Assembly (NCBI GenBank): GCA_951406725.2
Contig: OX597825.1
Coordinates: 24,924,001-24,988,000 of the forward strand
Direction: 5' to 3'
Length of the DNA: 64,000 nucleotides
Source of the DNA: Octopus vulgaris
Taxonomy: Eukaryota
Both the position numbers and the translations under genes were made by a program. Positions within the stretch are counted from its first letter, which is position 1, and each line of letters begins with the position of its first letter. This document shows, piece after piece, positions 1 through 64,000 of this stretch. The notes beneath the pieces were generated by a model, which saw only the letters and a program-made list of their open reading frames with translations, had not been told where the DNA came from and made no database searches.

Positions 1-232
1 TATAGACTGGAATGTGTTTAGAAAGTAGTAGCAGTGATGGTAGTGGCGGCAGCGGCGGCGGTGGTGGTGGTGGTGGTAGCGGAGATGGTGGCAGCAGCAG
101 CAACAGCAGCAGTCCTTGTTTTGATTGTTAACAATTGTGGGCGTTGTTCCCGTTGTTTAACCCAAGGCAAGACCCAATCAAGCAGACCTATGATCAATAA
201 TGTTCCAGCCATAACATCTTATTTTGTATCTA

Positions 233-276
<44 letters not shown>

Positions 277-1020
277 AATAATGAGGGAGATAAATTGAAT
301 ATTAATTTAATTAATATCAATTTAAAACCAGTAGCCTATCACATAAAAAAAATCTGGAAAATCAGAAAAAATTCCAATACATGTGTATATTTAGAGATAA
401 CCACTAGGTGGATAACCAATGTTCTAGAAGAAGATCACATACGATCTAACTATATATATATATATATCAGCGGCTATTATAAATTAGCCAATGTTTAGAT
501 TTTATATTTAAGGTAGTAAGATGTAATTTGAGGGAGATATGGCTGCTTTTTCTAGCAGGTGAAACAACCCCATAGAAGTTCCTTTGTTGGCTGGCTGTCG
601 TTGTTGTGGTGTTGGTGAAGGTGTTGGTGAAGGTGTTGGTGAAGGTGGTGTTTTTTTTAATTAAGAAAACATCAAGGATTTGACACTGGTGTCAAAGCAG
701 AAACGAAAAAAAAATACTTGTATTAAACTAACAGGTGAAACAGTAGCTGTAAGTAGTTAGGGTGTTAGACAGCTGATGCAAAGGTCATGGGTTCAAACAT
801 TGCCACTGACAATTCGGTTTTTATTGCAAGCATCACTGTTATTGTTTATGCCCATTGCTTTTGGTACCAACAAGACCCAAGACAATCCAACTGTACAGAG
901 AACTGTATCAAATGAAACACAAAATATCAAGATATACTTCACTCTAAAAAAGGGGTCATAAGTCCTCCCTAAGCCAAGGGCTTATAAGGTCAGTTCCCCA
1001 GATTCTGTAGTGTACAGGAT

Positions 1021-1234
1021 GGGGTGCAGAAAAGTTCCTGACTTTGGGTAAAAGAAAATACAGGAAGATCTGTTAATTATGATTTTCTTCAGCATATTCC
1101 CCTCTTGGATTCACATGCTTATTGCAGCGGTCCTTCAGTTTTTCTAAGCCCTATAAAAGAACTCAGAAGGTTGGGCCTCCAACCAGGCCTTTCATGATAC
1201 CCTTAGAACCAGGTACTTTTCAGTTACTCACCCC
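1021..1234 (-). mobile_element. mariner-derived MITE (transposase C-terminal remnant between imperfect TIRs)
   Basis: Ends GGGTGCAGAAAAGTTCCTG / CCAGGTACTTTTCAG..CACCC are imperfect inverted repeats; the minus strand reads KAWLEAQPSEFF, like a mariner C-terminus. Confidence 0.6.
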
Positions 1235-1239
1235 ACCCC

Positions 1240-1800
1240 TTAATTTATCGACCACGAAAGGATGAAAGGCAAAGTCAACCTCAGCGAAATTTGAACATAG
1301 CAGCAGACAAAGTACCTATTTCTTTACTACCCACAAGGGGCTAAACACAGAGGGGACAAACTAGGACAAACAAAGGGATTAAGTTGATTACATCGACCCC
1401 AGTGCGTAACTGGTACTTAATTTATCGACCCCAAAAGGATGAAAGGTAAAGTCAACCTTGGCGGAATTTGAACTCAGAACGTAGCGGCAGACAAAATACC
1501 GCTAAGCATTTTGCCCAGCGTGCTAATGTTTCTGCTAGCTCGCCGCCTTCTGCAGCAGACGAAATACCTATTTCTTTACTACCCACAAAGATCTAAACAC
1601 AGAGGGGACAAACTAGGACAAACAAAGGGACTAAGTCGATTACATCGACCCCAGTGTGTAACTGGTACTTAATTTATCGACCACGAAAGGATGAAAGGCA
1701 AAGTCGACCTCGGTGGAGTTTGAACTCAGAATGTAGCGGCAGACGAAATACCGCTAAGCATTTCGCCCAGCGCACGAACGTTTCTGCCAGCTCGCCGCCG
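1240..1800 (-). mobile_element. tandem array of tRNA-derived SINE family B (Meta-like central domain): 2 full copies + 1 partial
   Basis: Minus strand: GGCGGCGAGCTGGCAGAAACG...GAGTTCAAATTCC (B box)...GTCGACTTTGCCTTTCATCCTTTCG...GTAGTAAAGAAATA, repeated. Confidence 0.85.
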
Positions 1801-1929
1801 TACAATTGCGTGTTTGTTACTACCGCTGTTTCTAGTTTGTATTGTTATAACATTGTTACAGTGTATTCTTTATCTATCGTTGACAATATCAACCATACTA
1901 CGATATTGGAGGTGTAAGGACATAACATC

Positions 1930-1942
1930 TGGTGACAAGGAT
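1930..1942 (+). promoter_or_regulatory. primer binding site, probably tRNA-Ser(GCT)
   Basis: TGGTGACAAGGAT lies 2 nt after the LTR end; it equals TGGCGACGAGGAT (complement of the tRNA-Ser-GCT 3' end) with two CpG-type transitions. Confidence 0.7.
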
Positions 1943-3171
1943 TTTTCAAAGCTCACATAAGTTATTTGACAATTTGTGCGTCAAACAAATTGTTAAATCA
2001 TGGAGAACCTATTAGCAGCAGTAATACAGCTTCAAGAGAAGCAACAGGAACAACAACAGAAGTTGCAGAAGCAAATATTACAACAACAATTGAGTTACAG
2101 ACAAGGAAGTCTGAAAATTCAGTTAAGTTCATTTACGCCAGACGGCATGGTGAACTCGATTTCTGAATTCACTCATAATACAGAGAAGGGTATTACATTT
2201 CCTGCAAACTATTAAAGGTATGAGGAAATTTTTAACAAAGATTGCAAGTCATAGCCTGATGAGGAGAAAGTGAGGCTATTACTAAGCAAAGTTGCTCTGG
2301 CCGAGCATGGTGGCTACTGTAACTTTATATTGCCCAAAAAAGTTGAGTGAGATTGATTTCCTAGAAACTATTGAATTACTATCAAAGATCTTTTATGATA
2401 AAAGTTCGTTATTTAACACTCGAATGATATGTTGGAACTTATCAAAAAATCAAGGTGATGACTTTATTACATACGCCGGAGTAGTCAACCGTATGTGTGA
2501 AAACTTTAAACTTCAGGAACTCAATCAGGATATGTTTAAATCCCTTATCTACGTACAAGGCTTTACAGCAACCAAAGATGGAGAAATTTGGGCAAGGATT
2601 CTCTCAAAAATGGAGCAAGTGAACCAAGACTTAACCCTACAGACCATTGTAGAAGAATATCAAACAATGGTAAAACTGAAGCACGATGTGAATTAAATTC
2701 AAGAGAAAGATTCTGCAAAAATACAAATGTGTCAACCCAGGAAGTACAACCAAAAAAGAGGGCCAGGCCCCAATCCATGTTAAAAACCAAAAATGCTATA
2801 GTTATCAGAAACTTGGTCACAAGAGCTCACATTGCAGGACAAGATTACAAGGGTCAAACGCAAAAAGTTATAAAAGTGCTTTCAGCTGAAAGTGAATGTG
2901 ACACAAAAACAAGAGAATTCGTACACAAAAAAATAAATAGTGTAAATATTAAACTACAGTTGGATACAGGTAGTGATATTTCAATCGTAAATGCAGACAC
3001 ATTGAGAAAAAAAGGAAACTGAGGTTACATAAAACAGCGAAGATTGTGCATGTTTTGATGGTTGATAAATTACATTTCATGGGCAAAATGTGTACAGACG
3101 TCACATTTCGAGAAGAAACATGCGAAGCAAAAATATTACTTGTGGAGAATACAATCAATGTTTGGTAGATA

Positions 3172-3445
3172 TTCATCATCATCATCATCATCATCATTTA
3201 ACGTCCGCTTTCCATGCTAGGATGGGTTGGACGATTTGACTGAGGACTGGTGAACCAGATGGCTGCACCAGGCTCCAATCTTGATCTGGCAGAGTTTCTA
3301 AAGTTGGATGCCCTTCCTAACGCCAACCACTCCGAGAGTGTAGTGGATGCTTTTACGTGCCACCAGCACGAGGGCCAGTCAGGCAGTACTGGCAACGGCC
3401 ACAAAAAAAATGGTTTTTTTTTTCTACATGTCACCTGCACACTGG
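3172..3445 (-). mobile_element. 5'-truncated RTE LINE 3' UTR with (GAT)n tail, inserted in the Gypsy pol
   Basis: Same sequence as the 3' UTR attached to the RTE ORF at 45816-46380 (CACTACACTCTCGGAGTGGTTGGCGTTAGGAAGGGCATCC...GGACGTTAAATGATGATG). Confidence 0.8.
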
Positions 3446-3910
3446 CACCTCCCCATAAGTCTCTTCTGCAAAAACATAAATAGTCGTCCTGTTAAAAATA
3501 AGTCATCGAAGGAATTGAAGAGAAAACTGAAAAAGTTGTTTCTTCTAGTACTATCAGAGGACTTAAGCCTATGTAAAAAGACTGAAGCCTGCTTTCAAGT
3601 AAGTGAAAACACAGTGCCTGTATTAAAATCTAACAGAAAAGTACCATTTATGGCAATTTAAATTGTAAATGAAGAGTTGAACAGACAGGAAAAGAGGGAC
3701 ATCATCAAAAAGGTAGATTACTCTAAATAGATGGTGCTTACGGTGTGCATTAAAAGAAAAATAAGATTAGGCTGTGTGGTGATTTCTCTACAGGATTGAA
3801 TGACTGCTTAAAGACATGTCACCATCCACTACCAAATCCAAAGGACATTTTTTGCAAAATTAAATGGTGGAAAAATTTTCTCCAAATTCAATCTGTTTGA
3901 TGCTTATTTA

Positions 3911-4235
3911 GTGGAGGTGCAATGGCCTATTGGTTAGGGCAGCGGACTCGCGGTCAGAGGATCGCAGTTTCAATTCCCAGACTGGGTGTTGTGTGCGTTT
4001 ATTGAGCGAAAACACCTTAAGCTCCATGAGGCTCCTGCAGGGGGTGGTGGCGACCCCTGTTGTACTCTTTCACCCCAACTTTCTCTCACTTTCTCTTCCT
4101 GTTTCTTGAGTAACACTGCGATGGACTGGCGTCCTGTCTACGTGGGGAGAACACATACGCCACAGAAACCGGGAAACCAGGCCCATGAGCCTGGCTAGGC
4201 TTGAAAAGGGCGCATAAATAAAAAATAAATAACAA
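3911..4235 (+). mobile_element. tRNA-derived SINE family C with 14-bp target site duplication
   Basis: tRNA-like head (TGGCCTATTGGTTAGGGCAGCGG...GTTTCAATTCCC), A-rich tail, TSD TTGATGCTTATTTA (3897-3910) / TTGATACTTATTTA (4236-4249) interrupting the Gypsy RT. Confidence 0.8.
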
Positions 4236-4551
4236 TTGATACTTATTTACAGATTAAAGTAAATGACAAATGCTCAAAGTCTCTAACAATAAAGACCCAT
4301 TGAAGATTGTACAGATACACCCGATTAAAGGTTGCACCAGCAATATTTCAGTAAATCATGGATGCTATGTTATCAGATTGTGAATGTGCAATACCTTATT
4401 TGGACAATTTATTGATTAAGTGTAATTCGCATGAACAGCATGTAGAGCATATAAAAGCTGTTTTCAAGAAAATTAAAGAGTACGAGTTTGCTTTGAGTGA
4501 AGAAAAATGAAAATTCTTTTGGCCTCAAATTAAATACTTACTCAGGGCAAA

Positions 4552-4981
4552 TCTATAAATATAAAGCTGAAGTCATGTCTGTGTGTGTGTGGCAGGTTTG
4601 GTAGCCTTCAACTAACACTATCTCCTCCAAGACCTTGCGGCGCAAGTTGACCAAAATTGAGAGTATGATGGAAGAAGGTTTGCTCTTCATTCCGTAGAAG
4701 AAAAAATTCAAATCGGACCATGTTAAAACCAAAAATTATTTACATCAAAAAGGTGATTTTTTCCTATGAAAATCCCTATTTTTTAACAATATTTTGACTG
4801 CTGTGTCGCCATTTTTCTGTGTATTTCAACCAGAAAAATGTTCACTTAAAGAGAATAACAAGCTACATAATATAAAATTTTTACTTTTCTAAAAAGATTA
4901 AAACTATGTCAAAATATTAAAATCTGCCGTTTTAAGTGCAACTAAAAAACAAACCCGAGCAACGCCGGGCTATACTGCTAG
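4552..4981 (+). mobile_element. non-autonomous Helitron inserted in the Gypsy RT
   Basis: 5' TC after host A (TCTATAAATATAAAGCTG); 3' GC-rich hairpin CCCGAGCAACGCCGGG followed by CTAG; no TSD; removing it rejoins the pol segment ...GQ(I)IDKNG. Confidence 0.8.
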
Positions 4982-5792
4982 GAATTGATAAAAATGGTAG
5001 ATGACTTGACCTATCGAAGGCAGACACAATAAAGAATATGCCTGCTCCGACAAATATACCAATACTACAAGTGTGTCTTCGCAAACTGCTACCAAAACTA
5101 CATCCCTAACATGCACAAATTAAGAGCTCCATTGAATGACTTATTAAAAAAGGAGGTAAAGTGGAATTGGTTGGTTAAATACCAAAATGCATTTGAAGAA
5201 AAAAAATTCTAATTGCAGATTTGTCTCTAGTGAATTTATATCGTGAAATGGACATTTTTGTAGCATCTGATGCTTCGGAATATGGAATAGGAGCAGTTTT
5301 GCTACACAAATGTAAAATTGGAAGCACAAAACCAGTGATTCATGTTTCGTGCTTGCTGATAGTGGCAGAGGAAAAATACAGTCAGAGAGAAAAAGAAGCC
5401 TTATCGGTTATCTTTGCTGAGAAAAAATTTCACAGGTTTCTACATGGTAAATTTTTCTGTTACAAACAGATCATCAACCATTGCTATCAATTTGTGGGTC
5501 AAAGAAACGGTTACCTACAAATACAGTGAACCGACTACAATGTTGGGGTATAATATTACTAAATTACAATTTCAAAATGCAGTATATTTCATCGAAAAAA
5601 TTTTTCATGTAGACATTCTACTGAAACTGATTCCCAAAAATATGGAATCACTAGAAGATACTGTGATAACCAAACTGCAGACAGAAAATGAAATAAGTAT
5701 TATGACTAATGTTGTCCAAGAGCTGCTAGTCACTGCACAGGATATAAGAATGAAATCTGTAGGCAACAAGTATATTACAAAAATGAAAGAAG

Positions 5793-5946
5793 CTTGTGGT
5801 TGTGCGGTAAGTAGCTTGCTTACGAACCACATGGTTCTGGGTTCAGTCCCACTGCATGGCACCTTGGGCAAATGTCTTCTACTATAGCCTCAGGCCGACC
5901 AAAGCCTTGTGAGTGGATTTAGTAGACGGAAACCGAAAGAAGCCAG

Positions 5947-6000
<54 letters not shown>

Positions 6001-6140
6001 GTGTGTATGTGTGTGTGTGTGTGTGTGTGTATGTGTCTGTCCCCCCAACATCGCTTGACAACCAATGCTGGTGTGTTTACATCCCCGTAACTTAGCGCTT
6101 CAGCAAAAGAGACCGATAGAATAAGTACTAAGCTTAGAAT
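5793..6140 (+). mobile_element. tRNA-derived SINE family A (internal TA/TG microsatellite)
   Basis: GGTAAGTAGCTTGCTTAC...GGGTTCAGTCCC...CCTTGGGCAA; about 20 copies in the window. Confidence 0.85.
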
Positions 6141-6247
6141 GAAAGGCAAAAGTGAACCTTGATAAAATTTGAACCTAGAGTATAAAAACAGCCAATATGC
6201 CTCTAAGCATTTCGCCTGGTGTGTTAACAATTCTGCAGCTCACTACC

Positions 6248-6304
<57 letters not shown>

Positions 6305-6313
6305 GTAATAATA

Positions 6314-6344
<31 letters not shown>

Positions 6345-6349
6345 TAGTG

Positions 6350-6790
6350 GTTTCAAATTTTGGCACAAGGCCAGAAATTTGTGGAGAAGGGATGAGTCAA
6401 TTGCATTGACTCCAGTGCTTAACTGGTACTTATTTTATCGACCCTTGAAAGAATGAAAGGTAAAGTTAAACCTCACTGGAATTTGAACCCAGAACATAAA
6501 GACTGACAATATGCCACAAAGTATTTTGCCTGGAATGCTAACAATTCTGTCAGCTTGCCACCATGACACTAGTTTAATAATGACAGAATTCTTTTCTACT
6601 CTAGGCACAAGGTTCGAAATTCTGAGTGAGAGAGCCAGTCAATTAGATCAACCCCCAGTGCTTCGGTTGCCGAAAGGATGAAAGGCAAAGTCAACCTTGG
6701 CAGAATTTGAACTCAGAACCTAAAAACAGACGAAATACTGCTAAGCATTTCACCCAGCGTGCAAACGTTTCTGCCAGCTCGCCACCTTAC
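6350..6790 (-). mobile_element. degenerate SINE family B copies next to (TAA)n
   Basis: GAAAGGATGAAAGGCAAAGTCAACC...GAATTTGAACTCAGAAC motifs. Confidence 0.7.
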
Positions 6791-7839
6791 AATAATGACG
6801 AAATTGTTTTACTAAATGCTTCACTATTATTGAAATTAATTGAAATAAAAGTAGAGAGTGCTTTAACAGAAATATGGTGACGAAATGGTTAAGTGGACAT
6901 ATAATGAAATTTGAACCATCTTACTGTATTGCATGGCTACATTTCTCTAATTACCTCACCACAATGGTATTCCAACCACGACCATCCTATCTTTTTGTTT
7001 GTTTTTTAAGAAGAGTGTATCTAGGACTAATCTTTCAAGTGTGTCACATGGCCTTGTTCATTTTCAGGTGAATTTGGCAGCAACCCTTTGTAAAAGGGCC
7101 ACTAAAATAAGCAGAAGCTCTTCCATTAGGACACGTCTCGTTCATTAATACCGATTCTACAGAGTCTGGACAACTATAAAACTATTGACCTCTTCTTTAC
7201 ACTCTTAAATATTTTTTTAAATATTAATTTCAATAAAGTGAAAACCAAGTTCTCTTGTTTTGTTTATTGATCCTTTCCAGTCTTCTATGGAAAGCTTGTC
7301 TGACCATGCAGAAATATTACCTTGCTTGGAAACAGGTAAGGGTTGGCAACAGGGAAGGCTTCCAACTGTACAAAATCTGCCTTAATAAATTCCGTCAGAC
7401 CCATGAAACTTTAGGAATGTGGATGTTAAAACAAGGGGGAAGGAGGAGGCAGAGGAGGAACTTACTACTTTAAACTGCCCAGATGTAAGTGAATACTACA
7501 GATTACTAACAACTCATTCAGCTACCTACTTAGACCGGTACCTGTTTGTTGACCCTAAAAGGGTGAAAGGCAAAAGTTGACCCCAGCAGAATTTGAACTC
7601 AAAATATAGCACAGAGAGTTGGAACAAATACCACAAAGCATTTTGTCCAATGCTCTACCAACTCATACACAGATTTTATAAGCAACACAGAAACGAAATT
7701 AACCCTTTAGCATTCATATTGTTCTATCAAAGCAGAAATAATAAGTTCAAATTAATACAGCCCCGTTTTCAGCGTTATACAACAGAATAAAATCTACATT
7801 AATCCTTCAACATTCAGATTATTGAGTGTAATGTTTATT

Positions 7840-8222
7840 TACTCTTTTACTTGTTTCAGTCATCTGACTGCAGCCATGCTGGAGCACCACCTTTAGGCAA
7901 ACAAATCGACCCCAGGACTTATTCTATCAGCCTCTTTTGCCGAACAGCTAAGTTACAGGGACGTAAACACACCACCATCAGTTGTCAAGCGATGCTGTGG
8001 GGGACAAACACAGACACACAAACACATACATACATATATACATACATATATATATATACGACAGGCTTCTTTCAGTTTCCATCTACCAAATCCACTCACA
8101 AGGCTTTGGTGGCCCAAGGCTATAGTAAAAAGACACTTGCTCAAGGTGCCATGCAGTAGGACTGAACCTGGACCCATGTGGTTGGAAAGCAAGCTACTTA
8201 CCACACAGCCACTCCTGTGCCT
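7840..8222 (-). mobile_element. SINE family A
   Basis: Reverse complement of the family A consensus with (AGTAAAAG) tail. Confidence 0.85.
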
Positions 8223-8419
8223 ATATTGTTTTTAATTAATCATGTATTATCTTGCAGCTTTGAAATTTTTATGATACAATTGTATATTTTCAGAATGATA
8301 TTGAAGGGTAGGTGTGATAGGCTGATATGGCCATAAAACAGAATATTTTGCTCACATGTGACTGGTTTCAATGCTAAAAGGCTAAACTGTGTACACAAGA
8401 AATTACTACATACACAAAC

Positions 8420-8864
8420 CCATGCCGGTGGCATGTAGAAAGCACCCACTACACTCTCGGAGTGGTTGGCATTTGGAAGGGCATCCAGCTGTAGAAACCT
8501 TGCCAGATCAGATTGGAGCCTGGTACTGCCTCCTGGCTTGCCAGTCTCCAGTCAAACCGTCCAACCCATGCCAGCATGGAAAACGGACATTAAATGATGA
8601 TGATCATTATGATAATGACAAAATATTAATTACCAGAAATAATGAAGTAATTAACCAACATAGTTATTACTTTCAAATTTTGACACAAGGCCAGCAACTT
8701 CAGGTGAGGGTGAATCTATTACATCGACCCCGGAGCTCAGCAGTTGCTTATTTTCTCAACCTTGAAAGGATGTAAAGTAAATGTAGACCTCAGGACATAC
8801 AGACAGATGAAATGTAGCTAAGAATTTTGCCCAGTGGGCTAATGACTCTGACAGTTAGCTGCCT

Positions 8865-8901
<37 letters not shown>

Positions 8902-9315
8902 TACTTATACAATAAAAAAATTAAAAAAACCAAAATCAAATCAAATCTGATCAAAATGGAAATTGTAATTGTGGTCGATGCCAGTGCCGCCTAACTGGCA
9001 CCTGTGCAGGTGGCATGTAAAAAGCACCATTCACATGTGGGTTGATGCCAGTGCTGCCTGACTGGCTCCCAGTGTAGGTGACACGTAAAAAACACCATTC
9101 AGACGTGATCGATGCCAGTACCCCCACCGACTGGTTCCCATGGCGGTGGTACATAAAATGCACCCGCTACACTTTCGGAGTGGTTGCCATTAGGAAGGGC
9201 ATCCAGCTGTAGAAACCTTGCCAGATCAGATTGGAGCCTGATACAGCCTCCTGGCTTGCCAGTCCCCAAGACAAACTGTCCAACCCATGACAGCATGGAA
9301 AGCAGACACTGAACG

Positions 9316-9345
<30 letters not shown>
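8420..9345 (+). mobile_element. two RTE 3'-UTR fragments (8420-8605, ~8945-9345) separated by a SINE B relic
   Basis: GGAGTGGTTGGC..TAGGAAGGGCATCCAGCTGTAGAAAC core and (GAT)n tails; tandem subrepeats in the second copy. Confidence 0.75.
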
Positions 9346-9348
<3 letters not shown>

Positions 9349-10294
9349 GTGCGGTAGAAGTAATGTTCTTTTGTATTTGAGTTTTCTAGTTTCTAAGTGA
9401 GTTCCTTTTATTATTTCCTAAAACTTCTGTGATTATTTTTTTCATTAGTTTATTATTCGTTTAAGTAATGCAATAAATTTGTGTTCGATAAAAAAAATTA
9501 CTTAATAAACATTTATATACTATAAAAGATATTAAATGCAAAAAGGGTATTATTTCTACGATGCCCGGTATATTTAGAGCGTGCAGGTTTTTGTCACAGA
9601 AAAAAATAATTTGCTTCATACCATAAGATTTTTTTATACACAAAATTAGGAGTAATATTGTACATAAAACTTATTTATAACATAAATTTGCAAAATCCAG
9701 AAAAACCCATAAGGATTATAAGCCTGGCACCAGTATGACTGTAATGAAAGTAGAGATAAGTGCCCTGCTTAAGCACACTGTGACAGGATATCATGTTGTC
9801 ATGTGACCCATGTGACTGCTTTAAATCACTCACAGCAAGTATTGTTATTTTGGTATACATGTGTGCATGCATGTACAGACACATACACACACACATACAC
9901 ATGCACGCACGCACACAGATATGCACAAACACTGACACTCACACACATCTGGACACATACATGTACACACAAAGTATTGTTTATATATATATTTTCTTGT
10001 ACAAACACACACATCTATGCATACACACATACACAGATATATATATATATATATATATATATCTTTGCACACATACTCACACACACACACTAAGGAAAAT
10101 TTACAAATATATCCATATACATATTTCCATACACATCCATAAACACATACACACATGCATGGGCATATCTGTACACAAAGGTGGATACACTATGACCTAC
10201 AAATACACACACACACACACACATACAAACACAACATACACAGACATATTCATAATTACATATATACACTAAAAACACATCTGAAAGTACATTC

Positions 10295-11450
10295 TGTTAC
10301 AAAGGTAAAGGTGATACTTTAGATAGAAATAACTACAGGGGTATCAAACTGCTGAATCAGGCGATGAAGGTCGTGGAGAGGGTCATAGCCCAACTAATTA
10401 GGGGGAGAGTCTGCTTAGATGAGATGCAGTTCAGTTTTGTGCCAAGTAGAAGTACCTCTGATGCTATATTCCTGGTGCGGCAACAACAGGAGAGATACCT
10501 AGCCAAAGATAAACCCCTATACTTGGCTTTTGTTGACATGGGGAAAGCCTTTGACAGGGACCCCAAATCCCTTATTTGGTGGGAAATGTGGAAACTGGAG
10601 ATTGATGAGTGGTAAATAAGAGCTGTATAGGCCCTGTACAGGGATGCCATTAGTAAGGTAAGGGTCAGCAATGAATATAGTGAAGAATTGCAGGTAGATG
10701 TAGGGGTTCACCAAGGATCAGCCCTCAGCCCCCTTTTATAGACTTCCAAGCAATAACAGAGCTCCTCTCTGCTGATGACCTTGCTTTCACAGCGAAATCA
10801 CTACCAGAACTAGAGCAGAAATTTCAGGTGTGGAAGCAAGGTTTAGAATTGAAGAGCTTTAGAGTCAACGTTGCAAAAACTAAATTCCAAGTAAGTAGGA
10901 AGGCAAACACATCACAAATTCCTTCATGTAGATGGCCCTGCATGATCTGTAGAAAAGGTATAGATAGAAACTCCATAAGAAGTACCCGGTGTAAGCTATG
11001 GACGCATAAGAGGTGCAGCAACATCAAAGGAGAGATGCATAGGGGCAATAAACACCGCAGATGCACAGAAAACTGATTCCATCACATGCCAGAGGGGAGA
11101 AACTAGAAGTAGTTGATAGCTTCCTCTACCTAGATGACCAAGTCTGTAGTGGCGGGTGGATGCTCAGAGAGCGTTGCCACTAGAATAAGAATAGCCTGGG
11201 CAAAGTTCAGAAAGCTCCTACCTCTACTGGTGACAAAGGGCCTCTCACTCAGAGTGAAAAGTAGATTGTATGATGCATGTGTGCAAACTGCCATGCTTCA
11301 TGGCAGTGAAACACAGGCTGTGATTGCTGAAGACAGGCGTAGGTTCAAAAGAAATGAAGCTAGTATGATCCACTGGATATGTAATGTGAGTGTGCACACA
11401 TGACAGAGTGCAAGCACCCAGAGAGAAATGCTGGACATAAGAAGCATCAG
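10295..11450 (+). pseudogene. RTE-clade LINE reverse transcriptase fragment
   Basis: KGKGDTLDRNNYRGIKLL, FVDMGKAFDR, GVHQGSALSP, ADDLA, a PHD-like Cys/His cluster, AMLHGSET; frameshifts and stops. Confidence 0.92.
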
Positions 11451-11852
11451 ATATAAATAAATATATATATATATATAAAATAAGTGATATAGGTATCCAC
11501 TTCATACGGTTCAATTGTTTAGTGCTCTATACAGCTCAACCGATTAGTGCTTTATATGTTTATAAATTTTTATATGTATATGAATTTTTATATATTTATA
11601 ACTTTTCATGTATATGTATGTATTTATAAATTCTTAGAAATTTTTTATATGTCATATGGTTGAATGCATCTATCTATGTACTTTGTATACCATGGAGAAT
11701 TTCGTTAATATGGATTGAATGAATATATACATCGGCCTTTGAATTTGTTTTCTCCAGTCCTTAATTTTATATATATATACACACACATAAATATATATAC
11801 ATAAATATATATACACATAAATATATATATGTATATACATACATAAATATAA

Positions 11853-11892
<40 letters not shown>

Positions 11893-12174
11893 AATAAGTA
11901 TATATATATATTTAGATATAAATATATATAAATATAAATAAATAAATATATATACATAAATATAAATAAATATATATATACATAAATATAAATAAATAAA
12001 TATATATATAAATATAAATAAATATATTTTGGAGATGTATCTGCATAGCAAGTGACCTGATTTGAGATCGTATGCTGGAACGAAAACAATTGCAGCATGG
12101 AATGTGTTTATAAGTCATTTAAGAAACACACAGAAACCATTAGATTCACTTCAACATTTACATTTAATTTACCA

Positions 12175-12600
12175 GGTGCTCATGAACAACGGATTTTGAC
12201 AGGTTGAGGCTTTCTGCCAATTCTCGGGTTGTGCAATGTGGGTTATTCTCAATTAATGACTTGATTTGGTCATCATCTGTAGTGGATGGTCTTCCAGATC
12301 GCTCTTTATCAATAAGGCTACAATCTCCAGCTCGGAACCTTGCGAACCAATTCCATACAGTTCTTTCGGATATAGAAACATCACCGTAAACTGTGCATCA
12401 CATTTGTCCAGCTACTTTTAAACTTTTTGGTTCACTCATACACACTTCTACAGTTGTAGCGCACTGTCCCTGTATTGTGCTAAAAGCCTCCAGTGAATTT
12501 TAGCACCTGACATATTTTTTGACCAGAGAAATTGGATCACTGTTCTTTGTTCTTCTTTGGTGCACAATGCTAGTGGTGTGGCTATGCTTACACTGTGAAG
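12175..12600 (-). mobile_element. two abutting mariner transposase N-terminal (HTH) fragments
   Basis: Minus strand: EEQRTVIQFLWSKNMSGAKIH (12600-12405) and VYGDVSISERTVWNWFARFRAGDCSLIDKERSGRP...TTRELAESL (12400-12175). Confidence 0.8.
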
Positions 12601-12766
12601 CCAGAAAGGAAAATGGAATGATCAGGCTCAAATTTCGATCACATGACCACAATATTACCAACTATAAAAATGCATGCGGAGAAGGCTGTGTGACAATAAT
12701 AAAGATATGTAATGATAATAAGATATGTAATAATATGTAAGATATGTAATAATAAAGATAAAGTAA

Positions 12767-13180
12767 GGCGGCAGGCTGGCAGAAACGTTAGCACGCCGGA
12801 CAAAATGCTCACAAGTATTTCGTCTGCCGCTACGTTCTGAGTTCAAATTCCGCTGAGGTCAACTTTGCTTTTCATCCTTTCGGGGTCAATTGAATAAGTA
12901 CCAGTTACACACTGGGGTTGATATAATCGATTTAATCCGTTTGTCTGTCCTCGTTTGTCCTCTCTGTGTTTAGCCCCTTGTGGGTAATAAAAAAATAGGT
13001 ATTTCATCTGCCATTACGTTCTGAGTTCAAATTCCGCCGAGGTCGACTTTGCCTTTCATCCTTTCAGGGTTGATAAATTAAGTACCAGTTACGCACTGAG
13101 TTCGATGTAATCGACTTAATCCCTTTGTCTGTCCTTGTTTGTCCCCTCTATGTTTAGCCCCTTGTGGGCAATAAAGAAAT
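12767..13180 (+). mobile_element. SINE family B tandem dimer
   Basis: Full copy followed by a head-truncated copy joined at AAATAG|GTATTTC. Confidence 0.85.
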
Positions 13181-13509
13181 AACTATAATAAAGATATGTT
13201 ATGGCAAAAATGCGGATAATTTTTGACTTCCCCTCATCCATATATGTTAAGGCATGTGACTTAGCAATTAGGACTAACTGGTTAGACATGTGACTTAATG
13301 ATTAGGCTATTTGAATCATGACTGTAAGATCATGAGGTTGATTGCCAGTGAAACATTGTGTCCTTGAGCAAGACACTTCATTTTACGCTGCCCTAGTCCA
13401 CTCAGCTGGTGAAAGGGAGTTGTAGTGTTTAGTAAAGTAAGTTCAAAGTGCAACTACAGCTATCGCCTTCAATCTAGAATAGCATAGGTTGGCAGGTCAG
13501 CTTATTAGA

Positions 13510-14295
13510 TGCATAGTAATCATACTTTGGATCAATGCTGGCAAAACCAAAGTGATGACGTCTCTGGTTGCAATCGTTCTCGAGGGCGTGAAGCTGGAGG
13601 ATGTGGAGTCCTTCGTCTACCTGGGTTCAACAGTGGTTCCAACAGGCCAGGGCACAGCCGAGGTTGAGCGTCGCATAGGTGCTGCCAGATCTACATTAGT
13701 GCGCCTCCAGCAGTGCCTATGGGACAGAAGAGAGATCTCCTCAGTGACCAAAGGGCGAATCTACCAGGCTGTCATTTGTACTAACCTCCTCTATGGTTGT
13801 GAAACATGGCCTATGAGGGTAGTCGATCAGCGAAGGCTGGAGGTGTTCGATAATGACTGTCTCCGCCGCATTCTTCGCTGCCGACGCATTGATCAGGTTC
13901 CTACAGCCGGTCTTCGTCATCTCCTGACCCTCCGGCCCTTCCCTTCGGTGCTTCTACAACGGCGCTTAAGGTGGTTCGGTCATGTGGCCCGGCGTCCAGA
14001 GGGTGAGCTGATTTGCGATGCCCTCCTCCCACCTCCACTTCCCAGCTGGCGCAAACGCACAGGCGGGCAGCTGAGGACCTGGGTAACGACGATAAAGGAG
14101 GATATCTCCGAACTCTCAGGTCCACAGGTGGTCAGCCTGCACAGATGGAACCGCGAATGGCTCGCTATCTCCAGTGACCTCGCACAGGACCATCGAGCAT
14201 GGGCTGCCATGGTTCGTGTTGCTGTTAGGACCAGAGAAGAAGCCAGCTCAACCCACCCTGGGTGAACGCCATCACAGGTAAGCAAGTACAAGTAA
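13510..14295 (+). pseudogene. RTE-clade LINE 3' portion (RT C-terminus), GC/CpG-rich, frame open
   Basis: INAGKTKVM, VESFVYLGS, LLYGCETW, RRLRWFGHVAR; CAAGTA-type tail at ~14275-14295. Confidence 0.9.
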
Positions 14296-14436
14296 TGATA
14301 TACTAAGATGAAAATAATCTAGGACAGATTGCTTCTCCTAAAAAGAAGTCTCAAAATTTCTGGAATGCAACTTAGGTGTATTTGTTTGTGTGTTATTTGT
14401 TTTTCAGATTTAAGCTTTACCAACAATATATATGTA

Positions 14437-14728
14437 CAGTAATCCCTCGCCATATCACAGTTCACCTATCGTGGTTTATTATTTAAGCTTACATCGATTC
14501 CTTCATGGTGTTGTTTTGCGTTTATAAAATGAAAATGATCAATTTATAAAAATTATTTTAAAAAATAGGAGTGGTTGTGCGGTAAGTAGCTTGCTTACGA
14601 ACCACATGGTTCTGGGTTCAGTCCCACTGCGTAGCACCTTGAGCAAGTGTCTTCTACTATAGCCTCGGGCCAACCAAAGCCTTGTTAGTGCATTTGGTAG
14701 ATGGAAACTGAAAGAAGCCCGTCATATA

Positions 14729-14775
<47 letters not shown>

Positions 14776-15089
14776 GTGTGTGTGCGTTTGTGTGTTTGTG
14801 CGTCTGTGTTTGTTCCCCCAACGTTGCTTGACAACTGATGCCGGTGTGTTTACGTCCCTGTAACTTAGCGGTTTGGCAAAAGAGGCTGATAGAATAAGTA
14901 CTAGGCTTACAAAGAATAAGTCCCAGGGTCAATTTGCTTGACTAAAGGCGGTGCTCCAGCATGGCCACAGCCAAATGACTGAAACAAGTAAAAGAGTAAA
15001 AGAGTACTGTACCATTTCTACTTCGTGGATTTTCACCTATTGTGAGGAATTTTGGAACATAACACCCGTAATAGTCCAGGGGGTTACTG
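14437..15089. mobile_element. pogo/Tigger-like MITE with nested SINE A (14567-15005)
   Basis: TA-flanked TIRs CAGTAATCCCTCG / CAGGGGGTTACTG. Confidence 0.7.
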
Positions 15090-16220
15090 TAAATATATAC
15101 CAAGGTAACCCCAGAATCAACCGAATGAGCTGGCCTTACTGAAGATGGTTATGGCAATAGCCAAAACTGACCGGTCAGTATAAGAAATTCTCAGTTCGGT
15201 GTTCGGGGCAATTGCAGCCCCTATCAGAGTATATGTTATGTGCTTTGTAACAGAATTGGAGCATTTTAGCTCCTATTTCTAGCAATGTAGGTGTAATTCA
15301 CACCCTTCGTCAAGTTTAGTTGACAACTATAATTTTCCTTTGCGGTATAACCTTGCAAACAGCTGTTTTTATTAATTTAATATATGTATGTACATATGTA
15401 TGTATATACACATACACATACATTTATGTGAGAGTGTCGATTAGCACTTGCAAATATGCACCTGGACGTATATTTACAAGCATATACTTTTTTTGTATGT
15501 GTATAATTGCATATACGAATGTAGCTCCAAGTATATGTGGCTATGTATGTCGATTGAAATACTAGAACGTCATACATAGTGTTGGGCTACTTATAAGCAT
15601 AGATGTGTATGCATGAGTGTGTTAGTCTATATACATGCTTGGATATTGAGGTTAAGTAGGTGTAAAACTGTAGTCATGTGTGAGTGTATGCTTGTGTGCA
15701 TGTGTGTGTGTGTGTGTGTGTGGTTGTAAAAGTCTTGTTTGCTGGTCAGAAGTAGGTCATCTAAGACACTTCAACTGATGCTATTAGGCCAAGTATATCA
15801 TGTTACAGGTTGGTCCAAGGCTTGAAACCCTCCTCAGCACCCCACACTCTTCTCAATCCACTTTGGCCAGGGTCTGTTACTACTCCACTACTCCACCGCA
15901 CACCCTACCCCCAGCACCAGCACCACCACCACCACCCCACTTTACAAAAAAAGGATCTTGTGTCTTTTTGTTTCACACTCAAATTTTAGTCACTGGACTA
16001 CATGGGGTACAGATGAAGGTACTGCCTTGTAAGAAATCTCCAGTATTTTTTTACTACTTATTTCCAGGCCTGGCACTTTATTCTATTGGTATCTTTGGCT
16101 GAACTGCTACATTACAGGGATCTAAATAAGACAACACCAACTGTCAAACAAGAGCAGGGAAAAACGCAACACAAAAAACACACATACATAGAAACATACA
16201 TACGTATGTATGTATATGTG

Positions 16221-16281
<61 letters not shown>

Positions 16282-16430
16282 ACACACACACACAAACATA
16301 ATTCACACATATATATATAGCTACATATCTATATACATATATATATATACACACACACACATATATACATAGACACATACATATAGATACATATATATAT
16401 ATATATACACACACACACATATATACATAA

Positions 16431-16473
<43 letters not shown>

Positions 16474-16893
16474 ACATATACATAGACGTATACATAGAGA
16501 TATAGATATATATATACATATATATATATACATAGATATATACATATATAGATACATACACGCACACAAATACTTATATATCTATAGATATATATATATA
16601 TATATGCACACACACACACACACGCACACACACACATATACATATTTACATATATATATATATATATATATATATCATCATCATCATCATGGATAAATGA
16701 ATATATATATATATATATGCATAAAAGATTTTCGTTTACTGACTTAATGTAATAGGTAAGTAGTATAAGTATTTAGTCTGGTTTACAACTAAAACTCTGG
16801 CTTGAACTGCAATTGAAATCAAGTTGGTGTTGAGGCTGACTAGCAAAGATGGCTGCAAGTGGTTCACTGTAGAGGGGTTAGTTATATATTACA

Positions 16894-17105
16894 TACTAGA
16901 AACAGAGAATAGACAAGCAAAACATGTGGTATGACTTTAGAGCCTTTAATTTATACTTTAAACCTTGTGCAGAGTAGTTATAGTAAATAGCTAAGAGACT
17001 TCGGTGGCTTGTTTACAATAACTACTCCATATTATGTTTAGATTATAAATTAAAGGCTTTTAAGTCATACCACATCTTTGGCTTGCCTATTTTCTATTTC
17101 TAATA
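16894..17105. repeat. long imperfect inverted repeat (fold-back), ~95-bp arms, ~15-nt loop
   Basis: ATGTGGTATGACTTTAGAGCCTTTAATTTATA pairs with TATAAATTAAAGGCTTTTAAGTCATACCACAT; inner GAGTAGTTAT/ATAACTACTC. Confidence 0.85.
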
Positions 17106-17109
17106 TACA

Positions 17110-17274
17110 GGGGTGGCTGTGTGGTAAGTAACTTGCTTACCAACCACATGGTTCCGGGTTCAGTCCCACTGCGTGCCATCTTGGGCAAGTGTCTTCTACT
17201 ATAGCCTCGGGCCGACCAAAGCCTTGTGAGTGGATTTGGTAGACGGAAACTGGAAGAAGCCTGTCGTATATATG

Positions 17275-17305
<31 letters not shown>

Positions 17306-17515
17306 ATGTCTTTGGGTGTCTGTGTTTGTCCCCCTAGCATTGCTTGACAACCAATGCTGGTGTGTTTACGTCCCCGTCACTTAGCGGTTCGGCAAAAGAG
17401 ACTGATAGAATAAATACTGGGCTTACAAAGAATAAATCCCAGGGTCGATTTGTTCTACTAAAGGCAGTGCTCCAGCATGGCCACAGTCAAATGACTGAAG
17501 CAAGTAAAAGAAAGA
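17110..17515 (+). mobile_element. SINE family A
   Basis: Near-complete copy matching the other family A copies. Confidence 0.85.
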
Positions 17516-17707
17516 AAATATATATATATATATATATTCAGTTAGACATTAAATAAGTCTCATTAAGGGATAGTATCATCCAATGAATTACTGGTTCAAT
17601 ACCTAATGTTTCTTGTGAATTATATTCATAAAACAATAGGTTTATATATAAACCATGGTTTATAATCATTCAAAAGAAAGTAAGAAAATGGAGATATAGC
17701 ATTTGAT

Positions 17708-17976
17708 AAAAAATTTATTATCTGCAAAAATCAAACATAGTCACTTACATCTGTTTCAATTAAGCCTAAAAGATTAAACAGCAAAAGATTAAACAGCAAA
17801 ATCTCTTCATAAAAAAACCTAAGGGTATATCTTTTATCTAACCATCTGAAGAGATTTTGCCTAATATAATTATTTTAATCTATAATAATAAATCTCTGCT
17901 TGCTATTTAATCTGGTAGGCTTAATTGAAACAACTGTAAGGGACTATGTTTGATGTTTGCAGGTAATGATTTTTTT
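17708..17976. repeat. inverted repeat containing degenerate hammerhead motifs (Penelope pLTR-like)
   Basis: TCAAACATAGTCACTTACATCTGTTTCAATTAAGCCTA vs TAGGCTTAATTGAAACAACTGTAAGGGACTATGTTTGA; CTGAAGA at 17846, GAAACAACTGTA at 17927. Confidence 0.75.
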
Positions 17977-17985
17977 AACTGCTAT

Positions 17986-18194
17986 ACTCTTTACTCTTTT
18001 ACTTGTTTCAGTCATTTGACTGCAGCCATGCTGGAGCACCGCCTTTAATCAAGTAACTCGTCCCCGGGACTTATTCTTTTTGTAAGCCCAGTACTTATTC
18101 TATCGGTCTCTTTTGCCAAACCGCTAAGTAACGGGGACGTAAACACACCAGCATCGGTTGTCAAGCAATGCTAGGGAGACAAACACAGACACAA

Positions 18195-18229
<35 letters not shown>

Positions 18230-18400
18230 CATATATACGACAGGCTTCTTTCAGTTTCCGTCTACCAAATCCACTCACAAGGCATTGGTCGGCCCGGGGC
18301 TATAGCAGAAGACACTTGCCCAAGATGCCACGCAGTGGGACAGAACCCGGAACCATGTGGTTGGTTAGCAAGCTACTTACCACACAGCCACTCCTGCGCC
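17986..18400 (-). mobile_element. SINE family A, near consensus
   Basis: Complete reverse copy ending GGCGCAGGAGTGG on the minus strand. Confidence 0.88.
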
Positions 18401-18501
18401 TATATCTACGTTTTCTTACTTTCTTTTACACATACACACACATATGTATGCATGCATGTATATTATCCGAAATGCATAGTATTAAATATTCATCACATCT
18501 G

Positions 18502-18584
18502 ATCTTACCAATCGGTTTCACATAAACAATACAATGGAGTGTTAGGCAACAATCCAATTATATAACTTTACACTCATCAGATTT
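18502..18584 (-). ncRNA. type-I hammerhead ribozyme motif (core intact, stem I weak)
   Basis: Minus strand: CTGATGA-GTGT...ACAC..-GAAA-CCGATTGG-TA. Confidence 0.5.
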
Positions 18585-18612
18585 CACCAATATAGGAGGA
18601 ATACAGTGACTG

Positions 18613-18645
<33 letters not shown>

Positions 18646-19329
18646 CTTTTATTCTTTTACTTGTTTCGGTCATTTGACTGCGGCCATGCTGGAGCACCAC
18701 CTTTAGTCAAGCATTGAACCCAGGACTTATTCTTTGTAAGCCTAGTACTTATTCTATCAGTCTCTTTTGCTGAACCACTAGGTAACAGGGACGTAAACAC
18801 ACCAGCATCAGTTGTCAAGCGATGTTGGGGGGACAAACACAGACGCAAAAACATATATATATATATATATACACATATATATGTGTGTATATATACACAC
18901 ACACATATATATATGTGTATATATACGCATATATATACACACACACACACACATATATAAATGTAAACATGTATACATACATACACAGACACCATAATCT
19001 TAGCACGATTCTTAATTCTACACCACCATTGCTGCCAAAAGGCTTCTTTCATTTTACTTCACTAATAATAATGTTATTCTTTTACAGCTTGTGCAATCCA
19101 TTTGACATTATTTTCTGAGGGAGGGTACACCATATTTTGATTAAGTGTGCCTATAATGAAAAGAAGTCCGAGCATGACTATTTGTTTTTATGTGTATTTA
19201 GGACTACATTATCCAGTGTTTTTTCCTTAATAGAGCTGAGGAAGATTTCACTGCTATTTCTAACATGCCAAACTACTCCATGGGGGCTCACTTATGTGGT
19301 GTAAGAAGTGACCTTTATTCAATGACAGG

Positions 19330-21460
19330 TCTGATTTTCTGCACACACACACAGATTAATGCACGGAAAGTGAACAGTGGATGAGTTGTTTTGGGGGTAG
19401 ATATAAGGTTTACTGCTGGCAAATTTCAGGAAGCATGGAAGTTTTGAAGGATATAATGCCACGACTGCTAACAACTAATGCAGGGAGTTTATTCCATGCT
19501 TCAGCAATTCTGAGCTTGAAATAATGTTTCCAAAAGTCATGGGTGCTCTGTTGTTTTCTGATTTTGTAAGCATGTTCATGAGAATTAGACATATGGAATT
19601 CAAAAAAGGGGCCCCAAGACTGTTGTTGCAAAGATGGTGGATAATCTTGAAGGTGTCTGCCAAGTCAGCAGAAGCAAGATATACAGCGTATGGTAGATGC
19701 CTGATGGCGGGTATTCATCTGGTTGCACATTTCTAAAAAGTATCAAAGAGATTGATATGCTGAGCAACACAGGGGTTCCGCACTGCAGCTCATCAGAAAA
19801 TGTAGTCAAAAGGGCATGAACAGCACACAGATTAATGCACGGAAAGTGAACAGTGGATGAGTTGTTTTGGGGGTAGATATCAGGTTTACTGCTGGCAAAT
19901 TTCAGGAAGCATGGAAGTTTTGAAGGATATAATGTCACAACAGATAATCACTGATGACAGGGAGTTTATTCCATGCCCAGCAATTCACTAGTAGTCTTAA
20001 GACTGGTGTTGTTAAAGAAGTCATGTGCTCTGTTGTTTTCCTGATTTTGTAAGCATGCTCATGAGCACTTAGTCTACAGCTAGCTTGAATTGCCAGTTAG
20101 TAATCCATTGTTGCATTGTGTCCAGGTCTGATTGCAGGAAACACCTTGAGCATATAGGATCTGCCCTTTTTATCTCAAGGTTCAGCTCGATGTCATCTGC
20201 ATATTTCAACACTAATATTCTTCAAGTAGGCATCTATGTCATTAATATACACAGCAAACAAGGAGCCGAGAACAGATCCCTGTGGTACACCACCAAATGT
20301 CTTTTTATAGGGTGAAGAATTCTGTCCTAAAACTGTGACTACCTCTTTTCAATTAAGAATGGTAAAGCTTTGACTTTGATGCTAATACATCCAATAATTT
20401 TCACGCATGATGAATGGCTAAACATAGACTTCAATCAGTTATAAAGATCATTTTTCACATCCATCGCAGAGAATTTTGTCGTAAGTTGTTTGTGTGGCAC
20501 AAAATTGAAGGCTTTAAACAGTAGTCAAGATAGACCCATGAGCCACCACCAGCAATTTGGCTAATGTCTTCAAGAAACTTGATGAGCTGGCTACAGAAAC
20601 TGGAGTTAGGGGTAAATCCAAACTGTGAGGATTGAATAAGACTGAGTGAGTTCCAGAAATTCCAGAGGGTTTCTCTGACACAGAATTTCATTCATTTTGC
20701 GATGCAGCAACACTGACTGAATAGGAGTTGACATCTGATGTCTGATTGCCCATTCTGAATAGAGGAATGACACTGTCAATTTTCCACTGCAATGGAGTGA
20801 CACAGTTATTAATGCAGAATTGGAAGAAGAATGAAAGTTGGTACAAAAGAAAGAACTTAACATGTTTGAAAAGCAGGTAAGTAATACTATCAAGACGAGA
20901 GGCACAATTGCATTTATTCTTGAGTTGGCATCACTGTATTGCAGACATAAATTTCACAGATGTTATAGAATTTGATGTCAGAGGTGGTGAAGATGATACA
21001 TTTGGATTTTCAACAGTAAAAATGCTGGCATAGCATTCAACAATAAGTGTTGCACATTCTTTGGGATTATCAGTAATCTGACCTGTGAGGGGGATTGCAA
21101 AGAGGATCAACTATAAAGTGAGGTCTCTGCTTTGCATGTACATATTTTCAAATCACTTTGCTGTTAGGGATGGTCGCTGTGCAATGTTTATAACATGATT
21201 AGAGTTACCTAAAGGCTCCACAGTAGTGACACTAAGTCTCAGAAGTAGTAGTAAAAGAGCAGATCCAAAGCGTTGTCACCTCTTGTGGTGGAGGTGACTA
21301 CTTGGGACCAGCTCAAATCCAGCACTAAATTGAGGAAATCACTTGCAATTTTCAGGCACTGAAAAGTTTCCCAATCAGTCACAAGGTAATTGGAGTCACT
21401 AGTAATGAAAAAGAAGTGGCTAATTTTCTCAATGAAGTTCTAAATATGTCAAAAAGTTGT
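19330..21460 (-). pseudogene. degenerate CR1/L2-group LINE (RT and 3' end, 3' end duplicated)
   Basis: QFGFTPNSS, GVPQGSVLG, KYADD, AEAWNKLP on the minus strand. Confidence 0.85.
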
Positions 21461-21598
21461 GTCTTGACGGTAGTTTAGGAGATGGTCAACAATTCCAAGT
21501 AGAAATGCTGACATGTTTATACAGTATAATATCTCTTTTCGCGATTGTTTCAGATCATTGCATGGAATTGTCAAAAAGTTTGAATAAAAGTTTGAAAA

Positions 21599-21995
21599 GG
21601 CGTAGGAGTGGCTGTGTGGTAAGTAGCTTGCTTACCAACATGGTTCCAGGATCAGTCCCACTGCGTGGCACCAAGGTATCTTCTACTGTAGCCTCGGGCC
21701 AACCAAAGCCTTGTGAGTGGATTTGGTAGATGGAAACTGAAAGAAGCCCGTCGTATATATGCATATGTATGTATATATGTATGTGTGTGTATATGTTTGT
21801 GTGTCTGTGTTTGTCCCCCCGGACATCGCCTGACAACCGATGCTAGTGTGTTTACGTCCCCGTAAACTGTTCGACAAAAGAGACCCATAGAATAAGTACA
21901 AGGCTTATAAGGAATAAGTCCCGGGGTCGATTTACTCGATCGACTAAAGGCGGTGCTCCAGCATGGCCAGTCAAATGACTGAAACAAGTAAAAGA
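21599..21995 (+). mobile_element. SINE family A
   Basis: Matches the family consensus, with small deletions. Confidence 0.85.
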
Positions 21996-23281
21996 GCGAT
22001 TAATGCCGCCCTTTGCGAAGCAGGTTGCAATGGGCCATGCTAATATTTATCTCAAAGACACCATTTCTCCAATAAATACAATGCACCGGAATTTATGATA
22101 GTGTAGAGAGAAATGAGAATGTGTGGCGGTCATGAATGTTCTTAGCAACTTAAAACGGCTTTGACCGGTGGCCGGCAATCCAAAGCCAGCCGAGGACTTG
22201 GTCAGCCAAGTAGCTTATCTCTACTTGACAGCGATCGCTGCACTTTTGGCGCCCGCCACTATTAATGACATATATCAAAAGCTAAAAATAGTTGGTTAAT
22301 TAGACAGGGTAGAATAAAGAAAAGAAAAGAAAGACAAGTGGGAGGGGAGGGAGGGAGAGAAAGTAAAAGAAAGAGAAAAAAAAGAATGGGGGGGGGGATG
22401 AAAGAGGAAAAAGAGGAAGTAAAAAGAAAGAGAAAAGGAAAAGTGGACAACAGGGGAGATAATAAGAAACACGGAAATGACAATTTACTTATCTCCCTTG
22501 CCGGCGACCACAATTATGTCAACGAACCAACGTTGAGGGCGAATTAGCTGCTAGAAATAGCAGCCAGGTAACCCCCCAACAAACACTATAATCTAAAACT
22601 TAGAAGAAACACACACTGATTAAAATAGTTCTATATAAAGCTATAATAAATATCGACAGGATTGCACGGCTGCAATGTTTTTCATCGTAGTTTCTATACA
22701 TTTAAGAGTTCACCCGAAGCTAAACAACTATGTCACTAGGCCTGCCGTAAATTTGCTAAATACGGCTTCCTCATACAGAAGAAAAAAAATTAATAATTTT
22801 AAATATCATTGGTATTTCTGATATTACTGGTTTAAAAAAATTGCGTGTCTACGTTATTTGTTTTAATAAAAGTATTTTGAAAATTTAATATACATCTGAT
22901 GTATAGTTTACTGAGAAAGAACATTTGTGGGCGTTGGTGGTACAAAGGATCTTGTTCACGAAAATGTGTGTTATGTATCCTAATTCCTTCGGTTTGGTTT
23001 GGTTTTAAGCATCATTGCTGATGCCAGGTTGAATCACCTCGCATTCATATACATACATGCATACACCATACACTGATTTACCAAATATATGACTATATGT
23101 ATACATATATATACACACATACATATATAGATAGATACATGCACACACGTTCATGTATATATAGATACACACACACACACAAAGATAGATAGATAGACAG
23201 ACAGACGGACAGATAGATAGATACATACATACATACATACATATACATACATATAGATGATAGACAGATAGATAGACAGAC

Positions 23282-23374
<93 letters not shown>

Positions 23375-23714
23375 TACCATTCACATTGTGATCAATCAAC
23401 TGTGTAAGACATCATATATATATATATATATATAAATCTCAGACAATCAGCTTTGTGATTTACTTTCGATACCTCGAACCGAAAAGGGAGCCGCTATGTA
23501 GTCGTTCGGATTGCCGAAATAGCAGCTAAATCTTCCCCCCGAAACCTTTTACGCAAAAGAAAATGTGTGGGAAGAACACATTTATGATTAGATAATCCCC
23601 GATATACAAACAGTTCGAACAGACCTGTCCTGTGTCCAGACATGTCATAGTTGAAATCATTCTACGTATCACTTTATTTACGTGACCCAACATAACGAAA
23701 CATTTAAATATTTG

Positions 23715-23830
23715 CTCGACCCGCTAGAAATAGCAGCCAATTCTCATTCAAAGCACACCCTACTGTCTAAAATAAAGTATAACCAGAAACAAGATGTGAT
23801 GGTCACGGCTGGAACAGCTTTGCCCAGTGT
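23715..23830 (+). repeat. old dispersed repeat (GCTAGAAATAGCAGCCAA family); other relics near 525-560, 19245, 22550, 23515, 24680
   Basis: Shared motif GCTAGAAATAGCAGCC in both orientations. Confidence 0.5.
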
Positions 23831-25064
23831 CGTCAAGAGATTAAACAAATACAATAATGTAATAAACGTAGCACGATCTATTCTCTTTCATTTCCTACAG
23901 ATTCCATAATCAGTGTTCGTTGCTGAATTTAAACACAAGCTAAAACTAAACAAGAGCCCGGAAGCCTTACAATCCGTAGGGACCTCAAAACGATTTATAA
24001 GGCATATGGTTTCAATTTTTGTGAGACCTTATAGTATAATATTTTTTAATCTTGACGAAAGTGGGACTCCAAACTTAGTATATAAGCTTCAGGCTACACC
24101 AAGTCAAAAATCTTGCACTAGTCTTACGCACAATCACAAAAATCATTACAATTATGATACCTTCTCCACCTTTTATCAATCTTTTCGCAGATAATAAACA
24201 TTAAGATTTAAAAAATCCTGTTTCGCAAACTATTTGCGAGTTGAACAACAAATCTCGCACCTTAATCTTTAGACCATCGCAATTAACTTTGCCCAAAATA
24301 CATGCAACCAAATTCTAAGTGAATTGAAGCGACGTAGAATTAAGTGTCAAGTTTATAAACACGTGCGACGGATTTGAACCCACGAACTATGAACTGGCAA
24401 CTCAATAATAAAACCCACATACTTTATTTATACATGAGAGAGAGAGAGAGAGCTAGAAGAAGCAGTAAATTACCAACATAATTACACAGAGAATACCGCC
24501 AAGAATTTATAGTTTATAGAGAAACATTTTGAGCCTGCAGGTCATTTCTAATTGACAAACCTATGCTAAAAGGCGTTCCACTCTTGACTATGTCAGGCAT
24601 AGTGTATCTAGGACTATATAATTTACAATGTCCTTCCTTTTCAAGACGGTAGGATGATTTATGGGGAGGGGTTCCATTGCTATTTCTAGCGGGTCTGTTG
24701 AATAGAGACACCCGAGTTGGTTCCAAGCTTTATTTAGTGATCACTTTTTTTCTATCAATCGCCCTCTTGTCATTATCGATCCGTTCTGTCTGTTTATCTA
24801 TAAATCAATTTATCTTTCCACTCCATTCCATGTATCTTGCCAATGTCAGCAAACAAAGCAAAGATAAAAGTTTTATAAAGTGAGTTGTGGTGTGTTCTTT
24901 AAATAAGGGAACAAGAAAAGGAGACAGAGAGAGAATGGCAAGTCATTAAAACAGAAACCAAATATCGAAATACACACACAGAGAAACACAAGATAAATAT
25001 ATGAATAGATAGATATATAGACAGAGAGAGAGAGACAGACAGAGAGACAGACAGACAGACAGAC

Positions 25065-25131
<67 letters not shown>

Positions 25132-25299
25132 GATTAAAATAATTATAGGGTTTCTATTGACCACAGGATCCAGCAAAGAACCTGAGCAAGGATTTTGTGA
25201 TAAATATATATCTTAAAAAACTGCAAAAGAAAACAATTATTGCCATATTTCATTTTATACAAACTTTAGAGGGTAAGAAACTCACATTTCCATTTACAA

Positions 25300-25736
<437 letters not shown>

Positions 25737-26243
25737 GTGCTGTTTGATCTCTTCCTTATGAAATTAAAAAATCCGTCAAAAGCAGTTTAGTAAAATATCT
25801 AAAGAATATAGACATATACATATAATATACATACATATACATATATATATATATATATATGTATGTATATATATCAGGCTATATCAGGGACACTTGTATT
25901 TTTTCGTTATACATTTTCCTGATACAACCAATAAATTCCATATCCTGTTATTGAAGCACTTATTTTTGTCATTGTTTATTCCCATCTTAATGTTTTGGTG
26001 GCTCTATGGTTGGGGCGGATGTCTTCTCTGTGTGTGTGTGTGGTGTTATGTATATGTATCTATCATTGTATTTGTATAATATATGAATGTGTGCGTGTGT
26101 TTGTTTTTCTCTTGAGTAGGTGTATTCCTTCTAAAGAGAGAATCCACAGATTCTAAGTTGTATATAATTCTTTTATGATCAGAGTAGGAAGATGGTCAAT
26201 ATGTCATGTAAATAGTCTAAAAATTGGGAAATCACTATACATA

Positions 26244-26287
<44 letters not shown>

Positions 26288-27864
26288 ATATATATATATA
26301 TATGTATAATATAGAGAGAGAGGGGTATGTTTGTTCTTGAAGCAGTTGTTAAACCTTTTGTTTTCGGGAGAGTTCTTTTATTATTATTATTTTTTTATGT
26401 GGGTATTTAGCTTCTGTTGGAAAGACCGGACTCGTATTATTGGTCGTTATTGTGGATGTTGTTATTGTTGTAGTTGTTTTTGGTGGTGATGGGTGATGGT
26501 GTTGCTGTTGTTGTTGTTGGTGGTGGTGGTGATGGTTGTGGCCGGTAGAATGATAATGTTGTAAATATTGTCGTTATTCTTTGTATTTACCTATGAAATA
26601 ATCAATGCTGAAGAACCATCAATATGTTTATGTATGGGGAGAGAATAGAGAGATTATTGCATGTAGTTGTTGTAGGGTTGCTCGTGTTTGTGAGAGAGAG
26701 AGAAAGAAATACGGGGGAGAGATTGTCTATATGTAAGAAAGAAAGGGTGTATGTGTGTTAAGATTGAGACATTGAGGCGGTGGTTGGGACTATGTGTTTA
26801 TGTACGAGCGCATGTGTGCGAAAGACTGTAGACAGACTAAGATGTAAGGAAGCTAAGAGAATCTCCTGTGTCCGTGTTTATGTATGAGTGACTTCACGCC
26901 GAATAATAAACTATGCGAGAAAGCAAGGGAAAATGTGTCCGTTTCGGTGTTAGAATCTTGTTAGACATCGTGAAAGACAGAAAGAGAGAGAGAGATAGTG
27001 ATGTGTATGTATGACTGTACACGGGCTATAATATACGATGAGAAAGAAAATGGGTTTCGGGGGATGTGTGTATGAGAATGTGAGAAAGAGGTTGTGTATA
27101 TAGATGACTGTACATTATAGAAGAGACTGCATAAGACTGAACAGGGAGTGCGTGTTTGTGAAAGAGCGTGTAACTGTCATATGTCATATGGGAGTGAGAG
27201 ACAGTAATATAGTCACACACACACACTTAAGAGTATGAGAGGTACAAAAGGAGAATGTGCATATGTGTGGCTGTCCATACAAGAGTGGGGGAGCTGCTTA
27301 GAGAATTGACATTAGAGAGGAGGAATGAAATTGAAGGAGAAACTGGGAGAGAAACGGAGAAAAGCCTGACCAGAAAGAGATAAAGAGTAATTGTTAAAGA
27401 GAGAGAGAGAGAATGTTAGAGAGGAAGCAAGCTGTGAGGGGGGAAAAAAGAGGGAAACAAAAGAATAATGAGAGTGAAGAAAAAAAAGGACGAGTAAGAA
27501 TGAGGTACACAAAAATAAAAGCAAGGAGGGGGTGATTTAAAGAGAAGAAAAATAGGATAGCAGAGACGACGGGGTGGGGGTAACAAAGGGGTGGTGAGTT
27601 AGGGGTGAAATGCGAGGTGCGATAGAGAAAGAAAGAGCAGAGGGGGGTGGCGGGGGGAAGAATGAGATAGGAAGAAAGATTAGAAGTGAGTAGTTGAATG
27701 AAATAATGAGAGACAGAGGGAGAGAGATTGAAAGAAAAAAAATATATAGATATACGTCACAGAGGGAAGAAAAAAAACAAAATGAGAAAGAGCAAAAACT
27801 GTACGAAAGAGAGACAGAGAAAGAGAAAGAGAGAAGAAAAGAAGCGTAGAAACCCAACTGCAAA

Positions 27865-27899
<35 letters not shown>

Positions 27900-28109
27900 A
27901 AGGTGGTGAAATGAAAAGAGTGAGGTGAGGAGAAGGAGGAGGAGGAGAAAAAGTGTTTGTTCAAAGTGTAGTTATTTCACCGGGATAAATCAGTCGGCAC
28001 TTTTGCTTGCAAACTTTTTTTTTTGTGTGTGATTCAACATACATACAACCTGTTTATCTACGTCTTACAGCAATTAAACTACTGCAAAATTATCACAATC
28101 GCCGCTTAC

Positions 28110-28260
28110 CTTATCCAATATTATTTGCCCTTCGCTCGCTTGCTATTTTGTTTGATTATTTTTTCTTCTTTCTTTCTTTCTTTCTTTCTCGCTTCCAGTG
28201 TATATGAAATAATTGTTTTTTAAACACAAGATATTCCTTGGCGGCGATGTCGCTCTCTCC
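28110..28260 (-). promoter_or_regulatory. candidate non-coding first exon / TSS of a minus-strand host gene
   Basis: Unique CpG-retaining sequence, strong donor AAG|GTAAGC at 28110/28109, flanked by GA/CT-rich tracts and a 22-28.5 kb zone lacking young SINEs. Confidence 0.4.
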
Positions 28261-28488
28261 TCCATACATACATACTACACCACCTACAACCATAGAAAAA
28301 AAAAATGACTAACCACTTCACTCTCGCAATGATTCTTTTCCTTCCTTGTTTCTCTCACTCTAACACCCTATCTCTATCATTTACTTACATTTCTCTCTCT
28401 CTCTCTCTCTCTTGATTGTCATTCTCGTCACCTTTTCTACACTCTCTCTCTTTCTCACACACACACACACATACACTTGTATACCACT

Positions 28489-28531
<43 letters not shown>

Positions 28532-28592
28532 AACACACTTATATGCCACCTCTTTCCCTTCCTCCCTCTCTTTTTCATTCTATGTGCTAAAG

Positions 28593-28631
<39 letters not shown>

Positions 28632-28837
28632 TGTATGGAGTTATATATATATATATATATAGTAATTCATGTGTGCATATATGCACATCTATGTGTATGC
28701 ATGTATTTATATATATATATACAGAAATTAGAAAAAACCACCTACATTATATTTTGTGAAATTTTATTTAGTATTTCCAAATTGAATTTTTCCTTGTAAG
28801 TTTGGAATAATATTCCCTAATATTATTTATAAATTGT

Positions 28838-28951
28838 TATGAACTTCATTTGCTTACAACTGTTTCTGCTATAAGATGCAGCGGACTCATAGTTGGATGC
28901 ATGAGTGTCACTTTATAACTTCATCAGAGCTTCAAGCTAGTGAAGTTCATA
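28838..28951 (-). ncRNA. type-I hammerhead ribozyme with extended stem I
   Basis: Minus strand: GCT-CTGATGA-a-GTTATAA..ACTCAT..ATGAGT..TTATAGC-a-GAAA-CAGTTG-TA-AGC, plus distal 11-bp helix TATGAACTTCA/TGAAGTTCATA. Confidence 0.75.
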
Positions 28952-28992
28952 GCATAATTTTTTGTTCTTTTGTCATTCTAATTTCTTTTATA

Positions 28993-29039
<47 letters not shown>

Positions 29040-29040
<1 letters not shown>

Positions 29041-29648
29041 ACCAGTAGCACTTGAAAGTGACCTGACCCAGTACAACCTGTTGCATGGTCAGGCCGTGTT
29101 TATTGGACACCCTGTGGGATGAAAAACAAAACCCGTCAAAGGGCGGAGGAACTCTTGGGAGTCCATCCAATAAATGTGTAATTTTTTTTTTCTTAAGGCT
29201 TAAGGATCTGTCATGCGAGGGGACATAGAAATAATCAGACTGAATACCTGACCGTGCGGTTAAACCTTTGGAAGTGAAGGACTTCTAGCCCTTGTTAGGG
29301 CATCCATCTAGGAGAAGGTAACTCAGGTAACTGGGATAACTCTGACATAAAACCTGCGGTTCAGTGGTTACCGGTGATGTTGATTTCTTCTTCTTTTCGA
29401 ATTATGGCTGCTGTTGCTTAGTGAGTGGGATTGACTCAGTGCACAGCCTTTCCTCACTTTAAAAAAAATCTTCCTGCACAGGCATTGCACGATAACAACA
29501 TTGTTCGATTGTTGATGGTGCTGTGAGTCTCAACTGAATGGCTGGCTGTAGCCTTAAAAAGCAAATAAAATTCACATTCGATCACAGCACCAATAACAGT
29601 TAAGCCTTGTGCTATGGCCATACTCGATAACGAGGGGGCAGCCATCAT
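29040..29648 (+). mobile_element. probable non-autonomous RTE-5'UTR-like element in (TA)n
   Basis: GC-richer 600-bp block flanked by (TA)n; motif GGCATCCATCTAGGAGAAGGTAACTC resembles RTE 5' UTRs. Confidence 0.35.
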
Positions 29649-29666
29649 ATATATATATATATATAC

Positions 29667-29713
<47 letters not shown>

Positions 29714-29806
29714 AATAATAATAAAGGGTAAAATTAATTAATCAATTAATAATTAATAATTTTACCAAGTAGTTTGGTATGTTAAAAGAGCCATTATCAG
29801 TAAACT

Positions 29807-30070
29807 TATACAAAAATTCTATAATTATGAGCATAATTATAATTAGGGTTCAGCAAAATTTGCTTCACCACATACCGAAATTTAGAAATAACAGTTAAAA
29901 TATTATTCGACCACCATAAGATATCTCCCAGACAACACTACTCAACAACTCGCTATCTTATGATAGTAGAATAGTATTTTAACTGCTATTTCTAAATTTC
30001 GGTATGTGGTGAAGCAAATTTTGCTGAACCCTAATTATAATTATGCTCATAATTATAGAATTTTTGTATA
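29807..30070. repeat. palindrome with 117-bp arms and 30-nt loop
   Basis: 29807-29923 vs 29954-30070; outer 84 bp are a perfect reverse complement. Confidence 0.95.
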
Positions 30071-30163
30071 CATATATATCAAAATGTGACCTCGTGTGTA
30101 CCGTTGGTGATTTTTTTTTTTTTTCCCTCTATCTTCCCTTCTTTGGATCTTTCCTTCTCCTAT

Positions 30164-30198
30164 GTTTCTGACGAAGAGCTCCGCTCGAAACGTTAAAC
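30164..30198 (+). ncRNA. minimal (dimeric-type) hammerhead ribozyme, Penelope-type
   Basis: GTTT-CTGACGA-a-GAGC-TCC-GCTC-GAAA-CG-TT-AAAC. Confidence 0.7.
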
Positions 30199-30294
30199 CC
30201 TCCTTCTTCCCTTCTTTCCTGAGCGTCCAATAATACTATATTTGTTCCACGTCCTCACGTTGTTGTGTTTTTTTTCGTGCTTTCTTGTTTGGAT

Positions 30295-30329
<35 letters not shown>

Positions 30330-30689
30330 TTATATATTACTATATTTTGTATCTTATATGTAAAGCATAATATATTATATGTATGCATATTATTGCAATT
30401 ATCAGTTTAGTAAATAAATATATAAGTTAACATAATATAACGTCTAAAAGTTGATGAAACACCTATTGCTCCCCTCCATTTTCTTATTGCTATCCCTCTC
30501 TCTCTCTTTCGGAGAGGCACTGAGCAGCTATACGCACACATACACACACAGCAGTAACTTCCACCTACCGAATTCAATCACAAAGCTCCGGTCAGCTCGG
30601 GGCTATAGTGAAAGACACCTACCCAAAGTGCCACGCAGTGGGACTGAACCCAAAACCATATAGCTAGGAAGCAAGCTCCCAAACGGCAG

Positions 30690-31030
30690 AATGTCTGTGT
30701 GTGTGTCCTTTATACAAATCCACAATTTTTCAGTTAGAGGGCTCACACTTTCTATGGTCATTCAAACTCGTTCAAGGATGGTCGTGTACATCTTTACATT
30801 TCCCCAGTCACCCCACAAAGTCATTAAAATATCAATAGAAGTGATTTTTTTGTGAATTTTCTATCCAAAACCCAATCAAAATGCCCGAAACTTGATACAC
30901 CAATTGAATGCCAGCTAGCTGTATGTGATTGGTCGGAGATTTGGACAGTACTCACGTGTATGTGTGCATGCACACAGCTGTATAAGCATGCACTAGCACT
31001 ATGACCTGGCAACGCCGGGTCATAGTGCTA

Positions 31031-31031
<1 letters not shown>
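30690..31031 (+). mobile_element. Helitron-like element 3' part
   Basis: Terminal hairpin TAGCACTATGACCTGGCAACGCCGGGTCATAGTGCTA, related to the 4981 Helitron end; ends CTAA instead of CTAG. Confidence 0.6.
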
Positions 31032-31065
<34 letters not shown>

Positions 31066-31394
31066 GTTACTCTATACCCAACTTACTACTAATGTCTTCA
31101 CAATATTTATGACCATACCTAACCATGACCTGTCAACTCACTTTTGCCCTTCATTCTAAACAGACAAGTTCTCTAGTCTTAGATTCAGTAGTTGATAAAA
31201 AGACAAATAAATTAGAAATGAACCACAATCCTTTGCAAGCTATGACCCCAGTGGGCTTCATGCCTTTCTTAGAAGTGTAGTCTATTCTTAACTACAATAG
31301 CGACAACATGGATTTCTTCCATCTTCTTGCTCAGTTAAAGTATTTGAGGAAAACTATATTAATGTGTCCAACTAATTAAAATTCTATATATTTG

Positions 31395-31485
31395 TGCAGC
31401 TGATGATAGCCCTGCATTGCATTTAAACTGATGTAATGATTGCATTGTTCAATTAAATGGAACCACTTGAAACGGTCATACTGCA
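31395..31485 (+). ncRNA. hammerhead motif downstream of a Penelope GIY-YIG-like C-terminal relic
   Basis: TGCAG-CTGATGA...GAAA-CGGTCA-TA-CTGCA; upstream LQAMTPVGLH resembles the L.T..P.GLN end of Penelope ORFs. Confidence 0.55.
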
Positions 31486-31531
31486 TCACTTCTTGATATC
31501 CTGTTACTTATTTTGATTATATATATATATA

Positions 31532-31906
31532 CACTTGCGTCAGAAATTAATTAGCACTTCTCAAATTTCTACATTAAATAGGTTAAATCAATTAACCTAT
31601 GAGCTGTTCAAAACGTCTTACGCGATGAGAAAACTTAGTATGGTGTGATTTCGGTCCTTGCGAGACGCTACCTATATCTATTAAACAAAGGAATTTGTCT
31701 GCATCCGCACTCCAAGTTGTTATTGCACTGCTATGTCAACATCATAAGGCTGTAGACTCTCAACCTGCTCTGCAAACAAAGTTACGTCATCGTTCTGTGC
31801 AACAGTGAACTCGCAACAAAGCAATAGTTCGAGATATGGCCACTAGGTGACAGCACATACCTTGAGTGAAGAGCAAATCAAGGGTGCTAATTAATTTCTG
31901 ACGGTA

Positions 31907-31909
<3 letters not shown>
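31532..31909. mobile_element. Tc1/mariner-type MITE in (TA)n
   Basis: TIRs CACTTGCGTCAGAAATTAATTAGCAC / GTGCTAATTAATTTCTGACGGTAGTG, TA flanks. Confidence 0.85.
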
Positions 31910-31939
<30 letters not shown>

Positions 31940-31943
<4 letters not shown>

Positions 31944-32482
31944 GTTGTCCGGAAAGTTCATGCTGATTTATAGTAGCTTACCTTTCGACTTATTTTTAGG
32001 ATTTGACTATACCTCCATTTAGAGCACAGCTTTAGTTATCTTTTCGTGGAAGAAGGTTTATGTTCTTATAACCTGTGCTAATTCTGTAACCCTTTAAAAT
32101 GGAAGATAAGAAAGCTCATTTTCGACACTTGATGCTTTGGGAACCAGACAAAAATTGCTGCAGCTCAGCTGGGATGTGTTACCCCACCCTCCATATTCAC
32201 CAGATATTGCTCCTTCAGATTTCCACTTATTCAGGCCTCTGCAGAGTAGTCTTAATGGTAAAAATTCCAATTCCTTGGATGACGTAAAAAGATACTTTGA
32301 TGAATTCTTTGCCATGAAACCACCTCAATTCTGGGAGGAGGGTATTTTCAAGTTAAAGGAAAGATGGAGACGCATTGTGCAACAAAATGGTTCATATTTG
32401 GTTGATTAAAATTGTAATGGCAAGAATTTATTGACCTTTTTCTTTCCTTTAAAAATCGGCACAAACTTTCCAGGCAACCCAA
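31940..32482 (+). mobile_element. internally deleted mariner (DD34D type)
   Basis: TIRs TTGTGTTGTCCGGAAAGTT / AACTTTCCAGGCAACCCAA; start MEDKKAHFRH fused to HPPYSPDIAPSDFHLF...QQNGSYL. Confidence 0.9.
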
Positions 32483-32487
32483 TATAT

Positions 32488-32542
<55 letters not shown>

Positions 32543-32894
32543 AAATTGAATAGATAGAGTCAAGAATGAGTATGTTTAGACAGCTACTTCACTAACACTA
32601 CACATGTTTCCATTAGACATAGATCTACATACACACAGGATTTGAATTAAGTAACAGTTTACCTATATAATGAGATCCAGTTGTATCTCCTCATGTGATA
32701 ATATATTCGCTGTTCCCATTGGTAAAGCTTTGACTTTGATGCTAATACATCCAATAATTTGCACGCATAATGAATGGCTAGACATAGACTTGAAAGTATA
32801 CCGTAATACTAACCAGCTATTTGGTAATTCTAAGGGTGAACAAGCTCTACTTTTTACTCTAGTATGTTCTTAATGGAATACACCTTAAATATAT

Positions 32895-33215
32895 ATTGGA
32901 TCATCTTATAAATGATACGTTTTTTTTTATATACTTTGTTTATTTTTCAAAATTAAGATAATCAAAGTTCTTTTTTAATCTAAAATATACTCTTCTTAAT
33001 TTTCTTCAATGCTTTTCCATCTATCTGGTAGACTTGCAAGGCTCTTCTTCCAAAATTCACTTGTCCATAATGAAAAATACTCCTCCAGTACTGTTCTGAC
33101 CTTGTCTACAGAATTCATATTTTCTCCATTCAAATAATTTTAAAGACTGTGGAATAAGTGATAATCAGATGGGGCAAAGTCCAGCAGATATGGTGGGTGG
33201 GGCATTGTTTCTTAT
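32895..33215 (-). mobile_element. mariner transposase C-terminal fragment
   Basis: Minus strand: PHPPYLLDFAPSDYHLFHSL...EFWKKSLASLPDRW. Confidence 0.8.
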
Positions 33216-33399
33216 TCAAACTTAATTTTCAATGAGTTTTTATGCTAACCATACTACTCTTCAACAAAAAAACTCTTACAATTCCTCAAATCTTCCAGAC
33301 TGGCATTTTGCATTATCCTTTAACTGACCATCTCTACAGTATCATTGATAGAGCTAATACTATTATATTTCTTCATCAAATTGCAAAAAGTCATGGCAT

Positions 33400-33610
33400 T
33401 TTACTATCATGTTTTCCATGCTTTTCATGATACCGGATCATTTTCAAAAGTCACTTAAGTCACTTATAAATCATTTGTTTTGACCTTCTGTTTCTTCAAC
33501 AAGCTGTTTCAAAGCTTGATAAAAGTAATAGGTCTTAATAGCGGAAATTACATCCTGATTGTTGGGTTAAAATAAATAAGTAATGTTTGGTAGTAGATAA
33601 ACTACATTGA
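33400..33610 (-). mobile_element. pogo/Tigger DDE transposase relic
   Basis: Minus strand: VVYLLPNIT..*PNNQDVISAIKTYY, like FLPPNTT..QPMDQGVI..FK.YY. Confidence 0.55.
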
Positions 33611-33739
33611 AAGGAGTGCATGCCCAAGGCTATACTCTAAGAAATATCTTTTTGATGTTGGACAAAAATATGAATCAGGCAAATGTGTCAAAATTTCTTT
33701 TGTCACCCAAGTTTTTATATTTTCTTGTTCAAGGCCTCA

Positions 33740-34410
33740 GTGAAGTGTTTAAGATTGGATGTCCATGAGAACTCCTAAATGCTGATGACCAAGTTCTCAT
33801 GGCTAATTCTGTAAAGGAATTAGAGAGGAAATACTAAACACGGAGGCTAACACTATAATCAAGAAGCTTCAAGGTTAAATTGGCAAAGACGAGGATTTTA
33901 GGAAGTAGGAAAGAAGACAGTACCCGGGTAGCTTCAGGAAAATAGTAGGTGTAAACTCCATATGTTGTACCCAATTTATGCTATATACACACAAGAAATA
34001 TATATTTCTTTACTACCCACAAGGGGCTAAACACAGAGAGGACAAACAAGGACAGACAAACGGATTAAATCAATTATATCGACCCCAGTGCGTAACTGGT
34101 ACTTATTTAATTGACCCCGAAAGGATGAAAGGCAAAGTCGACCTCGGCGGAATTTTAACTCAGAACGTAACGGCAAACGAAATACGAATACGCATTTCGC
34201 CCAGCGTGCTAACGATTCTGCCAGCTCACACAAGAAATATAGTGGAATCTCAGCCAGACTTGAAGACAAAATAAGTTTAATATGTGACAGCTGCTCTGGA
34301 GTAGAACATACTATGATCATTGCAGGAATAGACTCTCTTAAATTCCGAGATGGCTCACTACAAACAGTCAATATCTTTTGTTACTGGGAGATATAATTAG
34401 CAGTGATCAC
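33740..34410 (+). pseudogene. degenerate RTE RT fragment split by a SINE B (34004-34228, minus)
   Basis: GCP*ELLNADD, KVKLAKTR; SINE B consensus in the middle. Confidence 0.65.
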
Positions 34411-34775
34411 ACTGAGTAAAATGAAAGTGGGACATAACAAAGGACTTATTTAAGCAAACATCTGAGGAGGTGCACTTTGGCTGGATGATAATGATTACAC
34501 AACATCTCACCAATGTACTACAGGTGTGAAAATGTATCAAAACAATTGTAGTGATTTTAAATAAAGAACGTCATTCATTCCAATTTCTATCATTTAACTA
34601 TTTATATATAGTTCAACTGATAGTATGGAATTTTCTATGTTTACCCAGTAGCAAGAGCATTTCCAAAGCATTTCCAATGTATATTGACATCAGATAGCCA
34701 ATAACTGGGGATGAGATTTGCATAGCATTCTACAAGGTTTTTACCCAAATCTGACTTATATATATATGTTTGTAA

Positions 34776-34819
<44 letters not shown>

Positions 34820-35028
34820 TATTAATACAGCTGCAAAGCCATCACAAAAACTGTTGCTCAGAGTTTCATGTTCCTGTTCGTGAGGTTTGTCAAACAGTTT
34901 TGGTTGAGAATATATATATATATATATATATATAGTAACTCCAAACATGAATAAAGAGGACAGCAAGCATTAAGGCAAGGCAAACATCTCAAGCTGTATA
35001 CAATATTATTATTGGAAAGAATTTAAAA

Positions 35029-35082
35029 TCTTACAGCTATTTCTGGGATATCCCTGAGTATGGGATATTCCGTCATCAGAGA
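35029..35082 (-). ncRNA. type-I hammerhead ribozyme
   Basis: Minus strand: TCT-CTGATGA-cGGaATATCCC-atactca-GGGATATCCca-GAAA-TAGCTG-TA-AGA. Confidence 0.72.
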
Positions 35083-35612
35083 CAAATAGGGAAAAAATAG
35101 GGAAAATGAGAATGGTGTATATTAATGAAATGATGACATAGAGGAAGGGCGTAAAAGAATAAGGAGATGGAAAGAAAGGAGAAAAAGAAGCATAAAAGCT
35201 CATAGTTCAACTTTCCGAATTTGTAGAAATCAGACCCTACGCAGGATTGCACCTTAGGACTCATGCTCTGGTTTCTATAACTTCAGAAAGTTGAACTATG
35301 AAGAGGTGTGAGTCCAGTTACTCTGCTATTTCCCTTATCAAGTCCTTTGTAAAAAAATTCTCTTACATTTTAACATCTTCTCTTCTCTATTTAAAAAAAA
35401 ATTGTTCAATTTTTATGGGATTCCTTTCCATATATTCACAACACACCATATACAAGCATTATTTTTATATTCGCAAACTTACACCAGTAAGCTACCAGCA
35501 AAATATGAAGAATCTATATTAGAAATCTTTCTTAGAATCCTCCAAATTAAAGGACGAAATTCAATTCAACCTTTTTACATTGTTTAAACCTCGCCAAGAT
35601 AAATATTTAAAC

Positions 35613-35676
35613 CACCTGATGAATGACTGCGACTCAAAAATTTGAAGAAGTTAGCAGGCATGAAACGATCGTAGTA
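35613..35676 (+). ncRNA. type-I hammerhead ribozyme
   Basis: CAC-CTGATGA-ATG..CTGC..GCAG.CAT-GAAA-CGATCG-TA-GTA; palindromic stem III. Confidence 0.72.
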
Positions 35677-35911
35677 TGATATTACTTATATTTTTTTAAT
35701 AATTTTGTTATATATTTAAATAATATAAATTAAATAATCTTATGTATTGGCTTAAGTTTTTCATTGTTTGATTTGCCTAATAGTGGTTTTGTTTCTAATT
35801 TAATATAATATAATATTTTACTATAAAATTGGATTCAATCCTAAATCTGATTTTTCCCTGTAAGTTTGGATTTATTCCCTAATATTTATTATATATATAT
35901 ATATATATATA

Positions 35912-36520
35912 CTAGCAGTATTGCCCGGCTCAACGAGGATTTCAGGGGAGAGTTTCAGGGAGTCGCTGGCGATGTATCATGATGATCAAAAATCCGGCCT
36001 GCTAAAATTTGGTTAAAGTGATTCAAACTGCAGACTCAACGCAAAATGGTCACATTTAATTCAAAGCATTAAAAATGTTATGAAAACAATTGGTATGTGT
36101 TCACAAAGTCCAAACGATTAATACGAAAAAACCCTCCAGGCTACATCCCGAAAATTCATTTCTTTGCCAAATTTCCACAATGTTTACGAAGATTCGTTTT
36201 TATATCTTGATTTTTTATTTTTCATGCAATTTACACATGCTTGCACGCATGGTGAACACAGTTCATGTCAAACAGCTGACTGAATAAAGTTCACTATTCA
36301 ATGCATGGGATAAGGCCTAAACAAACACATTAGTGATCTTTGCACTTGCGAGATGAATTTCGGAACAGAAATAGCGCAGTTCAATTTTCATTCGCCTAAA
36401 CTTTAAGTGACCCATTTTTGGTGGTTCTACGATTTGTTGGCTAGGAGGAGATGTGCCGGGAAGTTAAACACACAGACACACACACATACACACACAGACA
36501 CAAAAGTTGAGTTTTATATA
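35912..36520 (-). mobile_element. non-autonomous Helitron (reverse), hairpin partly deleted
   Basis: Minus-strand 3' end GCCGGGCAATACTGCTAG, like the 4981 copy; 5' TATAAAACTCAACTTTTGTGTCTGTGTG. Confidence 0.65.
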
Positions 36521-36539
36521 TATATATATATATATATTC

Positions 36540-36835
36540 CTCACTGCGTCTAGGATAAGATTTTCAAACACTTCCTTGATCTTTGGCCACCAGCTCAGCC
36601 TTGGTGGTACTGGCAGAGTATTTGATGTCTTTCTCAACTGCCCCGCACATTTAGTAATCCATAGGATTAAAGTCAAGGGAATTAGGAGGCCAGAAATAGG
36701 GGCTGGCGAAGTCGTAGAGATTCACCGACAACTACTTCTGAATTTTCCCAAAGATATGGCAAGGTGCCAAATCCTGCTGCCACACATATGGCATCCCAGT
36801 AGCAACTCTCTCCAACCAGGGACTGGCCACTGAAT
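36540..36835 (-). mobile_element. maT/DD37D-like transposase fragment
   Basis: Minus strand: WQQDLAPCH...WPPNSLDFNPMDY. Confidence 0.75.
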
Positions 36836-37235
36836 TGAGTCTAAGGCCTTGTTCAAAGATGTGAGTCAGCATGACATCACCCTCACTAGAGACACACCCA
36901 AAGACTATTATAGTCTGTGGAAACTTGGTTTACATGATATGTGGGATATCATATGGATACCTTTGCAGTGTTCATGGAGCATTGAGCAACTGCGATGATG
37001 TTGGTATTTTGATACACGGCAAAAAACCCGTCGTGATACAGGCAACTTTTTTTCCAATATTTAGATGGCTTCCAGTCTTCAATGTCAGCTAACTTTTTCT
37101 CAGCTATAACTTTAATCTTTATGCTCTCTAATGCCTGTTGATTTTTTCACCAAATACATGGAGGTGTTACTGAAAAAAAAAGGAGACGTAAAAAAAAAAT
37201 TCATCAAATTTCACCCAAACATCCTGTATATAACT

Positions 37236-37379
37236 CATCATCATCATCATCATCATCAACAATATCAACCTCATCATCATCATCACCTCCATCACCATCA
37301 TCATCAACATTATCATCATCATTATCATCATCATCATCATCACCATCATCATTTTCACCACCACCACCATCATCATCAT

Positions 37380-37411
<32 letters not shown>

Positions 37412-37549
37412 TCATCATTTTCATCACCACTACCATCACTCCCTACCACCACCACCATCATCATCATCACCACCACCATCATCATCAACATCATCATCAT
37501 CACCATCACCATCATCATCATCATCATTTTCACCACAATTACCACCACC

Positions 37550-37616
<67 letters not shown>

Positions 37617-37635
37617 CTGCCAACAACATCATCAT
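37236..37635. repeat. (CAT)n/(CAC)n trinucleotide array
   Basis: Seen directly; similar arrays at 49650-50030 and 51080-51325. Confidence 0.95.
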
Positions 37636-38129
37636 TTTACACAACCTTTACATCCACTGACGTAGGTCACATAATTCGACAGGATTCAACATTGTAAAGG
37701 ACCCTCTTTTACTCCCATGTCTTTTGCTGTTTCTTATTTTTTTTCCCTTTCTGCCATAGTCCCTATGGCTGGATGCTCTTCTTAAACACAATAATCCACT
37801 TCACAGAGTGTACTAGGTACATTTCTCAGCCCCATGTGCCAACCACTTTATACAACATACTTGGTGCTTTACATGCATCTGTGTGTGTATGTATGTATGT
37901 GTGTGTGTTTGTGCACACATGCATGCATGCACATGTTTGTATGTGTGTGTATGAGAGGAGTGTATGCATTTGATTGTGTGTATGTCATGTACATGTGATT
38001 TTCAGCCTATAATTGAAAGAATTTGCTTCTAATTAAACAAAAGCAGAATAATGTTTGATTGTCAAACTACTCAAGTAATCTTATTTAATTTTGTACATCA
38101 TTTTTTTTTTATCTATTGTATACATATTA

Positions 38130-38165
<36 letters not shown>

Positions 38166-38166
<1 letters not shown>

Positions 38167-38397
38167 GGCGGCGAGCTGGCAGAAACGTTAGCGCCCCGGG
38201 CGAAATGCTTAGCGGTATTTCGTCTGACGTTATGTTCTGAGTTCAAATTCCGCCGAGGTAGACTTTGCCTTTCATCCTTTCGGGGTAGATAGATAAAGTA
38301 CCAGTTTCGCACTGGGGTCGATGTAATCGACTTAATCCATTTGTCTGTCCTTGTTTGTCCCCTCTATATTTAGCCCCTTGTGGGTAGTAAAGAAATA
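38166..38397 (+). mobile_element. SINE family B, full length, in (TA)n
   Basis: Near-consensus copy; others at 41085-41310 and 47600-47832 (minus). Confidence 0.88.
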
Positions 38398-38876
38398 TAT
38401 ATATATATATATATTTTTGGTATTTTCGTTTTAATTTAGATCAAATTTTTTTTAAAACAAATCTGTTTTGTAGCGGTGCGAAAATACACAAAATTCAGTG
38501 GTTATTAAATATTTATGGGTAAAAGTGGAAACGTGACAAAAGTAGAATACAACAAAAAAAAAAAAAAAGCAAGAAAATACTACAGTTTACATTGTAAGCA
38601 AATGTAAAAAAAGGAAAAAGCCCATGACACCAGCAAGTTTTGAACTTGGTGAAACTAAGTGTATGTGAGTGAATACCACTCCAGGTATCGAGTTCTGATT
38701 GGTCAATTGTTCTACTTGACTCTCTTAATGGAGAAACATAATGCTTTACTCTAGCATTTATTACACTCGTATACACACACAAAGTATACTGCTTATACAT
38801 ACATACATACATACATACATACATACATGCATATACATGCATATACATATACATATACATATATATATATATATAT

Positions 38877-39045
38877 GGAGTGGCTGTGTGGTAAGTAGCT
38901 TGCTAACCAACCACATGGTTCCGGGTTCAGTCCCACTGCGTGGCATCTTGGGCAAGTGTCTTCTGCTATAGCCCCGGGCCAACCAATGCCTTGTGAGTGG
39001 ATTTGGGAGACGGAAACTGAAAGAAGCCTGTCGTATATATGTATG

Positions 39046-39076
<31 letters not shown>

Positions 39077-40110
39077 ATGTGTTTGAGTGTCTGTGTTTGT
39101 CCCCCTAGCATTGCTTGACAACCAATGCTGGTGTGTTTATGTCCCCGTCACTTAGCGGTTCGGCAAAAGAGACCGATAGAATAAGTACTGGGCTTACAAA
39201 GAATAAGTTTCGGGGTCGATTTGCTCGACTAAAGGCAGTGCTCCAGCATGGCCGCAGTCAAATGACTGAAACAAGTAAAAGATAAAATATATATATATAT
39301 ATATATATATGTATGAATGTATGTATAAATATATATGTATATCATCATCATCATCATCATCGTTTAACGGCTGTTTTCCATGCTGGCATGGGTTGGACGG
39401 TTTGACTGAGGTCTGGAGAGCCAGCAGCTGGACCAGTCTCCAATCTGATCTGGCAATGGTTCTACAGCTGGAAGCCTTTCCTAACGCCAACCACTCTGTG
39501 AGTGTAGTGGGTGCTTTTTACGTGCCACCAGCACAGATTTATCTGCCACTAGCACGGATTTATTTGCCACCGGCATGGATTTACATGCCACCAAAGATAA
39601 AATGAGGCCCATTTAAATTTTCAGTAAGACATGGGAGAATGACAGAAAATTAACTTTGTGGGGCTAAGAAAGAACAAAATACATATTACTCTTTACTCTT
39701 TACTCTTTTACTTGTTTCAGTCATTTGACTGCGGCCATGCTGGAGCACCGCCTTTAGTCGAGCAAATCGACCCCGGGACTTATTCTTTGTAAGCCCAGTA
39801 CTTATCTATCGGTCTCTTTTGCCGAACCGCTAAGTGACGGGGACGTAAACACACCAGCATCAGTTGTCAAGCAATGCTAGGGGGACAAACACACACACAC
39901 ACAAACACACACACATACACATATATACATATATATACATATATACGACAGGCTTCTTTCAGTTTCCATCTACCAAATCCACTCACAAGGCATTGGTCGG
40001 CCCGGGGCTATAGCAGAAGACACTTGCCCAAGATGCCATGCAGTGGGACTGAACCCGGAACCATGTGGTTGGTAAGCAAGCTACTTACCACACAGCCACT
40101 CCTGCGCCTA
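38877..40110. mobile_element. SINE A (+, 38877-39285), RTE 3' end (-, 39340-39590), SINE A (-, 39688-40110)
   Basis: Family consensus matches. Confidence 0.85.
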
Positions 40111-40609
40111 TTAGCTTCAAATTTTAGCAGAAAGTCAGTAATTTTGGTGGGAGGGGGTACGTCGATTACATTGACCCTGGTTCTCTCAACTGGTATTGAT
40201 TTTACTGAGCCTGAAAGGATGAAGGGCGAAGTCAGTGAGATTTAAACTCAGTACAGACTAAATGCCTCTGAGAATTTTGTCCAGCATGCTAAAAATTCTA
40301 CCAGCTCACTGCCTGAAATTTTTCCAAGATTGTAATAAAAATAACCAGCAAAGATCTTCTCTCGCATAGACCCTGCCATCACCACAAGCACTCCCAAAGA
40401 TCTTTCTAAATCTGTCATTGATAGCCTGTATACTTCATTTTCAATAATAGAAAAAAATCTTATCCCCACTATTGAGAATCAGAATGTCATGTCTAGAAGT
40501 TTGCTGAATCATGAAGCATTAATCTGTTACTACTTTCTGTATCAGTTAGTTTGGTAACGAATGAGTGAATGAACGAGTATTCTCATTCATTCATTCATTA
40601 CCAAATATA

Positions 40610-40645
<36 letters not shown>

Positions 40646-40738
40646 TGTATGTATGTATGTATGTATGTATATGTGTAGATGTGTATGGGTACATGTATAT
40701 ATGCATTACTTTTGCATGCACACACATACATACATACA

Positions 40739-40800
<62 letters not shown>

Positions 40801-41747
40801 AGATATAAATTAGAGGTTATTCAACCATCTAAGGGATAGATGTATCCAAAGGCACTCCTGGTATATTGCCTCAGTATGTATAGTTCTCGTTATAAGGTAT
40901 ATGGTAGTAGGTGATTTAAAAGGTAAAACTGTGGTTTAATATATACAGAGACAATAAGAAAAGGAACAATAATTAACAATGTATCTTAATGTTTTTTCTA
41001 TGTACTCTTCAACCCTTTCTATTATTCCTTTACTTATCTCATTGTACACACTTTATCATACAAACTTTAAATAACTATTTCTTAATTACCCACAAGGGGC
41101 TAAACACAGAGAGGACAAACAAGGACAGACATAGGTATTAAGTCGATTACATCGACCCCAGTGCATAACTGGTACTTAATTTATCGACCCCGAAAGGATG
41201 AAAGGCAAAGTCGACCTCAGCGGAATTTGAACTCACAACGTAACGGCAGACGAAATACCGCTAAGCATTTCGCCCGGTGTGCTAACGTTTCTGCCAGCTC
41301 GCTACCTTAAAATAACTTAAAAAACTTTAAATAACATCCATCCTTAATTTATATTACAGCTTCCATTGTATTACAGGAACTAACTGAGAAGCTACAAATT
41401 AACATTACTTATGGCCAATAACAACACCGGATATCCCCACCAGGTATAACTCCTTCGGCTTACACTGCCAGTCAACTAGCCACTGTCCGCATTACCACCA
41501 TTAGCACCGAATGTAGGAATCTACGAACACATGGAAATATGCAAGTCACTAAAATGCAAGACTATTGCTTTAACAAATTCTTTTCCTTTTTTTCCTTCTA
41601 TTTTATCTTTGCCCTCTTTTTTTTTCTCAATTACAACTTTAATCTTTATGCTCTCCAACACTGCTGGCTGGTCTGAGAAAAGGAGATATAAAAAGAATCA
41701 GCAAATTTAATTTGAACACTGTGTGTGTGTGTGTGCATATACACATG

Positions 41748-41785
<38 letters not shown>

Positions 41786-43181
41786 TATACATGTATATCT
41801 AAATACTTGTCTAACAATCTACATGCATTCATACATGCATCATCCAGATTTGAATGGCCTCAAGAGTAACCGGCTGAAATTTTAAGGATAATCTGGAAAC
41901 TTGACTGAGGAGAGAAAGCCACAAATAACCCATCCTTGTTCCTTTCCTGTCTGTCCTTTTGTTGTTTTTCCTGTCCATCTTTGTATCATCTGTCTGTCTA
42001 GATGTTTTATTGTCGCCTGTTGTGTTCTTACATTTTGGGGATTTATACATACATGCATGCATGCATACATGCATACACATACATACATACATACATACAT
42101 AAATACATACATACATATATACATATGTACATACATAACTTCATACACACATGCACACACACATACACACACACACACAAATACATGCATGCACGCATAC
42201 ATATATACATACATACATGCATTCATACATAAATTTATACATACATACATACATATATGCATACAGCCATACATACATACTCACATGCATGCACACACAC
42301 GCACATGCATACATGCACATACATACATACATACATACATGCACATACATACATACATGCATACACAAACCTGCTTACATATATACATACATACATACAT
42401 AAATTCATACATACATAATACATACACACACACGCACATCAATTCATACATACCTACATACATACATACATACATACATACAGACAGACAGACAGGCAGA
42501 CAGACAGACAGACAGACAGACAGACATAAAACTAAGCGGTTGATGCCCATGATAAAAAAGCTTCACAAATTCTAGAAACACTACACCTACATTCGACTGG
42601 ACAAACATCTGCTGGGTCATACTACAATGGCTGTGCATTGTAGCTTCTCCCTGATCTGAAGGCAAGAATATCATCAGAATTGGTAAACTTTGGGACAACG
42701 AGAGAACCTTTTGCCCTTGTCAGATATGTGTATGTAATGATAAGGTAAATGAAACGAGGAAAGAGATTCTGGGAGGAGATTTATGCTGTGATCAGAATAG
42801 ACTTTGATATGAGAATGCTCAGCAAATGTAGTGGCTTTAACAGTTTGGGGTGCTAGAAGGGCTGACTGCATGCTAGTTGTAAGACGGGGAGGGCCTGTGG
42901 GTCATACGCTGTATGAATGCATCATTAGTTTGTTTTGATTGATGACTTGCAGCTGTTGCTAGCAGCGGGTGAAAGGCCTTCTTTCTCTGAATACAGTGGG
43001 CGGCTTTGCCATTGTGATGCAAGCACAGGATCTGTCTGTTGGTCTGTCTGCACGTACATACATACATACATGCATACATACATACATACATACACGCATG
43101 CATGCATGCATGCATGCATACATAGATGCATACATACATACATACAGACAGACAGACAGATAGATAGACAGCTAGATAGAA

Positions 43182-43212
<31 letters not shown>

Positions 43213-43473
43213 AGATAGCTGGATAGATAGACAAAGTTAGACAGACAGACAGATAGATAGATAGACAAATAGATAGATAGATAGATAGATAGAGATAGAC
43301 TGACAGACTGACAGATAGATAGATAGATAGATAGATCGATAGATACATACATACATACATACATACATACATACATACATACATACATACATACATACAT
43401 AGACAGACAGACAGACGGACAGACAGACAGGCATGCAGACAGACAGACAGACGGACAGGCAGGCAGGCAGACT

Positions 43474-43551
<78 letters not shown>

Positions 43552-43554
43552 CAG

Positions 43555-43585
<31 letters not shown>

Positions 43586-43849
43586 CATAAATAGCTAGAT
43601 AGACAGACAGACAGATACATAGATAGATGGATGGATGGATGGATAGATGGACACAGAAAACACAGAGATTCAGACAAACAAATGCACAAACTCACACTCA
43701 TCTATGCATACATACATACATATACACACACAGACAGAAACACATTTGCCTTCTTACAAAGTTACTCAAATGTATTAGAGTGTATACATAATATACACAT
43801 CTATTTGTTTGCCTGTTTTCAGTCTGTCTGTCTGTCTCTCTACGTATCC

Positions 43850-44600
43850 ATGTATGTTATTATTCTGTTTATTTCAAGAAAGAACCAGTTTCTAACCTTG
43901 ATTCAAGGCTCTCCTCTCACTGGAATTTCAACATCAACAACAGGCTATTTTTCTTTGTATGTATGTATGTATGTATGTATGTATGTATGTATGTATGTAT
44001 GTATGTATGTATGTATGTATGTATGTATGTATGTATGTATGTATGTATGTATGTATGTATGTATGTTTGTATGTATGTTTGTATGTATGTTTGTATGTAT
44101 GTGTGCAGATTTGTATGCTTTGATTTATGTATGTATTCTCATGCATATCTAGATATGCTCATAAATTTAAATGATAAACTTCTGGAAAGTTTTACAAATT
44201 CTTACGGTTACAGTGATGGATTAGATCTGTAGTCTTCAAATAATTAGTTTTCTCCTTTCTAGTTTTGAGAAGCCTAATTTCTCAAGATTGTTATTTTAAC
44301 AATGTTACATATCCCAGAGCTCCAATAATTACAGGTATAAACCTGAACTTGTTATCTGGAAAGAGTAACTGCAGATTTCTCAATAGTTCAACATAGGTAT
44401 TCTCTTTTTCACTGATCTTCATCTTTATGTTAGCATCCACTGGGCAGCTGATTTCCACGACTGTGCACAGTTTCTTTTCTCTTTCCCAAATCATTATATC
44501 AGGTCTGTTGTGCTTACATTTTATTGAGGTTTTCACTGGGACACTCCATCAGTACTTGTTTTTATTATGAGTGGCTATGGCTTCTACCATACAGTGGATT
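43850..44600 (-). pseudogene. Dong/R4-like non-LTR retrotransposon 3' end (REL endonuclease + 3' UTR) in (TACA)n
   Basis: HNRPDIMIW...VVEISCP...EKENTY...IPVIIGALG (PD..E REL motif); related 3' UTR in opposite orientation at 44650-44730. Confidence 0.85.
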
Positions 44601-44601
44601 C

Positions 44602-44650
<49 letters not shown>

Positions 44651-44999
44651 AAAATACCCTGTTGTTGATGTTGAAAAGTGAATAGTTCTTTCACTATTAG
44701 CAAGAAATCTTGAGATAAAACTGAATAATGACATACATATATACACACATACATACATGCATACATATATACATACATAGATACTTACATGCATGCATGC
44801 ATACATACATACATACATACTTACATGCACGCATACATACATACATACTTACATGCACACATACATACATACATACATACATACATACATACATACATAC
44901 ATACTTACATGCATGCATACATACATACATACATACATGCACACATACATACATACATACATACATACATACATACATACGTACATATGTATTTTAACC

Positions 45000-45510
45000 A
45001 TGGAAGCTGTTACCAATCTGGTCTGTCTTTTGGCAAACCATTTTGACTTCTGTAAGAGATCTTGTCACCTTAACAGTACTTGAACTGAACTCTCTACACT
45101 TTACCAACTCCACCAAGATAATCCTGTGATCAAAGCAGCTGACAAGAATGGTTCAGTGCCTGCACCATGGAATAACCTCAATAATAAGGAAGCATAAAGC
45201 CAATCGAATAACCTCCAATTTCATAACAACCTCTTCCATCTGACCTCTCTCCTAATCACCAGCTTCTGATGTCTCCACCCTTATAAAAGTTCTTTTTATT
45301 TCACCATCTCTGACTCCCACTGCTTCCAATCTTATTGTCAACCACCATAACCACCGCCTCACAAATGCTTCTATCTATTTCCTCCCCAGAATCCTTAGAC
45401 TTCATAACTCTGGCCACCTTATTGTCTCCACTTGCACTCAATTGAGTGCTCCACTGCACTCAATTCGAAATGCCTTAGTAAAATCTTCAAGCCTGTAGTT
45501 ACTGCTGCCA
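45000..45510 (+). pseudogene. Penelope-like RT N-terminal relic
   Basis: VIKAADKNG and IYFLPRI...GHLIVS resemble IKPADKG and FYxLPKIHK..GRPIVS. Confidence 0.65.
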
Positions 45511-45636
45511 AGAAAGATTAATTGGGTATTGATAAATTAGTATGATATTTAGACTGTGTGTTGTCCTACATTAAAATCAGCTCTAAACTTTAATTAACAT
45601 TTATTTTTTAAGGGAACATATCACAATATTTAAATA

Positions 45637-47162
45637 GGCGCAGGAGTGGCTGTGTGGTAAGTAGCTTGCTAACCAGCCACATGGTTCTGGGTTCAGTCCC
45701 ACTGTGTGGCATCTTGGGCAAGTGTCTTCTGCTATAGCCTCGGGCCGACCAAAGCCTTGTGAGTGGATTTGGTAGACGGAAACTGAAAGAAGTCTGTTGT
45801 ATATATATATATATATCATCATCATCATCATCATCATCGTTTAACGTCCGCTTTCCATGCTAGCATGGGTTGGACGGTTCAACTGGGGTCTGGGAAGCCC
45901 GAAGGCTGCACCAGGCCAGTCAGATGTGGCAGTGTTTCTATGGCTGGATGCCCTTCCTAACGCCAACCACTCCGAGAGTGTAGTGGGTGATTTTATGTGC
46001 CACCGACACAGGTGCCAGACGAGGCTGGCAGACGGCCACGCTCGGATGGTGTTTTCTTATGTGTCACCGGCACAGGTGCCAGACGAGGCTGGCGGATGGC
46101 CACGCTCGGATGGTGTTTGTTACGTGCCCTCAGCACGGAGGCCAGTCATTGCTGTACTGGCTACGGTCACGTTCGGATGGTTTTCTTATGTGCCACCGGC
46201 ACTGGTACCACAAGGATACAAATTCCATTGATGTTCATCTATTTTGATTTGGTTCGATTTGATTCGATACGATTCGATTCTCACTTGCCTCAACAGGTCT
46301 TCACAAGTGTCACAAGAAGGAAGGTATGCACAGGTGGACTGACTACGTCCCAGGTAGGGGCCACGGATTATGGCTTCACTAGTCTTGCCGGGTCTTCTCA
46401 CGCACAGCATACTTCCATAGGTCTCGGTCTCTAGTCATTTCCATGGTGAGACCTAACGTCCGAAGGTCGTGCTTCACCACCTCGTCCCAGGTTTTCCTGG
46501 GTCTACCTCTTCCACGGGTTCCCTCAACTGCTAGGGATTGGCACTTTCTCACACACCTATCTTCATCCATTCTCGCCACATGACCATACCAGCGCAATCG
46601 TCTCTCTTGCACACAACAACTGATGCTTCTTAGGTACAACATTTCTCTCAAGGTACTAACGCTCTGTCGAGTAAGTACACTGACATTACACATCCATCGG
46701 AGCATACTGGCTTCTTTCCTCACGAGCTTACGCATGTCCTCAGCAGTCACGGCCCATGTTTCACTGCCATGTAGCATAGCTGTTCGTACACATGCATCAT
46801 ACAGTCTGCCTTTTACTCTGAGCGAGAGGCCTTTAGTCACCAGCAGAGGTAAGAGCTCCCTAAACTTTGCCCAGGCTATTCTTATTCTAGCAGTTACACT
46901 TTCAGCGCACCCACCCCCACTACTGACTTGGTCACCTAGATAGCGGAAGCTATCAACTACTTCTAGTTTTTCCCCCGGAAAGTGACAGAAGTTGTTTTCT
47001 GCAGATTTTCGGAGGTCAATGCTCCAGAGCACCTGCCACATACAAAAACTATCTTCCCAGTTAGCCTACCTTTGACATTGCTGCACCTCTTATGTGTCCA
47101 TAGCTTACACTGGGTACATCTTATAGAGTTTCTACCTACACCTTTTCTACAGATCGAGCAGG

Positions 47163-47209
<47 letters not shown>

Positions 47210-47425
47210 ATATGTTTGTGTGTCTGTGTTTGTCCCTCTAGCATTGCTTGACAACTGATGCTGGTGTGTTTACGTCCCCGTCACTTAGCGGTTTGGCAAA
47301 AGAGACCGATAGAATAAGTACTGGGCTTACAAAGAATAAGTCCCGGGGTCGATTTGCTCAACTAAAGGCAGTGCTCCAGCATGGCTGCAGTCAAATGACT
47401 GAAACAAGTAAAAGAGTAAAGAGTA
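45637..47425 (+). mobile_element. SINE A split by an RTE insertion into its internal (TA)n
   Basis: 5' half 45637-45815, 3' half 47167-47425. Confidence 0.85.
45816..47166 (-). mobile_element. young 5'-truncated RTE LINE (RT C-terminus, 3' UTR, (GAT)n tail)
   Basis: WPCSICRKGVG...HKRC..CGRC; EVVDSFRYLG, LHGSETW, RLRWYGHV, RGRPRKTW; stop at 46379. Confidence 0.93.
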
Positions 47426-47849
47426 AATTATGCAGATGCTTACCAGTAGTGTGTTGTGCCATAAATAAAGGGTAGCTCCTAATTACATGAATAACAGAAA
47501 TGAGCAGCTTCGTGCAAGAGGCAGAAAAAAATATTCTGTTTTCTGTTGTCAATGTTTCCTTTAACTTGAGTTGAATAGCAACCAAATAAATTTATCTTCT
47601 TATTTCTTTATTGCCCACAAGGGGCTAAACATAGAGGGGGCAAACAAGGACAGGCAAAGGGATTAAGTCGATTACATCGACCCCAGGGCGTAACTGGTAC
47701 TTAATTTATCAACCCCGAAAGGATGAAAGGCAAAGTCGACCTCGGCGGAATTTGAACTCAGCACGTAGTGGCAGACGAAATACCGCTAAGCATTTCGCCC
47801 GGCGTGCTAACGATTCTACCAGCTCGCCACCTTTTCTTCTTAAGGACTT

Positions 47850-48340
47850 GTCATCTGTGTCAACATGCAAAAACATAAAAGCACATATCGTCCTCAACCA
47901 CCTCTCCGCCTCACTGGCTGTGCTTGCCCATGCTGTTACTTATAAGATATAACCCATTAAAGAAGGAAACATCATAGAACATTTTATAATACAAGGAGAT
48001 ATTTCTGCAACCTGACTGGTTGATACTCAGAGTATGTCACCCAATGGTCTTATCCTAGTAACTAAACCTATAAGGTTTCAGTTTTAGGCCTTGTTACACT
48101 GCCTTTCCTCCCACATTTGCAATACTAATCAAGCTCTTCACCTCTCTAACCCTTTCTCTTTCTGGCCTAACTCCTCTATATTCCTCGTCACTCCAGATAT
48201 TAAGAGACAGTCATCACACATAATGACCATCTTCTCTTTCACGAGAGCTTCTTAAATTGTTACACAACATTAGAGCTCAGTACCTCTGCTTTCCTGTGCC
48301 TTGGTATGTCTGCCCTAACTTCTAGTTATTTTTGCTTCTA
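47850..48340 (+). pseudogene. Penelope-like fragments (GIY-YIG C-terminus and RT)
   Basis: LQSMSPNGL; HICNTNQAL...IFLVTPDIK resembles SYIKDT...LVT.DV. Confidence 0.45.
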
Positions 48341-48500
48341 TGATAAATTTGATCAGCAGGTCATGGGGCTGAGCGTGAGAACAAGGATGAGCCCAGCTAT
48401 GCGCAACATTTTGTTGGTTACATCATGGCTTACATTTTTGCCTAGTTTACTGATTTCAAGCTTCAACTCTGTGCTTTTATAAGGTAAAAACAAAAAATAT

Positions 48501-48669
48501 AGGCATAGGAGTGGCTGTGTGGTAAGTAGCTTGCTTACGAACCATATTGGTTCCAGGTTCAGTACCACTGTGTGGCACCTTGGGCAAGTGTCTTCTACTA
48601 GAGCCTTGGGCTGACCAAAACCTTGTGAGTGGATTTGGTAGGCAGAAACTGAAAGAAGCCCGTCGTATG

Positions 48670-48708
<39 letters not shown>

Positions 48709-48925
48709 ATGTGTGTCTGTGTGTGTGTGTGTTTGTCCCCCACAACATCGCTTGACAACTGATGGTGGTATATTTAAGTCCCCATAACTTAGTGGTTCGG
48801 CAAAAGAGACAGATAGAATAAGTACTGGGCATCCAAAGAATAAGTCCTGGGGGTCGATTTGCTTGACTTAAAAGTAGTGCTCCAGCATGGCCACAGTCAA
48901 ATGACTGAAACAAGTAAAAGAGTAA
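48501..48925 (+). mobile_element. SINE family A
   Basis: Complete copy; further copies at 50580-50755, 52575-53130, 53640-54232, 54785-55215, 58550-58945, 59175-59335. Confidence 0.85.
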
Positions 48926-49650
48926 GTTATAATAATTGCAACTCGCCCACCCCCATTGTAAAATTCCCCCTTATCTTATTAACAGTCAGTCACAACAGAA
49001 AAATAGAATACTAACGTTAGCGGACAATATAACAATAGCTGGAAAAAGTAAGTTTTAAGTGTTTTCTGTGGAGGAATAGTAATACAATCTGCAAGTACTA
49101 ACAAACATGTGTAAATCAACTTTGACCAATCAGGGAAAATGTGTAAATCACAGAAAGAATGTTAATGGTTGTACAAACATAAATCAAATTTCAAATATGT
49201 TTACAAAGGCTGGTGTCCAGAATAGCGATGTTGAAATTTCGACATTGTACAAAGTGTGTGTGTGGATAATGTGTCTTTGTAATGTTCTGTCGGTAAGTCT
49301 TTTTGAACTGGTCTGCTAACAAGTTAGAGTAAAGAGAGTGTACTCAAAAAGATTGAGTTACATCATCATCATGAGTATCATCATCATCATCAGCAGCAGC
49401 AGCAGCAGCCGTTCAAGAATTTGGACCTGGAGATCTCCATTTCCAGCGACTTCGTGGGCCACCTCCCAGTGGTGTCGGGCATCAACAAAGAGCCCCTCGA
49501 CTACAACAAGACGACCAAAGTTTTTTTTTTTTTCCAAGGTCTGGGGTCTCCCGCCCCTAAGCCCTAGACCATCACCTAATCACCCTTACCCATCTTGCTG
49601 CTTAACAACAACAACACCAACACCAACAACAACAACAGCAGCAGCAGCGG

Positions 49651-49702
<52 letters not shown>

Positions 49703-49949
49703 TTCATCATCATTGTTGTTGTCCTCTTCCACTATGAAATTAAATTTCATGGCTATTCTAGTAATGACATTGAATATCTACTGAAAAATAGCATTGGTAT
49801 TAAGTGCAAGTCACATTGCCTCAATAAACTCATCATCATCGTCATCATCATCATCATCTTCGTCATCATCGTCATCATCGTCGTCGTCATCATCGTCATC
49901 ATCATCGTCGTCGTCATCATCGTCATCATCATCGTCGTCGTCATCATTG

Positions 49950-50004
<55 letters not shown>

Positions 50005-50094
50005 CGTCGTCGTCGTCGTCGTCATCATTCAATGTCAACTTTTCATGCCATCATGGGTTGTATGGTTTGACAGGATCCAACAGGCCACACCTAC

Positions 50095-50424
50095 TTATAA
50101 TTCAAACATAATAGTAGTGTTGTTAGAGTAAGCAAGGAATTAAGAAATAATGCATGAAGGCTCTTACAGCTGTTTCTAGAATAGCTGTGTGTATGGTGCT
50201 CAGAGTAATTCTTCAACAATGCAACTGGTAACTACTATTATCTCTAACTAAAGATTATTCTTAAATTCTCTGAAGACAAAATAGTTGGCTTAGATGGAAA
50301 TTTTTTGTTCAATGACCTATCCACCATAAGCACACTATTCTAGAAACAGCTGTAGGAGCCTTTATTCATTATTTCTAAATTCCTTATTTACTCTAACAAC
50401 TCTGCAATTGTGTTTGAATTATAA
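50095..50424. repeat. inverted repeat (~104-bp arms) containing a hammerhead ribozyme (50266-50358, +)
   Basis: Arms 50095-50198 / 50322-50424; TTCT-CTGAAGA...GAAA-CAGCTG-TA-GGAG. Confidence 0.85.
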
Positions 50425-50551
50425 ATTGCATGCTCCAAAGTGATACCACATGTTTTGTTTGCACATTCTCTCTCTCTCACTCACTGTATGTACACACACA
50501 AACAAACACATTAGAAATTTTTTTGTTTGCCCTTATTTATAAGCTGTTCAC

Positions 50552-50584
<33 letters not shown>

Positions 50585-51195
50585 TATATACATATACACG
50601 ACAGGCTTCTTTCAGTTTCTGTCTACCAAATCCACTCACAAGGCTTTGGTCGGCCCGAGGCTATAGTAGAAGCCACTTGCCCAAGGTACCACATACTGTG
50701 GGACTGAACCTGGAACAATGTGGTTGGTAAGCAAGCTACTTACCACACAGCCACAACACAAAGAGATTTCTTACAGGCAAACAGTGAATTATCACTTATA
50801 AAGCTAACATTCCATTTCAAACACCTACTTAACCCAATCACTGCTGTATGCGTCTTAACTCAAATTTCAGATCAAACAGTAAAAACAGTTATATGTGACT
50901 TTAGTGAAATTACCAGCCAGCTGACGTGTCTCGAAAGGCTTTCAAGTAAAAATATCCACCATTAATTCATTTAATAAGCCACCCGAGTGTTTGGGTGCTG
51001 ACGGTACCTGTTTTTAAGCGCATAACTGTCCCGTGACAATTCTGACTGCAGACAAAGTGGCTTTTGAAAGGGTTAATCATCAGTCTTCATCATCATTATC
51101 ACCACCCTCCCCATCATCATCATCATCATCATCTTCATCATTGTCATCGTCATCATCGTCATCATCATCATCGTCATCATCATCACCACCCTCCC

Positions 51196-51234
<39 letters not shown>

Positions 51235-51279
51235 TATCATCATCATCATCACCACCACCACCACCACCACCACCATCAT

Positions 51280-51314
<35 letters not shown>

Positions 51315-51897
51315 CTATCATCAGCAGTAGCAAAAAATCTTTGGTCGTCTTTCCCCCGCCCCCCCCACCCCCACCCCAGACGCTCTGGTCAGTGACCCTC
51401 TCCTTGTCTTTCGGATCTGAGGAAAGTGGACTTCCGCTCCCGACCTGCCAGACATCTCCCAACCCACAAAACAGACGCAGTGAAATCACACTTACCCGTC
51501 TTGTTGCTTAACAACAACAACAACAACAACAACAACAAAATCAGCAGTAGCAGCAGCAATAGCAGCACCCTATGCATGTCTGTTTTCCCATGCTGGCATG
51601 GGTTGGACAGATTTTTCTGACGCAGAGTTTTATGCCTGAATAAGCACCTTGCTGGGTTGCAATGTATCTATTTTCAAAACAGGACGCACTCAGCAAAGAA
51701 AAAATTAATTACCAGTAATTAAAAATGTTATTCTTACTTCACTGAACACTTCTCAAATATTTTCTTGTATCTATTACATTTTAACTTGTTTCATTCGTTT
51801 AAAAAACCATGCCAAAGCAGACAGTGAAGCAGGCCACAGTCCTCTAGCTTAATGGCACCTGTAAAACGGTCCAGCCAAAATGGAAGACTAATGTTAA

Positions 51898-51948
<51 letters not shown>

Positions 51949-53997
51949 GTGATGATGATCATGATGATTATGATGATCCATGTGTGTACACACACATGCA
52001 TATACATAAATACATGCATGCATACATGCATACATACATACATGCATCAACGCATGCATACATGCATGCATACATACATGCATACATACATGCATGCATA
52101 CATGCATTGATACAGACATGCATGCATACATACATGTATACATATATGCATGCATACATACATACATGCATGCATACATACATACAAACGACATGCATGC
52201 ATACATACATGTATACATACATGCATGCATATATGCATACATACATACATGCATGCATACATGCATACATGCATTCATACACGCATACATACATGCATAC
52301 ATACATGTATACATACATACATGCATTCATACAGACATGCATGCATACATACATGTATACATACATACATGCATACATACATACATACATGCATGCATGC
52401 ATACATGCATACATACATACATGCATGCATACATGCATACATGCATTCATACATGCATACATACATGCATACATACATACATACATGCATACATACATGC
52501 ATACATACATACATACATACATGCATACATACATGTATACATACATACATACATACATACATACATACATACATACGACAGGTTTCTTTCAGTTTTCATC
52601 TCTGAAATCCACTCACAAGGCTTTGCTCAGCCTAAGACTATAGTAGAAGGCACTTGCTGAAGGTGCCACGCAGTGGGACTGAACCCAGAACCACACGGTT
52701 GAGAAACCAGCTTTTTAACACACAACCACGTTTACTCTTACTCTTTTTTTGCTTTTTACTTGTTTCAGTCATATTTGACCATGGCCATGCTGGAGCACCG
52801 GCTTTAGTTGAGCAAATCGACCCCAGGACTTATTCTTTGGAAGCCTAGTACTTCTTTTATCAGTCTCTTTTGCCGAACCGCTAAGTTACGGCAACGTAAA
52901 CACACTAGCATTGATTGTCAAGCGATGTAGGGGTGGACAGACACAGACACATATACACACACATACATATCCATATACATATATACGACGGGCTTCTTTT
53001 AGTTTCCATCTACCAAATCCTCTCACAAGGCTTTGGTCGGCCCGAAGCTATAGCAGAAGACTGCTGGAACTGAACCTGGAACCATGTGGTTCGTAAGCAA
53101 GCTACTTACCATACATCCACTCATACGCTATTTATTATTTTATTTATTAATCTATTCTAAATTCTGAACTCTAAAAACCACAAGAAGTGCATCATTTATT
53201 GATACTTTCTGGTTATCTGATCCCCATTAAAAAATCCCCACTAAAAGATTGAGCTTATGTGGTGACAAGACATTGGGTTAAAAGAGTTAGATCCTTCTGA
53301 TTCAAAACTTCATCACATTGTTGACGTTTGGCATGGTATGATTTGTTATAAAAAATGTTATCAGATTCAGTAAGATGTTTAATTTCTTTCAGTTTTCATG
53401 TTTATTAATCTTTTCAGTTTTGTATTTTTTGTTATAAAAATATTATCAGATTCAATAAGATGTTTCATCTTTTCACATTTCATGTTTATTAATTCCTCAC
53501 CCCCTTTTTTTCTTTTGTTTTATTGGGGTTAACAATTTTTATTTTTAGTTGAGAGAGATAACAAAAAAAAAAGTACCGATATTTCTCATAAAACGTTGAG
53601 AGATAACCCTGTTTTTTAACGGGTGGGGTGTGATAACCCAAAATTATTCTTTGTAAGCCCAGTACTTATTCTATCGGTTTCTTTTGCCGAACTACTAAGT
53701 TACAAGGATGTAAACATACCAGCATTGGTTGTCAAACGATGTTAGGGGGACAAACAGACACACACAAACACACACACACACACATATATCTCTTTTACTC
53801 TTTTACTCTTTTACTTGTTTCAGTCATTTTGACTGCGGCCATGCTGGAGCACCACCTTTAGTCGAGCAAATCGACCCCCAGGACTTATTCTTTGTAAGCC
53901 CAGTACTTATTCTATCGTTCTCTTTTGCCGAACCGCTAAGTTGCGGGGACATAAACACACCAGCATCGGTTGTCAAACGATGTTAGGGGGACAAACA

Positions 53998-54055
<58 letters not shown>

Positions 54056-54274
54056 CATATACAAATATACGACGGGCTTCTTTCAGTTTCCGTCTACCAA
54101 ATCCACTCACAAGGCTTTGGTTGGCCCGAGGCTATAGTAGAAAACACTTGCCCAAGGTGCAACGCAGTGGGACTGAACCTGGAACCATGTGGTTGGTAAG
54201 CAAGCTACTTACCAAACAGCCACTCCTGCACCTCCTTTACCATTTTATTATCATCATTTTACAAACTTATTTTA

Positions 54275-54354
54275 AACTCCGTCGCTTCACGGAATAAAAA
54301 AACAGTTTGAAAGACGTCGAAATCCAAATTAGTGACGCGAAGAGACATAACAAG
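54275..54354 (+). promoter_or_regulatory. candidate non-coding first exon of a plus-strand host gene
   Basis: Unique CpG-rich 80 bp ending in a consensus donor AAG|GTAAGT, followed by T-rich intron-like sequence. Confidence 0.45.
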
Positions 54355-54997
54355 GTAAGTAACTCTTTAAACTTACATCGTCAGTTTTTCACCTTACATT
54401 TACTTTTTTGTGCATTTTTCTTTTAAATTATTTTTATATTCCTGAATTGTACTTTTTCGCCTCATTTTACTTTTATTTTTTTTTTACCTGTTTTAGTCAT
54501 TGGACTGGGTCATGCTGGAGCATTGCGCTGAAGGGTTTTAGTGGAACAGATCGATCTCGGTACTTAAGTTAGTTGGGGTTTTTTAAAGTTTGGTACATAT
54601 TCTATCAATTTCGTTTGCCGAAACACTAGGTTACGGGAACGTAAACAAACCAGTATTGGTTATCAGGCGTGGGGTCGGGAAATGAGGTGGTAAACAGACA
54701 GATACACATCATCTGATATTTCAGTATTTTGATGGTTATAAGAGAGATTGGTTGGCAGAGTTGTAAGAACATCAGACAAGATGTCTTACTCTTTTACCTG
54801 TTTCTGTCATGTTGACTGTGGCCATGCTGGAGCACTGCCTTTGAGTGGGAGAAATCGACCCCGAGATTTATTCTTTGTAGGCCTGGTACTTATTTTATCG
54901 ATCTTTTTTGCCGAACAGCTAGGTTACAGGAACGTAAGCACACCAAGATCAGTTGTCATATAATGGTGGAGGGACAAACACAGACACAAACACACAA

Positions 54998-55061
<64 letters not shown>

Positions 55062-55577
55062 CAGGCTTCTTTCAGTTTCTGTCTACCAAATTCACTCACA
55101 AACCTTTGATTGGCCCGAGGCTATAGTAGAAGACACTTGCCCAAGGTGTCATACAGTGGAACTGAACCCAGAACCATGTAGTTGGAAAGCAAGCTTCTTA
55201 CAACACAGCCATACCTTGCAGATTTCTTTTTTTTTTTCAAAGTTTCAGTTTCCACAAAGGTCAACTTTTTTCCATTCATCCTTTCGGGGTGCATGAAGTA
55301 AAGTAGCAGTCAAAAACTTGTGTTGATGGTATTGACTGACCCAGTTGCTTAAATTTCGGGCCTATGTCGAAAACAGTAAATATTGTGCCATAGGTACAGA
55401 CTTGGCTGTGTGTTGAAGAATTTCAATATGCAACCACATGTTTCCAAATTTGATAATTTTGCTAGAACACCTTGGGCAAGTATTTTCTATCATAGCCATA
55501 GACTGACTGATAATGTTGAGTGGAATCTGGTGGAATCTGTGCAGAAGCTCAGCATACTCACACACGTGAATGCATAC

Positions 55578-55608
<31 letters not shown>

Positions 55609-56294
55609 TGTATATATGTATGTATGTATGTGTGAATGGATGTATGTATGTATGTAAGTATGTATGTATGTATGTATGCATGTATGCATGTATGTATGTA
55701 TGTATGTATGTATGTATGTTTGTATGTATATCTGTATGTATGTATGTATGTATGTATGTTTGTATGTCTGTCTGTCTGTCTGTCTGTATGTATGTATGTA
55801 TGTATGTATGTATGTATGTATGTATGTATGTTTGTATGTATATCTGTATGTATGTATGTCTGTCTGTCTGTCTGTATGTATGTATGTATGTATGTATGTA
55901 TGTATGTATGTATGTATGTATGTATGTATGTATGCATGTATGTATGCATGTATGTATGCATGTATGCATGTATGCATGTATGTATGTATGTATGTATGTA
56001 TGCATGTATGCATGTATGTATGTATGTATGTATGTATGTATGTTTGTATGTATGTTTGTATGTATGTCTGTATGTATGTATGTTTGTATGTATGTCTGTA
56101 TGTATGTATGTATGTATGTATGTATGTATGTATGTATGTATGTATGTTAATCAAAATATACAGTATTATAGAACTTTTACAGCTGTTCTTACCAATTGAT
56201 TTTGCATAGATCATCAGGCAGTTATCTAATGATTATGCTCCTTAGAGGTGGCACATATGCAAAAAATGGCATCTGCTCTGGATACAAAAGTACC

Positions 56295-56456
56295 CACTAC
56301 ACTCTCGGAATGGTTGGCGTTAGGAAGGGCATCCAGCTATAGAAACTCTGCCAGATCAAGATTGGAGCCTGGTGTAGCCATCTGGCTCGCCAGCCCTCAG
56401 TCAAAATCGTCCAACCCATGCTAGCATGGAAAGCAGACGTTAAACGTTGATGATGA

Positions 56457-56460
<4 letters not shown>
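56295..56460 (+). mobile_element. RTE 3' end fragment
   Basis: Matches the 3' UTR of the 45816-47166 element, (GAT)n tail. Confidence 0.8.
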
Positions 56461-56499
<39 letters not shown>

Positions 56500-56502
56500 T
56501 AA

Positions 56503-56562
<60 letters not shown>

Positions 56563-56761
56563 CCAGGGACAAGGTGTAGGAAGAAAGTTAGCTTCAAGCA
56601 ATCCATAGCAAATACAAAAATTCAACTTACAGGGACAATAGTGGTTTATCGTAATGGAAAGTTGTGGATTTTCTTCACATCAAAATATGCTAAATTGGAA
56701 AAAGTTCTTTCTATATTCCACAGTAAGTGACCAAAGTTGCCAGGTGTGTAAATAAGAATAC

Positions 56762-57032
56762 AAGAGTTACAGAATGGAGTAGGTAAGATCCGGGCTACAA
56801 ATGTTTCATAGTGAGTGGAACTTCAGAAGTGGTAAAAATCCAAGCAAGATGTTCTCTTCCATGCATCAACACGTATCTTCTTGTGACAATGCAACTTTTA
56901 AATTTAATCAAGGTATCCTTGGCTTGAAGAGTAGCCAGCGGTATACACCTTGCTTGGATTTTTACCACTTCTGAGGTTCTGCTCACCATGAAGCATGTAG
57001 CCTGAATCTTACCTATTCCATTTTGTAACTCT

Positions 57033-57033
<1 letters not shown>
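56762..57033. repeat. inverted repeat (~90-bp arms) with degenerate hammerhead motifs
   Basis: Arms 56762-56852 / 56945-57033; GGC-TTGAAGA...GAAG-CATG-TA-GCC on plus; GAAA-CATTTG-TA-GCC on minus. Confidence 0.85.
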
Positions 57034-57105
<72 letters not shown>

Positions 57106-57472
57106 CATGCAGTAGGATTGAACCCAAAACCATCAGGTTGCAATGTGGGCTTTTTAACCTAACATTTATTCCAGCACCTGAATATACAAAACATAAAATG
57201 TTTATTATGTTATCATGTTTTGACAATCCAACTGTGACCCTCCTGTCTATATTTTGGAAGACATTGTCCCCAACTTCAGGACTTTTAAAATACATGGTTA
57301 AGGTTAAGCACAAAGACAGAGAGAGAGAGGTGGTGAAAAAGTGGGAGGGAGAGTTTGTAAACTGACAGAAGAGGAAAAATTTGGTTATTCCACTGGTCAT
57401 GAATCTCCTTCCTCTGTCTGTCTGTATGTATGTATGTATGTATGTCTGTCTGTATGTATGTCCATTTGTATG

Positions 57473-57511
<39 letters not shown>

Positions 57512-59341
57512 ATGTATGTATGTATGTATGTCCATCTGTATGTGTCTGTCTATGTCTGTCTGTCTGTATGTATGTCTGTATGTATGTCCATTTGTATGTG
57601 TCTGTCTGTCTGTCTGTCTGTATGTATTTATGTATGTATGTCCATCTGTATGTGTCTGTCTGTGTGTCTGTCTGTATGTATGTCTGTATGTCTGTCTGTA
57701 TGTCTGTCTGTATGTGTCTGTATGTATGTATGTCTGTCTGTCTGTATGTATGTCCATCTGTATGTGTCTGTATGTCTGTCTGTCTGTCTGTCTGTCTGTA
57801 TGTATGTCCATCTGTATGTGTCTGTATGTCTGTCTGTCTGTCTGTCTGTCTGTATGTATGTCCATCTGTATGTGTCTGTCTGTCTGTCTGTATGTATGTG
57901 TCTGACTGTATGTATGTCTGTCTGTCTGTCTATGTATGTATGTATGTATGTATGTCTATCTGTGTGTCTGTGTCTGCCTGTCTGTATGTCTGCATGTATG
58001 TCTTTCTATATGTCTGTCTGTATGTCTGTCTGTCTATCTGTCTGCCTGTCTGTCTGCCTGCCTGTCTGTGTATCTGTCAATCTTTCTCTCCATCTCCCTC
58101 TCCCTCACTCTCTCCCCCTCCCTTTCTTTCCTCATCCCCCCCACTCTCTCTCTCTCTCCTCCCCCTCTCATTGGCTTTAAGCATATGCTTGCTATTCAGC
58201 CCTGTCTTTATTGTAAGACAAGGTTGTTGTTGTTGTTGTTTTTTTTTTGAAGTGTTTATTATTTTTTATTTTCTTCAATTTTTTTTTTTTTTTTTATCTT
58301 TCTGAAGTCTAAAAACCTTAAAACTGTGTTGGTCATCAGGTTTAAAAAATAGTCAGGGGGTGGGGTTGTTACTGGGCTGCTTACACAGAGTAGGTCAAAC
58401 CATTATCTGACCACTTGCTGTTATATTGTGTGGGTCAGACTTACTATTTGGTTGCTGGCTGAGGCAGCAGACTAAGCTGTTTATTTGTTTGTTTGTTTAT
58501 TTAATTATTTGATTATCTTTTTTTTTTTCCAAACTTCATTGTACTTTCTATACTCTTTTACTTGTTTCAGTCATTTGACTGCGGCCATGCTGGAGCACCG
58601 CCTTTTAGTCGATCCAGCAAATCGATCCCAGGACTTATTCTTTCTAAGCCTAGTATTTATTCTATCGGTCACTTTTGCCGAACCACTAGGTCACGGGGAC
58701 ATAAACACACCAGCATCGGTTGTCAAGCGATGTTGGGGGGCACAAACACAGACACACAAACATATACACACACACATACATATATATACATATATATGAC
58801 AGGCTTCTTTCAGTTTCCATCTACCAAATCCACTCACAAGGCTTTGGTCGGCCTGAGGCCATAGTAGAAGACACTTGTCCAAGGTGCCATACAGTGGGAC
58901 TGAACCCGGAACAAACTGCTTACCACGCAGCCACTCCTACGCCTATTGTTATCTTTTAACTTGTTTGTCATTGGACTGCAGCCATGCTGGGGCACTGCTT
59001 CGAGGAATTTTTAGTTGACCTCTGTACTTATTTTTTTAAGCTTGGCACTTATTGTGCCAGTCTCTTTTGCTGATGCTAAACTACAGGAACATAAACAAAA
59101 CAACACCAGTTGGTAAGCAGTGGGGAGGAGGGGGAGCAAAGAAACCAACACAAGGACATACACAAACACACACAGATGTGGCTGTGTGGTAAGAAGCTTG
59201 CTTCCTAACCACATGGTTCAGGGTTCAGTCCCACTGCATGGCACCTTGGGCAAGTGTTTCTACTATAGCCTTGGGCCGACCAAAGATTTGTGAGTGGATT
59301 TGGTTGATGGAAACTGAAAGAAGCCCATTGTGTATATATAT

Positions 59342-60135
59342 AGGGTGTGATGGTAAATCGTTGTCATTTTACAATTTTAATTTCGTGCATGTGCATTGTT
59401 TGTTTTTGATTTTGTTGACTACACAGTATAGTAGGGTCAGTTGAGCACTGTCTGTGAGAAAAACAGCACCATAATACAATTCACTCTGCCAGAAATTTAG
59501 AAACGACATGTTGTACTGCCTGGCATTCATGCTGGAAGCTCTAATATGAACATTTCAGAGCGTTTGGGTGTCAATCTGAGGAGATGTACAGAGAGGGATA
59601 AATATCAAACATCCAGTCAACATCATAGTGTTTGGAGTGATCACTAGTGATGGCAACGTTATGCCTCCATTCATCTTTCCACAGGGCCTGAAATTCAACA
59701 TGGAGGCCTACATCAAGTGCCTGGAAGAGATAGTGCTGCCCTTGGGTCAAGAGGGTGGCTGCTGGAAGACCTTATGTCTAGCAACAAGATTCTGCACCAA
59801 GCCACACAAGTAGCAGAACCCAGTCATGGCTGTCAGACAATTTCTGTGACCACATCACCTCTAACATCCGACCACCTAACTCCCAGACTGCAACCCCCTT
59901 GATTATTATGGGTAGGGCGCAGTTGAGTGAGAAACCAACAAAACTCCTTGTAACACCAAAGATGAACTGAAAGCAAGGATTATGGCAGTATTCACCAACT
60001 TAAACAAGGAGATCGGCTAGAAGAGTTGGCGATTTTATTGAATAAGTTTATTCTTTAGTTTTTCAGGATATTTTTTATGTAATTTTGGTAAATATATCTG
60101 TTAAAATGAGGTGTCGGTGTTATTTTCATTTTTGC
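59342..60135 (+). mobile_element. internally deleted maT/DD37D Tc1-mariner element
   Basis: VFGVITSDG..MPPFIF; QQD then 37 residues then D of NSPDCNPLDY. Confidence 0.82.
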
Positions 60136-60146
60136 ATAATTTAGAC

Positions 60147-60430
60147 CAGTGCTACTCAAAGTGGCAGCCTGTGGACCGGTGCCAGTCCATGAGCCATCAA
60201 CTGCTAGTATGCGGAAAGTTTCCAGAAAAGAAAGAAATAATAATTTTAGTAATTTCGCCTTATGCACTGCAGTAAACAACTTATCAGCTTATGTAATATT
60301 GTATAATTTGTTTACAATTAAATATAAGATTAAAATAATTGTCAACTTTTATTATATTCATTATATATTGTTTCCAGTGTAAATTAATATTACTAAGAAA
60401 TATTGCCGGTCCCTGGCACATTGGAAAAAA
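60147..60430 (+). mobile_element. hAT (Charlie-like) non-autonomous element, one end
   Basis: CAGTGCTACTCAAAGTG terminus after ATTTAGAC (resembles the NTCTAGAN target); the other TIR was not found. Confidence 0.5.
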
Positions 60431-60747
60431 AATACCGTTTCTGCCAGCTCGCCGCTTGGCTTCTTTCAGTTTCAGTTTCTTGCCGAACCACTAAGTTATG
60501 GGGATGTAAACACACCAGTATCTGTTGTCAAGCGAGGTTGGTGGGGGGGGGGGGCAAACATACGCACACACATATATATACATATACATATACGCACACA
60601 CATACATACACATTTAATAGTAAGGAACTTTACTATATATGTATGTATGTGAATGTTTGTATCTCCTTCCCTTGAATGTGTGTGATAGTTATAAATGAGT
60701 GTCCCTGTCATGCAAGCGGTGTCCATTTCTAATCTTGAGTGAAAATA

Positions 60748-61656
60748 CGAGGAGGTACCCAAAAGTAACCAGAAACGCTCTCTGTGGAACAAGCTCGTTG
60801 TAGTTCGGGCTTCTGCTGCTAGAAGCCACTTGGTGTGACCCTCAGACATCAGCCTGCCCACAGGCGTTGTCCAGTGAGGACATACTACCACATGGCTCGT
60901 CTTTGTTTTGCAGTGTTTCTCCCTTGTTCGTCGAATTTTGCGATGGCTGAAATGAAGGAACAGCGTGCTTCCGTGAAATTCTGTTTCCTGCTGGGGAAAA
61001 CAGCAGATGAAAGAGTCGTCATACTTCAAACAGTTTACAAGGACGCTGCCATGAGCAAAACACAAGTCTACGAGCGGTTTTTCACGCTTTAGGAATGGTC
61101 ACTTGTCGCCTGAAGACCAATTTCGTTCAGGGCGACCGTCGACTTCCCGAACAAATGAAAACATCATGAAAATTCATGAACCAATCTTTCCAGGACCGTT
61201 ACCGAACAATTGACGAACTTGTTGATATGACTGGTGTGTCCTGCAGCTCCTGCCAACGAATTTTGAACGAGGAATTGCGAATGAAAAGAATTGCAGCAAA
61301 ATTTGTGCCACGCTTGCTCAAAACCAATTCAAAAGCAGTCATGACTGAATGCGTGTCGTGAACTGAAAGAACAGAATGAAGTTGACCCGGAACTTTTTGT
61401 CGAAGGTCATCACTGGTGACGAAAGGTGGTGTTACGGAATTTGCAGATGTGGAAGAGGTGAAGATTAATTTCACGGAGGCGTTAAAAGGTATCACTTTGC
61501 AAGAGTTCTGGCACTGCTTCCAACTGTGGAAAACGTGCCTGGACCGATGCATTGCTTCAAATAGGGAATACTTTGAAGACGATAAAAGTGTAAACATGTA
61601 GAACTAGCTGAAGAGAATAATATCGCAAAATTCCAGTTTCTTTTGGGTACCCCCTT
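60748..61656 (+). mobile_element. internally deleted mariner
   Basis: TIRs CGAGGAGGTACCCAAAAG / CTTTTGGGTACCCCCT; MKEQRASVKFCF..., AKFVPRLL, VITGDE fused to the C-terminus (CIASNREYFE). Confidence 0.88.
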
Positions 61657-61786
61657 ACATATATCTAGTTATGGGAAAATATTTCCTTACTTGGAAACAG
61701 ACAACGGTTGTTAACAGGAAAGGCATCCAGCCAAAATCTAAACAATGATGATAATGATGATGATGATTGTACCAATATGTTACAAG

Positions 61787-61847
<61 letters not shown>

Positions 61848-61848
<1 letters not shown>

Positions 61849-63265
61849 CTCAATCCAGCTATAAATACCAGGAAATACTTGAGGTAGATAGAATCAAACA
61901 CCACGACATGAAAGAAAAGACAAAAAGAGAGCACCTGCGGCGAGTGAGAAAAATATTGGCTTCAAAGCTGAATGCCAGAAACATAATTTCGGCAATAAAC
62001 TCGCGCGCAGTCGCAGAATTTCGGTATGACACTGGAATCCTGAAATGGACAGAGGAGGGACTAAAAGAGAAAGACAGGAAGTCAAGAAAGCTCCTAACGA
62101 TGCACGGGTCCCATCATCCACGTACAGACACTGATCACCTATATATGAAGAGATAAGTGTGGAAGACTGCATATGTGTTGAACTCAAGAGCCTTAATGAG
62201 ATACCTATCCGAAAGTAAGGAAACCTTGCTGGTAACAGTTAGGAACGAGGGAATATTGAGAGCAGAGCAAAAAGGAAAAACAAAGGAAGAAGTACAAAAA
62301 GGACGTGAAGAAGAATTACGCAAGAAGGGAATACACAATCAATTTCATGAAGCCACAACAGAAGTTGCTGGAAAAAATAGGTGGGATTGGCTGATAAAAG
62401 GACCCCGCCCCCCTACACACACACACACACACAAAGAGACAGAGAGCTGGCAGCGCAAGATCAAGCTTTAGCCACGAATTGGAGGGTCGACCTTAGGAAT
62501 GAGCAAGTGTTGTCCCTATTGTCATGGGAGCATTGGTTCAATCCACCCAACCTGAAAAAAACATTTGGAATCTTTAGAAATACCTTACAATCTAGGTGTA
62601 TTGCCGCATCTGCAATAGAGTGGATGAAACCATTGCCCATATCACGAACGAATGCCCTAGACTTGCCAAAAACTACTACAAGTTGTGGGAACACGATCAG
62701 ATAGCGAAAGGGCTACATTGGAAACTGCGAAAAGTGGGGGCTAGAGAGGGGCAAGACGTGATATGAGCACAAACCGCATAGTGTGGTGGAGACTAACAAA
62801 ATCCTCTGGGATTTCCCAGTCCAAGTAGATTAGGCGCTAGAGCATAACAGACCGGGCCTAGTGGTGGTGGACAAGGTGCACTATATATGCTATGTAGTTG
62901 ATGTTGCATGCGCCTTTGACCCACGAACAGTCAAGAAGGGAGGCGAAAAGATAGATAGATAGATACAAGCCTCTTAAGTACGAAATAGCCCGGGTATGGA
63001 AAATGAAGAAGATAAAGATAGTGCCAATTATTGTTGAGTCCTTGGGAACAGTATCAGAAGGCATCAAGAGGAATATAAAGGAAATTGGAATAGAGTGCCG
63101 AGTAGAACTGTTATAAATGGTTTGCCTCCATGGCACGGTCAGAATGACCAGGAAAGTATTAGATAGCTGAAAAGAACGAACAGCTTGGTACCGTAGACTG
63201 CATGTAGTAAACCCGCTACGCATGCAAGGCTCCAGGAACTCCAACAAAACTTGTGGTAAAGAGAA

Positions 63266-63266
<1 letters not shown>
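61848..63266 (+). pseudogene. 5'-truncated Dong/R4 non-LTR retrotransposon inserted in (TAA)n
   Basis: RT thumb (RRVRKILASKLN), AAQDQAL, CCHC knuckle (RIC..ETIAHITNEC), REL HNRP..VVDVAC; (TAA)n on both sides. Confidence 0.9.
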
Positions 63267-63358
<92 letters not shown>

Positions 63359-63579
63359 AATAATAATAATAATAATTTCAAGTTTTGACACAAGCCCAAA
63401 CATTTCAGAAAATGAAGATCAGACGCGGAATATTCGAAGGTGATGCTATTCATATTGGCCATTAAACCGTTCACTATGATACTACAAAAAGTTAAAGTTG
63501 CTTAAGATTTGGGAAAAGTCTTGTACATACTATCTACATTTTCTCAAATGACGTAATTATGGAGTTTGGGATAGAAAAG

Positions 63580-64000
63580 TGCGCTACATTGAAAATGAAA
63601 CGAGGAAGATCTGAAAGAAGCCAGGGAATTGAAATGCTAAATGGGCAAACAATGAGAGCGGTTGAAAAAGGGCAGTGGTATAAGTACTTGGGAAACAGAC
63701 AAAATAAAAAATGAAGAAATGAAACAAATTACCAGTAGGGAGTACGCAAGGAGAGGAAGAAAATTATTGCAGTCAAAGCTGAATTCCAAAAATCTTATTG
63801 AAGCCATAAATTGAAGAGCAGTACTCTTATTCAGATATGGAGTTGGAATTATAAACTAGACCTAAAACAATATAAAGAAACTTGACAGAAAAAGTAGAAA
63901 ATTGTTGACAATATACGGAGCCCACGATCCGAAAGCTGGCATCAACCGGTTGTACTTGAGGAGAGACCAGGCTGAGAGAGGCTTAATAGCGGTAGAAGAA
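63580..64000 (+). pseudogene. second Dong/R4 RT fragment (runs off window)
   Basis: YKYLG, RKLLQSKLNSKNLIEAIN, LDRKSRKLLT, RLYLRR..RGL. Confidence 0.88.

Follow-up and report, generated by a model that had tools for sequence, protein, structure and literature searches.

Within the 64-kb stretch of Octopus vulgaris DNA analyzed here (the window), a short block bordered by AT-rich microsatellites carries two hammerhead ribozyme motifs on opposite strands and a long hairpin (Table 1). Local BLAST splits this block into three parts: A (34952-35302, minus strand), B (35319/35354-35579, plus strand), and C (35578-35893, plus strand), with no significant similarity among them (best E 0.088). They add new members to known Hydra-type families of Penelope-like elements (PLEs). 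As the earlier note on this DNA had it, there is no convincing open reading frame, the longest stop-free stretch in 34901-35900 being 91 codons.

Table 1. Features of the block and its flanks (window coordinates)
Feature	Position	Strand	Remarks
(AT)n microsatellite	34910-34934		Left flank; likely insertion target
Terminal stub of a fourth repeat (D), 26 nt	34933-34958		Shares 7 nt (TAAAGAG) with the end of A
Family A	34952-35236	minus	5′-truncated 3′ end (pLTR) of a Hydra-type PLE; identity to its best genome copies 87-91%
Type I hammerhead, family A	~35028-35083	minus	Predicted cut 35032/35031
Hairpin	35200-35302		A in direct orientation (to 35236), then its inverted second arm (35237-35302); 5′ inversion junction
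Filler, 16 nt	35303-35318		A/B junction
Family B	35319-35579	plus	3′ end of a second Hydra-type PLE
Family C	35578-35893	plus	Spliced solo pLTR plus tail of a young Hydra-clade PLE
Family C, exon 1	35578-35602	plus	Intron absent at 35602/35603
Family C, tail	to ~35893	plus	
Type I hammerhead, family C	35613-35676	plus	Predicted cut 35673/35674
(TA)n microsatellite	35890-35911		3′ end of C; likely insertion target

Genomic distribution of the parts

A search of the whole genome (2.8 Gb) with positions 34950-35900 gave 39 other places (best 40 of 3905 candidates scored), all matching the right part only, at query positions of at least 596. The left and middle parts each have a match set of their own with sharp boundaries (best 40 scored of 1995 and of 1448 candidates, respectively). 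Probes of 30 nt across the A/B and B/C junctions, allowing up to 2 mismatches, matched nothing in the 2.8-Gb genome except the window itself, and the stretch around the filler (35300-35322) had no match at up to 3 mismatches in the fetched loci. Sequence of these families was present at 192 of 231 other loci (not fully de-duplicated): one family in 187, B with C in 4, and A with C in 1; none of the 231 paired A with B or crossed either junction.

Two readings had been offered in the earlier note. The first, a single mobile unit bearing one ribozyme per polarity, does not survive these searches: the two halves were only ever found apart, and neither junction has a second occurrence in the genome. 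The second, two Penelope tails fused head-to-head, named the right kind of sequence (PLE ends) but missed the details: there are three unrelated ends plus a 26-nt stub rather than two, B lies between A and C, and the hairpin is wholly inside the left element. The stub, D, has 807 genome matches at up to 3 mismatches, against 1 for a control; in all five fetched copies it has TA-rich sequence before it and non-A sequence after it, and it is probably another retroelement end.

Hammerhead motifs and hairpin

Both of the hammerheads noticed earlier, an intact-core one on the minus strand at the left end and a different one on the plus strand, were found. The minus-strand motif has the order GTCT-CTGATGA-stem II-GAAA-TAGCTG-TA-AGAT and the plus-strand motif, about 540 nt away, CAC-CTGATGA-stem II-GAAA-CGATCG-TA-GTA. 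The CUGANGA, GAAA, and UH core and helices I-III are present in both, with a helix I of only 2 bp in the C copy. Each has lost one helix pair relative to its own family: stem III of the A motif includes TAGCTG, vs. CAGCTG in 26 of 34 core-intact A copies, and stem I of the C motif is CAC/GTA, vs. CCAC/GTGT in 45 of 60 core-intact C copies. Such a loss in both motifs fits neutral decay. Helix III has six bases in each, palindromic in C (CGATCG, also in 55 of the 60 C copies) and near-palindromic in A. Family B has a hammerhead of its own, with an intact core in 9 of 27 copies; the window copy lacks it because of an internal deletion of ~125-130 nt, across which 35319-35355 is joined to 35354-35579.

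A strict hammerhead descriptor gave two matches in the 64-kb window (35616, plus; 28927, minus), where 60 Markov-resampled windows averaged 0.07, and missed the motif at 35079; a second descriptor gave four, including both block motifs. Rfam returned no hammerhead match in the 64-kb window either at the gathering threshold or at E<=10, where there were only weak repeat-driven matches. Two more type I hammerhead-like motifs lie at 28927 on the minus strand and at 50270 on the plus strand; their stem III sequences, CAGTTG and CAGCTG, are near-palindromic or palindromic.

Folded as a monomer, neither block motif forms the three-way junction (z -1.6 to 0.0), which fits minimal hammerheads of the dimer type. 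Dimer-type hammerheads with a palindromic helix III have been described for metazoan PLEs, and so have pairs of minimal hammerheads that derive from truncated PLEs and lie on opposite strands at a distance of ~100-700 bp (Cervera and de la Pena, 2014; PMC4209133). The block resembles those pairs as described there in its type I motifs, short helix I, long helix II, palindromic helix III, opposite strands, and pLTRs. It differs in that its motifs come from two families with a third between them, while the accessible text of that paper does not state whether its pairs belong to a single family. Within one family, the hammerhead region is often present on both strands, at 7 of the 49 loci of A and 10 of the 57 of C. 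In the parent elements the motifs would be predicted to act as dimer-type ribozymes; in the block they are likely inert passengers.

The reported 35-bp-stem hairpin was likewise confirmed: positions 35200-35301 have 35-nt arms that are 89% complementary and fold with -45.4 kcal/mol (z -7.9), better than any of 200 shuffles. Positions 35237-35302 are inverted A sequence, with an 83-94% match to unfolded A copies, so that the hairpin is family A folded back on itself and not a fusion point between elements. Of 28 other A loci, 14 also have an inverted second arm, with varying breakpoints, and the same holds for 22 of 29 loci of C and 8 of 29 of B; the inverted partners of other C copies end at a position equal to 35816 in the window. 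Inverted 5′-truncated copies are reported as typical of PLE insertions (PMC8557442, PMC3846280), and the hairpin in A is one of these.

It might be asked whether the hairpin, a stable stem-loop of 102 nt with a weak Rfam match to mir-4081 (18.8 bits, cutoff 70), has been co-opted as a functional RNA, for example a microRNA-like or endo-siRNA precursor trimmed by the hammerheads. This is highly unlikely: its arms are two copies of repeat A whose fold-back points vary among copies, the four differences between the arms are all one-sided and none is compensatory, and the hammerheads, being on different strands, could not trim one RNA.

A viroid- or retroviroid-like unit of ~650 nt, with a ribozyme for each polarity, replicated as circular RNA and integrated here, would explain ribozyme motifs on both strands without an open reading frame, and the block does fold as a circle better than shuffled sequence (z -3.1 and -2.4; 25 shuffles). 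This advantage, however, is due to the hairpin alone: once it is removed, z is -0.5. In the block as a whole, just 60% of bases are paired. The compact rod-like or branched monomer fold of viroids and retroviroids, and ribozymes of both polarities in one replicating unit, were not found. Neither terminal repeats nor matching cut ends define a monomer, each part comes from an abundant family of its own, with a separate RT/endonuclease parent, and the uniqueness of both junctions refutes such a unit as a mobile family. We give this explanation practically no chance; the block is ordinary transposon debris rather than a viroid-like unit.

Parent elements and assembly of the block

For C, two pLTR-ORF-pLTR units (L166 and L167) of ~5 kb, measured pLTR to pLTR, were found. 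The broken ORF includes a KWK (as IKWKA, where an RWK motif is expected), a DKT (SDKTRNLY in both units), RT motifs (PMGAPDS, YRDD), a CxCx5C linker (CACRDKTKC), CxxC and CxH motifs, and a domain of the GIY-YIG type that lacks CCHH. No C copy with an intact ORF was found, and Pfam did not recognize the C ORF pieces. Between its RT and endonuclease there is an asparagine-rich stretch (L166 3894-4838, L167 3578-4699), resembling the N-rich inserts described in rotifer Penelope ORFs (PMC3846280).

For B there is one pLTR-ORF-pLTR copy (L124, ~8 kb pLTR to pLTR); segments between its pLTRs are 36-45% identical to the C protein and include RT and C-terminal GIY-YIG-type segments, with RWK present (MRWKA). 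A is tied to protein sequence by remnants only: those of the endonuclease precede it in 7 of 30 longer copies, and those of the linker include a CxCx5C linker, CNCISRTVC, in copy L202. No intact ORF was found for either family, the segments of A and B that were examined showed no DKT, and the RWK region was not recovered for A. Some GIY-YIG frames that might have been taken for A or C proteins (L050/L128 and L095/L121) belong to a different PLE family, adjoining A or C across microsatellites.

A, B, and C derive from RT/GIY-YIG PLEs whose proteins carry Hydra-clade motifs, the clade itself being assigned by motif. As that clade is described by Craig et al. (2021; PMC8557442), the C parent shares with it DKT, the CxCx5C linker, CxxC, CxH, the absence of CCHH, a C-terminal GIY-YIG-type domain, a canonical hammerhead, and a (TA)n target, and the B parent has RWK. 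Unlike the clade, C has KWK for RWK and the asparagine-rich stretch, and all the ORFs seen are broken; the units are also longer than the <3 kb given there as a tendency. Features of EN+ PLEs are found more generally: a pLTR-ORF-pLTR structure with RT and GIY-YIG in C and B, and 5′ truncation with an inverted 5′ copy. Their optional tails exceed 30-40 bp in C (~77 nt) and A (~130 nt).

Metazoan non-LTR retrozymes, as described in a preprint (bioRxiv 10.64898/2026.07.22.740005), are similarly non-coding and PLE-derived and have a type I hammerhead. Unlike them, the block locus shows no head-to-tail units that each include a hammerhead. A 632-nt tandem in L054/L132, considered as a retrozyme array, was rejected: it consists of two 99.8% identical A copies 100 N apart, and those in L132 (G000:C1:96149500-96159400) are likely an assembly duplication. 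Separately, L135 contains a PLE family that is very young: its 776-aa RT-GIY-YIG frames are intact, identical, and paired head to head (586-2913, minus; 7050-9377, plus), with a 487-codon open frame upstream, and it has many near-identical genome copies.

The block is thus best described as the 3′ ends of three unrelated PLE families with Hydra-clade motifs, which separate insertions into TA/CA microsatellites have very probably stacked. In most copies of B and of C a (CA)n/(TA)n stretch closes the element at the same base, so stacking of PLE ends is to be expected. Hydra elements are reported to target (TA)n, and a microsatellite bias and inverted 5′ copies are known for PLEs (PMC8557442); nicking of AT-rich DNA and internal initiation of reverse transcription at the tail have been shown in vitro for an anole PLE (PMC11167929). 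In such an insertion the GIY-YIG endonuclease would nick an AT-rich repeat, and the RT would copy element RNA from its 3′ tail and stop early; the 5′ join would often fold back, giving the hairpin in A.

In the simplest history the older A and B insertions came first, with the fold-back in A and the internal deletion in B, and C probably last, as cDNA of a spliced sense RNA entering the microsatellite that normally follows B. This order is suggested by divergence and nesting. Identity to the best copies is mostly 94-98% for C and 84-91% for A and B (best 40 scored per search), implying different ages of insertion. The window copy of B stops exactly at the normal B 3′ terminus, where a microsatellite usually follows, and C begins exactly where that microsatellite normally would. 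A and B may have met by insertion or by later deletion. Since each family has one hammerhead per terminal repeat, and A and C lie in opposite orientations, a divergent pair results. Roughly one divergent A/C pair within 700 nt would be expected by chance in the octopus genome, assuming uniform placement and taking candidate counts as copy numbers.

A compound insertion is another possibility, in which a single RT event switched among A, B, and C templates at one nick. It would account for the (TA)n on both outer sides and for the short microhomologies at the joins (7 nt at D/A, 2 nt at B/C), and PLE RTs are reported to make complex joins (PMC3846280). The different ages of the parts argue against it, as does a B that ends at its usual microsatellite position, and we regard it as very unlikely.

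Spliced copies of family C

The window copy of C lacks its intron precisely. Of 30 loci fetched with an intron query, 21 have a GT donor after exon 1 and a TTTTAG acceptor beyond it; the two are separated by 694-716 nt in 19 of these loci and by 826-831 nt in the other two. Exact-probe counts gave 324 spliced C junctions and 96 unspliced acceptors, with none for controls; this ratio is approximate, as the spliced probe had two degenerate positions and the unspliced probe none. Three exon-1 variants are present in both spliced and unspliced forms, which favors repeated copying of spliced RNA over a single intron loss. In a query-biased sample, 24 of 26 spliced, exon-1-bearing copies have their start no more than 13 nt before a single exon-1 motif, at or downstream of TTAGTT, which we take to be initiator-like.

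The Drosophila virilis Penelope, as described by Schostak et al. (2008; PMC2377424), similarly has a short first exon and a spliceosomal intron, and its hammerhead lies just downstream of the acceptor, as in C (PMC2377424, PMC4209133). Its intron is 75 nt, whereas that of C is ~700 nt. A 700-nt GT..AG joint in a presumed-RNA run was discarded as evidence of expression: a joint of equal length is present in a likely-DNA run.

PLEs have been described as retaining introns, with an antisense template proposed as the explanation (PMC3846280); selection against intronless copies has also been proposed (PMC2377424). In contrast to that description, most of the counted C junctions are intronless. For a spliced genomic copy, sense RNA is the only possible source, and spliced sense RNA is likely a main template for family C copies. 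It seems reasonably probable, further, that the main template of new C insertions is spliced sense RNA begun at the pLTR promoter, and that full-length copies keep the 700-nt intron. We found no published report of mostly spliced genomic PLE copies in a search that covered literature listings and passages of open papers, and a prior description may exist.

As a cassette the block has no significance, and it suggests caution: in genomes rich in PLEs, a search for ribozymes of both polarities will pick up stacked Penelope ends. Family C is of use beyond this, as its copies with and without the intron have a bearing on the RNA strand that PLEs copy. If the proposal above is true, a spliced template would yield promoter-less solo pLTRs of ~330 nt; it would argue against an antisense template as the general reason for intron retention in PLEs, and would offer a countable genomic test of why they keep their introns.
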